A DNA stretch of 50,356 nucleotides from Candidatus Micrarchaeota archaeon (GCA_964419095.1 CAYQOG010000002.1:1-50356); one strand, 5' to 3'. Shown: positions 1 to 50,356, numbered from the stretch's first letter. Numbers and translations are program-made. Notes: generated from the sequence alone by a model not told the origin.

Positions 1-115
1 AATCCGAGGTTCAAAGGCTGACATGCGCCTACCCTCGGCTTATCGCAGCTTGCCACGGCCTTCTTCGTTACTAGAGCCAAGCCATCCTCTAGGTGGCTTA
101 ATTAAAATTTCCAGT
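1..115 (-). rRNA. rrl: 23S (LSU) rRNA, 5' end only; the gene continues off the left edge
   Basis: The reverse complement of 1-100 reads GCCACCTAGAGGATGGCTTGGCTCTAGTAACGAAGAAGGCCGTGGCAAGCTGCGATAAGCCGAGGGTAGGCGCATGTCAGCCTTTGAACCTCGGATT. This is the conserved domain I 5' signature of LSU rRNA (GGATGGCTTGGC..GAAGGNCGTG..AAGCTGCGATAAGCC). The mature 5' end (about 105-115) is approximate. Confidence 0.85.
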
Positions 116-302
116 TCAACTTCTCCTCAAATCAATTGCTTAGCGCAATCTCACATAGTTTCCATGGTCCGGAGCATGATAGAAGGCATAGGCTATAGCC
201 CATGCAGTTTTGTCATCAAGCAAGAGTAGCTCTCGAGAAACCTTTCCTCTACAAGCTCACGGTGGCCACAAAAGCACCAAACCTATAGTTAGTACGATAA
301 GG

Positions 303-310
303 TTTATATA
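303..310 (-). promoter_or_regulatory. candidate TATA box for the 23S rRNA primary transcript
   Basis: TTTATATA (TATATAAA on the minus strand) lies between the stop of the upstream minus-strand CDS (358) and the 23S 5' end. It would give a leader of roughly 165 nt. The box is near-palindromic, so orientation is inferred from context. Confidence 0.35.
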
Positions 311-357
311 CCTTGCATCAGGGCAGATGGTACAAAGTCAACAGGAAAAGCTCACTT

Positions 358-969
358 TTACTGTGGAGGAACCGCCTGGTAGTGGAATATGGACTGGTCG
401 GGTACCTCCCTCACAACGGAGAGCACTCCTGTAGCAGCCTCGAAGGACGCGTGCCACGCTGTACTACCTGTCTCCACCTGTATCACACTCATATCTCCGA
501 TGTTGCGCCTTCCGTCGAGGAAGAAGTGCTCTACGCGTGTCTGCTCCCAAGAGAGGCTGCCATAGACCAGGATTACTCTAGTCGAATTCCAAGACATGTT
601 CCTGAGGCCTCCGCTATTTGCCTGCCAGAGGAAGTTCCAGTCAAGCGGCTCCAAGTGCGAGAGGAGATATATGTCTGTCTTCGGGTCATGCACAAGCATC
701 GCGCTGCAGCTGCCGAATCCCTCGCTTCCCATGTGCTCCACTGGACCTGTAGCCCTCGCAGGACGTGGCTCCTGGCGGAATAATTCTGTGAACGCGGCAG
801 GCGAAAGGATTCCTGTGCTGCCCTGCGCCACATATCTGTATGAAGTCGCATCTATGCTTAGGGCCCTGATGTTCTCTAAATACTTGTCTGCGGTCTGCTC
901 GACCCAACTCTCCCTGCGCAAGGGCTGCAATTCCTGTATCTGAGGATTCACTCTCCTGGTTCTTGTCAT
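358..969 (-). CDS. hypothetical protein (203 aa) with a CheD-like Cys..His motif
   Basis: It is the longest ORF in a region where several frames are open. Codon usage (AGG, ATA, GAG) matches neighbouring genes. The motif GFGSCSAMLVHDPKTDIYLLSHLEP (C-x16-H) resembles the catalytic core of CheD-type deamidases as I remember it. Confidence 0.5.
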   Translation of the reverse strand: MTRTRRVNPQIQELQPLRRESWVEQTADKYLENIRALSIDATSYRYVAQGSTGILSPAAFTELFRQEPRPARATGPVEHMGSEGFGSCSAMLVHDPKTDIYLLSHLEPLDWNFLWQANSGGLRNMSWNSTRVILVYGSLSWEQTRVEHFFLDGRRNIGDMSVIQVETGSTAWHASFEAATGVLSVVREVPDQSIFHYQAVPPQ

Positions 970-1380
970 AAATTACACTTTATTAATCTTAAGAATCGAG
1001 ATCCGGCCTGCACACTATCAACCGCATTTTACCCTTAATAACATTCTCTAGGTTTTGTTCCATCTAAGCCGTACAAAAAGTTTAAATAGGAAGTTCCTTC
1101 TACATTATACTGTTTTTAATAAGGCGAGAAAATGAAAATAAAGTTTTGGAATAGAGAACCCCGAGAGGTACGACCGCAGCAGGAAGACTTGCATCAGGCC
1201 AAGCGCGACAGGATCGGATCGGAAGAGGCCCAGCGAACCAGTACCGACAGCAGCGTTAGTATAGACACCACGCGAGAATTCAGGAGCACGCACGTGAACA
1301 ACAAGTTAGTTGCAAGGGATGCAAGAGCACTTGGAGAAATCACAAGGCCTCACGGAATACGCAGGGCACACCGCACCTGA

Positions 1381-1689
1381 TCAGATCATCTTGTAGATGT
1401 GGAGATAGGGCACTCCGCTTATCGTAGCGGCATCGCTCCTAGATGCAAGCCCCTTCTCAATGCACACCGAAAGGGATTCCTCCCCCACTACGTTCGCAGT
1501 GTATACCGCTTCCTTTGAGATCATCTTCGCGGCGGTTTTCTTGTCAACGAGTTCTCCCCTGTAGAACTCGCCATAACTCGCAAGGTCGAGCTCGCGCTTT
1601 CCCTCCTTCAACCGCTTTCCTATAAGCTCCTCGTCGCACATCGCCACAACTGCGCCCTTCTCTGTCTCGTGGAGCCTTATGTAGATCAT
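1381..1689 (-). CDS. DUF424-family archaeal protein
   Basis: 102 aa. MIYIRLHETEKGAVVAMCDEELIGKRLKEGKRELDL..FYRGE matches the conserved N-terminus of archaeal DUF424 proteins. Confidence 0.8.
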   Translation of the reverse strand: MIYIRLHETEKGAVVAMCDEELIGKRLKEGKRELDLASYGEFYRGELVDKKTAAKMISKEAVYTANVVGEESLSVCIEKGLASRSDAATISGVPYLHIYKMI

Positions 1690-1692
1690 GGA

Positions 1693-3243
1693 CTAACCGT
1701 ATCTATAGAAGAAAAAGAAGGTGGAGCTGTAGAGAAGGCCGTACCAGAGCAGCCACATCCCTCCGGAGAAATTATCGATGAATATGGCAATGGCTCCCAA
1801 TGAGAGCAGCAGTGCAGAGAAGGAAATCTCGAGCATCGAGCTCCTCATCGCATGGAGCAGATTGCCCCCTTTCCTTGCGTTTATGCGCACCCACTTCGCC
1901 CGCGGGTTGATGCTGAATATCGCGCTTACCGCAGCCTTTGTCCTTATAAGAACAAGCGCAAAGTTGACTATGAAGATCATGAGGCCCTTGGTCGCCGACT
2001 TGAAATAGAGCTTGGTCAATATCACCGGGGTCATTATCGAGACAAGGAGAGCGGTGACACCGAATATCTCAAGGTATATGTTGAGGTTGTTCGTGACCAG
2101 GAGGCTCTGTATAGTTATATGGGCCACAGGAAATGTGGAAAAGACTATGAGCACCGAGATTATCGTGAAGAGCAGAAGCATGGTGGAGAGGTAATTGAGC
2201 CCGAAGCCGTGCGTCATGTAGTCGAGCTGCGAAAGCGGCGAGAGGAGCTTGTTCTCCTTCTCCTTTTTCCTTACGAAGAAGTATTTCAGGAATTGCGTAT
2301 CGCCGTAATTGTATCTCCACTGCTGCTTTGCGAGCTCGCTGAATGTCTTTATCGGCTTGCCCAGTGCATAGACCTTCGGGAGGTAGAGGCTCTTGTACTT
2401 GTTCAGATCCGATTCGAAGCTGAAGAAGGTATCCTCTATTATGTACTCGGGGAATCCGCCTATCTCGTCAAGCGCGGATCTCCTTATGATCCCGCACGAG
2501 CCTGCGAAGATCGCAGTGTTGTTCAGCGCCCTGGCAGGCTGTATGAACTTGAAGAAGAATGCGTCGAAAAGGTCTATCGTGTCCGAGAATAGAGTGCCTT
2601 CCGCATACCTCTTCTCGGTCTGTATGTACGACACGTTCCTGTCAGCAAAGAAGGGCAGCGTGTCCATCAGGAAGTCCCTGTTAGTCAATGTCTCATCGTA
2701 GTCGAATATGGCAACGAACTCCTCCTTCGAGTGCTTGAGCATCTCGTTGAGCGCTCCCGCCTTGTACCCTTTCCGTGTGTTGCGGTGCAGGTATACAAAA
2801 TCGTTCTTCTCGCAGAACTTGCTGAGCTGCATATTCACATTGCTATCCGTCGAATCGTCAAGCAGGTAGTATCGTGCCTTTCCCTTAGGGTAGTTCATCT
2901 CCTTCAGCGTAATCATGTTCTCCATGACTATCGAGGGGCTCTCGTTGAAAGTGGGCACCGCGATCGCGACTGTAGGGAACCTGCTCAGTGGCGTCAGCCT
3001 CCTCTCTATGCCTTCTATATACTTGTCATAGAAATACGAGCGGTAGTACCAATAGGATGTCGCAATGTTGAATACGCCCGAAATGAGCGAGAGGCAGAGG
3101 AAGACTATGGCTATCGCATAAGTGTAAAGCGACTGGGCGTTATAGATAAGGTAGGCCGAAAATATTAGGCCCATGACTGTCAGCACGGAGAATAGGACTA
3201 TGCCGAGAAAACGAATCCTATAATCCCCTATCGACCTTTCCAT
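1693..3243 (-). CDS. family 2 glycosyltransferase, multi-pass membrane, processive synthase-like
   Basis: 516 aa with N- and C-terminal hydrophobic segments. GT2 motifs are present: AVPTFNES, LLDDSTD, AGALN, FDYDE, GSCGIIRR, IIEDT and QQWRYNYG (Q-x-x-R-W type). Confidence 0.9.
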   Translation of the reverse strand: MERSIGDYRIRFLGIVLFSVLTVMGLIFSAYLIYNAQSLYTYAIAIVFLCLSLISGVFNIATSYWYYRSYFYDKYIEGIERRLTPLSRFPTVAIAVPTFNESPSIVMENMITLKEMNYPKGKARYYLLDDSTDSNVNMQLSKFCEKNDFVYLHRNTRKGYKAGALNEMLKHSKEEFVAIFDYDETLTNRDFLMDTLPFFADRNVSYIQTEKRYAEGTLFSDTIDLFDAFFFKFIQPARALNNTAIFAGSCGIIRRSALDEIGGFPEYIIEDTFFSFESDLNKYKSLYLPKVYALGKPIKTFSELAKQQWRYNYGDTQFLKYFFVRKKEKENKLLSPLSQLDYMTHGFGLNYLSTMLLLFTIISVLIVFSTFPVAHITIQSLLVTNNLNIYLEIFGVTALLVSIMTPVILTKLYFKSATKGLMIFIVNFALVLIRTKAAVSAIFSINPRAKWVRINARKGGNLLHAMRSSMLEISFSALLLSLGAIAIFIDNFSGGMWLLWYGLLYSSTFFFFYRYG

Positions 3244-3344
3244 GTGAATCTAGACTTTTGCAGATAGCATTACATTGTACCTACCTTTTTATATACTTTT
3301 TCTGATTTCACGGTTTGAAAATCCAAGGACGCCGAATCTCAATG

Positions 3345-3352
3345 TTATAAAT
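3345..3352 (+). promoter_or_regulatory. TATA box for tRNA-Ser
   Basis: TTATAAAT ends 30 nt upstream of the tRNA 5' end at 3383. Confidence 0.5.
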
Positions 3353-3382
3353 ATCTTCCATGGCAATACTGCAATGATCCTT

Positions 3383-3481
3383 GCCGGGGTGGCAGAATCC
3401 GGTAACGCGCCAGTTGCATTCAGGCGAAACTCGAGATCTGGTTTCCGCAAGGAAGTTAGGGTTCGAATCCCTACCCCGGCG
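3383..3481 (+). tRNA. tRNA-Ser(CGA) with a 15-nt insert (3414-3428) in the 5' strand of the anticodon stem
   Basis: Elements found:
- Acceptor stem GCCGGGG/CCCCGGC with discriminator G.
- D region GCA-GAATCCGGTAA-CGC.
- Anticodon stem CCAG[TTGCATTCAGGCGAA]A, loop CTCGAGA, 3' strand TCTGG.
- 15-nt variable arm with a TTCC-GCAA-GGAA hairpin.
- T arm TAGGG-TTCGAAT-CCCTA.
No CCA is encoded. Confidence 0.8.
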
Positions 3482-3505
3482 ATCACAGGCAGGAAAAGGC
3501 GATGC

Positions 3506-4741
3506 TCACTGGAAGAGCAGCTTCAGGTCAAGCTCGTCAGACTTTGTTATCTCGTTTATCAGGACCGTTGCATATGAGCCTGAAGGTATAGAGAAGTCAA
3601 GCCGCATTCTCTTCTCCTCTATTTCAGTTGCAAGGTCCTTGACCGGCGCAAGCATCGACCTGAAAGAGCCCCTCATACTCAGCTCCGGCATGCTCTTTAT
3701 CTTGAATGAATCCCTCGTTATCCCCAGTTTTTCGAGTATCTCCCTCTCATCCTCGTTTATGTAATCGTCTTTCGTCTCATAGCCTATGAGCGGCGCAAGA
3801 GGGAAGGCGCCTTTCTCGCTGATCGGATTGCCGACATCTGGGAATCCGTAGAGGTTGGCGTTGCAGTATACGTTTGAAACAAAATCCTTCCCTCTCACGC
3901 GCTCCTCAACCTCCATGTTGAAGAGAAGGGATTGCACCGCATGGATAAACATGAGCGATATGCCTCTCGGAAGCCTGCGCAACGCGCCGGCATAGTCGCC
4001 GCTGTGCGTTGAGAGGTAGCTCATCACGTAGAATTCGTTCTTCAGGTACCTGGGGAAATATGAGAGCGCCGCGGCGAAGTCCTGTTCATCGTAAAGCTTC
4101 TTCCTCGCCGCTATAGCAGCGCTATTCTCCTCGCCTGTCGTATCGGCAAGCATCAGTATCACGGCACCCTCGAAGTCCCCCCTCATTATCGCAAGGCCTA
4201 TCTTCGCGTTGTTGAGCCTTGAGCCGAATCTCTGCCTGTCGAAATAGTTCGAGACGAGGCCGTCGAGCTGCCCGATTATTTTCTCCGCGTTCTCGGGCCG
4301 TGCAACATTCTCCACAACCACGCTGAATGCGTTGCCGAGGTTGCTGCCCATCTCCACCCCGTTGCTTTTCCATGCGCCGTTTATCGAGAGGTCCTTTATC
4401 CTCAGTTCCAGGATCTTCTCCGGGGCAGTCCCATAGACGCTCGCAAGCTGCACCGAGACCGAGATCCTGTCCTTCGTCCCTGCATAGCCTATCGACTTCT
4501 TGCCATGCCCGACCTTCTTCGCTATGGTCACAAGCGCCTGCACCGTGTTCCATTCCTTCTTCTGCAATACGAAGGTTGTGAACTTGCCATCCGCGACCTC
4601 TTCTTCCTCCAATTCCGTCGCCGTGTATCTGGCATCGGGCGCAAGCACCTTGCCTTTCGAGGTTATCTCCTTTACTATGAAGTCGGCGGCGCTCTCCTTT
4701 ATGGTGCCTCCGGTGCCTTCTGTGCTGGTCATGTGGAGCAT
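3506..4741 (-). CDS. truD: tRNA pseudouridine(13) synthase TruD
   Basis: 411 aa with the catalytic motif YAGTKDRISVSVQ (G-x-K-D-R), NYFDRQRFG and FIVKEI. The TATA position (4752-4759) suggests the real start may be the ATG at 4732. Confidence 0.9.
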   Translation of the reverse strand: MLHMTSTEGTGGTIKESAADFIVKEITSKGKVLAPDARYTATELEEEEVADGKFTTFVLQKKEWNTVQALVTIAKKVGHGKKSIGYAGTKDRISVSVQLASVYGTAPEKILELRIKDLSINGAWKSNGVEMGSNLGNAFSVVVENVARPENAEKIIGQLDGLVSNYFDRQRFGSRLNNAKIGLAIMRGDFEGAVILMLADTTGEENSAAIAARKKLYDEQDFAAALSYFPRYLKNEFYVMSYLSTHSGDYAGALRRLPRGISLMFIHAVQSLLFNMEVEERVRGKDFVSNVYCNANLYGFPDVGNPISEKGAFPLAPLIGYETKDDYINEDEREILEKLGITRDSFKIKSMPELSMRGSFRSMLAPVKDLATEIEEKRMRLDFSIPSGSYATVLINEITKSDELDLKLLFQ

Positions 4742-4842
4742 TAGACGCGCCTATAAAAGCTTTCTCAAGCCAATTAATATATAACAGTAGAACAAAGAGT
4801 TATAGGATAGAGAAACTCTCGTTTGATAGATCGCAAGTGGTA

Positions 4843-5661
4843 ATGTTGAAGGATGACTCTTTCGTTGAAAAGATTCTGTACCGGCTGGTGAAGAAGCACG
4901 TATCCGGGACCACAATGAGTTCAGCGCTCGAAAAGACAAAGGAGCTGAACAGCAAGAACACGCATGTCTCGATAACCTTCCTCAGCAATAGCATAGCGAC
5001 CAGGCCGAAGGCAAGGTATGTGACTACTACTTACCTTGAGCTTGTCCGCCAGATATCAAGGCTTGGCCTTAAGGCAAGCATACAGGCGCCGCTCAATCAG
5101 CTCGGTCTCGATGTAGATGAGGCAACCGCTTCGGAAAACCTCCGCGAGCTGATCAGGACGGGAAACAAGCACGGCGTCTTCGTATGGGCTGAGATACCTT
5201 ACGGCGGTGAATTCGCAACCCATGAATTCGACGATGCAAGGGGATTCGGAATAGCAGCGCCTGTGTCGGAGATTGCGCATACGATCAAGGACCACGGCAC
5301 TATCAAGGCTTTCAAGGCGATATTCTCAACCGCAGACGAGTCGAACTGGCAGGTGCTCGCAAAACAGCTTGAGCGCCTTCCTGCAACAGTGGGAAACAGG
5401 GTCATGCTCTCCGCTCCCGAGACTGTCGTAAAGAAGATGATGAACGGAGGCAAGGGCAACAAGTCGATAATATTTGAATTCAGGTTCGGGGAGAGCAGCA
5501 AGAGGCTGAAGAAGCTGGCAAAGAGGGGCGCAAGGACGAGCGTCTACCTTCCTTTCGGAAAGGACTGGCAGGCTTACGCGATGAACAACGTGCCTGAAGG
5601 GTATATGCGCTTCCTTGCGGGAAAGTTCCTCGACGAAAGGGAGAGCAAGAGCAGGGGTTGA
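4843..5661 (+). CDS. proline dehydrogenase-family protein (divergent)
   Basis: The N-terminus (HVSGTTMSSALEKTKELNSKNTHVSITFL) and C-terminus (YLPFGKDWQAYAMNNVPEGYMRFL) resemble PRODH family ends (..AGET.EEAL..L...G..; YVPYG..W..Y..RR..E). The ATG at 4843 is preferred over the GTG at 4837. Confidence 0.55.
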   Translation: MLKDDSFVEKILYRLVKKHVSGTTMSSALEKTKELNSKNTHVSITFLSNSIATRPKARYVTTTYLELVRQISRLGLKASIQAPLNQLGLDVDEATASENLRELIRTGNKHGVFVWAEIPYGGEFATHEFDDARGFGIAAPVSEIAHTIKDHGTIKAFKAIFSTADESNWQVLAKQLERLPATVGNRVMLSAPETVVKKMMNGGKGNKSIIFEFRFGESSKRLKKLAKRGARTSVYLPFGKDWQAYAMNNVPEGYMRFLAGKFLDERESKSRG

Positions 5662-5665
5662 TCCT

Positions 5666-6634
5666 ATGGCCAAGACTGTTTTGGTAACCGGCGCAAGCGG
5701 CAGGATGGGCAGGTACATAGCCAAGGCGCTCATTGACAAAGGGTACAAGGTGCGCTCCCTAGTGCAGAACAGGGATCACATACTTACGCTGCCCGCAGGC
5801 ACGGTGCCATATCTCGGCGACATCGGCAATCCCAAGACGGTAAACAAGGCATGCGACGGCGCCGATGCAGTGATACATCTCGCAGGAGTGGTCAGCGAAT
5901 ACAAGTTCACTACGGAGGAGATACTCAAGGCAAACGTTGTCGGCACGAGGAACGTGCTCGACGCGTGCAAGGATAACGGCGTAAAGAAAATGATTTTCTC
6001 AAGCTCGGTCGATGTCTATGGCAGGGTTCGAAAGGAGCGCCTATCAGAATCGTCATCGCCCAAGCCGACCGACAAATATGGGTACAGCAAGATGCTTGCG
6101 GAGGGCGTGATAAAAGAGGAGGCGGGGCAGGTAAACTGCACGATCTTCAGGCTTGCAACGGCGTACGGCCCTGGATTCGAGCACTCGTTCTTCAAAGTGC
6201 TGAGGCTCATAAAGCAGGGGAAGGCATACATGGTGGGCACCGGGGAGAACCATCTCGCCCTGATACACGTCAGCGACGTAGCGCGCGGGTTCATTCTTGC
6301 CCTTACGGAGAGATCAGCAAGCAACATGGTCTTCAACCTCACGGATGGGGGAGAGTATACACAGAAGTACCTATTCGAGCTCACGGCCCAGCTGCTCGAT
6401 GCGCCCAAGCCGACAAAGCAGATAAGCAGCCTGGTCATGAATGTGATGGCAAAGACAAGGAACATAGACAGCGACGAGCTGAGGTTCCTTACAAGCAACA
6501 GGATCATAGACATTTCACTTGCCAAGAAGGAACTGGGCTTCAGGCCTCTTATGGGAATCAAGGATGGGGCGAGGGAACTGGTCAAGGAATTCCTAGAGAA
6601 GCAGGTATACGCGGAGATGAGGTCTGCATTATGA
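5666..6634 (+). CDS. NAD-dependent epimerase/dehydratase (extended SDR)
   Basis: VLVTGASGRMGRYIA (Rossmann G-x-x-G-x-x-G) and YGYSKMLAE (Y-x-x-x-K). The ATG at 5666 sits 4 nt after the upstream stop. Confidence 0.85.
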   Translation: MAKTVLVTGASGRMGRYIAKALIDKGYKVRSLVQNRDHILTLPAGTVPYLGDIGNPKTVNKACDGADAVIHLAGVVSEYKFTTEEILKANVVGTRNVLDACKDNGVKKMIFSSSVDVYGRVRKERLSESSSPKPTDKYGYSKMLAEGVIKEEAGQVNCTIFRLATAYGPGFEHSFFKVLRLIKQGKAYMVGTGENHLALIHVSDVARGFILALTERSASNMVFNLTDGGEYTQKYLFELTAQLLDAPKPTKQISSLVMNVMAKTRNIDSDELRFLTSNRIIDISLAKKELGFRPLMGIKDGARELVKEFLEKQVYAEMRSAL

Positions 6635-7419
6635 AAATAGGAAAAGTTGAGAGATACATAAACGAGAGACTTGAGGAACGGGGAGCCTTGCTCCTGACGC
6701 TGATAGATCCTGTCGACTACAAGACGCCGGAACTGGCGATGAAGACGGGGCAGGCCGCAGCCGAGGGAGGCGCCGACATAGTGCTAATAGGAGGGAGCAT
6801 AGGCGCGCAGGGAGATCTCCTTGAATATGTAACGAAAAGCATCAAGGATGTAACGAATACCCCTGTCGTCCTCTTTCCAGGCAACATAGCGACGCTCACA
6901 AAGCATGCCGATGCTGTATATTTCATGTCCCTGCTCAACGCAAGGAATCCATACTGGATAACACAGGCACAGATGCTGTCTGCCCCGATAATAAAGCAGA
7001 TGGGCATAGAGCCTCTCTCTGTCGGATACATTGTAGTATCGCCCGGCGGAACAGTAGGATGGGTAGGCGACGCGAACCTTGTTCCGAGGGAGAAGCCCAG
7101 GATAGCGGCTGCGCTCGCGCTTGCGGGAGAGTACCTCGGAAACAGGTTCATAGTGACTGATGCGGGATCGAACCCGCAGCTGCAGGGAGGAGGGCCGGTT
7201 CCGCCTGAGATGATCCGCGCCGTCAAGAGCGCGGTGAGCGTGCCTTACATAGTTGCCGGAGGGATAAGGGACAAGGATACGCTGACAACGACGCTCCGCA
7301 GCGGAGCTGACGGCGTGCAGATAGGCACCGCATTCGAGGGAAGTACCGACGTGAAAAAGCAGACGGAGTTCTTCGCCAAGATAATCAGGGAGGAAGGGAA
7401 GAGGAAGCTCGGCAAGTAG
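6631..7419 (+). CDS. geranylgeranylglyceryl phosphate synthase (PcrB/GGGPS family)
   Basis: 262 aa with LTLIDP, ADIVLIGGS, FPGN, GYIVVSPGGTVGWVG, TDAGS and VAGGIRD. The start overlaps the upstream stop (ATGA). Confidence 0.9.
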   Translation: MKIGKVERYINERLEERGALLLTLIDPVDYKTPELAMKTGQAAAEGGADIVLIGGSIGAQGDLLEYVTKSIKDVTNTPVVLFPGNIATLTKHADAVYFMSLLNARNPYWITQAQMLSAPIIKQMGIEPLSVGYIVVSPGGTVGWVGDANLVPREKPRIAAALALAGEYLGNRFIVTDAGSNPQLQGGGPVPPEMIRAVKSAVSVPYIVAGGIRDKDTLTTTLRSGADGVQIGTAFEGSTDVKKQTEFFAKIIREEGKRKLGK

Positions 7420-8550
7420 ATGGTGCCCGTGCGCGAGATCGCCTCTGTCGAAATCCATTGCATAATCGAGGAGCTGAAGGCAAAGGTGGCCGACGGCTTC
7501 GTGAGAAAATTCTACGATCTTGGAGGCGGAGCCTTCAGGTTCACATTCTACAAGGGGACAAAGAATACGATGGTGTACTGCAAGCTTCTCTCCACGTTCA
7601 ACGAGACAAGCCTGTCGGAGAGCGCAGGCGAACCCTCCCAGTTCGCGATGGGCATGAGGAAGCGCATAGAGGGCTGCAAGGTATCATCGCTCTCGCAGCA
7701 TGGTTCCGACCGTATAATCGAATTGGGCATACTCTCAAAAGAAGGCGAGTACAAGTTGGTAATGGAGATGTTCGGAAAAGGGGATATCGCTCTTGTAAAT
7801 GCAAAGGGTATGATAGAGCAGTGCTACACCAACCTCTCTTTCAAGGACCGCGACATAAAGCCGAGATCAGAGTATAGGTTCCCGCAGTCCCAAGCTCTGG
7901 ATATATGGAATGCAAGCGAAAAGCAGGTGCTCGACGCAGTCAAAGCAATAAAGGGAATGAATAAGGCGATGTCAGAAATGTCAAAGGCGATAAACTTCGG
8001 CCCCCTCTACCTGGAGAACATCTTCAATGCTGCAGGTATAAATCCGAAAGGAAAGATAGCAAGCGATGAGGAAGCGGAGAACCTTGCAGGCGGGATCAGC
8101 GAATTCCTCAGGCAGCTGGAAAAGCCTGAGCCCCGCATCTACAAGTCAGATGGAAAGGCTGTTGATTATGCGATAATCCCGATAAAGAAATACGAGGATG
8201 CCGGCTTCGATTCCGTGCGCTTCGATACCGTCAGCGCAATGCTTGACGAGATGCATTCGGGGGAGCGCGCCACTGTGAAGGACGATGCCAATGCGAAGCG
8301 CACGGCGGAGCTGAGCTCCAACATAAAGAGGCAGGAAGAGCTCACGATACAGCTCAAGGCAGAGGCTGCCGACTACCAAATCTCCGGGAACATGATAATG
8401 GCGAGGATGCATGAGATAAATTCACTGATAGAATACCTAAGGCAGAACAAGAGGGCCACCATCCAGGAGCTCGAGTCCTCGTTCAAAGGCTTAAAGATAA
8501 AAGGCCTAGACCTCAAGAATAAGACAGTGAAAGTAGAACTGGGCGAGTAG
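7420..8550 (+). CDS. NFACT-family (Rqc2/Tae2/FbpA-like) protein, N-terminal and coiled-coil part only
   Basis: REIASVEIHCIIEELKAKVADGFVRKFYDLGGGAFRFTFYKG resembles the NFACT-N start, followed by a long coiled-coil segment. It has only 376 aa and directly abuts rnz. Confidence 0.6.
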   Translation: MVPVREIASVEIHCIIEELKAKVADGFVRKFYDLGGGAFRFTFYKGTKNTMVYCKLLSTFNETSLSESAGEPSQFAMGMRKRIEGCKVSSLSQHGSDRIIELGILSKEGEYKLVMEMFGKGDIALVNAKGMIEQCYTNLSFKDRDIKPRSEYRFPQSQALDIWNASEKQVLDAVKAIKGMNKAMSEMSKAINFGPLYLENIFNAAGINPKGKIASDEEAENLAGGISEFLRQLEKPEPRIYKSDGKAVDYAIIPIKKYEDAGFDSVRFDTVSAMLDEMHSGERATVKDDANAKRTAELSSNIKRQEELTIQLKAEAADYQISGNMIMARMHEINSLIEYLRQNKRATIQELESSFKGLKIKGLDLKNKTVKVELGE

Positions 8551-9441
8551 ATGATCAAGGTAACGGTTCTGGGAACATCGGGCGCCTCACCGACAAAGCA
8601 GAGGAACCTCACGAGCGTGGCGCTCGCCTACGACGGAAATGTCCTCCTCTTCGACTGCGGCGAAGGAACGCAGACCCAGATACTCCGGTACGGCGTCAAT
8701 TCATCGAGGATACGCGCAATATTCGTCAGCCATGCGCATGGAGACCATGTGATAGGCATAGCGGGTCTCGTCAGAACCTTGTCGCTGAACGGGAGGAGGG
8801 AGCCGCTGCTGATATGCGTGCCTAAAGGATCGGAGCCCATCATAAAAAGCCTTATCGGCTTCGACAAGGTCATGCTGACATATCCTATCGCGATAAAAGG
8901 AGTGAAAGGCGGCATGGTGTACAAAGGGAAGGATTTCACGGTCTCGGCATTCAAGCTCAATCATACCATACCGACATACGGGTACGTCTTCAAGATAGAC
9001 GACAAGAGGCGATTCATCGAGCAGAAGGCCAGGAAGCTCGGGCTCGTAGGCGAGATGTACTCGATTCTCCAAAAGAAGGGCAAGCTGAAACTTGGCAGGA
9101 AGACGATCCGGCTGAACGATATAACCAGGATAAAGGTAGGCAAGAAGATAGTGTACGCTTCTGACACACGGCCCACAAGCACCACCGTCAAAGCGGCCAA
9201 GGATGCGGACTTGCTGCTGCATGAGTCAACTTATGCGGACAGGGAGAAGAGGCTGGCCAGGCAGCGCGGCCATTCCACGGCGTACGAGGCTGCGGCAATT
9301 GCGAGGAAGGCAGGGGTAAAGCAGCTTGCGCTGATACATTTCAGCGCTAGATACACGGACATGAAGCAGATAGAGGCTGACGCAAAGAAGGAGTTTGAGA
9401 ACGTACTCATCACAAAGGACGGGGACGAGATCTACGTATAA
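8551..9441 (+). CDS. rnz: ribonuclease Z (tRNA 3' endonuclease)
   Basis: 296 aa metallo-beta-lactamase fold with VSHAHGDHVIG (H-x-H-x-DH), LFDCGEGTQ and LIHFSARY. Confidence 0.9.
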   Translation: MIKVTVLGTSGASPTKQRNLTSVALAYDGNVLLFDCGEGTQTQILRYGVNSSRIRAIFVSHAHGDHVIGIAGLVRTLSLNGRREPLLICVPKGSEPIIKSLIGFDKVMLTYPIAIKGVKGGMVYKGKDFTVSAFKLNHTIPTYGYVFKIDDKRRFIEQKARKLGLVGEMYSILQKKGKLKLGRKTIRLNDITRIKVGKKIVYASDTRPTSTTVKAAKDADLLLHESTYADREKRLARQRGHSTAYEAAAIARKAGVKQLALIHFSARYTDMKQIEADAKKEFENVLITKDGDEIYV

Positions 9442-9449
9442 GGGGATTA

Positions 9450-9749
9450 TCACTTGCCCTTGAATCTCTCGAGGTATTCCTGCCTTACAATAAGCGTTAC
9501 CTTGGCTGATTTTATCGCGTGCACGTCTACAACATAAGCGCTGCCCCTGCTTTCTACGACTGTGCCTAGTCTGCCCCTGTACCTCGGATGGGGTATGTTC
9601 CTGAAGTTCCCGTGCGGGGCTATGATTACGCGGTCGCCCGGACTGAACTTGTTTATAAGCCTGCTAAGGCCGAGTGTCGAGAGCTTTCCATGCCTGGAGA
9701 GATTCCTCGACCTCCCTGCGAATAGACCGTGTGATCTGCTACCTCCCAT
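9450..9749 (-). CDS. rpl21e: 50S ribosomal protein L21e
   Basis: 99 aa: SRSHG..RSRNL..L..F..GDRV.I..HGNFRNIPHPRYRGRLGTVVESRGSAYVVDV, the typical L21e pattern. Confidence 0.9.
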   Translation of the reverse strand: MGGSRSHGLFAGRSRNLSRHGKLSTLGLSRLINKFSPGDRVIIAPHGNFRNIPHPRYRGRLGTVVESRGSAYVVDVHAIKSAKVTLIVRQEYLERFKGK

Positions 9750-9851
9750 AAATATTCACCATTATCAAATCTGACTGGCAGTTCCGGCGGAACCGCAGCA
9801 AAAGCTTAACAGTAGGTATAGTGTATTAGTATATAAATACCTTCCCACCAC

Positions 9852-9861
9852 TATTTAAATA
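9852..9861 (+). promoter_or_regulatory. TATA box for the TBP-domain gene
   Basis: TATTTAAATA ends 25 nt upstream of the ATG at 9887, implying a leaderless transcript. Confidence 0.55.
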
Positions 9862-9886
9862 GACTATTCGAAAACACGTGATAATC

Positions 9887-10201
9887 ATGGCAAAATCAAA
9901 AACATCAAGGAAGAGGGTGATCCTCAATCCCAAATTCAAGATCGAGAACATCGTGGCCAGTGCCGACCTTGGAGTCGAACTTGACCTTTACGGCATAGCT
10001 AAGGCTTCATCAGACGTGGACTACGAGCCGGAGCAGTTCCCTGGCGCAATCTGCAAGATACACGACCCGAAGACAGCTTTGCTTCTTTTCAAGAACGGAA
10101 AGATAATCTGCACAGGAGCAAAGACGGAAGCCGACATAAAGAGGGCCATCGATCAGGTAATAAAGATAGTCAGGAACTACATAATAGAGCCTAGGGAATA
10201 A
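9887..10201 (+). CDS. single-repeat (monopartite) TATA-box-binding-protein domain protein, 104 aa
   Basis: KIENIVASADLGVELDLYGIAK..VDYEPEQFPGAICKIHDPKTALLLFKNGKIICTGAKTEADIKRAI matches one TBP repeat end to end. The stop at 10199-10201 is followed immediately by a convergent gene, so no second repeat is encoded here. Confidence 0.8.
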   Translation: MAKSKTSRKRVILNPKFKIENIVASADLGVELDLYGIAKASSDVDYEPEQFPGAICKIHDPKTALLLFKNGKIICTGAKTEADIKRAIDQVIKIVRNYIIEPRE

Positions 10202-10204
10202 AGC

Positions 10205-10408
10205 TCATCTCCCTTCGTCGCTGGTATCTGCATTCTCATCCTCAGAGTCTCCCTCGTCTGCGTCCTTCTCCTCCTTCAGCTGGTTCCTCCTATGCCCGCA
10301 GCCACAGCCGCACCTGCATCCGTCAGGGCAGCGGCAGTCTCCTGCACAGAGCTTGCACGAACACTTACCGTTGCACTCGCATTCATCGTTGGCCTCGTCC
10401 TCTACCAT
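10205..10408 (-). CDS. small Cys-rich, metallothionein-like protein with an acidic tail (67 aa)
   Basis: MVEDEANDECECNGKCSCKLCAGDCRCPDGCRCGCGCGHRRNQLKEEKDADEGDSEDENADTSDEGR has 11 Cys plus 1 His within 30 residues (CxC/CxxC runs). Codon usage is host-like. A TATA-like TTTTTAATAA (minus strand, 10431-10440) sits 22 nt upstream of the ATG at 10408. Confidence 0.55.
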   Translation of the reverse strand: MVEDEANDECECNGKCSCKLCAGDCRCPDGCRCGCGCGHRRNQLKEEKDADEGDSEDENADTSDEGR

Positions 10409-10451
10409 GATTAGGAAATGAAGCCGATGCTTATTAAAAACGGTGGGATGC

Positions 10452-11075
10452 TTAGGCATTGGCCTTGCCTGCCTTCCTTATCCTCCCGATGGCAAATACG
10501 TATATCACGTACAGCACTATCGCAAATGCGGCTATCGAGACGAAGAGCAGTGTCACGTTTGTCGTTGACAGGGCGTAATAGCCGAAGAAGACCAGCGCCG
10601 CATCCCATATCACCGTGCCTATGAAAGAGTAGAAAAGGAATTGTCCCTTCGGCATCTCGGCGAAGCCCGCGGGGAAGCTTATCAGCCCCCGCACTATGGG
10701 TATCAGCCGCGAAACGAATACGGCGAAAGATCCGTTCTTCTTGAACCACGCGTCGAATGAATCGAGCGTAGACTTCTTGATGTGGAACCATGCGAGATGC
10801 TTGTAGATTATGTCCTTCCCGACGAAATACGCTATGTAGTAATCGATCATTATCCCTATCATGCTTCCCGCAATAGCGGCTGTTATGCCCAGCCACACGT
10901 TGAGGGTGCCCGCTGCTGCGAGAGCGCCTATCGCAGGCAGCACCACCTCGCTGGGAACCGGCACGGATGCGGATTCGAGAAGCATGAGGAAAAATATGCC
11001 CAGGTAGCCGTATGCGCCCACGATTCCCATGGCAGCCGCAGCCAGTCCTGTAAGCGCCGATATTGTTCCAGCCAT
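10452..11075 (-). CDS. DedA/SNARE-associated family membrane protein
   Basis: 207 aa, multi-pass. ..FLMLLESASVPVPSEVVLP.., FVGKD, and FVSRLIPIVRGLISFPAGFAEMP are typical of DedA. Confidence 0.85.
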   Translation of the reverse strand: MAGTISALTGLAAAAMGIVGAYGYLGIFFLMLLESASVPVPSEVVLPAIGALAAAGTLNVWLGITAAIAGSMIGIMIDYYIAYFVGKDIIYKHLAWFHIKKSTLDSFDAWFKKNGSFAVFVSRLIPIVRGLISFPAGFAEMPKGQFLFYSFIGTVIWDAALVFFGYYALSTTNVTLLFVSIAAFAIVLYVIYVFAIGRIRKAGKANA

Positions 11076-11133
11076 GCTATCCTATACCATAAGCAGTATT
11101 TTAACCTTGCCGTGAATAAAACCTTGATGCGCG

Positions 11134-12153
11134 ATGCGATTAATAAGATTCAATCCAGTATCCAACGCGGTAAAGGTGGAGCCCGACTCATTCGATGACC
11201 TCTACCTCCTTGCAATAATAATCTCGAAAGGGGATATGGTAGAGGCAAGGAGCTATAGGAGATTCAAGGCCAGCGAGACTGACACGGGAGAGCAGAAGGA
11301 GGTTACCGTAAAGATAACAGTAGAGAAAGTTGAGATAGACAAGGCCGCAGGAAGGCTTAGGCTCATGGGCACGATAAAGGAAGGCAGGCCTGCCGAATTC
11401 ATAATTCTGGGAAGCCACCACACCATCAATGTCGCGCCTGGCGACATAATAGACATATTCAAGGAGGAATGGAAAGATTACATACTCAAGAGGCTAAAAC
11501 AGGCGCAGCAGGAATCAAGGAAGCCGAAACTCGGAGTGATTGTGCTTGACGACGAGAAAGCCCTAGTCTCTTACATAAAGGGATACGGCATAGACATCGT
11601 GACTGAGTTGTACAGCCGCCTGAGCAAGCGCATGAAGGAGAAGGACTTCGAGAAGCAGAAGGTCCAGTACTTCAATGACGTGATAAAAGCGATAGAGAAC
11701 ATGTCCGTAGACATGGTGATACTGGCGGGGCCAGGATTCACAAAGGAAGATATCAAGAAATATATCTCGGCTAACAACATCGAGATGAAGAAGAGGCTCT
11801 TCTATGCTCCAGCAAGCGATGCAGAACGGTCGGGAATAAGGGAAGTCATGAGAAGCTCTGCGGTAAGCGACCTTCTCCAGAACGAGCATGTAAAGAGGGA
11901 GTTCGAGTATCTGAATACGTTCCTTTCTGAGCTGAGGGTCGGATCAGCGTCATATGGCACTGACGGAGTTGCAAAGGCGATAAGCGATTCAAGGCCCGCA
12001 GCCATAATAGTGAATGACTCCGTGATAAACGACGCAAAGGTGAAGAAGGTGCTCGACATGGCCGACAGCAGGAACATAAAGATAGAAATATTCAACGCTG
12101 ATGATGACGCAGGCATACAGCTTAAGGCATTCAAGGACATCGCTGCAGTATAA
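11134..12153 (+). CDS. pelA: Pelota (Dom34-like mRNA surveillance / ribosome rescue factor)
   Basis: 339 aa. The N-terminus (V.PDSFDDLYLLAIIISKGDMVEARSYRR) and overall eRF1-like layout match archaeal Pelota. Confidence 0.88.
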   Translation: MRLIRFNPVSNAVKVEPDSFDDLYLLAIIISKGDMVEARSYRRFKASETDTGEQKEVTVKITVEKVEIDKAAGRLRLMGTIKEGRPAEFIILGSHHTINVAPGDIIDIFKEEWKDYILKRLKQAQQESRKPKLGVIVLDDEKALVSYIKGYGIDIVTELYSRLSKRMKEKDFEKQKVQYFNDVIKAIENMSVDMVILAGPGFTKEDIKKYISANNIEMKKRLFYAPASDAERSGIREVMRSSAVSDLLQNEHVKREFEYLNTFLSELRVGSASYGTDGVAKAISDSRPAAIIVNDSVINDAKVKKVLDMADSRNIKIEIFNADDDAGIQLKAFKDIAAV

Positions 12154-12166
12154 CTTAAATCCGAAC

Positions 12167-12176
12167 TAGTCCCAGC
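12167..12176 (+). repeat. left copy of the 10-bp direct repeat TAGTCCCAGC
   Basis: An exact 10-mer recurs at 12987-12996. The two copies bracket the AT-rich ORF 12321-12902. Confidence 0.6.
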
Positions 12177-12320
12177 ATAATATAGTCGCTATGTTATGCC
12201 TACCCCAATAAATTTATATCCTATGTGCCGGTAGATTGATGTGCCATATGTTTATGCTCTTACGACTAGATTCTGGACGAATGCCAATAATTATAATTCT
12301 GACAGAGTATAAGGGTATGG

Positions 12321-12902
12321 ATGCTATCTAAAATAACTGCAACTAAATACCAAGTATCTTCACAAAACACGTTGCCTTTTACACTTCAGAATGGAGAAAA
12401 GATACTAAAAGAAGTTAAGCCAGTAAAAGGAAGCCTTGCACTAGACGTGGCCTTCGACTTTATATTACCTCTACTGTTTTTTGGACTGATGACTATTTTT
12501 GCAATTTTTACACGAGCAGGCCTTTTCGTTTTATTTCCACTAGGTCTAACGATTATTTTTTGCATTATGCCAATTCTCTTCATAAAAAGATTACCAGAAA
12601 ATTACGGATCTTGGGTTACTACTCATAGAGCTATCTCATGTGATAAAACACTTAAATATCGCGTATGGTCAATGCCTTTTGAATGCATAGAGACTGTAAA
12701 GGTAGTTAGAACATTATCAGATAGGATAATGGGATCTGCGTCTTTGAAAATATCTGTGATAGGCGGATTTCGAATACCTTCCATGCCATATAGTCCAATC
12801 ACGAGAATTAGTGGTACAAATTTCTTTGACGCTATACCGATTGATAAAGCGAAGGATATTCAGAAAGTTATTCTCGATCGTGTGACTAGTAATAGCGACT
12901 GA
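12321..12902 (+). CDS. hypothetical membrane protein (two TM helices plus a possible bacterial-PH-like C-terminal domain)
   Basis: 193 aa. Hydrophobic segments LDVAFDFILPLLFFGLMTIFAIF and LFVLFPLGLTIIFCIMPILFI are followed by a soluble domain. The DNA is markedly AT-rich (about one third G+C in the 60 nt I counted). Confidence 0.5.
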   Translation: MLSKITATKYQVSSQNTLPFTLQNGEKILKEVKPVKGSLALDVAFDFILPLLFFGLMTIFAIFTRAGLFVLFPLGLTIIFCIMPILFIKRLPENYGSWVTTHRAISCDKTLKYRVWSMPFECIETVKVVRTLSDRIMGSASLKISVIGGFRIPSMPYSPITRISGTNFFDAIPIDKAKDIQKVILDRVTSNSD

Positions 12903-12986
12903 AAAAGAGCTACTTTAACTAGGTTCTAATTCACCAGATCTTGTGCAACATTCACCTGGGTTTCTGTATATAACTCCAATAAAACG

Positions 12987-12996
12987 TAGTCCCAGC
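12987..12996 (+). repeat. right copy of the 10-bp direct repeat TAGTCCCAGC
   Basis: See 12167-12176. Confidence 0.6.
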
Positions 12997-13006
12997 CGAT
13001 TCGATG

Positions 13007-14044
13007 CTATGTGATATTCAGCGCCTGCAGCCCTTGGCCGCATGGCGTGTACCATACCGATTCAAGGTTGTAGAGGCCAGGGTTCAGTACCGTGTTTGCG
13101 GTATAGCCTGTTATGCCGTTGCTTGTCCATGAGTTTGAGCCGAAGAAGCTGTTCCATGTGGAAGCCCCGTTCGGCCTGTAGTACAGCGCCATCGCGTTTG
13201 TAGTCTCTATCTTCTCCAGGTTGACGTTGGCGTTTGCATACAGGGTCGTGAAAGCCATCGAGATGAGCGGCGTGAATGACGTGGCGCATGTGGTGACGTT
13301 GTTCAGCATTGCGGTGCTCTGCGGGAACGCTACCGCGTTGGTGCCAAGATAACCAGAGCCTATGTAGGAATTCGTGCTGAAAGAATAGATAACATTGCCC
13401 CCCGTTCCGTTTACATCCCACTCGCCGTTCTGCGCCAATACGTAATTGCCTGGCAGGAAAGGCGGCGAGATCGAGTTGTACGTTATCGGGCTTATTGCGT
13501 TTGCGCCCTGCCCCACCGCAACTCCGAAGACCACTCCCCCTACTGCGGTAGACTCAGTAAGGAAGCTGCCCGTGTAAGTGACCGCCTGGGTGCAATTGTT
13601 GAGCGGAATCTCGCCTATTGCGTTATTGCAGTATTTCGCGCCTACTGCGTAATAGCCTTTCACGAATGTGCCAAGGGTCATTATGCCATTGAAAGGAACC
13701 GAGCACACTACGGTCTCCCCGGGATAGACGAAATTTGGCGTGCAGAGTCCGTTGACTGTGGTAGTGCCCACGGTTGCATTGAAACTGGTTATGTTCAGGG
13801 GCACGCTCTGCGAGCTCTCCAGCGCAACTGTTGCAAGGGAATAGTAGCTGCTGAGGTTTGAGTAATAGGAAGAGTAGCTGCACACGAAGCCTCCATAGCC
13901 TGCGCACTGGGCGGTGAAGTTCGACTGGGCCGAGGATGCAAGGAAGATTATTATCGCAAGGGCCACTGCCATGACAACGAAGAGGAAGCCGTATGTAGAG
14001 AGGAATTCTATTGAAGACTGCAGCTTCATAAGCTTCACGCTCAT
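13007..14044 (-). CDS. secreted pilin-like protein with a class III (type IV pilin-type) signal peptide
   Basis: The N-terminus M(SVKLM)KLQSSIEFLSTYGFLFVVMAVALAIIIF fits the archaeal Q-x-S-x-E-x-x-x-L prepilin motif plus a hydrophobic helix. The rest is rich in Thr/Ser/Asn with many N-x-S/T sequons. TATA geometry favours an alternative start at 14029 (MKLQ). Confidence 0.7.
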   Translation of the reverse strand: MSVKLMKLQSSIEFLSTYGFLFVVMAVALAIIIFLASSAQSNFTAQCAGYGGFVCSYSSYYSNLSSYYSLATVALESSQSVPLNITSFNATVGTTTVNGLCTPNFVYPGETVVCSVPFNGIMTLGTFVKGYYAVGAKYCNNAIGEIPLNNCTQAVTYTGSFLTESTAVGGVVFGVAVGQGANAISPITYNSISPPFLPGNYVLAQNGEWDVNGTGGNVIYSFSTNSYIGSGYLGTNAVAFPQSTAMLNNVTTCATSFTPLISMAFTTLYANANVNLEKIETTNAMALYYRPNGASTWNSFFGSNSWTSNGITGYTANTVLNPGLYNLESVWYTPCGQGLQALNIT

Positions 14045-14068
14045 AATACTATGATAGTGACTTAATAA

Positions 14069-15268
14069 ATGTTCTTCGGAAAGAGCAAAGAAGCCGAGAG
14101 TATTCCGGAATCGGGCATGATCGCGTCGCTCAACCAGAGCTTCGACTCCAAGCTGTCCGGTCTCGATGAAAAGGCGTCAAGGACATTGGAGGACATAGCG
14201 AAGGCGAGGAACGCATTCGAGCAGGCATGCGAGAGGTTCGGTGCGCTGGAGAAGGAGCCTGACACCGATTTCATAAGGGCCACGAGCACCACCTATGTAA
14301 AGGAGCAGAGGGGCGCCTACCTGAACCTCATGAAGAGGATCCTTGCCGCGCATCCGGCCAGGAAACACGAAGGAAATGTCTATGAGTCGTATCACTCAAC
14401 AATGCTTGACATAGAGACACTGCTCAGCGAGGTGCTCAGGGCCAACGCCACCTTCAAGATGGTGCTCGACGCGTATCCCAATGACCTCGGCCCTTTCAAG
14501 AAGGCATTCGGGTCGATTGAGATGCACTGGAGGATCCTCAAGTCGGAGATAGAGGCGAGGGGCAGCGACCTGATGGAGTACAACCATCTCCTCTCGCAGA
14601 TAAGGTCCCTGGTAGCCCTCTCAGACGAAATCAAGGAATTGAATCATGAGATAGTGCAACTCTCTTCAGCCGCGCCAAAGCATGCCGATGCGGCTGAAAT
14701 TTCCAGGCTGCGCGAAAAGATAGCATTGCTGAATGTGCAAAGGGAAACAATAAGCAGGAAGCTGGCGGAACTCAAGTCCGAGATAGGCGTGATACTGGGC
14801 ACCATAGACAAGCCCGCAAGGAAGCACGACTACCTCTCCCTGTACAAGCCCAAGCTTACCGCTATGCTCGACAATCCCTCCCTGCTTGCGCAGGAGGAAA
14901 GATACAGGGAGTTCTGCAGCCAGGTCGCCGATATGAAGAATGAGATAGAGAAAGGGACAATCTCAGTGAAGAATGCCAATGAAGTGCGAAAGGCGATCGG
15001 GCTTGTTCTGAACGGCAGGATTAAAGTGATACTGGAAAGCATTGAGGAGCTCAAGATAAACAAGCTCCCCCTGGAGAACGAGATGCGGGATATAGAGCGC
15101 ATGCTCCAGGAGCTCAACGACGTCGTGAGCGGCGCATCAAGAAGGGAAACGGCGCTGAGGGACTCGCAGGCAAGGCTTGCAGAGATAAGGAAGGAGCAGG
15201 AGGAATACAGGGCAAGCATAGAGCTGCTCTTCTCCAATTACTACAAAAGGAGGATAAAGATCATTTGA
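14069..15268 (+). CDS. hypothetical coiled-coil protein (399 aa)
   Basis: A long ORF with host codon usage. It is heptad-like and Glu/Lys/Leu-rich throughout. I recognise no motif. Confidence 0.6.
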   Translation: MFFGKSKEAESIPESGMIASLNQSFDSKLSGLDEKASRTLEDIAKARNAFEQACERFGALEKEPDTDFIRATSTTYVKEQRGAYLNLMKRILAAHPARKHEGNVYESYHSTMLDIETLLSEVLRANATFKMVLDAYPNDLGPFKKAFGSIEMHWRILKSEIEARGSDLMEYNHLLSQIRSLVALSDEIKELNHEIVQLSSAAPKHADAAEISRLREKIALLNVQRETISRKLAELKSEIGVILGTIDKPARKHDYLSLYKPKLTAMLDNPSLLAQEERYREFCSQVADMKNEIEKGTISVKNANEVRKAIGLVLNGRIKVILESIEELKINKLPLENEMRDIERMLQELNDVVSGASRRETALRDSQARLAEIRKEQEEYRASIELLFSNYYKRRIKII

Positions 15269-15884
15269 GGGCATTCCATTCCTCTACGAACGCCTTCGCG
15301 GCATCGGCAGGGACTGCGGCCCCAAGAATTGCAGTGATGACCGCTATGCCGTCCGCGCCTTCCTCCTTTAGCTTCTTCAGGTGCTCAAGCTTCAATCCTC
15401 CTATTGCGAATACAGGTATCTTCACGCTCTTCCTCACCCTGCTAAAACCTTCAATGCCTATGAGCATGGTCTTTACCTTGGTTGATGTGGGGAATATTGT
15501 TCCGACACCAAGGTAGTCCGCGCCATTTATCTCGGCTTCTGCAGCCTGGTCGGGAGTCTTCGCAGAAATGCCTATTATCTTGCCTGGCAGCAGCCTCCTG
15601 GCAATCCCTATCGGCGCATCATCCTGCCCCAGATGCACTCCGTCTGCGTCTACTGCCGCTGCGACATCTATCCTGTCATCTACGATGAAAGTTGCGCTAT
15701 GCTTCGCGCACAAGGCCTTTATCCGCACTGCCTCCTCTATCATGGTCCGCGTAGCCGCATGCTTCTCCCTGTACTGCAGGATCTTCACGCCTCCTTCAAG
15801 GAAAGCCCGCGCGCTCTCCTCATGCGTCATGCCGAAATCTGCCGAGGTTATGCCGTAAATCCCTGCAAGCCTCGTTTTCATCAA
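15261..15884 (-). CDS. thiE: thiamine-phosphate synthase
   Basis: 207 aa with GIYGITS, ILQYREK, FIVDDRIDVA..ADGVHLGQDD, GADYLGVGTIFPTSTK and PVFAIGG. Confidence 0.9.
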   Translation of the reverse strand: MMKTRLAGIYGITSADFGMTHEESARAFLEGGVKILQYREKHAATRTMIEEAVRIKALCAKHSATFIVDDRIDVAAAVDADGVHLGQDDAPIGIARRLLPGKIIGISAKTPDQAAEAEINGADYLGVGTIFPTSTKVKTMLIGIEGFSRVRKSVKIPVFAIGGLKLEHLKKLKEEGADGIAVITAILGAAVPADAAKAFVEEWNALK

Positions 15885-15885
15885 T

Positions 15886-16839
15886 TCACCTGCCTCTTAT
15901 GAAATGCTCATAGCCTTTCTTGACTATCCGCGTCCTTCTCCCATCCTTGACCAGGGTATTTCCCTTCCTTGTGGCTCTTCCGATCGCACTTATCCCGATG
16001 CCAGTCTTTCTTACCGCCCTCTCTGTACTCAGATAATCCCTCTCATCGATTGTAAACATCAGTTCGTATTCCCCCCCGAAATTTAGCGCAAGCTCTTCCA
16101 AGGATATCCCCAAGTCGCGGTGCGCCATCACTGCATTCCTGTCAAAAGGGATTGCAGAATAATCGATCTCAAACCCGCACCCGTTTATCTTTGCAAGCTG
16201 TGCTATCGCCGCGTATACTCCATCTGAAAGGTCAATTGCAGAAGTCGCTCCGTTGCGAGACAAAGCCCTGCCAGCGTTTATCCTCGGTTCTATCTCTAAG
16301 AGCGTCTCTGCCCAGCGTCTCCCTCCATGCCTCTTCCACATGTGGTAGGCAGCGGCATTCTTTCCCAGAGTGCCAGTGACGCAGAGAAGGTCCCCAACCT
16401 CTGCGCCCTGTCTTCTAAGGATCCTATCCCTCTCCACTTCGCCAACAGCGACGCCTACAAGAGCCGTATCGCCTTCCTTCAGGTCCCCGCCGACCATCAT
16501 CGCACCGTACTTCTCAAGGCACTTGCCGATTCCCTTCTCCAGGCCTTTCAGATAACTTAGCCCCGTATTCCTCGGCAGCAGCATGGAGCTCATAAAATAT
16601 CTCGGAATGCCGCCCATCGCCGCTATGTCGCTCAGGTTTGCAGCCGCAAAGAAATATCCTATCTTTTCCGGCCTGGCTTCCTTTGGAAAATGGGTCTTCG
16701 AATAGAGCGCATCCGTTTTAATCAGCATGTACTTCCCGCCGGACTCGAAATAATAGCAATCGTCGTCAGGCCAGGAGTATCTGTAAATGTTCCTTATCTC
16801 CTCTATCGCCTTCCTCTCGCCGAGGTCCTTCAGCTCCAT
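15886..16839 (-). CDS. thiL: thiamine-monophosphate kinase
   Basis: 317 aa of AIR-synthase-like fold. LGERKAIEEI.., the AANLSDIAAMGG, GGDL and GGEYELMFT pattern. It sits immediately upstream of thiE (1-nt gap). Confidence 0.88.
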   Translation of the reverse strand: MELKDLGERKAIEEIRNIYRYSWPDDDCYYFESGGKYMLIKTDALYSKTHFPKEARPEKIGYFFAAANLSDIAAMGGIPRYFMSSMLLPRNTGLSYLKGLEKGIGKCLEKYGAMMVGGDLKEGDTALVGVAVGEVERDRILRRQGAEVGDLLCVTGTLGKNAAAYHMWKRHGGRRWAETLLEIEPRINAGRALSRNGATSAIDLSDGVYAAIAQLAKINGCGFEIDYSAIPFDRNAVMAHRDLGISLEELALNFGGEYELMFTIDERDYLSTERAVRKTGIGISAIGRATRKGNTLVKDGRRTRIVKKGYEHFIRGR

Positions 16840-16855
16840 GCGTAATATTACGCAT
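16838..16855. promoter_or_regulatory. perfect 18-bp palindrome ATGCGTAATATTACGCAT overlapping the thiL start codon and predicted TSS
   Basis: The sequence equals its own reverse complement. A TATA box (TATATAAG on the minus strand, 16860-16867) lies just upstream, which places the TSS at about the ATG (16839). Confidence 0.45.
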
Positions 16856-16899
16856 TCTGCTTATATACGCTTATAGGCGCGCTAATAAGACAAGATTGT

Positions 16900-16920
16900 A
16901 AAAAGAAAAAAATAAAAAAA
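16900..16920 (-). terminator. oligo-T tract downstream of the small minus-strand ORF
   Basis: The minus strand reads TTTTTTTATTTTTTTCTTTTT starting 13 nt after the stop at 16933-16935. Oligo-T runs act as archaeal terminators. Confidence 0.5.
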
Positions 16921-16932
16921 GAAGGAGTCGGA

Positions 16933-17076
16933 TCAGTTGTTCTTCTCCATCTCCTTTATCCTTTCTGAAACTCCCTTCACTTCCTTCTCAAGGTTCCCCT
17001 TGTACTCCTTAAGGAGTTCAAGCCTCTCTTCCTTGGTAAGGAAGCTCCTCATTCCGCTGCCATATCCTTCGCACAT
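16933..17076 (-). CDS. small protein, 47 aa (below the ORF-track cutoff), DUF5320-like C-terminal coiled coil
   Basis: Hand translation gives MCEGYGSGMRSFLTKEERLELLKEYKGNLEKEVKGVSERIKEMEKNN. It is preceded by GAGGTG 5 nt upstream of the ATG and followed by an oligo-T tract. Confidence 0.55.
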   Translation of the reverse strand: MCEGYGSGMRSFLTKEERLELLKEYKGNLEKEVKGVSERIKEMEKNN

Positions 17077-17125
17077 GTTTACACCTCTATATGATGTCCT
17101 ATATGAGGGCTCAGATATTTAAATA

Positions 17126-17175
17126 TATAAGATAACCTATACGAATTGAGGTAGAACGTATAAGATATCCTATAC
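17126..17175 (+). repeat. 17-nt direct repeat (16/17 identical) in a divergent promoter region
   Basis: TATAAGATAACCTATAC (17126-17142) and TATAAGATATCCTATAC (17159-17175) have starts 33 nt apart. Confidence 0.6.
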
Positions 17176-17204
17176 ATTTATATAGTTGAGAATGCCATGC
17201 AGGT

Positions 17205-17828
17205 ATGCAAAAGAGTGGAATCATGGACTGGACAAAACTTGCCGACGAAAAATCGCTGCAGAAGGCAGTGAGCGCGCTTAACGCCAATGGAATTGACGCG
17301 ACTGTAGTGGAGACCGGAAAGGACGCGCGCGAGAAGCTCCTCAGCATGCTTCCGGAAGGATCGGAGGTAATGACAGTCACCTCTGCAACCATTGACCAGA
17401 TAGGAGCCGCAAAGGAGATAGACGAGAGCGGAAAGTACGTCTCCATTCGCAAGAAACTTGCCTCTGAAAATGATCCTGCCAAGCGCAACGATATCAGGAG
17501 AAAGCTGTCAGCATCGGATTATGCGGTCGGAAGCGTTCATGCGGTTACGGAGAAGGGAGAGCTGATAATCGCGTCGGCCACCGGAAGCCAGCTCGCGTCG
17601 TACGCGTATACCGCTTCGAAGATCATCCTGGTTGTGGGGACGCAGAAGATAGTCAAGGACCTCGACCAAGGATTCAAGAGGATATACGAGCACACGCTGC
17701 CATTGGAGACCGAGCGCATGAAGAAGGCGTATGGAATGGGAAGCTGGGTCAGCAAGATACTCGTATTCGAGAAGGAGAGGCCAGGCAGGATCACAGTCAT
17801 CTTCGTCAAGGAAAAACTGGGCTTCTGA
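17205..17828 (+). CDS. LUD-domain (LutC/YkgG-like, DUF162) protein
   Basis: 207 aa. ..AVGSVHAVTEKGELIIASATGSQL.., KIILVVGTQKIV.DLD.. and ..RITVIFVKE fit the lactate-utilisation LUD domain. Confidence 0.75.
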   Translation: MQKSGIMDWTKLADEKSLQKAVSALNANGIDATVVETGKDAREKLLSMLPEGSEVMTVTSATIDQIGAAKEIDESGKYVSIRKKLASENDPAKRNDIRRKLSASDYAVGSVHAVTEKGELIIASATGSQLASYAYTASKIILVVGTQKIVKDLDQGFKRIYEHTLPLETERMKKAYGMGSWVSKILVFEKERPGRITVIFVKEKLGF

Positions 17829-17908
17829 CCGAACCAAGCAAGCAAATATATCTGCGTTGGAGCGAATAGATTCTGTACGGCGGCCGATTCAATTAATAGG
17901 AGAGTTAG

Positions 17909-19312
17909 ATGGAAGAGCAGAAATTCGACAGGAAATACGTCAACAGGGCAATGATCCTATTTTCCGCTTTCGCCATACTGGTCCTCTACATAGAAACCAT
18001 GCTTATACCCTCTCTTCCAGGCATAGCGAAGCAGTACCAGATCGATCCTGCAGAAGTCAGCCTGCTTGTTTCCCTGTACCTTGTATCGGGAGTGGCGCTG
18101 AGCCCCATAATCGGAAAGCTTGGCGACATATACGGAAAGAAGCGCGTGCTTACCTGCCTCCTACCAATCTACGTAATAGCAGTCGGGCTTACGGGTTTCC
18201 TGCCAAGCTTCAATCTTATACTTATATCAAGGACCATCCAAGGGGCCGGGCTTACGATCTTTGCCCTGATGATAAGCCTCATACAGGAGGAATTCCCGCG
18301 CGAAATGGTGCCGCGGGCCATGGCGATCATAGTCGCCATGTTCGGCGTCGGTTCTGCCATAGGCCTGCCTATAGGCTCGTTCATCTCCAACCTCTACGGA
18401 TGGCAAGCGAGCTATCATACTGCATTGCCTGCAGTGCTCATAGTCGCTGCTGCGATAATATACTACATACGCGAGTCCAGGTACACGCGACCTGACGTCA
18501 AGGTCGACTATGCAGGAGCGCTTGGCCTTGCAGCATCGCTTGCGATGATAGTATTCGCGCTTTCCGAGGGCACCGCATACGGATGGACTTCCCTGCCGAT
18601 ACTCTCACTCATAATCGGAGGGCTTCTCATACTTGCAGGAGTCGTAATCTATGAGAGGAGGATTGCAGAACCGATACTCAGCGCAAAGCTGATGGCGATA
18701 AAGAATGTCATGAGCGCAAACCTGATAACGCTCATAGCGGGAATGAGCTTCTTCTTCGCATACCAGATATTCGCATATCTTTTCGAATCGCCCAGCCCGC
18801 TTGGTTACGGCCTCAGCATATTCTACACGGGGCTCGCAATGGCACCGTTTGCAGTAGTGAACGTCATTGTCGCGCCGGTGCTCGGGAGATACATACCCAG
18901 GATAGGGGTAAAACCATTCTTCCTTGCAGGCGCAGTTATAGGCATAATAGGATTCATAATATCCGCGTTCACATCCAGCCTAATGATTGCAATATTGGGC
19001 GAGGCGATAATAGGCGCGGGAGTCGCACTGATCAATGTCCCTACGATAAATCTGCTGGTATTGAGCATAGACAAGAGGGACACGGGCCTTGCAACCTCCA
19101 TGAATTCGGTCTTCAGGTTCCTCGGCAGCGCTCTTGGAGCCCCGATAGCCGGCCTGCTCATCGCGCAATACCATTCGTTCACGGCTTTCCAGTACTCGTT
19201 CTACCTGGGGATAATAACCCTTACCATAGCTGCGATAATCTCCACTTATGCTGACGAGATCTTCGGAAAGAACAGGAAGGTAACGCAGGTGGAAAGGGAA
19301 GTCAGCATATGA
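17909..19312 (+). CDS. MFS transporter (drug:H+ antiporter-like, about 14 TM)
   Basis: 467 aa and highly hydrophobic. It has the MFS motif A-like GKLGDIYGKKRV and repeated TM segments throughout. Confidence 0.88.
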   Translation: MEEQKFDRKYVNRAMILFSAFAILVLYIETMLIPSLPGIAKQYQIDPAEVSLLVSLYLVSGVALSPIIGKLGDIYGKKRVLTCLLPIYVIAVGLTGFLPSFNLILISRTIQGAGLTIFALMISLIQEEFPREMVPRAMAIIVAMFGVGSAIGLPIGSFISNLYGWQASYHTALPAVLIVAAAIIYYIRESRYTRPDVKVDYAGALGLAASLAMIVFALSEGTAYGWTSLPILSLIIGGLLILAGVVIYERRIAEPILSAKLMAIKNVMSANLITLIAGMSFFFAYQIFAYLFESPSPLGYGLSIFYTGLAMAPFAVVNVIVAPVLGRYIPRIGVKPFFLAGAVIGIIGFIISAFTSSLMIAILGEAIIGAGVALINVPTINLLVLSIDKRDTGLATSMNSVFRFLGSALGAPIAGLLIAQYHSFTAFQYSFYLGIITLTIAAIISTYADEIFGKNRKVTQVEREVSI

Positions 19313-19367
19313 TCCGACCGACTCATTCTTGCATAGTTCTATTAATGTCATCTTCCAATCCTGGATC

Positions 19368-20168
19368 ATGGAAGCAAAGGAGCTACTCAACCTGCGCGGA
19401 AAGACTGCAATAGTCACTGGAGGCGCTGCGGGAATAGGGTACGGCATATCATGCAGGCTTGCTGAGGCAGGGGCAAACGTGGTGATTGCAAACAGAACCG
19501 AAAGCGAAGGGCAAAAGGCAGCAGAGGAAATCAAAAAGAAGGGGTGGACGGCCGTTGCAATAACTACTGACGTTTCATCCGAGGAGAGCGTAAAGAAGAT
19601 GATTGCGGAGACGACAAAGACTTATGGGGGCATTGACATACTCTTCAACAATGCGGGCATTTATCCTGAAATACCTCTTGCCAAGATGTCGCTTGACGAC
19701 TTCCAGAAAGTGATATCGATCAACCTTTTCGGAACATTCCTCTGCACAAAGTATGCATCGGAGCAGATGATAAAGCAGAACAGGGGCGGAAAGATAATCA
19801 ATGTGACATCGATAGACGCGCTGCATCCCTCCTCGGTGGGGCTTGCGCATTATGACGCGTCAAAGCACGGGGTATGGGGCTTTACGAAGAACATAGCGAT
19901 AGAACTTGCACCATACAAGATCTGGGTTAACGCGATAGCCCCTGGGGGGATACTTACTCCAGGAGTGCAGAAGTTGCAGCAATCCATGCCCGCCCCTTCA
20001 GGGGTGGATATGCAAAAGATGCTTGAAGCCTTCATGGCAAAGATTCCGATGGGAAGGCTCGGCGATGTTGACGAGATAGGCAAGGTCGCGCTCTTTCTTG
20101 CATCGGACATGTCCTCATACATGACCGGATCGCAGATTGTCGTGGATGGAGGAGCACTGCTAATGTGA
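19368..20168 (+). CDS. short-chain dehydrogenase/reductase (classical SDR)
   Basis: GKTAIVTGGAAGIGYG (TGxxxGxG), NNAG and YDASKHGV (Y-x-x-x-K). The ATG at 19368 is preferred over the longer ORF. Confidence 0.9.
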   Translation: MEAKELLNLRGKTAIVTGGAAGIGYGISCRLAEAGANVVIANRTESEGQKAAEEIKKKGWTAVAITTDVSSEESVKKMIAETTKTYGGIDILFNNAGIYPEIPLAKMSLDDFQKVISINLFGTFLCTKYASEQMIKQNRGGKIINVTSIDALHPSSVGLAHYDASKHGVWGFTKNIAIELAPYKIWVNAIAPGGILTPGVQKLQQSMPAPSGVDMQKMLEAFMAKIPMGRLGDVDEIGKVALFLASDMSSYMTGSQIVVDGGALLM

Positions 20169-20215
20169 AATCCAGACATAACCAAACCCTCACTTTTAAG
20201 CCGACAAAAGCATGA

Positions 20216-20289
20216 CGGGGAGCCCGTGATTTGAACACGGGTCACCACCTCCCGAAGGTGGTAGCCTGACCAAGCTAGCAGAGCTCCCC
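20216..20289 (-). tRNA. tRNA-Pro(CGG)
   Basis: The reverse complement reads GGGGAGC-TC-TGCT-AGCTTGGTCA-GGCT-A-CCACC-TTCGGGA-GGTGG-TGAC-CCGTG-TTCAAAT-CACGG-GCTCCCC-G. Anticodon is CGG with G37. The D stem has one T.T mismatch. No CCA is encoded. Confidence 0.78.
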
Positions 20290-20306
20290 AGTAAGTGTAA
20301 AGCGGC

Positions 20307-21401
20307 TTAAAGCACAGTTGCGCCCTTCTTTGTCACCATTATATCGTCTTCAATCCTTGCGCCGCCGAACCCGGGAATGTATATTCCTGGTTCCACTGAG
20401 CTCACCATTCCCTCCTTCAGCACAAGTTTAGAACCAGGGGAGAGGAATCTTCCTGAGCCGTCATGAACCTCTATGCCTACTGAATGGCCGAGCGCGTGCA
20501 TGAATGTGCCCTTGTACTTTCCATTGTCCGCCTTGTCTATGTAATCCCTGGCAATGATGTGCGGCCTGTCGCCCTTTACGCCTTCCTTTATCGAACCTAT
20601 TGCCGCTCTCTGCGCCTCCTTAACTATCCCTATTATCCTTGCCTTTTTGTCATAGTCGCTTATCTTTGCCTTGTCGGTTCCAAATATCATGGTTCTGGTT
20701 ACATCCGAGCAGTAATTCCTTACCTTGACTCCTACGTCTATCAAGACTATGTCACCATACCTGAGTTTTGTCTCATCAGGCCCATGGTGCGGCAGCGCGG
20801 CATTCTTCCCGAAGCAGACTATCGAATCGAAGGATATGCTGTCGGCTCCCATTTCAAGTATCAAGTTTCCGAACTGCCTTGCAACATCCTTTTCAGTTAC
20901 TCCAACCTTCAGATTTTTCTGAACTTGTAGGATTGCCCTCTTTGTTATTGCATTTGCCTTCCTTATGCGCGCTATCTCCTCATCGTCCTTCACTTCGCGC
21001 GTCCTCTCAAAAGCGTCTGAGACGTCAACCAGCGTCCCCGCCTTGAGCCTCTTGGTTATGCGCATGTAGCTGTTGTAGGGAAGGAAATTCCCGTTTATGC
21101 CAACGCTCTTCCCCTTTACTTCTTTTATCAGCATGTTTATCTTGTCCTTTCCGTCAAGATTAACGATCCTTATTCCATTGTGCAGCTGCTCCCTTGCAAG
21201 TTCATATTCCAGGGGAGATGTGAAAAGGGTTACCCCTCTCTTCGTTATGAGCAGGAAATTTCCTTCAAAGAGGCCTCCAAGCAGGTCGGTCATGTATACG
21301 AAGTTGGGATCCTCGGAACCTGTGTTGGCAAGAAGTACCCTTTCCACTTTCGCAGCTCCAAGGACCTTTGCAATCCTTCTCTTCAATGCGGCATTGTTCA
21401 T
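20307..21401 (-). CDS. M24-family Xaa-Pro aminopeptidase/dipeptidase
   Basis: 364 aa with DVTRT, HALGHSVGIEVHD and EPGIYIPGFGGARIEDD metal-ligand motifs. Confidence 0.9.
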   Translation of the reverse strand: MNNAALKRRIAKVLGAAKVERVLLANTGSEDPNFVYMTDLLGGLFEGNFLLITKRGVTLFTSPLEYELAREQLHNGIRIVNLDGKDKINMLIKEVKGKSVGINGNFLPYNSYMRITKRLKAGTLVDVSDAFERTREVKDDEEIARIRKANAITKRAILQVQKNLKVGVTEKDVARQFGNLILEMGADSISFDSIVCFGKNAALPHHGPDETKLRYGDIVLIDVGVKVRNYCSDVTRTMIFGTDKAKISDYDKKARIIGIVKEAQRAAIGSIKEGVKGDRPHIIARDYIDKADNGKYKGTFMHALGHSVGIEVHDGSGRFLSPGSKLVLKEGMVSSVEPGIYIPGFGGARIEDDIMVTKKGATVL

Positions 21402-21850
21402 CTAACGTACCTGCTTATCCTCTTTAGAATCCTCTCTTCATCAATAAAAATGTTGGTATAGCGGATGTGCCTCCGTATCTCGCTGATGCTGGACCACCTG
21501 TAAGCCGCATTTTCAAAGTCCATGTTTACCTCGGAGGAATCTGACCTGAAAATGAACATCATATTGTGCCATTTTATCTTTTTCTTCGGGTCAAAGATCG
21601 ATACGCGAAATCCTTCTTCCAGCAATGTAAGCGCTTCCTTCCCAAACCCTACCTCTTCCTTGATCTCCCTGTACGCGGTCTCTAGGTATCTCTCGTTCTT
21701 CTCTCTGTGCCCGAAAAGGAAGCTCCATGCTCCCGCGTTCTTGAGAAATGGCAGATTCCTCCTCTTAAGCAGCAGCACCTTCTTCCTGCTTATTATTACT
21801 GCAGCTGCGCCGTTTGCAGTTATAAGCTTGTACTTCCTGGCCTCTTCCAT
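21398..21850 (-). CDS. NUDIX hydrolase
   Basis: The Nudix box is GHREKNERYLETAYREIKEEVGF (G-x5-E-x7-REUxEExGU). Its stop overlaps the start of the M24 peptidase gene (ATGA). Confidence 0.8.
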   Translation of the reverse strand: MEEARKYKLITANGAAAVIISRKKVLLLKRRNLPFLKNAGAWSFLFGHREKNERYLETAYREIKEEVGFGKEALTLLEEGFRVSIFDPKKKIKWHNMMFIFRSDSSEVNMDFENAAYRWSSISEIRRHIRYTNIFIDEERILKRISRYVR

Positions 21851-21930
21851 CTATTCATCTTTTAATTGCAGTAAGAGTTTTGGCGAACAGGTTTATAATG
21901 TTTAAGCGGGAACAATGATGGGATGAGACC

Positions 21931-23148
21931 GTGCCTGCAGAAACAATCTCAGTAAAGCGCACCAACGCGGTCTACCAGAACATGCAGAATCCCTACATGC
22001 TCAAGTCCTATTACAATTTCAAGACACTGGAAAAGCTCCAGAGCAACGAGGTCTACGGCTCATCGCCTCCTGACATCTTCGTGGGAAGGTATGGATACCC
22101 TAATGTCTATGTCGGCCCTCTTGTCCCGCCGCAATGGGGTGACACCTCGATAATGAGCTCCCCGGAACGCTGGGTCGGCATGTCGATACCGCAGATTGTT
22201 GAAATGAGATCCATGCTCATAAGGGGCATGTACCGCACAAGGGTGACCAAAGCTGACAATGGAAGGATAGAGGAGATGCTCAAGGAGCTCGCCCTGGCCG
22301 ACAACTACGGGGGAGTAGAGGAGAAGTTCTCGCATAGGCCGAAATTGGGAGTGAGCCTTGATGAGAACAGCCAGCCCTACGGGCCGAGCGCGAAGATGGT
22401 GGACATGAACCTTGGCAATGTCAAGGCAAACAAGCAGATAGAGAAGGCGTACCATGACACGGCGATGCCCGCAAAGGACGCGATAATAGAGCTCTACGGG
22501 AAAGGCGTCTTCGTATCGAAAATACAGAAGTCGCTATCAGCAGGAATACTCGGCATGTCAAAGAACAGGAAGTTCGTCCCGACCAGATGGAGCATAACTG
22601 CCGTAGATGATACGCTGGGCAAGCACAGGCTCAAGGAGGTCAAGCAGTATGAGGCAATCGATTCTGTGAAAGTGTTCTACAGCACAGCGCTGGACAACAG
22701 GTGGGCGGTGGTCATGTTGCCGGGCTCATGGGAATACGAACTGGTAGAGGCGTGGTATCCTAACACCACGTGGAATCAGGAGAGCCCCGACATAGCTATC
22801 TATTCTTCCTATGAGCCTTTCGAGGGAAGGACGAAGTACGCTGAGATAGGCGGCTGCTACTATGCAGCAAGGCTTGCATCATCAGAGCTTCTCGAAAAGA
22901 TAAAAGGCCAGGCAAAAGTGGTCATTCTCAGGGAGGCGCATCCCGGGTACATAATGCCTGTAGGAGTATGGAACGTGAGGGAGCATGTAAGGGCAACGCT
23001 GAAAACCGAACCGATAAACTTCGATAATCTTCATCAAGCATTGATGTTCGTGTCAGGGAAGATGGACATACCTGTAAGATCCTGGATAAAGAACAGCACC
23101 CTTCTCAGGAAGGCGCTGTATCAGAAATCGCTTGCATCCTCTGGTTAA
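21931..23148 (+). CDS. Nre-family (DUF650/DUF651) archaeal DNA-repair-associated protein
   Basis: 405 aa. GSSPPDIFVGRYGYPNVYVGPLVPP is the hallmark Nre N-domain motif. GTG start. Confidence 0.78.
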   Translation: MPAETISVKRTNAVYQNMQNPYMLKSYYNFKTLEKLQSNEVYGSSPPDIFVGRYGYPNVYVGPLVPPQWGDTSIMSSPERWVGMSIPQIVEMRSMLIRGMYRTRVTKADNGRIEEMLKELALADNYGGVEEKFSHRPKLGVSLDENSQPYGPSAKMVDMNLGNVKANKQIEKAYHDTAMPAKDAIIELYGKGVFVSKIQKSLSAGILGMSKNRKFVPTRWSITAVDDTLGKHRLKEVKQYEAIDSVKVFYSTALDNRWAVVMLPGSWEYELVEAWYPNTTWNQESPDIAIYSSYEPFEGRTKYAEIGGCYYAARLASSELLEKIKGQAKVVILREAHPGYIMPVGVWNVREHVRATLKTEPINFDNLHQALMFVSGKMDIPVRSWIKNSTLLRKALYQKSLASSG

Positions 23149-23586
23149 TTATGATTTGAATGGGTTTGTAACCTTTATCCCAGGTACTCCGCCAAAATCC
23201 CTCTCGTTCTCTGTGATGATCTCTGTTATTCCGTTCTCCTTCATCGTTTCGACTATGACGGAATCCCAAAAGCGGATTCCGTAGGCTCTGCATGTGGATA
23301 GGGCATTTTTTACCGTGTCGGGACCATAGCTTATTTTTGTCCAGTGCTTGGAGTCGGTTAGGTCTTTTACTGTGAGTTCAGCCCCTGCTATACCTATATC
23401 CACTTTATTGACCATGATATTTGAGAATTCGCCAAGGACCTGGTTGGATATCACCCCCGCTATCTCAGTGTCGAACACGCCTTGGACCAGATCTAGACAG
23501 ACTCTGCGCTTTTCGGACTGGTTGTCCTCATATGCATATACAAGTATGTTCGTATCGAAGAAGATTTTATCTCTCATGAGCTTCAT
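23149..23586 (-). CDS. vapC: PIN-domain toxin (VapC family)
   Basis: 145 aa. IFFDTNILVYAYED at the N-terminus carries the first PIN acidic residue, with later acidic residues present. It overlaps the upstream antitoxin by 20 nt. Confidence 0.85.
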   Translation of the reverse strand: MKLMRDKIFFDTNILVYAYEDNQSEKRRVCLDLVQGVFDTEIAGVISNQVLGEFSNIMVNKVDIGIAGAELTVKDLTDSKHWTKISYGPDTVKNALSTCRAYGIRFWDSVIVETMKENGITEIITENERDFGGVPGIKVTNPFKS

Positions 23587-23815
23587 CCCTGTTGAATTTC
23601 CAGTGTTTCTTGAACTTAAAGCCTTTGCGCAGTCGCGCTATGGCCTCCTTCCGTATGCGCTCCTGCTCCTCGTCGTGAGACATAACTGCTATCATGTCCT
23701 TGTATGCCTTGCTCAGGGCACCCTTCCTCTTACCGTACTTGGACTCGGCATACTTCCTGAAGAGCCTTTCGCTCTCCTCGTCCACGCTTATAGTTATGGT
23801 CTTTGACATGTTCAT
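23567..23815 (-). CDS. vapB: antitoxin (VapB-like, ribbon-helix-helix type)
   Basis: 82 aa. The MSKTITISVDEESERLFRKYA beta-strand/helix start is typical of RHH antitoxins. GGAGGTG lies 7 nt upstream of the ATG, and a TATA (CATTTAAATAT on the minus strand) lies upstream. Confidence 0.7.
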   Translation of the reverse strand: MNMSKTITISVDEESERLFRKYAESKYGKRKGALSKAYKDMIAVMSHDEEQERIRKEAIARLRKGFKFKKHWKFNRDEAHER

Positions 23816-23844
23816 GTATTTACACCTCCATATATTTAAATGTT

Positions 23845-26058
23845 TTATTTTGTAAGTATATCCAACGACAGGGTGCGCTCTCTTCCTCCTGCAATCTTGA
23901 ATACCTTAGTTTCGCGCTTCTTCTCTCCTATGACTAGCATTCTGTATTCCCTATCCTGCATCAAGCCTTCCACAATCACCACTCCGTCCTTATCCGTCCT
24001 GCCCTTGAAGACTCTCTCACCAACATAGAGTAGTTCAATTGCAGCATCAGTTTTTGGCTTTTCCTCCTGATCGAGGATCTTTATTCTAGTGGTTGGCTGC
24101 TTTATAGGAGAAGGTTGCTCATCGTTCTTCGGTTCATCAGCTGCCTCTAATTCATAATGGAGTGCGCTCACGAAGACAGAGCTATTTGGTATTCTCACCC
24201 TTCCCTCTATCGTTACGTAGCTGACCGCACAGACTCCCTGGCGCATGCTCTTGAGCCTCTCCACTGCCAATTTACCTTCCTCTTCCCTGAATATCAGGTC
24301 TGCGCATGCGCACTTTGCCGAATCGGCGCTCTGCCTGAAATAGAACTTGTTCTGGCAGAGCCTCCTTATCCCAAGGCTGATATCCGTTGCGCTGTGCGCT
24401 ATCAGCATAAGGCCAACTCCCTTCTTCCTGAAGTCCTGTATCCTTTGCCCCAGGTCAAGCGTTGCCGCAGATTCCTCATCGCTGTCGAGCATCAGTTGCG
24501 CTTCCTCCGCACAGATAAGCATCCTCAACTCATCGTTTCCCTTCTCGTCAAGCATCTCCGCGAAGCTGTATATCTGGTTGAGTATCAGTGCATAGAAAAA
24601 GGGCTTCATGCTGTTGCTTACTCTTGAGAGGTCGAAGATGACTCCCTGCTCAATGAGCTCTGAGAAATCAATTCCGTCAGGATAAGCGAACTGCGGTTTC
24701 ATGAGCATAAGCCGCAGGTTCTGCAATGCAGCCATGGTGTTCTCACCGTGTTTCGTGAACTTCACGCCCGCATTGCTTCTCTTTCCATGCTGTTCTATTA
24801 CCGCGTTCTCAATCTCATCATAGACATATGCGGGATCCGGAGCAGCCGTGGAGCTGTAGACTCTGCCAAATGCAGACAGGAGGCACTTCTCCATAGTCTT
24901 CGTGTAGGGCCCTGCGCCTGATGCATACGACACAAGCATCGCAAGATTCTCGTAGAACCTCTCTATCTTTGTGCCGGAGTCGCACTTGAAGAAGTTTATG
25001 CGTACATGGTTCTCGTAGACGCGCACTACCTTCAGCCCCATCGAATTTCCGATGGCATTCCATTCCCCCGTAGGAGAGATCACTACTATTCCACTCTTCT
25101 GCTTTGCGGCAAGCTGCTTCACTATCCTCATTGCCGTCATGGTCTTTCCTGTTCCCGGCAGTCCCGATATTATCGTGCCAAGGTTGAGCACAGCCCTATC
25201 AAGGCAGAGGCTCTCACCGGTTCCTGTCAATGAGCCGTGGAGATACTCGCCTATGTGTATATCACCGTCGGTTCCGTGATATTGGGTCATTATCGCCTGC
25301 CTCCTCTCTATCCTGCCGGAGAAAACAAGAAAACCTGCAGCATTCGCGTGTGAAAAAGGAAGTGAATAATGACCCATTGCAAAGGCATATGCCTGCTCCG
25401 AGTCTTTCAGTGATATCTTTCTCTCTTCAAGCGTGAAGAGTCTCGACTTTATGTAATCGTGCAGCCTGGCATCCCCGTCAATAACCAGGCTCACGTTGTA
25501 CGCTGCCCCGTTCTTCATAGATGCGTCGTTGAGAGTCTCAAGAAGCGAGAGTAGCATTCTCCTTTCATCCGATTCATAGAATAGTTCCATTTGCATAGAA
25601 TCGGATGTGCCGATGCTGCTCCTGCTCGAAGCGCTCTTCGTGAGTCTTATCCCCTTGCTGCTCGCCATTCCCTCTATCCTGCTCCTTACGCTCTCCACAT
25701 GCTCCCTGCCTGCCGGGGTGAAAAAGACAATGAGCCTTGAATCTGTTCCTCTCAGTATCATGTAAAGGTCGCTGAGCGCCCCCTGTATCTTTTTCTCTTT
25801 GTCTAACTGCGGCTCCGCATATCCTACGAAATAGGAACTAAATCGCATCGCTATTGCCTGCTCCGTTTCCTTAAAATCTATCCCTGCAAGCCTCGCCTTG
25901 AGCCTCGCTATCGCATCAGAATCCTCCGTCACGAGCAATGTCCTCATTTCCTTGAGGTCATGGCAGATCATGAAAGGAGAGCCAAGCATAGCGTCTACAA
26001 AGCCCTTGAGGTCAAGTTCCTCGGGAAGGGAAACTATCTCAAAAGAATGCAGCATCAT
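23845..26058 (-). CDS. HerA/VirB4-clade (DUF87-like) P-loop ATPase with an unknown N-domain and a C-terminal beta-sandwich-like module
   Basis: 737 aa. Motifs found:
- Walker A: GLPGTGKT.
- VVISPTGEW (compare HerA DPHGEY).
- Walker B: LICAEEAQ (compare EEAH).
- GLMLIAHSATDIS.
- C-terminal KGRTDKDGVVIVEGLMQDREYRMLVIG, resembling carboxypeptidase-regulatory-like domains.
GAGGTGAT SD lies upstream. Confidence 0.85.
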   Translation of the reverse strand: MMLHSFEIVSLPEELDLKGFVDAMLGSPFMICHDLKEMRTLLVTEDSDAIARLKARLAGIDFKETEQAIAMRFSSYFVGYAEPQLDKEKKIQGALSDLYMILRGTDSRLIVFFTPAGREHVESVRSRIEGMASSKGIRLTKSASSRSSIGTSDSMQMELFYESDERRMLLSLLETLNDASMKNGAAYNVSLVIDGDARLHDYIKSRLFTLEERKISLKDSEQAYAFAMGHYSLPFSHANAAGFLVFSGRIERRQAIMTQYHGTDGDIHIGEYLHGSLTGTGESLCLDRAVLNLGTIISGLPGTGKTMTAMRIVKQLAAKQKSGIVVISPTGEWNAIGNSMGLKVVRVYENHVRINFFKCDSGTKIERFYENLAMLVSYASGAGPYTKTMEKCLLSAFGRVYSSTAAPDPAYVYDEIENAVIEQHGKRSNAGVKFTKHGENTMAALQNLRLMLMKPQFAYPDGIDFSELIEQGVIFDLSRVSNSMKPFFYALILNQIYSFAEMLDEKGNDELRMLICAEEAQLMLDSDEESAATLDLGQRIQDFRKKGVGLMLIAHSATDISLGIRRLCQNKFYFRQSADSAKCACADLIFREEEGKLAVERLKSMRQGVCAVSYVTIEGRVRIPNSSVFVSALHYELEAADEPKNDEQPSPIKQPTTRIKILDQEEKPKTDAAIELLYVGERVFKGRTDKDGVVIVEGLMQDREYRMLVIGEKKRETKVFKIAGGRERTLSLDILTK

Positions 26059-26062
26059 CCAA

Positions 26063-26341
26063 TCACCTCAACGCTAAAATAACAAGCAGAAACACGACCA
26101 GATTCGCCATGGCGAGAACGTAGACCTGCCTTATGTCGGCTTTGGGCATACTACTGCTGTATCTTGAGCCTATGTACATTACGATCGCAGAAAAGAGCAT
26201 CGCCGGAATCGCCAAAGCGACAATTCCAAGAACAAAAGAGACAACTGCAATCGAAGAGAATACCCCAAGTGTTGCAAATAAAATCAAAAGGTACCTTCCG
26301 CTTCTTCCGTGTCCCTCGTATATGCTCCTTCCTACATTCAT
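26063..26341 (-). CDS. small membrane protein (92 aa, 2-3 TM)
   Basis: MNVGRSIYEGHGRSGRYLLILFATLGVFSSIAVVSFVLGIVALAIPAMLFSAIVMYIG...VYVLAMANLVVFLLVILALR. GGTGGTGAT SD lies upstream. Its start overlaps the upstream stop (ATGA), and its stop is 4 nt before the ATPase start. Confidence 0.6.
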   Translation of the reverse strand: MNVGRSIYEGHGRSGRYLLILFATLGVFSSIAVVSFVLGIVALAIPAMLFSAIVMYIGSRYSSSMPKADIRQVYVLAMANLVVFLLVILALR

Positions 26342-26529
26342 CCTATCACCACCTTCACTGAAAAAGCTATGAGCAAGAGGAGGAGCAGGGCTGCGCATCG
26401 CACAACTATCGCGTCTACGGGCCTGCCAGGCCTGAAGACCCTTAGCAATATTACCGCGTCGATGAGTATGACCGCCGCCATTGCGCTTGCCTCTATAACT
26501 GCTATTGCCAAGCTGGATACAAAGTCCAT
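26338..26529 (-). CDS. small membrane protein (63 aa, 2 TM)
   Basis: MDFVSSLAIAVIEASAMAAVILIDAVILLRVFRPGRPVDAIVVRCAALLLLLLIAFSVKVVIG has two hydrophobic helices separated by a basic loop. AAGGAG SD lies 5 nt upstream of the ATG. Confidence 0.55.
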   Translation of the reverse strand: MDFVSSLAIAVIEASAMAAVILIDAVILLRVFRPGRPVDAIVVRCAALLLLLLIAFSVKVVIG

Positions 26530-26627
26530 TCCGACTCCTTCCCCGGCTGTGCTGGCTGCACCAAGAATGAGAACAATTAATATGCGTTGGAAGAATATAT
26601 AGCCTTTTCGTTTTATTATTATTCAAG

Positions 26628-28304
26628 TTGATCAACATTCCAGCCAAAACGAATCTCTGTCCTGGCTGCGGCCATCCATACTCGGCGCACAAAGATGGAA
26701 AATGCGGCGTAGTCTTTCCAAACGGACAGCGATGCGCGTGCCAGAGCTCCAAGCCCGAGAAAGGGATGGCTAAAAAACCGATGGACGCCTTCCTTGCCGC
26801 AGCGCTCATAGTGACGGTGATATTCGCAATCTACTGGATGGCGTTTGCTGCTAATGCATACAACACATTCCACGAGTACGACGACCTTGGCATATTTGCG
26901 CACAACATGTACTTGGATATCAACTATCCGGGCATAATGGGAGGTGCGCTCCAATTCCTCATATTTGGCAACCACATAGCGCCTGATCAGTTGCTTGTGC
27001 TCCCATTTTTCTACTTGGACCAGTCCGCGCTCACGCTCCTTGCGGTGCAGGTGGCAGTTCTCTCGGCAGCAGGCCTTGCGGTCTTCATAACTGCAAGGAG
27101 ACTGTTGGGAAACCAGAAAGTCGCGTTTATGCTCTTCCTCGCGTTCATACTGAATCCCGGCGTTTGGGGCATGCTTGTCTACGATTACCACACCGAGGCT
27201 TTCATAATACTGTTCTATGTCATGGCGTTCTACTTCTTCATGACGCTCAACAAGAAGCTCTTCATAGTCTCGCTCCTGCTCCTTCTGGGAACCATAGAAC
27301 AGGGACCGTTCCTCGGCGCCACGCTCGGGATGGGGATGCTTTTCTATTCACTCCTCTACGCGGAAAAGGACGCGAACAGGAAGCCGAGGATAATGCTTGC
27401 AGCCTCTGGAATAGGCATCTCGCTGCTTGTCTTCGTGATCTATAATATCATATCTATTACGCTCCTTGGAGCATATCCGACTCCTGCCTTTGCGCAGCTG
27501 CCGCCATACCTGCGCGTTGACGCGCCGATAGGCAGCGCAGTTTCGCAACTTGCGTCGGGCGGGCATGCGCTCGCTGCAATACCATACCTGCTTGTGAACC
27601 CTTACTCCCTCTACGGGATCACAGTTGCCCTGCTGCTCTTCGGCATAGCAGTATTCTTTGATCCTCTCCTTACGCTGATAATGGCCGCTCCCTATCTCTA
27701 CGAGGCGTATGTTGTGCAGAACCACTACTTCCTCGTGGTCTTCAACCAGTACTACGGATTTGTGATAGGCTGCGTATTCGCAGGCGCGGTCATCGGCCTG
27801 ATGAGGGCGCAGAAGAAGCAGGGCATCCTCGGAAGGCTCATCAGCAGGCGCGATAATGGCGGCCGAACGCTCACATACCTTGTCATGGGCTCGATAGGGA
27901 TAGTGACCGTCATACTGCTGGTCCTGTATCCGACGTTCGTGGTCTCGAAGAACACGAACAACCTGACGCAGGACTTCCTCTTCCAGAAAGGCACGGTGAC
28001 GCAGGCTGACTCTGCCCAGATAGACTCAATGCTCGCGCTGATTCCAAAGAACGCCAGCCTTATAGCGCCCTTTTTCGTTTCTTCGCACGTCGCTGACAGG
28101 GAATACTTCGAGGACACTGGATACACTATGGTGCAGTGGTACTTCACTCCACAGTACCTTCTCGTGGACACCAATCTCAATGTGAGCCTTAACGCCTATG
28201 TTGGAGTGGCACAGCTAGTGAACTTCAGCAAGAATAATACGTATGCTTACTATGGCCGCAACGGCAGCGCCATACTCTTCAAGTACGTACCCCAGGGCAG
28301 CTAA
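26628..28304 (+). CDS. DUF2079-family polytopic membrane protein, possibly with an N-terminal Cys-rich extension
   Basis: NTFHEYDDLGIFAHNMY...GNHIAPDQLLVLPFFY resembles the DUF2079 signature (F.LGIF.Q..W...G.HFSPIL), and many TM segments follow. The start is uncertain: TTG at 26628 would include CPGCGHPYSAHKDGKCGVVFPNGQRCAC, and ATG at 26766 would not. Confidence 0.75.
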   Translation: MINIPAKTNLCPGCGHPYSAHKDGKCGVVFPNGQRCACQSSKPEKGMAKKPMDAFLAAALIVTVIFAIYWMAFAANAYNTFHEYDDLGIFAHNMYLDINYPGIMGGALQFLIFGNHIAPDQLLVLPFFYLDQSALTLLAVQVAVLSAAGLAVFITARRLLGNQKVAFMLFLAFILNPGVWGMLVYDYHTEAFIILFYVMAFYFFMTLNKKLFIVSLLLLLGTIEQGPFLGATLGMGMLFYSLLYAEKDANRKPRIMLAASGIGISLLVFVIYNIISITLLGAYPTPAFAQLPPYLRVDAPIGSAVSQLASGGHALAAIPYLLVNPYSLYGITVALLLFGIAVFFDPLLTLIMAAPYLYEAYVVQNHYFLVVFNQYYGFVIGCVFAGAVIGLMRAQKKQGILGRLISRRDNGGRTLTYLVMGSIGIVTVILLVLYPTFVVSKNTNNLTQDFLFQKGTVTQADSAQIDSMLALIPKNASLIAPFFVSSHVADREYFEDTGYTMVQWYFTPQYLLVDTNLNVSLNAYVGVAQLVNFSKNNTYAYYGRNGSAILFKYVPQGS

Positions 28305-28311
28305 CTGGGAA

Positions 28312-29010
28312 TCACTTCTTCTCCTTCCTTGCGTATTCCTCCTTTACCGCGACCTTGCTTACCTTGGGCAGGTATTCTAGGATAGCGTTAACGGCAGCAG
28401 TCTTGTTCATGAAGTAATTAGCGTCCTTATCGACTTTGTCGCCGAATGAGATCTCCGCAATACTCCCATTCACTGCAATGCTGTCCGCCTTCGCACCTGC
28501 CATCTCCACGATCGCAGCTATCCTCTCCTTCTCATCGTCAACCTTTGCAACGATCTTGAGCTCGTAGGTTATCTTCTCGCCGGCAAGCGGATGGTTCGCG
28601 TCCACTGTTACGCGACCTGAATTCACCGCAGTTATAACGGCTGCCGTGCCATCAAGGTCGATCTGCAGGCCAGGTACTGGATCGATGTCCCTCTTCCTGA
28701 AATCAGATGCGTGCATGACTCTTACAAGCTCTGGGTTCCTTTCCCCGAAGGCTTCAGCAGGTTCTACGTCAACTTTCTTGGTTTCGTTGACATTCATCCC
28801 CCTGATGGCCTTCTCAAGGCCCTTGATTACTGTGTTCTTGCCTATTATCACAAGGCTCGGGCCGTATGCCCTTTCCTTGTTGTAAATGTCGTTCTCCTCC
28901 GCCTTGTTCTTCTGGGTAGTGTAGACCATGGTGCCATCAGAGGCTCGCCACGCGCTATACTCGACCTTTATGAAATCTCCATCATTGAAGCTCACAGCAT
29001 CACCATTCAT
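28312..29010 (-). CDS. FKBP-type peptidyl-prolyl cis-trans isomerase (archaeal long type with an insert-in-flap domain)
   Basis: GDFIKVEY.., VIIGKNTVIKGLEKAIRGMNVNETKKVDVEPAEAFGERNPELV and VDANHPLAGEKITYELKIV. The ATG at 29010 is preferred over the longer ORF. Confidence 0.85.
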   Translation of the reverse strand: MNGDAVSFNDGDFIKVEYSAWRASDGTMVYTTQKNKAEENDIYNKERAYGPSLVIIGKNTVIKGLEKAIRGMNVNETKKVDVEPAEAFGERNPELVRVMHASDFRKRDIDPVPGLQIDLDGTAAVITAVNSGRVTVDANHPLAGEKITYELKIVAKVDDEKERIAAIVEMAGAKADSIAVNGSIAEISFGDKVDKDANYFMNKTAAVNAILEYLPKVSKVAVKEEYARKEKK

Positions 29011-29149
29011 TGCCTTCGAGGTTACAAAGCTAGATTCAGATAAATGCCCAAACCGAAAGCATATTAATTCTGTAACATAAGGTATAAAAATGATGTTGCA
29101 GCAAGCGAGCTCGAGCCCTCTCCGCAATCGCACCAATCAGTGATTAAAA

Positions 29150-29770
29150 ATGGAAAAGAACAAGATTGTCAAATTCCTCTTTGCCCTGTTCATAGCCGTG
29201 ATATTCATAGTATCCTATTCAACTGTATTCTCAAGTACCGCGGTCTCAACTTCAACCACCACTGCAAAGCAGAGCGGCCCGACAACCTTCGCGAGCGGCA
29301 CCTCAAATGCCACTGTGACTGGATATGCGCCGCAGATGAATATATCCGTGAAATGCTCCAATTCACTGGAAACCGCGGCTGTATTCTTGCAAGTCTCGAA
29401 CAGCATAACGGATCTTGAGGCGAACAACTCCGTCTCCATATTCTACCCCCTCCATTACAACATCACTGTGCAGGCCGGCAACAGCAACACGCTGCAGATA
29501 TACTCATATGAATACTCCAGGATGAACGCGAGCGCAGTCCAGTGCACTGCCTTCGCCACGGGGCAGGTGGTCGAACTGCCGCAGAAAATAACCCTCGTTG
29601 TTCAGAACCAGAAGCTCCCGATAACCCTCCAGAACGACAGCAGAAGCTACATCCTGCCGACGACGCTCACGCAGAACATGAGCAGCCTTGTCCATGTGAA
29701 GATAGCCGCATTGGTGACGCAGACCGGAGCCCTTTACGGCAACCTGAGCGTTACGCGAGCGCAGGTGTGA
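29150..29770 (+). CDS. hypothetical secreted or membrane-anchored glycoprotein
   Basis: 206 aa. The N-terminal hydrophobic segment is FLFALFIAVIFIVSYSTVF. The rest is Ser/Thr-rich with many N-x-S/T sequons. GTGAT SD lies upstream. Confidence 0.6.
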   Translation: MEKNKIVKFLFALFIAVIFIVSYSTVFSSTAVSTSTTTAKQSGPTTFASGTSNATVTGYAPQMNISVKCSNSLETAAVFLQVSNSITDLEANNSVSIFYPLHYNITVQAGNSNTLQIYSYEYSRMNASAVQCTAFATGQVVELPQKITLVVQNQKLPITLQNDSRSYILPTTLTQNMSSLVHVKIAALVTQTGALYGNLSVTRAQV

Positions 29771-29772
29771 TC

Positions 29773-31449
29773 GTGTCAATAAACAATGCTGCAAAGGAGC
29801 TGATAAGGAAGCTGGCGATAAAGAACGCGATAGACTACGGAAGCGCAAGGGAAGGCCCGATAACAGCAAAGGTCCTTTCAAAATATCCTGAACTGAAATC
29901 AAATATGAAGGAGCTGGCGCAAGCGGTAGCGGAGATAAACGCCGAGGTAAATTCGCTACCAAAGAGCGAACTCCAAAAAGCCTACGAAAAGCATGCCGAA
30001 GAATTCAAGCAGGCAGCCGCGGAGAAGGCAGAGAGATCCGCAAAGCACAATTTCAGCATAGAAGGCGCTGAGAAAGCAGATTTCGTCACAAGGTTTCCTC
30101 CCGAGCCGGGTGGCTACATGCACATAGGCCATACGAAGGCGCTCTTCATAGAGGATGAACTGAGAAGGGTATACAAAGGAAAACTGATGCTCTACTTCGA
30201 CGACACGAACCCGGACAACGAGAAGCAGGAATTCGTAGATGCGTTCAAGGAGGACTTCAAATGGCTGGGAGTCAGTTTTGACGGCGAATATTACGCTAGC
30301 GACCAGATACCTCTCCTCTACAAGTACGCCGCCGAAGCGATAAAGAAGGGCGGAGCGTACGTCTGCACATGCTCTGCAGAGGAGATAAAGGAAAAGAGGC
30401 TCGGCGGGGAGGCATGCAAGCATAAGAAAGGGAGCACTGCCGAGAATGAAAAACAATGGAACCGCATGATAGAGGATGATTTCGGGGACGGAGAGGCAAT
30501 AGTAAGGCTAAATGGAGACATGAAGGCTGTCAATACTACGATGCGCGACCCTACTCTCTTCCGCATAAAGCACGCGCAGCATTACAGGCAGGGCAACAAG
30601 TACTTCGTCTGGCCTACATACGATTTCTGCACGCCCATTACCGATTCGATAAAAGGAATAAGCGACGTACTTAGGAGCAAGGAGTACGAGATGCGCGACG
30701 AACTTTACTTCGCTGTTCTAGATCTGCTTGCATTGAGGAAGCCGAGGATAACAAGCTTCTCAAGGCTTGAGATAGCAAATAACGTGACTTCGAAGAGGTT
30801 GGTCAGGGAGCTGATCCATCAGAAACTTATAAGCGGATGGGACGACCCGCGTCTGGTAACTATAAGCGCGCTCAGGAGGAGGGGAATAGGGGCGGAAGCG
30901 GTAAGGGAGTTTGCCCTCAGTTTCGGAATGGGCAAATCGGAGAGCGTGGTTGGAATAACAGCGCTCCTCAACATAAACAGGAAGCTTGTAGAGGCAAACG
31001 CGAAGCGCCTTTCCATAATAGTCGACCCAGTGAAGCTTGATGTAGACAATGTACCTGAGGATTCGAGTTACAAGGCAAATGGAGAACTCTTTATAAATGC
31101 TCCAGATTCAAAGCTACTTCGGACAGGCGACACAGTCCGGCTCAAAGACGCTTTCAATGTGACAGTCAAGAGCGTCGGCAAAGCCATAAATGCAGAATAC
31201 GACTCCGGCGAACCAGGAAACATTCCACGGATCCCGTGGATAACGAGGAAAGATGCTGTGAAATGCGAGCTGTTGCATATAGGCGATCTTCTCAAGGGCG
31301 AGGAGTTCAACAATGAGAGCATAACCAGCATAGAAGGCTTCGCCGAGCCGCATGCAACGACACTGAAAAACGGTGATCTTGTCCAATTCGACAAGCAGGG
31401 GTTGTTCAGGCTTGACAACAAGGAGAGGATGTCGTTCCTCTCGTTATAA
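29773..31449 (+). CDS. gltX: glutamyl-tRNA synthetase (archaeal/eukaryotic type)
   Basis: Class I HIGH motif in PEPGGYMHIGHTKA, followed by RFDDTNP-like YFDDTNPDNE. The length (558 aa) is typical. A GTG start at 29773 is preceded by AGGTGTGATC. The 29542 ORF extension overlaps the upstream gene and is rejected. Confidence 0.9.
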   Translation: MSINNAAKELIRKLAIKNAIDYGSAREGPITAKVLSKYPELKSNMKELAQAVAEINAEVNSLPKSELQKAYEKHAEEFKQAAAEKAERSAKHNFSIEGAEKADFVTRFPPEPGGYMHIGHTKALFIEDELRRVYKGKLMLYFDDTNPDNEKQEFVDAFKEDFKWLGVSFDGEYYASDQIPLLYKYAAEAIKKGGAYVCTCSAEEIKEKRLGGEACKHKKGSTAENEKQWNRMIEDDFGDGEAIVRLNGDMKAVNTTMRDPTLFRIKHAQHYRQGNKYFVWPTYDFCTPITDSIKGISDVLRSKEYEMRDELYFAVLDLLALRKPRITSFSRLEIANNVTSKRLVRELIHQKLISGWDDPRLVTISALRRRGIGAEAVREFALSFGMGKSESVVGITALLNINRKLVEANAKRLSIIVDPVKLDVDNVPEDSSYKANGELFINAPDSKLLRTGDTVRLKDAFNVTVKSVGKAINAEYDSGEPGNIPRIPWITRKDAVKCELLHIGDLLKGEEFNNESITSIEGFAEPHATTLKNGDLVQFDKQGLFRLDNKERMSFLSL

Positions 31450-31458
31450 GGGGATGCT

Positions 31459-32121
31459 TTGGTAAATGCTGTTTTGGATAGAGAGAAGGCTCCTGTGAAG
31501 GAGGCGGACGAGCATCACGGCACCGTCGACGGAATACTCAAGGACATAATAAGGCAGACCTGGAAGGAAGGCGTTGGAGTCAGGAAGGACAGCAAGGAGG
31601 CAGTGACTGATCTGGATGAGCACGTATTGAACATGCGAAAGCTCCTCAATGGTTATAATTACGAGGCCAGGGGAATGCCCCTGGTAGCCGCAAACTCCTC
31701 TCGGATGAGCAAGGAGGATAGGAGGCAATACCTGGCTAACATAGAAGCGATAGCGATAGGCTACGGGAACCTCCTGGGATCGGACCTGACCACTCTTATT
31801 CTACTGGGCTTGCCGCAGGTCGCGAAGGACCACGGCTCAGCCTCACGTTATACCTCGATACTCATGAATGACCTGGAGAACAGGCAGCACGCGTACAGGA
31901 GGCGCGTCATAAGGGAGGGAGTAGAAGTGGAAAAGGCGGCAACGAAGATAGTCAGGCACAGCTCCGGGATACTGAGATTCTTCAGGCGAGGCAAGATTAC
32001 GGTTCTCAAGAAGGGGCTCGAGAGAAGGTCGTCAAGGATAAGAAAGCTCGAGGCGAAGGCCGACAGGTATTACTACCTCCTCCAGAAAGTCAAGGAAAGA
32101 TCGGGAAAGCCTGGCAAATAG
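31459..32121 (+). CDS. hypothetical protein (220 aa)
   Basis: The ORF has host-like codon usage and starts 10 nt after the gltX stop. The only in-frame start near the 5' end is a TTG, preceded by GGGGAT. No motif recognised. Confidence 0.45.
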   Translation: MVNAVLDREKAPVKEADEHHGTVDGILKDIIRQTWKEGVGVRKDSKEAVTDLDEHVLNMRKLLNGYNYEARGMPLVAANSSRMSKEDRRQYLANIEAIAIGYGNLLGSDLTTLILLGLPQVAKDHGSASRYTSILMNDLENRQHAYRRRVIREGVEVEKAATKIVRHSSGILRFFRRGKITVLKKGLERRSSRIRKLEAKADRYYYLLQKVKERSGKPGK

Positions 32122-32187
32122 CTAATTGATAACCAAAAGAGTACGCTAAAGCAAATCTTTATAAATTTATAGATTTATAAATGTAGT

Positions 32188-32424
32188 ATGAAAACCATCG
32201 CAGTATCCAAGACCACTTTCAAAAGATTAGCAAAACTAAAGGAGGAATTCGATACGCCTAATATGGACGAAGCACTTGAGAGACTGATAGAAAACTACGG
32301 CATGCTTCTAAAAAGGATTTCGCTCAAGAAGCTACTCGAACTTAACAAGACGGAGGCAAAGATAGAAATAAAGGAGTTGCTGGAAGACAGGAGGAGATAC
32401 GGATGGCCGAGAAATCTATCCTAG
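32188..32424 (+). CDS. vapB: antitoxin (VapB-like)
   Basis: 78 aa. MKTIAVSKTTFKRLAKLKEE has an RHH/AbrB-like start. It overlaps the downstream PIN gene by 22 nt, and the DNA is AT-rich. Confidence 0.65.
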   Translation: MKTIAVSKTTFKRLAKLKEEFDTPNMDEALERLIENYGMLLKRISLKKLLELNKTEAKIEIKELLEDRRRYGWPRNLS

Positions 32425-32783
32425 ACACATCTATACTCATAGACGCCATAGACCACGGAAGGCACACCGACCTTCTTAATAGTGATAACAGCATCTCTGT
32501 AATCAGCATCTACGAGTTCATCAGGTATAAGAAGAGGGCCTTAGAGAATAAACTGCTCCTAGAAGACTCCTTCAACGTTATAGGGATAAACAATCCTATT
32601 CTTTTAAAGTCAACAGAAATATTCGTAAAGCTCAGAGCAAAAGGCGAGACCATAAGTGAAAACGACATATACATCGCTGCGGCAGCATTATCAAACAGCA
32701 TGAGATTGTATACAAAGGACAGGGATTTCCTACAGATCAAGAAACATTTCAAGGATTTCAAGCTCGAACTGATAAGCGACTGA
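32403..32783 (+). CDS. vapC: PIN-domain toxin (VapC family)
   Basis: 126 aa. ILDTSILIDAID at the N-terminus, then ..NDIYIAAAAL.. and ..LYTKDRDF, follow the PIN acidic-residue pattern. Confidence 0.85.
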   Translation: MAEKSILDTSILIDAIDHGRHTDLLNSDNSISVISIYEFIRYKKRALENKLLLEDSFNVIGINNPILLKSTEIFVKLRAKGETISENDIYIAAAALSNSMRLYTKDRDFLQIKKHFKDFKLELISD

Positions 32784-32788
32784 ACAGG

Positions 32789-33667
32789 CTAACCTTTTTT
32801 CAGTGCAGCGGCTATGTCTCCTGATATGTCAACAGTCTTGGCGTCCGAGCACGGGATCGTGTTGGTGCCATAGACCCTTGTTATGCCTGCCTGCTTCATC
32901 CTGTTGTAAGCTCCTTCTGCCATTATGAGGTGCACAGCGGCGACAGCGACCTCTGTCGCTCCCCTCGAGTACGCGAAGTTCGCAGCCAGCCCTATTGTAC
33001 CTCCGGTGCTTATCATGTCATCGACGATCAGCACCTGCTTGCCGTCGAACCGCTCCTTAGGAGTATTCTTTATGCTCACCGTGCCTGTCTTTGTGTCCCT
33101 CTCCTTGTCTATGTGCGTGTAATCGCATTTGAGAATCGATGCCGCAAGCTTTGCGAGCGTCAGGCTTCCCTTGTCAGGCGCAAGCACGAAGGGAGTCTTC
33201 AGATCTCCAGCGACTTCCTTCATAAGCGTCCTTATCGGGCTTATCGAGATTCCCTTTCCCTCGAAATGCGTCAGCGGCTCGTCCTTGTGCAATTGCACTG
33301 TAACAAGCCGGCCGATGCCCATCTTGTTGAAGAGCCTCATCACCACGTTTGCGCTCACGGCCTCTCCGTCGGTGAAGCTCTTGTTCTGGCGCATGTACGC
33401 AAGGTATGGCACAACCGCGCAGATGCTCTTAGCCTTCATGCTCCATACTGCATCAGCCATGAAGAGCAATTCCATGAGATGCCTCTCCTGCGGCGCATAT
33501 GTCGATTGCACTATCACCACATCCTCCCCATAAGCGTTGAAAGGAACTTTTACCGCAAACTCGCCATCGGAAAAGCTCTTCAATTCCACTGCAGAATACT
33601 TCGCCTTGATTAGCTTCGCAAGATTTTTCCCCACACTGCCAGCCGCGGATCCACCAAGGACTATCAA
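32789..33667 (-). CDS. prs: ribose-phosphate pyrophosphokinase (PRPP synthetase)
   Basis: 292 aa with FSDGE, the PRPP-binding loop LIVDDMISTGGT, and APDKGS. Confidence 0.9.
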   Translation of the reverse strand: MIVLGGSAAGSVGKNLAKLIKAKYSAVELKSFSDGEFAVKVPFNAYGEDVVIVQSTYAPQERHLMELLFMADAVWSMKAKSICAVVPYLAYMRQNKSFTDGEAVSANVVMRLFNKMGIGRLVTVQLHKDEPLTHFEGKGISISPIRTLMKEVAGDLKTPFVLAPDKGSLTLAKLAASILKCDYTHIDKERDTKTGTVSIKNTPKERFDGKQVLIVDDMISTGGTIGLAANFAYSRGATEVAVAAVHLIMAEGAYNRMKQAGITRVYGTNTIPCSDAKTVDISGDIAAALKKG

Positions 33668-33675
33668 TCAAAAAC

Positions 33676-34119
33676 CTACATCCTGTTGAGTCTCTCTATT
33701 CTTCTCGAATATCTCTCTTCGCCCTTGAAGTCGGCGTTGAGCCATGCAGAGACTATTCTCATGGCTCCCTTGCTACTGCCAACCTGCCCCGCAAGGCAGA
33801 TCACATTGGCATTCTGGTGCTCCTTGGCCCATCTCCCCGTCTTCGCGTTCCAGCAAAGGGCAGCTCTTATTCCTTTGACCTTGTTGGCTGCCATGCTCAT
33901 GCCGTGGCCCGAGCCGCAGATCAGTATGCCTCTCCCATCTCCTTTCAGAGTCTCCCTGCATACCTTGTCCGCATAATCAAGAAAATCGTCCTTGCCGTCG
34001 TATTCCTTTGGACCCATGTCACGGACAGAGTAACCTTCCCTGGCAAGCTGCCCCGCCAATGCGCCTTTCAGCTCAAAGCCCCTATGGTCGCTGCCAATGT
34101 AGATAACGCCTTTTGCCAT
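33676..34119 (-). CDS. rpiB: ribose-5-phosphate isomerase B (RpiB/LacAB family)
   Basis: IYIGSDHRGFELK and ILICGSGHGMSMAANK. The ATG at 34119 is preferred. It lies directly upstream of prs. Confidence 0.88.
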   Translation of the reverse strand: MAKGVIYIGSDHRGFELKGALAGQLAREGYSVRDMGPKEYDGKDDFLDYADKVCRETLKGDGRGILICGSGHGMSMAANKVKGIRAALCWNAKTGRWAKEHQNANVICLAGQVGSSKGAMRIVSAWLNADFKGEERYSRRIERLNRM

Positions 34120-34206
34120 GACTCCACACCACAATAAAGAGCAATAGCATATGCCGTGAAAGAGATATAAATATAAGCATGGCTCTGCAACTTCCTATCC
34201 GGTAGG

Positions 34207-35103
34207 ATGATAAGGCATTACCTGATGGAGATGTTCGAGCCCACGCTGCTCTACGGCTTTGCGCTCGCACTGCTCGGAGTCGCAGCCGCGTACCATTACG
34301 GCCATTTCCTGTTTTCATACGCAATCTTGGTGATAATCGGAACGGTTCTGGCGCAAATGTCCGTTAATGTCATAAGCGATTATTTCGACTACAAGAGCGG
34401 ACTTGACAGGGAACTGGTGAAGAAGAAGTCGGGCAATCTGGCTGGAGGAAGCTCACTGATGGCAAAAGGTCTGATAAAACCCGGCAGGACATTGGCACTT
34501 GGCCTTTCGACGCTCTCTATCGCAGCACTGATAGGAATTTACCTGCTTTACACAAGGATCCAGATACTTCCTATAATGGTAATAGCAGCGTTCTCAATAT
34601 TCCTTTACGCCAAATATGTCAAGAGAATACCTTATCTCTCAGAGCCGGTCTGCTCCCTCAATTACGTACTTGTGACTTTCGGCAGCTTCATCGTGGTCGC
34701 GGGCGCATCATCGCTTACGTATGCATTGGTATTCTCGTTTATACCCGCAGGCATAATGCTCGGCGGAAATGCCCTATTCGTGAACGAAGTTCCAGACAGG
34801 GTCGTCGACAAAAAATACGGGGTAAGGCACAGCGCAGTCATGCTGAAGACAAACCAGAAGATAGGCATCTATTACCTTGGCATACAGCTAATTTGCTTTG
34901 CAATAATTGCGATCGGCACAGCAGCCAAAGCAATACCCATTCTCGCAGCTGCATGCTTCCTTGCACTGCCTGCCACATATTATGTTTTCAAAGGATTATA
35001 TGAAGGTGATTCAAAAAATTACGGCAGATACCTGCAGACACATACCATTGCATCGGTCGTGCTTGCATTGATCCTCTGCGCAGCTTACAGTACAGGAATA
35101 TGA
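34207..35103 (+). CDS. menA: UbiA-family prenyltransferase, MenA-like (1,4-dihydroxy-2-naphthoate prenyltransferase)
   Basis: 298 aa with about 8-9 TM segments. NVISDYFDYKSGLD (N-x-x-x-D-x-x-D-x-x-x-G-x-D) and a second Asp-rich region (NEVPDRVVDKKYG). Confidence 0.75.
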   Translation: MIRHYLMEMFEPTLLYGFALALLGVAAAYHYGHFLFSYAILVIIGTVLAQMSVNVISDYFDYKSGLDRELVKKKSGNLAGGSSLMAKGLIKPGRTLALGLSTLSIAALIGIYLLYTRIQILPIMVIAAFSIFLYAKYVKRIPYLSEPVCSLNYVLVTFGSFIVVAGASSLTYALVFSFIPAGIMLGGNALFVNEVPDRVVDKKYGVRHSAVMLKTNQKIGIYYLGIQLICFAIIAIGTAAKAIPILAAACFLALPATYYVFKGLYEGDSKNYGRYLQTHTIASVVLALILCAAYSTGI

Positions 35104-35112
35104 CGTGAAACA

Positions 35113-35796
35113 ATGAGCAAAAAAATACAGAAAATATTCACTGACGTCGCAAAAAGATACGACAGGGTAAACAAGACAAGCAGCCTCGGTCTCATAGTAA
35201 ATTGGCGCAAAAGGGGCGCGGCAGAGTCGCTGATATCCAAAAATGAGTACACTATTCTTGACATTGCTACTGGCACGGGAGAACTTGCGCTTGAGATAAT
35301 GCGCACTGCAGAGAAAAACGGGAAGAAAGTTAAAATGACCGCAATGGATTTGAACGAAAATATGCTTGAGGTGGCGCGCGGAAAGTTCGGCAATGGGAAT
35401 CAAATAAGAATAGAGCGTGGCGACGCAATGAACCTAAGGTATCCAGACAACACGTTCGATGTGGTGACATCTGCATTCGCACTCAGGAACGTTGACAGTT
35501 TGGAGAGATTCTCAAGCGAGGCAAGGAGGGTGCTCAAGAAGAGCGGTAAATTCATCTTCATGGAGATGGCAAGGCCTGACACTGCTGCAGAAAGAGCGCT
35601 ACTCCGTGCATACTGGATCGCAGTTAGCGGAATCGGTATCCTGTCAGATAGGAAGGCCTATGACTGGCTGGTCGAGAGCATCGATACCTTCGACAAACGC
35701 GCCTTTGTAGTAACGCTAAAGAACGCAGGATTCAGGAACATAAGATCAAGGAATTTGCTTTCAGGAGCCGCATTCATGGTCACGGGTAACAAGTAG
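35113..35796 (+). CDS. ubiE: UbiE/MenG-family SAM-dependent methyltransferase (demethylmenaquinone methyltransferase-like)
   Basis: IFTDVAKRYDRVN (UbiE N-terminal motif), SAM motif I ILDIATGTGELA, and the post-I/II regions DAMNLRYPDNTFDVV. Confidence 0.82.
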   Translation: MSKKIQKIFTDVAKRYDRVNKTSSLGLIVNWRKRGAAESLISKNEYTILDIATGTGELALEIMRTAEKNGKKVKMTAMDLNENMLEVARGKFGNGNQIRIERGDAMNLRYPDNTFDVVTSAFALRNVDSLERFSSEARRVLKKSGKFIFMEMARPDTAAERALLRAYWIAVSGIGILSDRKAYDWLVESIDTFDKRAFVVTLKNAGFRNIRSRNLLSGAAFMVTGNK

Positions 35797-35804
35797 GTTG
35801 TAAG

Positions 35805-36494
35805 ATGGAGAGCGATAACGCAGCAATGTATTCCGAAGCGCATAAGAGCTACGACTGGACAAACCATTTCCTCAGCTTCTTCGCCGATTCTTCGATGAGG
35901 GAAAAGGCTGCAAAGGAGGTTCTCAGCTCCAATCCTGAAAGGATAATAGAGATAGCAACGGGAACTGGAGACACGGCAATCGCTATCGCAAAGCTCGCTG
36001 CAAAAGAATCAAGAAAAATAGAGATAATCGCGATGGATGCAAATGTGGATATGCTTTCTGTGGCCGCAAAGAAGGCCGCATTCGAGAAAACCCTTCCAAT
36101 AGACTTCGAGAAAGGAGATGCGCTCAACTTGAATTATCCTGATGGCTATTTCGATGCCGTTGTATGCACCTTTTCCACAAAGAACTTCTCCAATCTCGAC
36201 AGGTTTGCGGGAGAGGCAAACAGGATACTTAAACAAAAGGGCAGGCTGGTGATTGCAGACATGTCGCGCCCTGACGGGACGCTTAACAGAGCCGTCTTCA
36301 ATGTCTACCTGGTGTACATGAAGCTGATAGGCACGCTTGCAGGTAAAAAGCTTTACAGATGGCTGTCTGGAAGCACAAGCTCCTTCAACAGAAGCAAATT
36401 CCTGGCAGTGCTCTCGAAGAACCGCTTCTCAAAGCCGACGGTGACCGAGTTCTTCTTCGGAATAGCATATATTATATCCTGCGCAAAGCAGTAA
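35805..36494 (+). CDS. second UbiE/MenG-family methyltransferase paralogue
   Basis: YSEAHKSYDWTN, IIEIATGTGDTA and DALNLNYPDGYFDAVV have the same architecture as the gene 8 nt upstream. Confidence 0.78.
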   Translation: MESDNAAMYSEAHKSYDWTNHFLSFFADSSMREKAAKEVLSSNPERIIEIATGTGDTAIAIAKLAAKESRKIEIIAMDANVDMLSVAAKKAAFEKTLPIDFEKGDALNLNYPDGYFDAVVCTFSTKNFSNLDRFAGEANRILKQKGRLVIADMSRPDGTLNRAVFNVYLVYMKLIGTLAGKKLYRWLSGSTSSFNRSKFLAVLSKNRFSKPTVTEFFFGIAYIISCAKQ

Positions 36495-36535
36495 GATTAT
36501 TATATCTGTTAGCTCTATATTAATACAGTGTTAAT

Positions 36536-36778
36536 ATGGTTAAAGCCATAATAGACATAACTGACGAAGCAAACAGGGTCTTGAATATCATAAAGGCACA
36601 GTACGACTTGAAGGACAAGTCAGAGGCCATAGACGTAATGGCAAAGGAATATGAAGAACTTGTCTTTGAGCCCAAAATAAAACCGTCGTATCTGAAGAAG
36701 TTAAAGAAAATAGAGAAGGAGCCGCTCGTCCACATAGGGTCTCTTAAGGAGTTCAGAAAGAGATACAATATGGACTGA
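36536..36778 (+). CDS. DUF2683-like antitoxin
   Basis: 80 aa. MVKAIIDITDEANRVLNIIKAQYDLKDKSEAIDVMAKEY matches the DUF2683 pattern found upstream of RelE-like genes in archaea. Confidence 0.65.
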   Translation: MVKAIIDITDEANRVLNIIKAQYDLKDKSEAIDVMAKEYEELVFEPKIKPSYLKKLKKIEKEPLVHIGSLKEFRKRYNMD

Positions 36779-36787
36779 GGTGCCTTT

Positions 36788-37057
36788 GTGGACGTGCCAT
36801 ACGAGTTAAAGGTTAGAAAACATGTCGATAGGCTATTTACCAAAATGGCAAGGCGAGACAGGCGCAACCTGGAAATAATCTACAGAAAGCTTGGGGAGGT
36901 ATGCGAGGATCCAGAAAAGTTCAAACCTCTTAATGCGCCTATGCAAAACCTTAGAAGAGTTCACGTCCTAAAGAGCTTCGTGATATTTTATTCCATAGAC
37001 GAGACTGCGCATGCTGTCTGGATTGAAGATTACGATCATCACGATAACGTATACTAA
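36788..37057 (+). CDS. relE: RelE/ParE-superfamily toxin
   Basis: 89 aa with a GTG start preceded by GAGGTG. ..KFKPLNAPMQNLRRVHVLKSFVIFYSIDE.. fits the RelE beta-sheet core. Confidence 0.65.
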   Translation: MDVPYELKVRKHVDRLFTKMARRDRRNLEIIYRKLGEVCEDPEKFKPLNAPMQNLRRVHVLKSFVIFYSIDETAHAVWIEDYDHHDNVY

Positions 37058-37071
37058 CTAAAGGAAAAAAC

Positions 37072-37842
37072 ATGAGAAACAGGAGAATGCATCGGATGGG
37101 TCAGGTCTTTCTCACGAATCCGAGGATAGCTGCCTCTGAAGCCGAACATGCCCTGGGGAAAGTGGTCCTGGAGATGGGCCCCGGTCCCGGAATACTCACG
37201 CGAGCGCTTCTCAAGAAGGCAAAGAAGGTCATTGCCGTGGAAAAGGATGCGGCGCTCTACAGATCGCTAAGCCTGCGGGTAAGATCCAGGAAGCTGAAAC
37301 TGATAAACAAAGATTTCTTCGATGCCACCGACGAGGAATTGGAACTTCCTTCTGTGGACATAATGATATCCAACATACCGTATTCCTTGTCAAGCAAGAC
37401 GATAGAATGGCTATCGGAAAAGAAGATGCAGGCTGTGCTCTGCCTGCAGAAAGAGTTCGTGGACCACATGCTTGCAAATGAGGATACGAACAACTATTCC
37501 CGTCTAAGCGTCATGACCGCATTGTCCTTTCGAGTTACAAGAATATTCGAGGTATCAAGGGGAAACTTCAAGCCCAATCCGCTTGTTGACTCTTCAATAA
37601 TATACATAAAACCGATAGCAAGCGTAGACCCGAAGGACGCGGCAATAATAAGCGCACTGATGCAGCACAAGAAGAAGACGGTAAGAAAGGCGATTGTCGA
37701 TTCGAGCTCAAGCCTCGGCATTGACAAGCAATCGCTTGCGTCGGCAATGGACAAGATAGAAAGAAGGAGCGACCGCGTCTTCAAGATCCCTCCCAAGGAA
37801 ATGCTTCCGCTCGCGCAGGAAATAAGAAGGACCTTAGAATGA
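37072..37842 (+). CDS. ksgA: 16S rRNA (adenine-N6,N6)-dimethyltransferase KsgA/Dim1
   Basis: GQVFLTN, SAM motif VLEMGPGPGILT, and the catalytic ISNIPYSLSS. Confidence 0.9.
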   Translation: MRNRRMHRMGQVFLTNPRIAASEAEHALGKVVLEMGPGPGILTRALLKKAKKVIAVEKDAALYRSLSLRVRSRKLKLINKDFFDATDEELELPSVDIMISNIPYSLSSKTIEWLSEKKMQAVLCLQKEFVDHMLANEDTNNYSRLSVMTALSFRVTRIFEVSRGNFKPNPLVDSSIIYIKPIASVDPKDAAIISALMQHKKKTVRKAIVDSSSSLGIDKQSLASAMDKIERRSDRVFKIPPKEMLPLAQEIRRTLE

Positions 37843-38484
37843 GTACTGCGATTCCTCCATCTGGGTGAGGAATACTGCCTTCCCGACCTTTTCCCTGAAA
37901 AGCTCCTCTGCCTTCTTTGACCCTTCCTTTCCAAGCACCATCTTGTAGTGCATAGGTATGTACTGCTCTGCAATTATCGCATGCGCGGCCTCTATGGCCT
38001 GGTTGACGTCCATGGTATAGGTTCCGCTCATCGGTAAAAGCGCCATGTCCACCTTCAGTCCTTTCATCTCGTCTATGAAATCAGTGTCCCCAGCATGGTA
38101 GAGCCATTTGCCATTTACGTTCACTATGTAGCCGACCCAGCCGTAGCCTTTCGGATGCTTGTCCAATCTGTCTTTCACTACATTGTACGCGGGAATGGTC
38201 CTGAATTCTACGCCCTGTGCCTTGTACCTCTTGTTAGGCTCGACGCCCTTGACACTGCCTATAGGTATCTTGTCCACGCTGTCCTTCGGCACGAAGATCT
38301 CTGTCTTGTCGTCCGCTATCTTCTTTATGTCATCGAGGTTCATGTGGTCGAAATGAGGATGCGTTATTAGTATCAAATCTGCATGCTCCCTCACCTTCTC
38401 GAGCCTGAACGGATCGATGTACACATTCTTCCCGTTTATCTTCAGGAGGAAAGAGGCGTGCCCTATCCAGTTTATCTCAGCCAT
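37834..38484 (-). CDS. metallo-beta-lactamase-fold hydrolase (UPF0173-like)
   Basis: INWIGHASFLLK and ITHPHFDHMN (H-x-H-x-D-H). The ATG at 38484 is preceded by GGTGGAG. Confidence 0.85.
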   Translation of the reverse strand: MAEINWIGHASFLLKINGKNVYIDPFRLEKVREHADLILITHPHFDHMNLDDIKKIADDKTEIFVPKDSVDKIPIGSVKGVEPNKRYKAQGVEFRTIPAYNVVKDRLDKHPKGYGWVGYIVNVNGKWLYHAGDTDFIDEMKGLKVDMALLPMSGTYTMDVNQAIEAAHAIIAEQYIPMHYKMVLGKEGSKKAEELFREKVGKAVFLTQMEESQYSF

Positions 38485-38547
38485 AAACTCCACCAATGAA
38501 CAAATCCCAGAGTAAGTTAATATAGCTGCAAAAGGCTATTTAAAACC

Positions 38548-39108
38548 ATGGCAGTCAATTCAGTCCAACCTCCTAAAAGAGCCACTCGCAGGCCTAGGTG
38601 GGAAGAGGTCGACAAGCATGTAGTGCGTGGGGTTGTTTCTAAGGACGGCGGAGTCGTGATGCTGAAACGGAAGCACGATGATATAGGCGAGCTGGTGGGA
38701 GGAAAGGTCCTGAAACCTGACCTTTCTTTAGTAAGACCCCGCAGGGGCGAAACGTACGAAGGCGCAATCCTGAGAACCGTGCATAGACTCGGCGGAAAAG
38801 TAGAGACGCTGGGACAAGCGATGGTCCGGGAGACTGCAGAGGAGCTCGGAGTCGCAGAAGAGGATGTCACTGTGACTGGTCACCTATTTACATTAAGATA
38901 TACCTCAAGGGAAGCAAGGGACGGCCCACGTGCTGCCATGGACATTTTTACGGTTACAGTGAATGGGGATAAGAAATTCCGCATAAACGATGAGGAGCAT
39001 TCAGGACTCTTCATAGCCACACGAGAGAGCTACCCGAACCAGCGCATAGAATGGAAATCTGTATTGGGCCTTGAGCTCTCCATGGGCATACGTTCTGTCG
39101 AAGTGTAA
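38548..39108 (+). CDS. NUDIX-like protein with an atypical, interrupted Nudix box
   Basis: GGKVETLGQAMVRETAEELGV resembles a Nudix box shortened by about 3 residues. A second GGKV lies 31 residues upstream. TATA-like TTAATATA at 38514-38523 fits a leaderless ATG at 38548. Confidence 0.5.
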   Translation: MAVNSVQPPKRATRRPRWEEVDKHVVRGVVSKDGGVVMLKRKHDDIGELVGGKVLKPDLSLVRPRRGETYEGAILRTVHRLGGKVETLGQAMVRETAEELGVAEEDVTVTGHLFTLRYTSREARDGPRAAMDIFTVTVNGDKKFRINDEEHSGLFIATRESYPNQRIEWKSVLGLELSMGIRSVEV

Positions 39109-39157
39109 GTGCAGGGCAGGCAGAAAGCCTTTTATCCCTTGTTTGCGAGATGCTAAC

Positions 39158-40066
39158 ATGGCATCAAAGCAATATGTCTGGTTCGACGGCAAATTTGTTG
39201 ACTTCGAGAAGGCAAACGTTCACATACTCACCCATTCTTTGCAATACGGGAGCGGAATATTCGAGGGAATACGCGCCTATTCCACTGAGAAAGGTCCCGC
39301 GATCTTCAGGCTCAGGGAGCATGCAAAGCGATTCCTCAACAGCTCAAAGATAGTTGGCCTGGACCTGCAGATGCAGCAAAAGGAGATAGAGGAAGCAATC
39401 AAGGAAGCAGTGAAAAAAAACAAGCTGGAAAGCTGCTACATAAGGCCGTTCGCATTCTACAACGACCAGGGGATAGGCCTCAATGTAGTTGGCAAGAAGG
39501 TCAGCGTCGCGATAGCCGCACTCGCATTCGGAAACTACTTCGAGGGCAAGGATGCAGGGATAAAATGCAAGGTCGCATCGTGGCAGAGGATAAATTCCTA
39601 CGTATTGCCTCCGCAGGCGAAGCTCAGCGGCAATTACGCGAATTCGATACTCGCATCGCTGGAGGCAAAGCTTGCAGGCGCCGACGAAGCAATACTGCTT
39701 TCTCCAGGCGGATATGTTGCAGAAGGCCCTGGCGAGAACATATTCCTCGTCAATGACGGAAAGATAATCACCCCTTCAAAGGACTCGGACATACTCCTCG
39801 GGATAACAAGGAATTCGATAATCAAGGTTGCGGAGAGCATGGGCTTCGAGGTTGAGGAGAGACTTGTGCATAAGGAGGAACTTTACACGTGCGACGAGGC
39901 GTTCTTCACCGGCACTGCAGCGGAGCTCACCCCGATAACTTCGATAGACTCGAGGAAGATAGGCAATGGGAAGCCCGGGCCCATAACAAAGGTTCTCGGC
40001 GACAAATTCTCAGGCGTAGTCCACGGAAAGGAGAGGGAGTACATGCAGTGGCTCACATTCCTCTGA
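39158..40066 (+). CDS. ilvE: branched-chain amino acid aminotransferase (class IV PLP enzyme)
   Basis: WFDGKFV, GSGIFEGIRAY, AEGPGENIFLVNDGKIITP and LLGITRNSII. The ATG at 39158 is preferred. Confidence 0.9.
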   Translation: MASKQYVWFDGKFVDFEKANVHILTHSLQYGSGIFEGIRAYSTEKGPAIFRLREHAKRFLNSSKIVGLDLQMQQKEIEEAIKEAVKKNKLESCYIRPFAFYNDQGIGLNVVGKKVSVAIAALAFGNYFEGKDAGIKCKVASWQRINSYVLPPQAKLSGNYANSILASLEAKLAGADEAILLSPGGYVAEGPGENIFLVNDGKIITPSKDSDILLGITRNSIIKVAESMGFEVEERLVHKEELYTCDEAFFTGTAAELTPITSIDSRKIGNGKPGPITKVLGDKFSGVVHGKEREYMQWLTFL

Positions 40067-40129
40067 CCAAAACTGTAGCAATCCTTTAAAATCCATTATG
40101 TTAATAAGGAAATTAGCGGGGCTTGCCAA

Positions 40130-41101
40130 ATGCTAAAGATTCGCACAACTTATGCGGAAGCAAGAGCAGGCATACATCCGGACATTCCTGCCAATTTTAA
40201 TCCAAGTAGTGATGACCAGAGAAGCAGGGTGGCGCTCACCCTCCTACTAAGGGACAGGTTTGCGCCTTTATGCGATGAAGTAGCATCGCAAGTGCGGGGG
40301 ATGGATGCAGCAGCGATACAGCAGGTAAGCGGCCTGGTTGACATAGCGCTCGGCGCGTACGACCATCATGTCCCATTCCATTCTGCCGTAAATGCCGAGG
40401 TAAAATCGTATTTTTACGTGAAAGGGATAAGCCGTTATGGCAACTACTATTACGATAAGAAGAGGCTTACAGACGCGGAATTCGAACTGATGGAACCGCT
40501 TAGGATACCTGTAGGCGCGTATGGGAAAGGATTCGCACTCCGCCTTGCAATAGCGACAGGGAAGATGCTCGAGCTGACGGGCAACATAGCAATGGACGGA
40601 GCAACGGCACTAAAGAGCGAAGAGCCAGACCTGCTCAGGAAAACAAGCGTGAACGATCCCGTCGGCATACTCAAGGACGGGATAGTCTCGATAGCAGGAA
40701 GCTTCTCGCTCCTGATGGCGGAGCCAATACCTGGATACGAGAGACCACTTGATGCTATGGAGGCCATACACAACGCATCATTGCCGAGACAACTCTCCCT
40801 TGTGACTCCTTTCGGGCTCATGGGACCTATGATCGGCGACGGATTCTATATAAAAGGAATTGTCTCGGTCGGCGAGACAGGGAGGCTGAAACTCAGCACA
40901 GCTTTCGTAAAAGCAGCGCATGCCGCAAAGGAGAAGAGGAGGGCTTCCGGCGAACTGCTGCGCGACGTAGCCTGGCCGACGGGCACCGGACTCGATTACG
41001 GCTGCCCCGTAGGGAAGAAGGTTCCCGGAGAGGAAGAGAGTGCGATAAGCGCTCTTACAGAAGCAGTTCTCCATGTCTTCAGGCTGACGTCTCAGGCATG
41101 A
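40130..41101 (+). CDS. hypothetical protein, paralogue 1 of a tandem three-member family (323 aa)
   Basis: It shares LLLRDRFAPLC, PVGAYG, TSVNDP, DGIVSIA, FSLLMAE.IPGYERP, QLSLVTPFGLMGP, YIKGIVSV, GCPVGKK and LTEAVLHVFR with the next two genes. Confidence 0.7.
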   Translation: MLKIRTTYAEARAGIHPDIPANFNPSSDDQRSRVALTLLLRDRFAPLCDEVASQVRGMDAAAIQQVSGLVDIALGAYDHHVPFHSAVNAEVKSYFYVKGISRYGNYYYDKKRLTDAEFELMEPLRIPVGAYGKGFALRLAIATGKMLELTGNIAMDGATALKSEEPDLLRKTSVNDPVGILKDGIVSIAGSFSLLMAEPIPGYERPLDAMEAIHNASLPRQLSLVTPFGLMGPMIGDGFYIKGIVSVGETGRLKLSTAFVKAAHAAKEKRRASGELLRDVAWPTGTGLDYGCPVGKKVPGEEESAISALTEAVLHVFRLTSQA

Positions 41102-41116
41102 TTTCCTTAGAAAAAC

Positions 41117-41125
41117 TATTTATAA
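41117..41125 (+). promoter_or_regulatory. TATA box (TATTTATAA) for paralogue 2
   Basis: The context is GAAAAACTATTTATAATGG, ending 28 nt before the ATG at 41154. A near-identical box precedes paralogue 3. Confidence 0.55.
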
Positions 41126-41153
41126 TGGGAGAGGCAACCAGAACTGGAGCAAT

Positions 41154-42155
41154 ATGGGAATTCGTAGTCCTACTTCTGCATACAGGGAAGCCATGAAAGG
41201 CGTTCACCCTGACATTCCCGAGGGAAGGAAGTCCGAGAGCAGGATAGAGAGGAGCACCCTTGCACTCACGCTACTCCTGAGGGACAGGTTCGCGCCTCTA
41301 TGCCAGGATCTTGCATCGCAGATAAAGGGCATGGACGACTCTGAGATACGACGAATCCATCCTCCCGGCGCAGTAGGGGAGTTAAGGTACAGCATCGCGC
41401 CTTCCGTGGATCTTGCCGCATTGGGAAACCCTGATACGGGGCGCTACACCAAATACTATGCGCCACTGCAACGTCCGCGCGGAGGCCTTCCTACAGGCAT
41501 AATCCACATGACTCCGGTAGGCGCGTATGGTCCGGAATTCACAATGCACCTGCTGGAGACAACGCGCAAGATGCTCGAAATCACCTCGGAAGTCTCCAGA
41601 GAAGGCGCAAGGCAGCTCTACGTCGAGGAACGGGAGCTGATATGCAGGGAGACAAGCCTCAGCAATCCATTCTCCACGCTCCAGGACGGCATAGTCTCCA
41701 TAGCAAATGGCTTTTCGCTGCTCATGGCAGAGCGCGTACCCGGATTTGAGAAACCGTTCCATGCGATGGTGACCATACAAGAGGCATCGCTCCTAAACCA
41801 GCTCTCGCTAATCACTCCTTTCGGGCTCATAGGTCCGTTCATGGCATCCGGCCTCTATGTCAAAGGCCTGGTCGTCTCAAACGGCAACGGAAGACTCAGG
41901 CTGAACACTGAATTTGTAAGGGCCATGCACGAGGCCAGGAGGAGCAGGAAGGAGCACCGCAAGCCACTGAACTGGATGGAAGATGCAAGCGGCATAGACC
42001 TGGGCCATGGCTGTCCAGTCGGAAGGAAGAGATCAGGAGAGGATGAGACTGCAATACATTCCTTAACAGAAGCATTCCTTCATGTATTCAGGGCAGTGCA
42101 GGGGCTGCGGCAGAATAATCCCCTCGGGAATCAATCGTTGCCTGGCGGTCTATGA
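41154..42155 (+). CDS. hypothetical protein, paralogue 2 (333 aa)
   Basis: LLLRDRFAPLC, PVGAYG, TSLSNP, DGIVSIA, FSLLMAERVPGFEKP, QLSLITPFGLIGP, YVKGLVV, GCPVGRK and LTEAFLHVFR. Confidence 0.7.
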   Translation: MGIRSPTSAYREAMKGVHPDIPEGRKSESRIERSTLALTLLLRDRFAPLCQDLASQIKGMDDSEIRRIHPPGAVGELRYSIAPSVDLAALGNPDTGRYTKYYAPLQRPRGGLPTGIIHMTPVGAYGPEFTMHLLETTRKMLEITSEVSREGARQLYVEERELICRETSLSNPFSTLQDGIVSIANGFSLLMAERVPGFEKPFHAMVTIQEASLLNQLSLITPFGLIGPFMASGLYVKGLVVSNGNGRLRLNTEFVRAMHEARRSRKEHRKPLNWMEDASGIDLGHGCPVGRKRSGEDETAIHSLTEAFLHVFRAVQGLRQNNPLGNQSLPGGL

Positions 42156-42162
42156 GAAAACC

Positions 42163-42171
42163 TATTTATAA
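42163..42171 (+). promoter_or_regulatory. TATA box (TATTTATAA) for paralogue 3
   Basis: The context is GAAAACCTATTTATAAGGA, ending 29 nt before the ATG at 42201. Confidence 0.55.
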
Positions 42172-42200
42172 GGAGCGGCTCAACAAGAATCAAGATTCAT

Positions 42201-43124
42201 ATGCGCCAGAGAGCCCGCAGCTACACGGAGGCGTTGGAGGGACCTCCGGAGAAAAGGCTTCGCGACATAACCATGCTCCTCAGGGACAAGTTGAGCCAGC
42301 TCTGCTTCGACTTGGAGCTCCATGTAAAGGCAATGGATCCCGCGCTCATAAGCTCTCTGCCTGGCACAACCGCGCTGAAGAAGGTGAGTTACTGCCATTC
42401 GCCAGGCGCCGAGGAAGACTATATGGGCATTTTGAAGACGAAGGCAGTCAACTTCACCGAGTATTACTCCGGGGCGCCTCCTATCGAGCTCGGCATACCA
42501 CGGACCACATTCATCAACGTGCCTATAGGCTATTACGGCGAACAATTCGCCAGGCAGCTTGCCATGGCTACGGGAACGCTGCTCTGGGTGTGCCACGAAA
42601 GGCTCGATGCGTCTATCTCCAGGACACATTCGGCCAACCGCGAGCTGATGCGTGGAAACACGAGCCTGAACGATCCTTACAGGACCATGATGGACGGCAT
42701 ACTCTCGGTAAAGGATGCCTACTCGCTGCTAATGGCGGAGAGGCTGCCCGGCTTCGATGAGCCATTGGCATGCATGGATGCCTTGCACCGGGCTGGCATG
42801 CTCAATCAGCTCTCCATGCTCACGCGGTTCGGATTCCTGGGACCTGCAACCAGGATGGGCATATATGTCAAGGGCCTAGTCTCCGTTTCCAAGACTGACA
42901 GGTTCAGGCTTGACAGGGACTTCGTGAACACGATGGAGAGACACAGGAGGAATCCTAATTCGGGCATCAACAGGTACACAGAAGGCTGTCCCGTCGGCAG
43001 GAGAATGGAGGACGAGTCGCAGACAGGGGTCGAGGCGGTGACCGAGGCTTTCATACACGCGTTCAGGGCTCTGAGCTATGGACCTTCCGGATCTGCTCTT
43101 GCAACAAAGTATCGGCACAGTTAG
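42201..43124 (+). CDS. hypothetical protein, paralogue 3 (307 aa, most divergent)
   Basis: MLLRDKLSQLC, PIGYYG, TSLNDP, DGILSV, YSLLMAERLPGFDEP, QLSMLTRFGFLGP, YVKGLVSV, GCPVGRR and VTEAFIHAFR. Confidence 0.7.
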   Translation: MRQRARSYTEALEGPPEKRLRDITMLLRDKLSQLCFDLELHVKAMDPALISSLPGTTALKKVSYCHSPGAEEDYMGILKTKAVNFTEYYSGAPPIELGIPRTTFINVPIGYYGEQFARQLAMATGTLLWVCHERLDASISRTHSANRELMRGNTSLNDPYRTMMDGILSVKDAYSLLMAERLPGFDEPLACMDALHRAGMLNQLSMLTRFGFLGPATRMGIYVKGLVSVSKTDRFRLDRDFVNTMERHRRNPNSGINRYTEGCPVGRRMEDESQTGVEAVTEAFIHAFRALSYGPSGSALATKYRHS

Positions 43125-43481
43125 TCAGAGGAGCTTGAGCCCCGAGGTAAAGGCGTCTATCTCGCTTCCTTTCCAAGGCCCTATCCCCAAAGCGGTGAAA
43201 GTTCCGGGAGGGAGTTGGGTGAGACCCGCATCGCTGACCAGTGCGCACGGTATCTTCTTGTAGTTGAAAGCGGCAGCGAGCTTCTTCAACGCCTCCTCAT
43301 TCTGCACCTTGAGCACTATCTTCTTCTCGCCGGCCCTTATCCACGCGTCGGCAACTTTAGGGTCGGCCTGCTTCGCCTCGAGGTAGCTCATCAGCGAGGC
43401 GTGAGCTCCCTGTGCCACTGTCTTCCCCGTGCCCATGGTTATGTCCTTCCTTATGACTATGACCTGCTTGAGCTCCTCCAT
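43125..43481 (-). CDS. pth2: peptidyl-tRNA hydrolase, archaeal type (Pth2)
   Basis: 118 aa. KQVIVIRKDITMGTGKTVAQGAHAS...SDAGLTQLPPGTFTALGIGP is the Pth2 signature. Confidence 0.9.
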   Translation of the reverse strand: MEELKQVIVIRKDITMGTGKTVAQGAHASLMSYLEAKQADPKVADAWIRAGEKKIVLKVQNEEALKKLAAAFNYKKIPCALVSDAGLTQLPPGTFTALGIGPWKGSEIDAFTSGLKLL

Positions 43482-43803
43482 GAATAGGCTTTCAAGAGGA
43501 GAATCTATTTAATTGCATCGGTGGCTGCGAAGCGTACCAGTTCATTTTATATATTCTATTGCAGCAATAGGTTTAGGTATATGCAATGGGCAACGTGAAT
43601 CGTCTAACCGGTTTGATACGTCAATCGTTGAACGAATCCGGTTCCGCGTGTGAAAATAGCCTGAAATTACGCTTCCTAGAGAAGTCAGGCACTACAAATG
43701 ACGAACAAAACGTAGGCATCTGCATAAATAAAGTTAAACATAACGCAGGGTTTATAAGCTTAACATTTGCTATGATAACCACAGAATTGTATTAAGTGAT
43801 AGA

Positions 43804-46773
43804 ATGAAAAGTCTAAACGCGAAGAGAATAGCCGCTGTAGCGGCCAGTTTGGTAATGGGTCTTGCAGTTGCAGGAGCGGGCGTCACATTTGGTAACGTAC
43901 CGATAATAAACAACCTGGGACAGCCGGTAGTGCAGATCGTAGTCGGTCATGCAGCATGGCCTGAGGACGGTGTAACTGCGGCAAACATTGCGGCAGTCAT
44001 CGGAAACCTTGCGCTAACTACGCAGAACGTCACTGCAACCGTATCCAACGCCGGCTCGGTATTGAGCTGCGGCGGAACGCCTACGTGCACGATAACGAAC
44101 CAGCAGGTCTGGCTAGGAGAGAAGGGACTGTCAGCCCCATCGGGATCATATGGATTCACAGCGCTGATAGGATCAGTTCTCAACAGGGCAGTCCAATTGA
44201 ACGCACCTCAATATACTAAGTCGTTGCAGACATCTTCAGCGCAATACGCATACCCGGAGACGAGCTCATTGACAGCATCACCTGCTGCAAGCCCGTACTC
44301 GGCTGCAGGAGGATTCTCAAGCGGCGGTGTGCCTACATCTGCTTCAGTAGTATATAACTATAATGGAGGCGGAGCATCATTCACCAAGTTCGGAAACGGC
44401 GGAAGCGACAACATCTTCGAGATAACAAACTCGCAGTTGCCAGCATTGCAGAGCAACTCCGGCGGCAATGGCGAAACAGACTCGCTCTGGCTGACAGGCT
44501 TCCCTGTATTCAACCAGCAGTCAGGCGTGAACAACTTCCAGCTGCTTGACGTGGGCGGCGCATACCAGGTAACGTTCTCAAAGCCTATACAGAACACGAC
44601 TAGCTCGAATTCTGTTAACATAAACGTACCAATAAACCTATTGGGAACGAACTGGACAATAGTCAATGCAACAGGAAAGCCGACAGTAGTAACAAGCCAG
44701 GCTGTCGAGAACGGCGGATTCCTATGGCTGGCCTCGTCACTGACTCCACTCAAGACGGTCTACGTGGGACAGAACGTCTCAAACTCGACTGTGGGCGGAT
44801 TCAACGTACAGCTGACAGACTTGGGACAGCCCAATTCGAACGGATTGTCAAACGCAGCCATAAACGTCTACTACAATGGCGCATTGACAAACACGACGCA
44901 GATGGCACCGTACTCGACGCAGAAGTTCAATGTCACGGGACACATACTCTATGTGCACGTGAACCAGACATTCGCAGGTTTGTACGCATACCAGAAGTGG
45001 GCCAAGATGCAGCTCTACTCCAACCTGGTCTTTGTAAAGGACAACTCGCCTTTCAACCAGACTGGAGACAAGGGATGGCAGGTCAACTTGCTCTGGACAA
45101 ACACATCTTCAAGCGGAAAGGGAGATGCGCTCCAAAGCATAGTGATCTACAACCTCTCGCCTACGACATTGTCGCCTGGACAGAGTTTCGTATTCATACC
45201 AAACCCTGCCAGATACAAAGTGACCTTCGTGGGAGACACGCTTGGTAACAACTACGACCCTGTTACGTTTGCTTCGAGCTTCGCATCAGGCGAGCAGTAC
45301 ACCGACAACCTCGGTACTGGAGCATCATACGCGGGATCGCAGGGACCATCAGTTACAAACGTAACTGAACCGGCTCAGCTGCTCACTGTGACAAGCCAGA
45401 TACCTAACGCATTCACATATGCGGGTACCTCAAGCAGCAGCGTGGTCTATGACCTTACGCCATACCTCTTCAACCAGGTAGCAAACTCTGTTGGAGCAGG
45501 AGGCAACGCGAACGAAGTAGTCCTTGCTTACACTGTCAACGGAGTAGCAGGCTCATACATAACCCAAACGCACCAACTGCAAGTGCAGGTACAGGGAGCT
45601 GCAAGCAACGGCGGAGCGGTGCAGTCTGAATCGGTGACATTCACGTCGAATGCACAGGCGCAGACGCTGCCTACGGCATTGTACAACGTTACGAGCATAA
45701 AGCTGATACCGACAGGACCTCTGCCTCCGGGATCGCTGACATTGGCAGTGCAGGGCCCAACAGCCGCTGGAAACGTACTCGTTACCGCAAACAACCTTGC
45801 TACGCTGACAAACGCGGCAGGACCTACTGTGCTGTACTCGGTTTCAGGCAAGTCATACCCATTCGAGGAGCTTACCTCAGGAAACTCGGTCAACTACAAC
45901 CAGCCGGGACAGGCGTCGCAGCAGTTCTCGATATCGTCGACTTCAGGCGCGCCTTCTCCAGGAACGGGAGCAGGGCAGTACTTCACGTACACCGTCAACG
46001 AGCTTGCCGTAGCGACTAACAGCCTTGCAACGGACTCGCTAAGCTTCGGTATCTTCAACAACACGGGTGGAGTGACCTCACAGCCGCTCTTCCAGTTGAA
46101 CTACACGGCAACAGGAGCGCAGCACAACAACGTCTCGTACACCAACTCGAGCGGCGGATCAGCATTCGCCGTCAGGGCAGGATTCAGGACGGAGCGCGGC
46201 AGCTCAGTTGCATCGGTAGGACCGACAACGGATACCTTCAACTTGGCCAAGACCGTAGACACGCTGCAATTCGTGGCAGGGCCTGCAACAACGTCGTCCA
46301 ACACCGCACTCTCAACGACTACGAACTATGGTCCATACACCGTAGGCCAGCAGACCAACATCGCCAACGTGACGATAGCACAGGTTAACGCAACCTGCAC
46401 GTTCTCGAAGACCACTTGCACAGTGGTTGGAGCGAACGCGCTCGTAGCAACACCTTCTGTCTCGCAGGCAGTGGTCTCAAGCCACCTGAACACGGTGACC
46501 ACGCCAATCGCAGTGCTCGACGTCAATGCAAACAACGCTTCATCGCTCATAGTAGTGGGAAGCGCGTACGTGAACTCTGTCGCAGGACAGATATTCGCGA
46601 ACAACCCTCAGTTTGCATCGAGCTTCGACAATGGCGGAGCAAGCGGGCCTAACGCGGTAACAGTGCAGGCATTCGGGAACAAGATACTGGTCGCGGGATA
46701 CACGGCAAACCAGACCGTGACTGCAGGAAACCAGTTCATAACCCAACTCCTCGCTGCTGCGGGTACGAAGTAA
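43804..46773 (+). CDS. large secreted surface (S-layer-type) glycoprotein, no membrane anchor
   Basis: 989 aa with Sec-type signal MKSLNAKRIAAVAASLVMGLAVAGAG. It is strongly rich in Thr/Ser/Asn/Gly/Val, has dozens of N-x-S/T sequons and very few charged residues, and lacks a C-terminal TM. It has a long upstream region, a TATA (TTTATAAG) and a strong terminator. Confidence 0.78.
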   Translation: MKSLNAKRIAAVAASLVMGLAVAGAGVTFGNVPIINNLGQPVVQIVVGHAAWPEDGVTAANIAAVIGNLALTTQNVTATVSNAGSVLSCGGTPTCTITNQQVWLGEKGLSAPSGSYGFTALIGSVLNRAVQLNAPQYTKSLQTSSAQYAYPETSSLTASPAASPYSAAGGFSSGGVPTSASVVYNYNGGGASFTKFGNGGSDNIFEITNSQLPALQSNSGGNGETDSLWLTGFPVFNQQSGVNNFQLLDVGGAYQVTFSKPIQNTTSSNSVNINVPINLLGTNWTIVNATGKPTVVTSQAVENGGFLWLASSLTPLKTVYVGQNVSNSTVGGFNVQLTDLGQPNSNGLSNAAINVYYNGALTNTTQMAPYSTQKFNVTGHILYVHVNQTFAGLYAYQKWAKMQLYSNLVFVKDNSPFNQTGDKGWQVNLLWTNTSSSGKGDALQSIVIYNLSPTTLSPGQSFVFIPNPARYKVTFVGDTLGNNYDPVTFASSFASGEQYTDNLGTGASYAGSQGPSVTNVTEPAQLLTVTSQIPNAFTYAGTSSSSVVYDLTPYLFNQVANSVGAGGNANEVVLAYTVNGVAGSYITQTHQLQVQVQGAASNGGAVQSESVTFTSNAQAQTLPTALYNVTSIKLIPTGPLPPGSLTLAVQGPTAAGNVLVTANNLATLTNAAGPTVLYSVSGKSYPFEELTSGNSVNYNQPGQASQQFSISSTSGAPSPGTGAGQYFTYTVNELAVATNSLATDSLSFGIFNNTGGVTSQPLFQLNYTATGAQHNNVSYTNSSGGSAFAVRAGFRTERGSSVASVGPTTDTFNLAKTVDTLQFVAGPATTSSNTALSTTTNYGPYTVGQQTNIANVTIAQVNATCTFSKTTCTVVGANALVATPSVSQAVVSSHLNTVTTPIAVLDVNANNASSLIVVGSAYVNSVAGQIFANNPQFASSFDNGGASGPNAVTVQAFGNKILVAGYTANQTVTAGNQFITQLLAAAGTK

Positions 46774-46799
46774 AGGTAGCAAACAGCTGATTAAAAAAA

Positions 46800-46835
46800 G
46801 GGAGCCGTTTTGGCTCCCCTTTTTCTTTTTATTTT
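46800..46835 (+). terminator. stem-loop plus T-tract terminator after the S-layer gene
   Basis: GGGAGCC-GTTTT-GGCTCCC (7-bp perfect stem) is followed by CTTTTTCTTTTTATTTT, and is preceded by an A-run (bidirectional look). Confidence 0.65.
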
Positions 46836-46966
46836 ATCAATGCTTCAGCGGGAGCAATGCCTATTTCTCTTTCTCCTCTGCGAATTGACGTCGTAAAAAG
46901 CAGCGCGGTCTTCACGAAGCAACTAGATACATTTAAATAAGTTCCTGACGAATAAGGAGTGATTGG

Positions 46967-49090
46967 ATGCTAAAATCGGCGACAATAGCGTCACTCGTAT
47001 TCGCAATCATGCTCGCAGGCACGGCAAACGCTGCATCTAACAGCATCGTCACGCTGCTGCAGAACTACTCCGTGCCAACCTCCCTGATAAACAGCCTCAG
47101 CCAGGTCAACATAACCTACAACGGCACGAATTACGCGGCCCTCTACGGCAGCGGAGGGGCGCTCAACTTCGTGGTCAACATAAAGGCAGGTACCTTTGTG
47201 CTGAGCCAGAATACGATCTTCTCGATAATACGCAATTACACTGTGCAGAACAGCTACGGCAAGTCGAACCTGAGCGCAGTGGCGGCTTCAATGCACAGCT
47301 ACATGGCTACCGCATCGGCACCGCTCGCAGACTGCGTGGCGGAATCTGGCCTCGCCAACCCCGGCGCATCGTGCACAGAGGCCAACTTCTGCCAGGCGTG
47401 CAAGACCGTCTCATACTGCAACAAGGTGCTCAACGAAGTGGGAGGGCCGCAGTCTCCTGTGGGATACGGGTTCGTCAACTTCGACAGCAACTACACGCAC
47501 CTCAATGCCAATCTCAGCAGCTTCTTCAACGCCATAAATTCAGTGACCCCGGGCAACATCAATACCTCGTTCTCGCTCATCAATTCCTCATTCCAGAACA
47601 TCTCCAGGATAACGCAGAAGATATGGCAGAATCCGATCTTCCCTGCCACTGGAAACACCACCGCAGACCAGGTCTCCAAATGCGTAGGCTTCGGCGCATC
47701 AACATCGAACACCGCGCTCTCGGGAGCTCCATGGTACTGCAACTCCGTTGAATTCTGCCCGTACCTCACTGTCAGGGACAGCCTGAACCAGCCTACTTAC
47801 CGCGGCGATGGATTCAACTACACCGTTCTCAATGAGATAAGCGCGATGATCAGCACGTCTGCGGCGCTGCCATTCAGCAATTCACAGATAGAATCGATAG
47901 CGGCAAACGCAAACACGACGACAAGCCAGTACATAGCGCCGCAGGTCACGAAGCAGAGGTCATCCGCGCTCAACACCATCCTCGACACATCGCTCTCCGG
48001 ATACAACACAACAGTCTATGCATCGAATGTGCTGCTTACTCATATAAACAACGCCTCTTTTGCAAGCGCGCTTGCCGCGCTGAAGAGCAATTATTCCATC
48101 CTGACAACACAATACCTCAGCATAAACATAACCAGGCAGGCCGTGATAGTGGCGAACCAGCTCTCGTCTCTATCATCATCGTACAAGAGGACAAACGCCT
48201 CTTATTCGGCGCTTGTGGCCGAGTCACAGAACAACACGGGCACCATAGTCGTTCTCCAGCTCGACGGCAATTCGGGCAACGCTGCGCTCAGCAGTCTCGC
48301 CTTCAGGGAACTCAGGATCAATGCCGGCCTATCCGGCAAGGTCTCAAACACGATATCCGTGAAGGTGCAGCTCGATTCGGTTAAATCGGGACTGAGCACC
48401 ATAGGCTCAGGCGAGAATCCTGCGGTATCGCTTTCAAGGTCACTGGGAGGATCTGCAGCTAGGTCCATAAACCCGAGCATAAGCCTTCCTTACATTGCAG
48501 CTGTGGCAATTTCTCCGTTCACTGCCTCGATACCCGCGATAATAATAGGCATTGTGGGGTTGGTAGCGGTATTGATCATCTACATACTCTCGAACAGGAA
48601 GAAGCAGGCTACCATAGGCAGCCAGAAGCAGAAGCATTGGCTGGGCCGCAAGACGCTTGCGCTCATCGCGATTGTCCTGGTACTCTACATGGTCATTTCA
48701 GTAGCACTCTCATTCGGCGACAACGGCAGCGCTCCAATAAGCGCCTTCAATTCCGCGCTCTCCTCGTCGCAGGATGTTGTTGTGGCGCTCAACGGCACGC
48801 AGACAAACGGCATGCTCTCATGCTATTCCCAGATACAAACCAAGCTCAAGGGACTGGGCAAGAGCATACTCAATGTCCAGATGTCCGGAGGCAAGTGCAC
48901 CGTCTCAAATACCACATTGACCACTGACGAGTGCATGAACAGCTATGCTGCAAGGAACATCCCCGTCATAATGCTTACAAACTCATCATCAAGCGGCATA
49001 ACGGCATACTCCTTCTACGGCACTGTGCTCCAGGAGAGCGGCAATTCGAGCACACTGGCAAAATGCACTGCGGCGCAGGTAATAGGTTAA
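46967..49090 (+). CDS. secreted, membrane-anchored glycoprotein (candidate S-layer anchor/partner)
   Basis: 707 aa. It has the signal MLKSATIASLVFAIMLAGTANA, a ~500 aa sequon-rich ectodomain, and TM helices IPAIIIGIVGLVAVLIIYIL and LALIAIVLVLYMVISVALSF. A 123-aa, 4-Cys C-terminal domain follows. AAGGAGTGAT SD and a TATA (CATTTAAATAAG) lie upstream. Confidence 0.75.
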   Translation: MLKSATIASLVFAIMLAGTANAASNSIVTLLQNYSVPTSLINSLSQVNITYNGTNYAALYGSGGALNFVVNIKAGTFVLSQNTIFSIIRNYTVQNSYGKSNLSAVAASMHSYMATASAPLADCVAESGLANPGASCTEANFCQACKTVSYCNKVLNEVGGPQSPVGYGFVNFDSNYTHLNANLSSFFNAINSVTPGNINTSFSLINSSFQNISRITQKIWQNPIFPATGNTTADQVSKCVGFGASTSNTALSGAPWYCNSVEFCPYLTVRDSLNQPTYRGDGFNYTVLNEISAMISTSAALPFSNSQIESIAANANTTTSQYIAPQVTKQRSSALNTILDTSLSGYNTTVYASNVLLTHINNASFASALAALKSNYSILTTQYLSINITRQAVIVANQLSSLSSSYKRTNASYSALVAESQNNTGTIVVLQLDGNSGNAALSSLAFRELRINAGLSGKVSNTISVKVQLDSVKSGLSTIGSGENPAVSLSRSLGGSAARSINPSISLPYIAAVAISPFTASIPAIIIGIVGLVAVLIIYILSNRKKQATIGSQKQKHWLGRKTLALIAIVLVLYMVISVALSFGDNGSAPISAFNSALSSSQDVVVALNGTQTNGMLSCYSQIQTKLKGLGKSILNVQMSGGKCTVSNTTLTTDECMNSYAARNIPVIMLTNSSSSGITAYSFYGTVLQESGNSSTLAKCTAAQVIG

Positions 49091-49094
49091 TAGC

Positions 49095-49700
49095 ATGGCA
49101 GAAACTAAGTCAAAAAAGCCAAAGGCAGAAGCAAAGGCAAATCCAAATTCTCCAAAGCCGGCAAGGCAGGAGCATGCCGAGAGGCCGGAAGCAAAGGAAT
49201 CCTCTGAAAGGGAATCAAAGCAGAGTCCTGTATACCTTGCAGTTGGAATAATCGCGGTACTGGCAATAATCGTGGCAGCGGTATTCTACTTCCTCGTGCC
49301 CGGAGTGGCGGGAGTGCCCTTTGCCACATTCAAGTCAAATTTCCAGGCCGCTCCGCGGGTCGCGCTTGCGATAACATACCTCAATGAAAGCCAGTATGTG
49401 GCAGAGGTCCCCTGCTATACCACTATGCTCGAGATAATCGCCAGGACGAGGAACGCGAGCACCATAGACTTTTTGCTGCTTAACCAGACAAAGTGCGAGT
49501 ACTCTCCCACAGGCCTGGGATCCGCGGCCAGTTTCACGACGGCAAATGCGAGCTCCTGCATACAGATAGCGAACAACGAGCCGAGCATCTTCATGAACTA
49601 CAGCGCTACCAATTACACCAAGGTCGCGCAGGACCATCTCTACATAGGAGCAGACTTCAACTACCTGGCAAGCTGCCCTATAGCCGCAGAGTTCGGCTGA
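49095..49700 (+). CDS. type II membrane protein with a 4-Cys ectodomain related to the C-terminus of the preceding protein
   Basis: 201 aa. It has a Lys/Glu/Pro-rich N-tail, the TM helix VYLAVGIIAVLAIIVAAVFYFLV, and an ectodomain with Cys spacing and flanking residues alignable to 48719-49087. It starts 4 nt after the upstream stop. Confidence 0.65.
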   Translation: MAETKSKKPKAEAKANPNSPKPARQEHAERPEAKESSERESKQSPVYLAVGIIAVLAIIVAAVFYFLVPGVAGVPFATFKSNFQAAPRVALAITYLNESQYVAEVPCYTTMLEIIARTRNASTIDFLLLNQTKCEYSPTGLGSAASFTTANASSCIQIANNEPSIFMNYSATNYTKVAQDHLYIGADFNYLASCPIAAEFG

Positions 49701-49718
49701 TATCCTTCATGCGGCTGA

Positions 49719-49988
49719 TCAGAGAGTTATCCCAATAAGCCTTAGTATAACAATTATGGCCACTCCCGGAAGCCCGAGGATCGCAGTTATTATTATCACG
49801 AGCCAGTCCCATGGGATTGCGAGGCTGAATACCGCATTTAGCACGAAAATGGAGATGAAGCCAAGTACCACGTTCAGTATTAGGCCGAAAAGGAATTTGC
49901 CAAGCTTGAAGATTACGTAGATAACGAGCAGTATCGCAATTATTACGAGAATCTCGGACAGCAGCCCGGTTCCCAATCCCACGACCAT
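49719..49988 (-). CDS. small membrane protein, BofA-like
   Basis: 89 aa. LILNVVLGFISIFVLNAVFSLAIPWDWLVIIITAILGLPGVAIIVIL resembles the BofA-family core (..N..LG....F.LN......I..N......V..LG.PGV..L). Confidence 0.55.
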   Translation of the reverse strand: MVVGLGTGLLSEILVIIAILLVIYVIFKLGKFLFGLILNVVLGFISIFVLNAVFSLAIPWDWLVIIITAILGLPGVAIIVILRLIGITL

Positions 49989-50050
49989 TCAATCTACCGA
50001 TAATAGATTGCATCTGGGGTTTTTAAAGCAGAAGGTGGTGCTAAGGCTCT

Positions 50051-50356
50051 TCAGACAGATGCTGCAGCCGCAGCGCCCATCGGAACGTCTGCGGAAACCC
50101 GGATCGCAGAGGAAACGGCAGTCGGAATGCCCATTACAGCATCCATCCTCCTGTTTATCTCCATGGTCTTGCGCATTGTCACAGTGTAGTTCTTCTCGTT
50201 CTTCTTGAACTCGCTGAGCTTTATGAAATACCAGCCCTTGCCGTTCATGCGCCAGGCAACGAATGTAGGAAATGATGTATTCTTCTCCCACTCCAGCAGC
50301 TTTGTGAACTGGTCAGGATCCAGGCTAAGGCTCCCGCGGTCCCAGGCCTTGCACTC
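50051..50356 (-). CDS. hypothetical protein, C-terminal part (ORF stays open to the right edge)
   Basis: Hand translation of the minus strand from the window edge gives ECKAWDRGSLSLDPDQFTKLLEWEKNTSFPTFVAWRMNGKGWYFIKLSEFKKNEKNYTVTM... with no stop until 50051. No function recognised. Confidence 0.35.
   Translation of the reverse strand, partial: ECKAWDRGSLSLDPDQFTKLLEWEKNTSFPTFVAWRMNGKGWYFIKLSEFKKNEKNYTVTMRKTMEINRRMDAVMGIPTAVSSAIRVSADVPMGAAAAASV

Follow-up and report, generated by a model that had tools for sequence, protein, structure and literature searches.

A divergent VirB4-fold ATPase and two small membrane proteins as a putative module of a Ced/Ted-like translocation system in Micrarchaeota

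VirB4 is the ATPase required for T4SS pilus biogenesis, and VirB3 is often fused to it. The genes of the bacterial VirB2-VirB3-VirB4 core (TrwL/TrwM/TrwK of R388; PDB 7o41, 7o43, 8rtd) run from a small 2-TM protein through a small TM protein to a large ATPase. Chromosomal, "domesticated" systems derived from T4SSs are known from archaea. The Ced system found in Sulfolobales and Desulfurococcales (CedA, CedA1, CedA2, CedB and CedD; PMC11868833, PMC9905601, PMC11823120) combines a polytopic channel protein and small 2-TM proteins with two paralogous VirB4-related ATPases, CedB and CedD; CedA1 is a VirB2-like pilin (PMC11868833, PMC9905601), and DNA import needs both ATPases (PMC11868833). In the Ted system of Thermoproteales (TedA, TedB and TedC), likewise chromosomal, the gene of a VirB2-like pilin with a signal peptide comes first, and directly behind it come those of a polytopic membrane protein and a VirB4-like ATPase; HerA, ParA and Rad50 are neighbours of these loci (PMC9905601). 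Patescibacteria (CPR), which are ultra-small and host-attached, carry a widely conserved chromosomal T4SS of conjugation type and MPF-FATA ancestry, with VirB2-like pilins, whose proposed role is host-derived uptake and not plasmid transfer (PMC12102498).

Here we describe three co-directional genes on the minus strand of a 50,356-nt stretch of DNA from a Candidatus Micrarchaeota archaeon (GCA_964419095.1 CAYQOG010000002.1:1-50356), hereafter the window. They encode an integral membrane protein of 63 aa (26338..26529), a second of 92 aa (26063..26341, with its ATG at 26341) and a soluble 737-aa P-loop ATPase from the FtsK-HerA superfamily, VirB4-fold and CedD-like (23845..26058). We suggest, with a probability of roughly 0.6, that this trio forms the distal module of a chromosomal, T4SS-derived (Ced/Ted-like) envelope translocation system of Micrarchaeota; our verdict from the sequences and models is that it would be a new, very divergent variant of the archaeal T4SS-derived systems. 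Function and substrate are read from homology and gene context; Ced, Ted and conjugation, taken as analogues, make DNA the most likely substrate.

The layout given in the preliminary description was reproduced by an ORF listing. The 63-aa and 92-aa ORFs overlap as ATGA (26338-26341), and the 92-aa ORF ends 4 nt before the ATPase start (stop codon at 26063-26065, ATG ATG at 26058). Shine-Dalgarno-like motifs were located ahead of all three genes, as had been claimed: AAGGAG at 26535-26540 for the 63-aa gene, GGTGGTGAT at 26345-26353 for the 92-aa gene and, containing the stop codon of the 92-aa ORF, GAGGTGAT at 26062-26069 for the ATPase gene. A longer ORF of 248 aa (26063-26809) was considered for the second gene and rejected as an artefact, because it is merely an open upstream frame; the homologues are 82-103 aa long.

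In the AlphaFold2 model (pLDDT 87), the 737-aa protein has the predicted two-domain build of VirB4, with an FtsK-HerA P-loop domain preceded by an N-terminal domain of VirB4 type. In a Foldseek search, the full-length model matched TrwK/VirB4 best (1e-14) and then HerA (2e-13). The ATPase core (residues 266-635; 24154..25263, minus strand), supported by invariant columns and structural matches, resembles the C-terminal domain of VirB4 (4ag5, TMt 0.62), HerA (4d2i) and DndH (7es4), and Pfam DUF87, whose gathering score is 23.2, matches the protein at 29.2 bits. Two of the motifs noted earlier were located, Walker A (GLPGTGKT) at 25141-25164 and Walker B with the catalytic Glu (LICAEEAQ) at 24496-24519, and an FRKKG motif carries R544. 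An alignment of 43 homologues shows no variation at G299, P301, G302, G304, K305, E518, E519, R544 or K545, the catalytic residues among them; the predicted Walker A, Walker B and arginine-finger residues are intact.

The preliminary description could not place about 290 N-terminal residues. These are better described as a reduced VirB4-type alpha/beta domain of about 265 residues (residues 1-265; 25264..26058, minus strand), with a disordered loop at residues 137-162. When this domain was modelled alone (pLDDT 87.7), each of its top 14 matches in the PDB was to TrwK/VirB4 of R388 (probability 0.80-1.0, E from 2e-4 to 4e-3), and no other match was significant, the next being unrelated (E 0.02); the likeness, at TM 0.33-0.46, is modest and at the level of fold only, the domain being about 130 residues shorter than that of VirB4. 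At the other end of the protein, the secondary structure of the model gives a seven-stranded beta-sandwich (residues 656-737; 23848..24093, minus strand) of prealbumin, CarboxypepD_reg or MG-like type. The earlier reading of this module as prealbumin-like or carboxypeptidase-regulatory-like is supported by weak but recurrent Pfam matches (bMG3 in 11, CarboxypepD_reg in 6 and SpaA in 2 of 25 members), by a pilin/CnaB-type structure in the PDB (3phs, E 0.009) and by a CarboxypepD_reg-like domain protein in BFVD (E 1.7e-4).

By profile, the family is nearest to CedD and the VirB4-like conjugation ATPases. NCBIfam CedD (NF053655) is the commonest match, found in 36 of 43 family members (best 3e-12), followed by the VirB4-like CD1110 profile in 29 of 43; TIGR00929 matches only two. 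All CedD and VirB4 matches are partial, at about 30-45 bits against curated cut-offs of 325-650. The window protein itself reaches 31 bits against the CedD equivalog cut-off of 600, with only residues 463-561 aligned, and none of the curated VirB4 cut-offs (TIGR00929, NF045971 and similar) is attained, the best score being 28.9 bits against 325 for CD1110.

The two small proteins are, as had been proposed, almost wholly hydrophobic helices. Kyte-Doolittle windows give two in the 63-aa protein, linked by the basic loop RVFRPGRPVD, and three in the 92-aa protein, in which a short, basic N-terminus with a conserved Tyr is followed by a 45-residue hydrophobic stretch (a hairpin of two helices), a basic loop and, at the C-terminus, a helix that contains a conserved Asn. 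In about 30 of 43 related loci, whose ATPases are only 35-63% identical, a small-gene pair of the same build lies upstream of the ATPase gene, and the 4-nt overlap often recurs as well; the 63-aa homologues are 48-75 aa long. Values of dN/dS are 0.11-0.52 for the 63-aa gene and 0.18-0.53 for the 92-aa gene (0.11-0.53 over both, in seven informative pairs). Both small ORFs are, on this comparative evidence, real genes under purifying selection, and an attempt to refute them as non-conserved or non-membrane ORFs failed. Two loci (L008, L042) have the order of the longer operon described below but no room for the two small genes, and in L004 and L018 the ATPase gene stands alone.

The small proteins resemble T4SS components in form and position. 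The 63-aa protein has the two helices and short basic loop of a VirB2/TrbC/CedA1-type pilin, and the 92-aa gene has a VirB3-like position, directly upstream of the ATPase gene and translationally coupled to it. Homology to CedA1/A2, VirB2/TrbC or VirB3 was looked for and none was detectable: none of 23 members of the 63-aa family matches PF18895 (T4SS_pilin) or PF04956 (TrbC), hhalign gives a probability of 0.8% for a relationship with the 126-aa pilin family of the operon below, and neither small protein has a recurrent Pfam match, VirB3 included for the 92-aa protein.

The gene context in relatives agrees with the T4SS-derived reading. The trio is kept in most related loci, and in 22-24 of them it forms the 3' end of a co-directional nine-gene operon, which runs from a TrbC/VirB2-type pilin through a polytopic membrane protein, a 2-TM protein, a CedB/VirB4-like ATPase and two unknowns to the trio. 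The pilin family (126 aa) carries a signal peptide; of 15 members, 9 match Pfam T4SS_pilin (best 2.5e-5) and 8 match TrbC/VirB2. The fourth gene, encoding an ATPase of 377 aa, scores above the gathering thresholds of AAA_10, DUF87, P-loop_TraG and TrwB_AAD_bind, and its best NCBIfam matches are CedB (NF041017; 1.6e-11), TraC and VirB4. The polytopic 329-aa family occupies the VirB6/CedA position, and position and topology are its only links to those proteins. A distant relative, P0190 (E 5e-56), is preceded by a T4SS_pilin, proteins of 517 aa and 314 aa, an 890-aa TraC/VirB4 and a small protein of 114 aa. A relaxase, a coupling protein (VirD4), ParA/VirC1 and recombination or DNA-processing genes were not seen in the nine-gene operon.

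The preliminary description proposed a membrane-anchored HerA/VirB4-clade translocase with the logic of Ced or of minimal conjugation. This reading is supported by the VirB4 fold and, independently, by the operon, because relatives combine a TrbC/VirB2 pilin with a CedB/VirB4-like ATPase and P0190 adjoins both T4SS_pilin and TraC/VirB4. A rough tree shows nine-gene loci dispersed through the entire family, with the trio-only clade of the window nested among them; the nine-gene arrangement looks ancestral, and the trio would be its last third.

The system shares with Ced a chromosomal location, small two-helix membrane proteins, a polytopic protein and two VirB4-related ATPases, the 377-aa ATPase matching CedB best and the 737-aa family most often CedD. 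However, no similarity to Ced is significant over the full length, and the matches fall far below equivalog cut-offs. CedB and CedD own N-terminal TM helices (PMC11868833), whereas the 737-aa ATPase is soluble in the model, without a hydrophobic segment, and TM helices are encoded by the separate upstream genes. The C-terminal beta-sandwich is an addition relative to Ced; the host phylum also differs (DPANN here), and the window clade locally lacks the remaining genes. The signal peptide of the relatives' pilin is unlike Ced and like TedC, and the order of the first operon genes is that of Ted, the observed likeness being one of gene order. In contrast to Ted, HerA, ParA and Rad50 are absent from the operon, and no second VirB4-like ATPase with split TM partners has been described for Ted.

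The order and tight translational coupling of the trio also liken it to the bacterial VirB2-VirB3-VirB4 core, and its ATPase shares with bacterial VirB4 a VirB4-type N-terminal and a P-loop C-terminal domain. Sequence identity to bacterial VirB4 is about 8-10%, however, the beta-sandwich is again additional, and VirB1, B5, B7-B11 and VirD4 components are not present. The Patescibacteria T4SS differs in being bacterial, in having a VirB4 that standard HMMs readily recognise and in its other accessory genes.

None of the other six operon genes is present in the window, so the system there may be incomplete or work differently. The same trio-only state is seen in L001, L005, L006, L007, L009 and L044, and the trio lies in conserved chromosomal synteny among housekeeping genes across the clade, at 55-63% identity. 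A BRE/TATA-like element, GAAAAGGCTATATATT (26594..26609, minus strand), lies some 64 nt ahead of the first start codon, and its core is invariant in all five members of the window clade while the flanks diverge; judged by the archaeal BRE/TATA consensus, we infer that it is the putative promoter of the trio. The vapBC pair noted earlier, 29 nt downstream of the trio, was confirmed as a neighbour that is not part of the system (23149..23815, minus strand). It comprises a vapC/PIN gene (23149-23586; E 1e-8, 36.3 bits against a gathering score of 23.6) and, upstream and overlapping it by 20 nt, a vapB-like ORF of 82 aa (23567-23815) whose antitoxin family is weakly indicated. The pair occurs only in the window and L001, and in L006 and L007 the next syntenic gene abuts the ATPase gene; vapBC is a later, lineage-specific insertion.

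The isolation of the trio in these seven loci, behind a conserved promoter and among housekeeping genes, fits an autonomous minimal translocase, in which the three proteins alone would form a membrane-anchored FtsK-like pump that segregates chromosomes at division, or a five-helix import channel, with neither pilus nor T4SS channel. Clustering at 90% identity gives about 204 clusters for the ATPase family and about 115 for the polytopic family, which suggests that the ATPase persists in many genomes that have no channel gene, although MAGs are incomplete, these counts come from a word-filtered search and the missing genes could lie elsewhere in the genome. We consider this reading unlikely, as the T4SS-like operon is the commonest setting and the ancestral one, and the N-terminal domain is of VirB4 and not FtsK type, with neither FtsK gamma nor DNA-binding domains. 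Slightly less likely still is a motor for pilus biogenesis only, with the ATPase as pilin dislocase for an adhesive or host-contact filament of TrbC-like pilin, and perhaps of the 63-aa protein too, and no macromolecular substrate. The role of VirB4 in pilus biogenesis, the pilin gene at the head of the ancestral operon and the want of relaxase, VirD4 and DNA-processing genes in it all favour such a motor, as does the life of Micrarchaeota as attached symbionts (PMC8975820, PMC8784108). However, archaeal conjugative plasmids likewise have no recognisable relaxases (PMC12857230), the two VirB4-related ATPases mirror CedB and CedD, which are both required in DNA import (PMC11868833), and the window clade retains the ATPase without an adjacent pilin gene.

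The remaining alternatives start from the P-loop core, which the ATPase shares, with its Walker and arginine-finger motifs, with HerA-NurA repair helicases and HerA-based defence systems (PDB 4d2i, 9x1m, 8wiv, 8zit). A HerA-type anti-virus defence or toxin-antitoxin-linked module would account for the best PDB sequence match (the SIR2-HerA ATPase 8wiv, E 1.5e-4), the PADLOC HerA matches to the ATPase domain (best 2.8e-11) and the nearby vapBC, but it is very improbable and largely refuted: the matches span only the generic core, the gene lists examined hold no adjacent Sir2, DUF4297, nuclease or other effector, neither membrane partners nor an N-terminal domain of VirB4 type fits, the gene is not patchy but syntenic and phylum-wide, and vapBC is missing in L006 and L007. 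A packaging or conjugation ATPase left by an integrated virus or plasmid is more improbable again. Viral packaging ATPases belong to the FtsK-HerA superfamily, the best BFVD matches are VirB4-like proteins annotated in Bacillus phages, and a toxin-antitoxin pair adjoins; yet no relative was found in IMG/VR, PHROG gave no meaningful match, integrase and viral hallmark genes are absent, and the chromosomal synteny holds over a clade at 55-63% identity. The accessory or mobile ancestry proposed earlier is not upheld either, given the synteny, the phylum-wide family, its absence from IMG/VR and the lineage-specific vapBC. Finally, a canonical HerA helicase acting in DNA-end resection with NurA, Mre11 and Rad50 is refuted, despite the DUF87 match ("Helicase HerA central domain") and the rank of S. 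solfataricus HerA as fourth-best structural match. The N-terminal domain model matches VirB4 and no HAS-barrel in the PDB, repair HerA (NF040819) matches a single one of the 43 members, and the ATPase's obligatory partners are membrane proteins. As the preliminary description had noted, no NurA-type nuclease is adjacent; NurA, Mre11 and Rad50 were absent from the gene lists and Pfam scans examined, which covered the window and some ten related loci, while in the remaining loci the screen of neighbours covered the operon's own families.

Under the T4SS-derived reading, the ATPase is expected, by analogy with HerA, to be a hexamer, predicted to be docked to the membrane's cytoplasmic face by the 92-aa and 63-aa proteins, which would take the role of VirB3 or of the N-terminal TM domains of CedB/CedD. 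It would act as a second, CedD-like motor that powers pilin extraction, substrate translocation or both, and the beta-sandwich, at the end facing the cytoplasm, may recruit a partner or substrate. In the window clade, the trio would have been split from the module of pilin, channel and CedB-like ATPase and be driven by its own conserved BRE/TATA element.

The ATPase family has sharp limits: of 1.84 billion representatives, about 107 clusters belong to it. Where the 204 homologues have an informative source name, it is Micrarchaeota or "Marsarchaeota", with one exception, probably the result of mis-binning. The Micrarchaeota proteins of the system carry only the annotations hypothetical or ATP-binding; we found no published description of a machine conserved across this phylum, in line with the earlier claim that the module is undescribed for such archaea.

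The system could bear on how tiny symbionts exchange DNA or other material. A bolder and doubtful extension is that the nine-gene system is a conduit for DNA, nucleotides or other macromolecules from Thermoplasmatales hosts, pared down in the window clade to a self-sufficient three-protein translocon. If so, it would be the long-sought uptake route of Micrarchaeota, as DPANN ectosymbionts, from those hosts, and a VirB4-fold hexamer with the five TM helices of two mini-proteins would be the smallest conjugation-type machine known.

The ATPase of the trio (gene 3, 737 aa; 23845-26058, minus strand) is a soluble protein of the VirB4 fold with its catalytic residues intact. It scores above the gathering threshold of Pfam DUF87, and its Walker A sequence GLPGTGKT, the EE of LICAEEAQ and an R544/K545 motif are invariant across 43 homologues. 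A whole-protein AlphaFold2 model built on a 43-homologue alignment (pLDDT 87) had its best PDB matches with TrwK/VirB4 from plasmid R388 over the full length (E 1e-14), followed by S. solfataricus HerA (2e-13) and then by DndH and the VirB4 C-terminal domain. Residues 1-265 were modelled alone to tell VirB4 from HerA (pLDDT 87.7). The 14 best PDB matches of this model were all TrwK/VirB4 (E 2e-4 to 4e-3), the 15th was unrelated (E 0.02, probability 0.38), and the HerA HAS-barrel was absent from the matches. Given modest TM-scores to TrwK/VirB4 (0.33-0.46) and a shorter domain than in VirB4, the kinship predicted by the model is at the level of fold only.

Profile comparisons point the same way. 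NCBIfam CedD was the commonest match, found in 36 of 43 family members (best 3e-12), followed by the VirB4-like CD1110 family (29/43) and mycoplasma VirB4 (16/43), with repair HerA matching just one of the 43; the CedD, VirB4-type and HerA matches are all partial and far under the curated cut-offs. On sequence grounds, we place the window ATPase in a separate family of its own. Residues 258-402 gave the best single NCBIfam match, to positions 725-881 (of 1163) of NF033849 "serine-rich protein"; 24/43 members have this match, which would suggest a bacterial family, as yet uncharacterised, whose P-loop region is similar. Residues 656-737 are predicted to form a seven-stranded beta-sandwich, with weak, recurrent matches to bMG3, CarboxypepD_reg and SpaA/CnaB; in structure it also matches a phage protein that is CarboxypepD_reg-like, so that profiles and structure agree with the carboxypeptidase-regulatory/prealbumin-like C-terminal module proposed in the preliminary description.

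An exhaustive profile search over 1.84 billion representative proteins returned 107 clusters of this ATPase at E <= 1e-30. About 80 of these are near full-length (E < 1e-180), and after a gap come a handful of relatives of 815-1052 aa that have the N-terminal and ATPase domains in common and a different C-terminus. These rare longer proteins with divergent C-termini are homologues P0174-P0190, and one longer relative, at locus L065, adjoins a flavodoxin, a histone and a restriction-modification-like region. An alignment-based metagenome scan gave 56 related loci, and a search of genome contigs with the single ATPase protein gave only three close relatives. Wherever the source name is informative, the homologues come from Micrarchaeota or "Marsarchaeota", with the one exception of "Candidatus Aquilonibacter sp.", probably a mis-binned MAG; these names put the window organism in Micrarchaeota (DPANN). 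The homologues are currently annotated as "hypothetical protein", "ATP-binding protein" or "DUF87".

The ATPase gene is obligatorily coupled to the genes of two small polytopic membrane proteins, though a few loci lack them. In the window, gene 1 (63 aa; 26338-26529), gene 2 (92 aa; 26063-26341) and the ATPase gene lie head-to-tail on the minus strand. The stop of gene 1 and the start of gene 2 are combined in an ATGA at 26338-26341, 4 nt separate the gene 2 stop from the ATPase start at ATG ATG, and a purine-rich match to GGAGGUGAUC lies 3-5 nt before each of the three starts. The arrangement of ORFs, overlap, gap and SD-like motifs noted earlier was thus found in full. Upstream of the 92-aa gene its reading frame runs on without a stop for another 156 codons, across the 63-aa gene (26063-26809, minus strand), and a mechanical ORF list gave a 248-aa ORF for the middle gene. 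This we rejected as open upstream frame only, since homologues of the middle gene are 82-103 aa long; an ORF caller choosing the first start would report this spurious protein of 248 aa and miss the 63-aa gene.

By hydropathy, the 63-aa protein has two helices with RVFRPGRPVD between them, and the 92-aa protein a hydrophobic hairpin of 45 residues and a C-terminal helix. Of the 43 loci having enough upstream sequence, roughly 30 have before the ATPase gene an equivalent pair (48-75 aa and 82-103 aa) of identical topology, often with the 4-nt overlap as well; the ATPases at those loci share only 35-63% identity with that of the window. The small proteins of the window were linked by iterated HMM searches to their counterparts at L002, a locus discussed below. 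Conservation is low (mean column identity about 25%), and a dN/dS of 0.11-0.53 in seven informative pairs nevertheless indicates real coding genes, fast-evolving yet selected. Hydropathy bears out the earlier view of the two small proteins as made up largely of hydrophobic helices, and the related loci show their ORFs to be conserved. Neither family had a recurrent Pfam match at E up to 10, hhalign found no similarity between either and the pilin family of the operon described below, and profile comparisons detected no homology to VirB2, VirB3 or that pilin. Loci L008 (5173-5742) and L042 (5279-5780) keep the nine-gene order with no room for small genes before the ATPase, the gap from the 204-aa gene being only about 100 nt, and L004 and L018 (upstream of 6001 and 9983, respectively) have the ATPase with neither small genes nor the upstream module. 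Therefore, the small partners are not universal.

What ties the trio most decisively to conjugation-type machinery is that ancestrally it was linked to a pilin of the TrbC/VirB2 type and to a CedB/VirB4-like ATPase. At L002, where the ATPase is 44% identical to that of the window, the trio forms the 3' end of a co-directional operon of nine overlapping or abutting genes, encoding in order 126, 329, 244, 377, 228, 204, 61, 94 and 741 aa. The six upstream families (L002 983-5501) occur in the same order at 22-24 loci, and four of these families are without a Pfam or NCBIfam assignment. Proteins of the 126-aa family carry a signal peptide, after which come two hydrophobic helices round a basic loop, and they match Pfam T4SS_pilin (9/15, best 2.5e-5) and TrbC/VirB2 (8/15). 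The 329-aa family is polytopic, without a Pfam domain, and stands in the position of VirB6/CedA/TedA, a likeness that is positional; nothing meaningful emerged when profiles of the pilin-like and the polytopic family were searched against PDB sequences. The 377-aa protein is above the gathering scores of AAA_10, DUF87, P-loop_TraG and TrwB_AAD_bind, with CedB (1.6e-11), TraC and VirB4 as its best NCBIfam matches. The 244-aa protein has two TM helices, the 228-aa protein a possible C-terminal wHTH, and the 204-aa protein a single TM helix. We considered the 244-aa family as a split-off VirB4 N-terminal domain and rejected this, as hhalign found no similarity to the ATPase family; at L011 the 244-aa and 377-aa genes looked fused, but this was an open-frame artefact, the genes being in different frames. 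No relaxase or recombination gene was found in the nine-gene operon. Around P0190, one of the distant 1052-aa relatives, the order is Pfam T4SS_pilin, 517 aa, 314 aa, an 890-aa TraC/VirB4, a 114-aa small protein and P0190 itself; thus, the family recurs, with small proteins before it, as the second ATPase of a gene set of the conjugation type. A divergent T2SSE/T2SSF pair is also present at that locus.

None of the six upstream families occurs anywhere in the 50-kb window. A rough neighbour-joining tree has loci of the nine-gene state throughout the ATPase family, and in it the window and loci L001, L005, L006 and L007 form one nested, trio-only clade; therefore, separation of the trio from the six-gene module is derived. 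Clustering at 90% identity gave about 115 clusters of the polytopic family against about 204 of the ATPase, which is compatible with some genomes keeping the trio only and does not prove it. Two candidates for split modules were discarded: VNF06_00535 and VNF06_03405 in one MAG, where the contig ends inside the operon, and P0261, a protein from an unrelated assembly. Comparison of upstream regions among clade members revealed a GAAA(A/G)G-N-TATATATT element about 64 nt before the first start, invariant in the clade while its surroundings diverge. In the window it is the BRE/TATA-like GAAAAGGCTATATATT (26594-26609, minus strand), the core of which is invariant in all five loci, and it would fit an archaeal BRE/TATA promoter that makes the trio an independent transcription unit. 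A second conserved block, ATTGTTCTCTTTCTAGGTGC-like, lies between this element and the first start codon.

The window shares with L006 and L007 the order FKBP, trio, 405-aa gene, Nudix and Xaa-Pro aminopeptidase, and this conserved synteny leads us to regard the trio as chromosomal and, here, vertically inherited. The 405-aa ORF (21931-23148, plus strand), convergent with the trio and vapBC, is kept beside the ATPase in both of those loci. Only the window and L001 have the vapBC pair (23149-23815, minus strand), which is missing from L006 and L007 and is therefore a recent insertion; it may have its own promoter, since the 29-nt spacer after the ATPase stop (23816-23844) holds a perfect TATA-like TTTAAATATA and then GGAGGTG. 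A divergent gene for a 558-aa DUF2079 polytopic membrane protein, possibly glycosyltransferase-like (26628-28304, plus strand), separates FKBP from the trio in the window only; in L006 and L007, FKBP directly precedes the trio. The window neighbours are housekeeping genes (TruD, GGGP synthase, NFACT, RNase Z-like, GluRS, FKBP), together with a 989-aa protein (43804-46773, plus strand; Pfam S_layer_C, E 5.7e-13) that probably forms the S-layer of this Micrarchaeon. It is followed by two ORFs (46967-49090 and 49095-49700) that have no Pfam match.

We suggest that the 92-aa and 63-aa proteins would anchor the ATPase hexamer to the membrane, as VirB3 does elsewhere, or the TM domains within CedB/CedD, and that the ATPase would act as a CedD-like second motor in pilin extraction and/or substrate transfer. 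By analogy, the cargo would most likely be DNA, and the beta-sandwich may draw in a partner. A HerA of the repair type is refuted, with the N-terminal-domain test, the profile matches and the examined gene neighbourhoods all against it. A HerA-type defence module could appeal to matches to the generic P-loop, and PADLOC returned for the ATPase generic HerA-core matches only; no effector partner adjoins the gene in the gene lists examined, and we consider this reading very improbable. Descent from a virus or plasmid seems more improbable still, given the conserved synteny and the absence of relatives from IMG/VR; PHROGs also gave nothing. For the same reasons, and with vapBC a later insertion, the mobile or accessory origin that had been read from the adjacent pair is not supported. 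That the trio works in its own clade as an autonomous minimal pump is unlikely, and only slightly less likely is a machine that builds a pilus and transfers no substrate.

The genomes of DPANN archaea are reduced and their life requires physical contact with a host, and to our knowledge their exchange machinery is largely unknown. Archaeal systems derived from T4SS are already known, namely Ced, Ted and conjugative plasmids. In Ced, import of DNA requires both CedB and CedD, two VirB4-related paralogues accompanied by small 2-TM proteins, and CedA1 is a VirB2-like pilin (PMC11868833, PMC9905601). Like Ced, the Micrarchaeota gene sets have two VirB4-related ATPases, small proteins and a VirB2-type pilin, and we rate the system as a highly divergent relative of the archaeal T4SS-derived systems. 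Nothing relevant on VirB4, VirB6, T4SS, CedB or TedB in DPANN or Micrarchaeota turned up in the searchable, incomplete literature; key papers on the genomes and cultivation of Micrarchaeota are silent on secretion, VirB, HerA and pili, and the archaeal section of a 2025 T4SS review, as far as accessible, treats conjugative plasmids only. It therefore appears that a T4SS-like system in Micrarchaeota or other DPANN is previously undescribed in the searchable literature, as the preliminary description supposed for such an archaeon, and a prior description is possible given the incomplete coverage.

The closest parallel is the T4SS of Patescibacteria, whose genes are reported to be essential for the epibiotic lifestyle (PMC12102498). 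The interest lies in the DPANN setting and in a VirB4-type motor whose membrane anchor is split into mini-genes; a prealbumin-like domain at the cytoplasmic end of such a motor is a structural variant of general interest. About 200 "hypothetical" or "ATP-binding" proteins, and their easily missed small neighbours, gain a context, and Micrarchaeota co-cultures for study exist (Ca. Micrarchaeum harzensis and strain ARM-1). If our reading is true, Micrarchaeota as a phylum would have a chromosomal machine derived from conjugation, a counterpart to the Patescibacteria T4SS, and the "domesticated conjugation" of the Ced/Ted type would reach from Crenarchaeota to DPANN.
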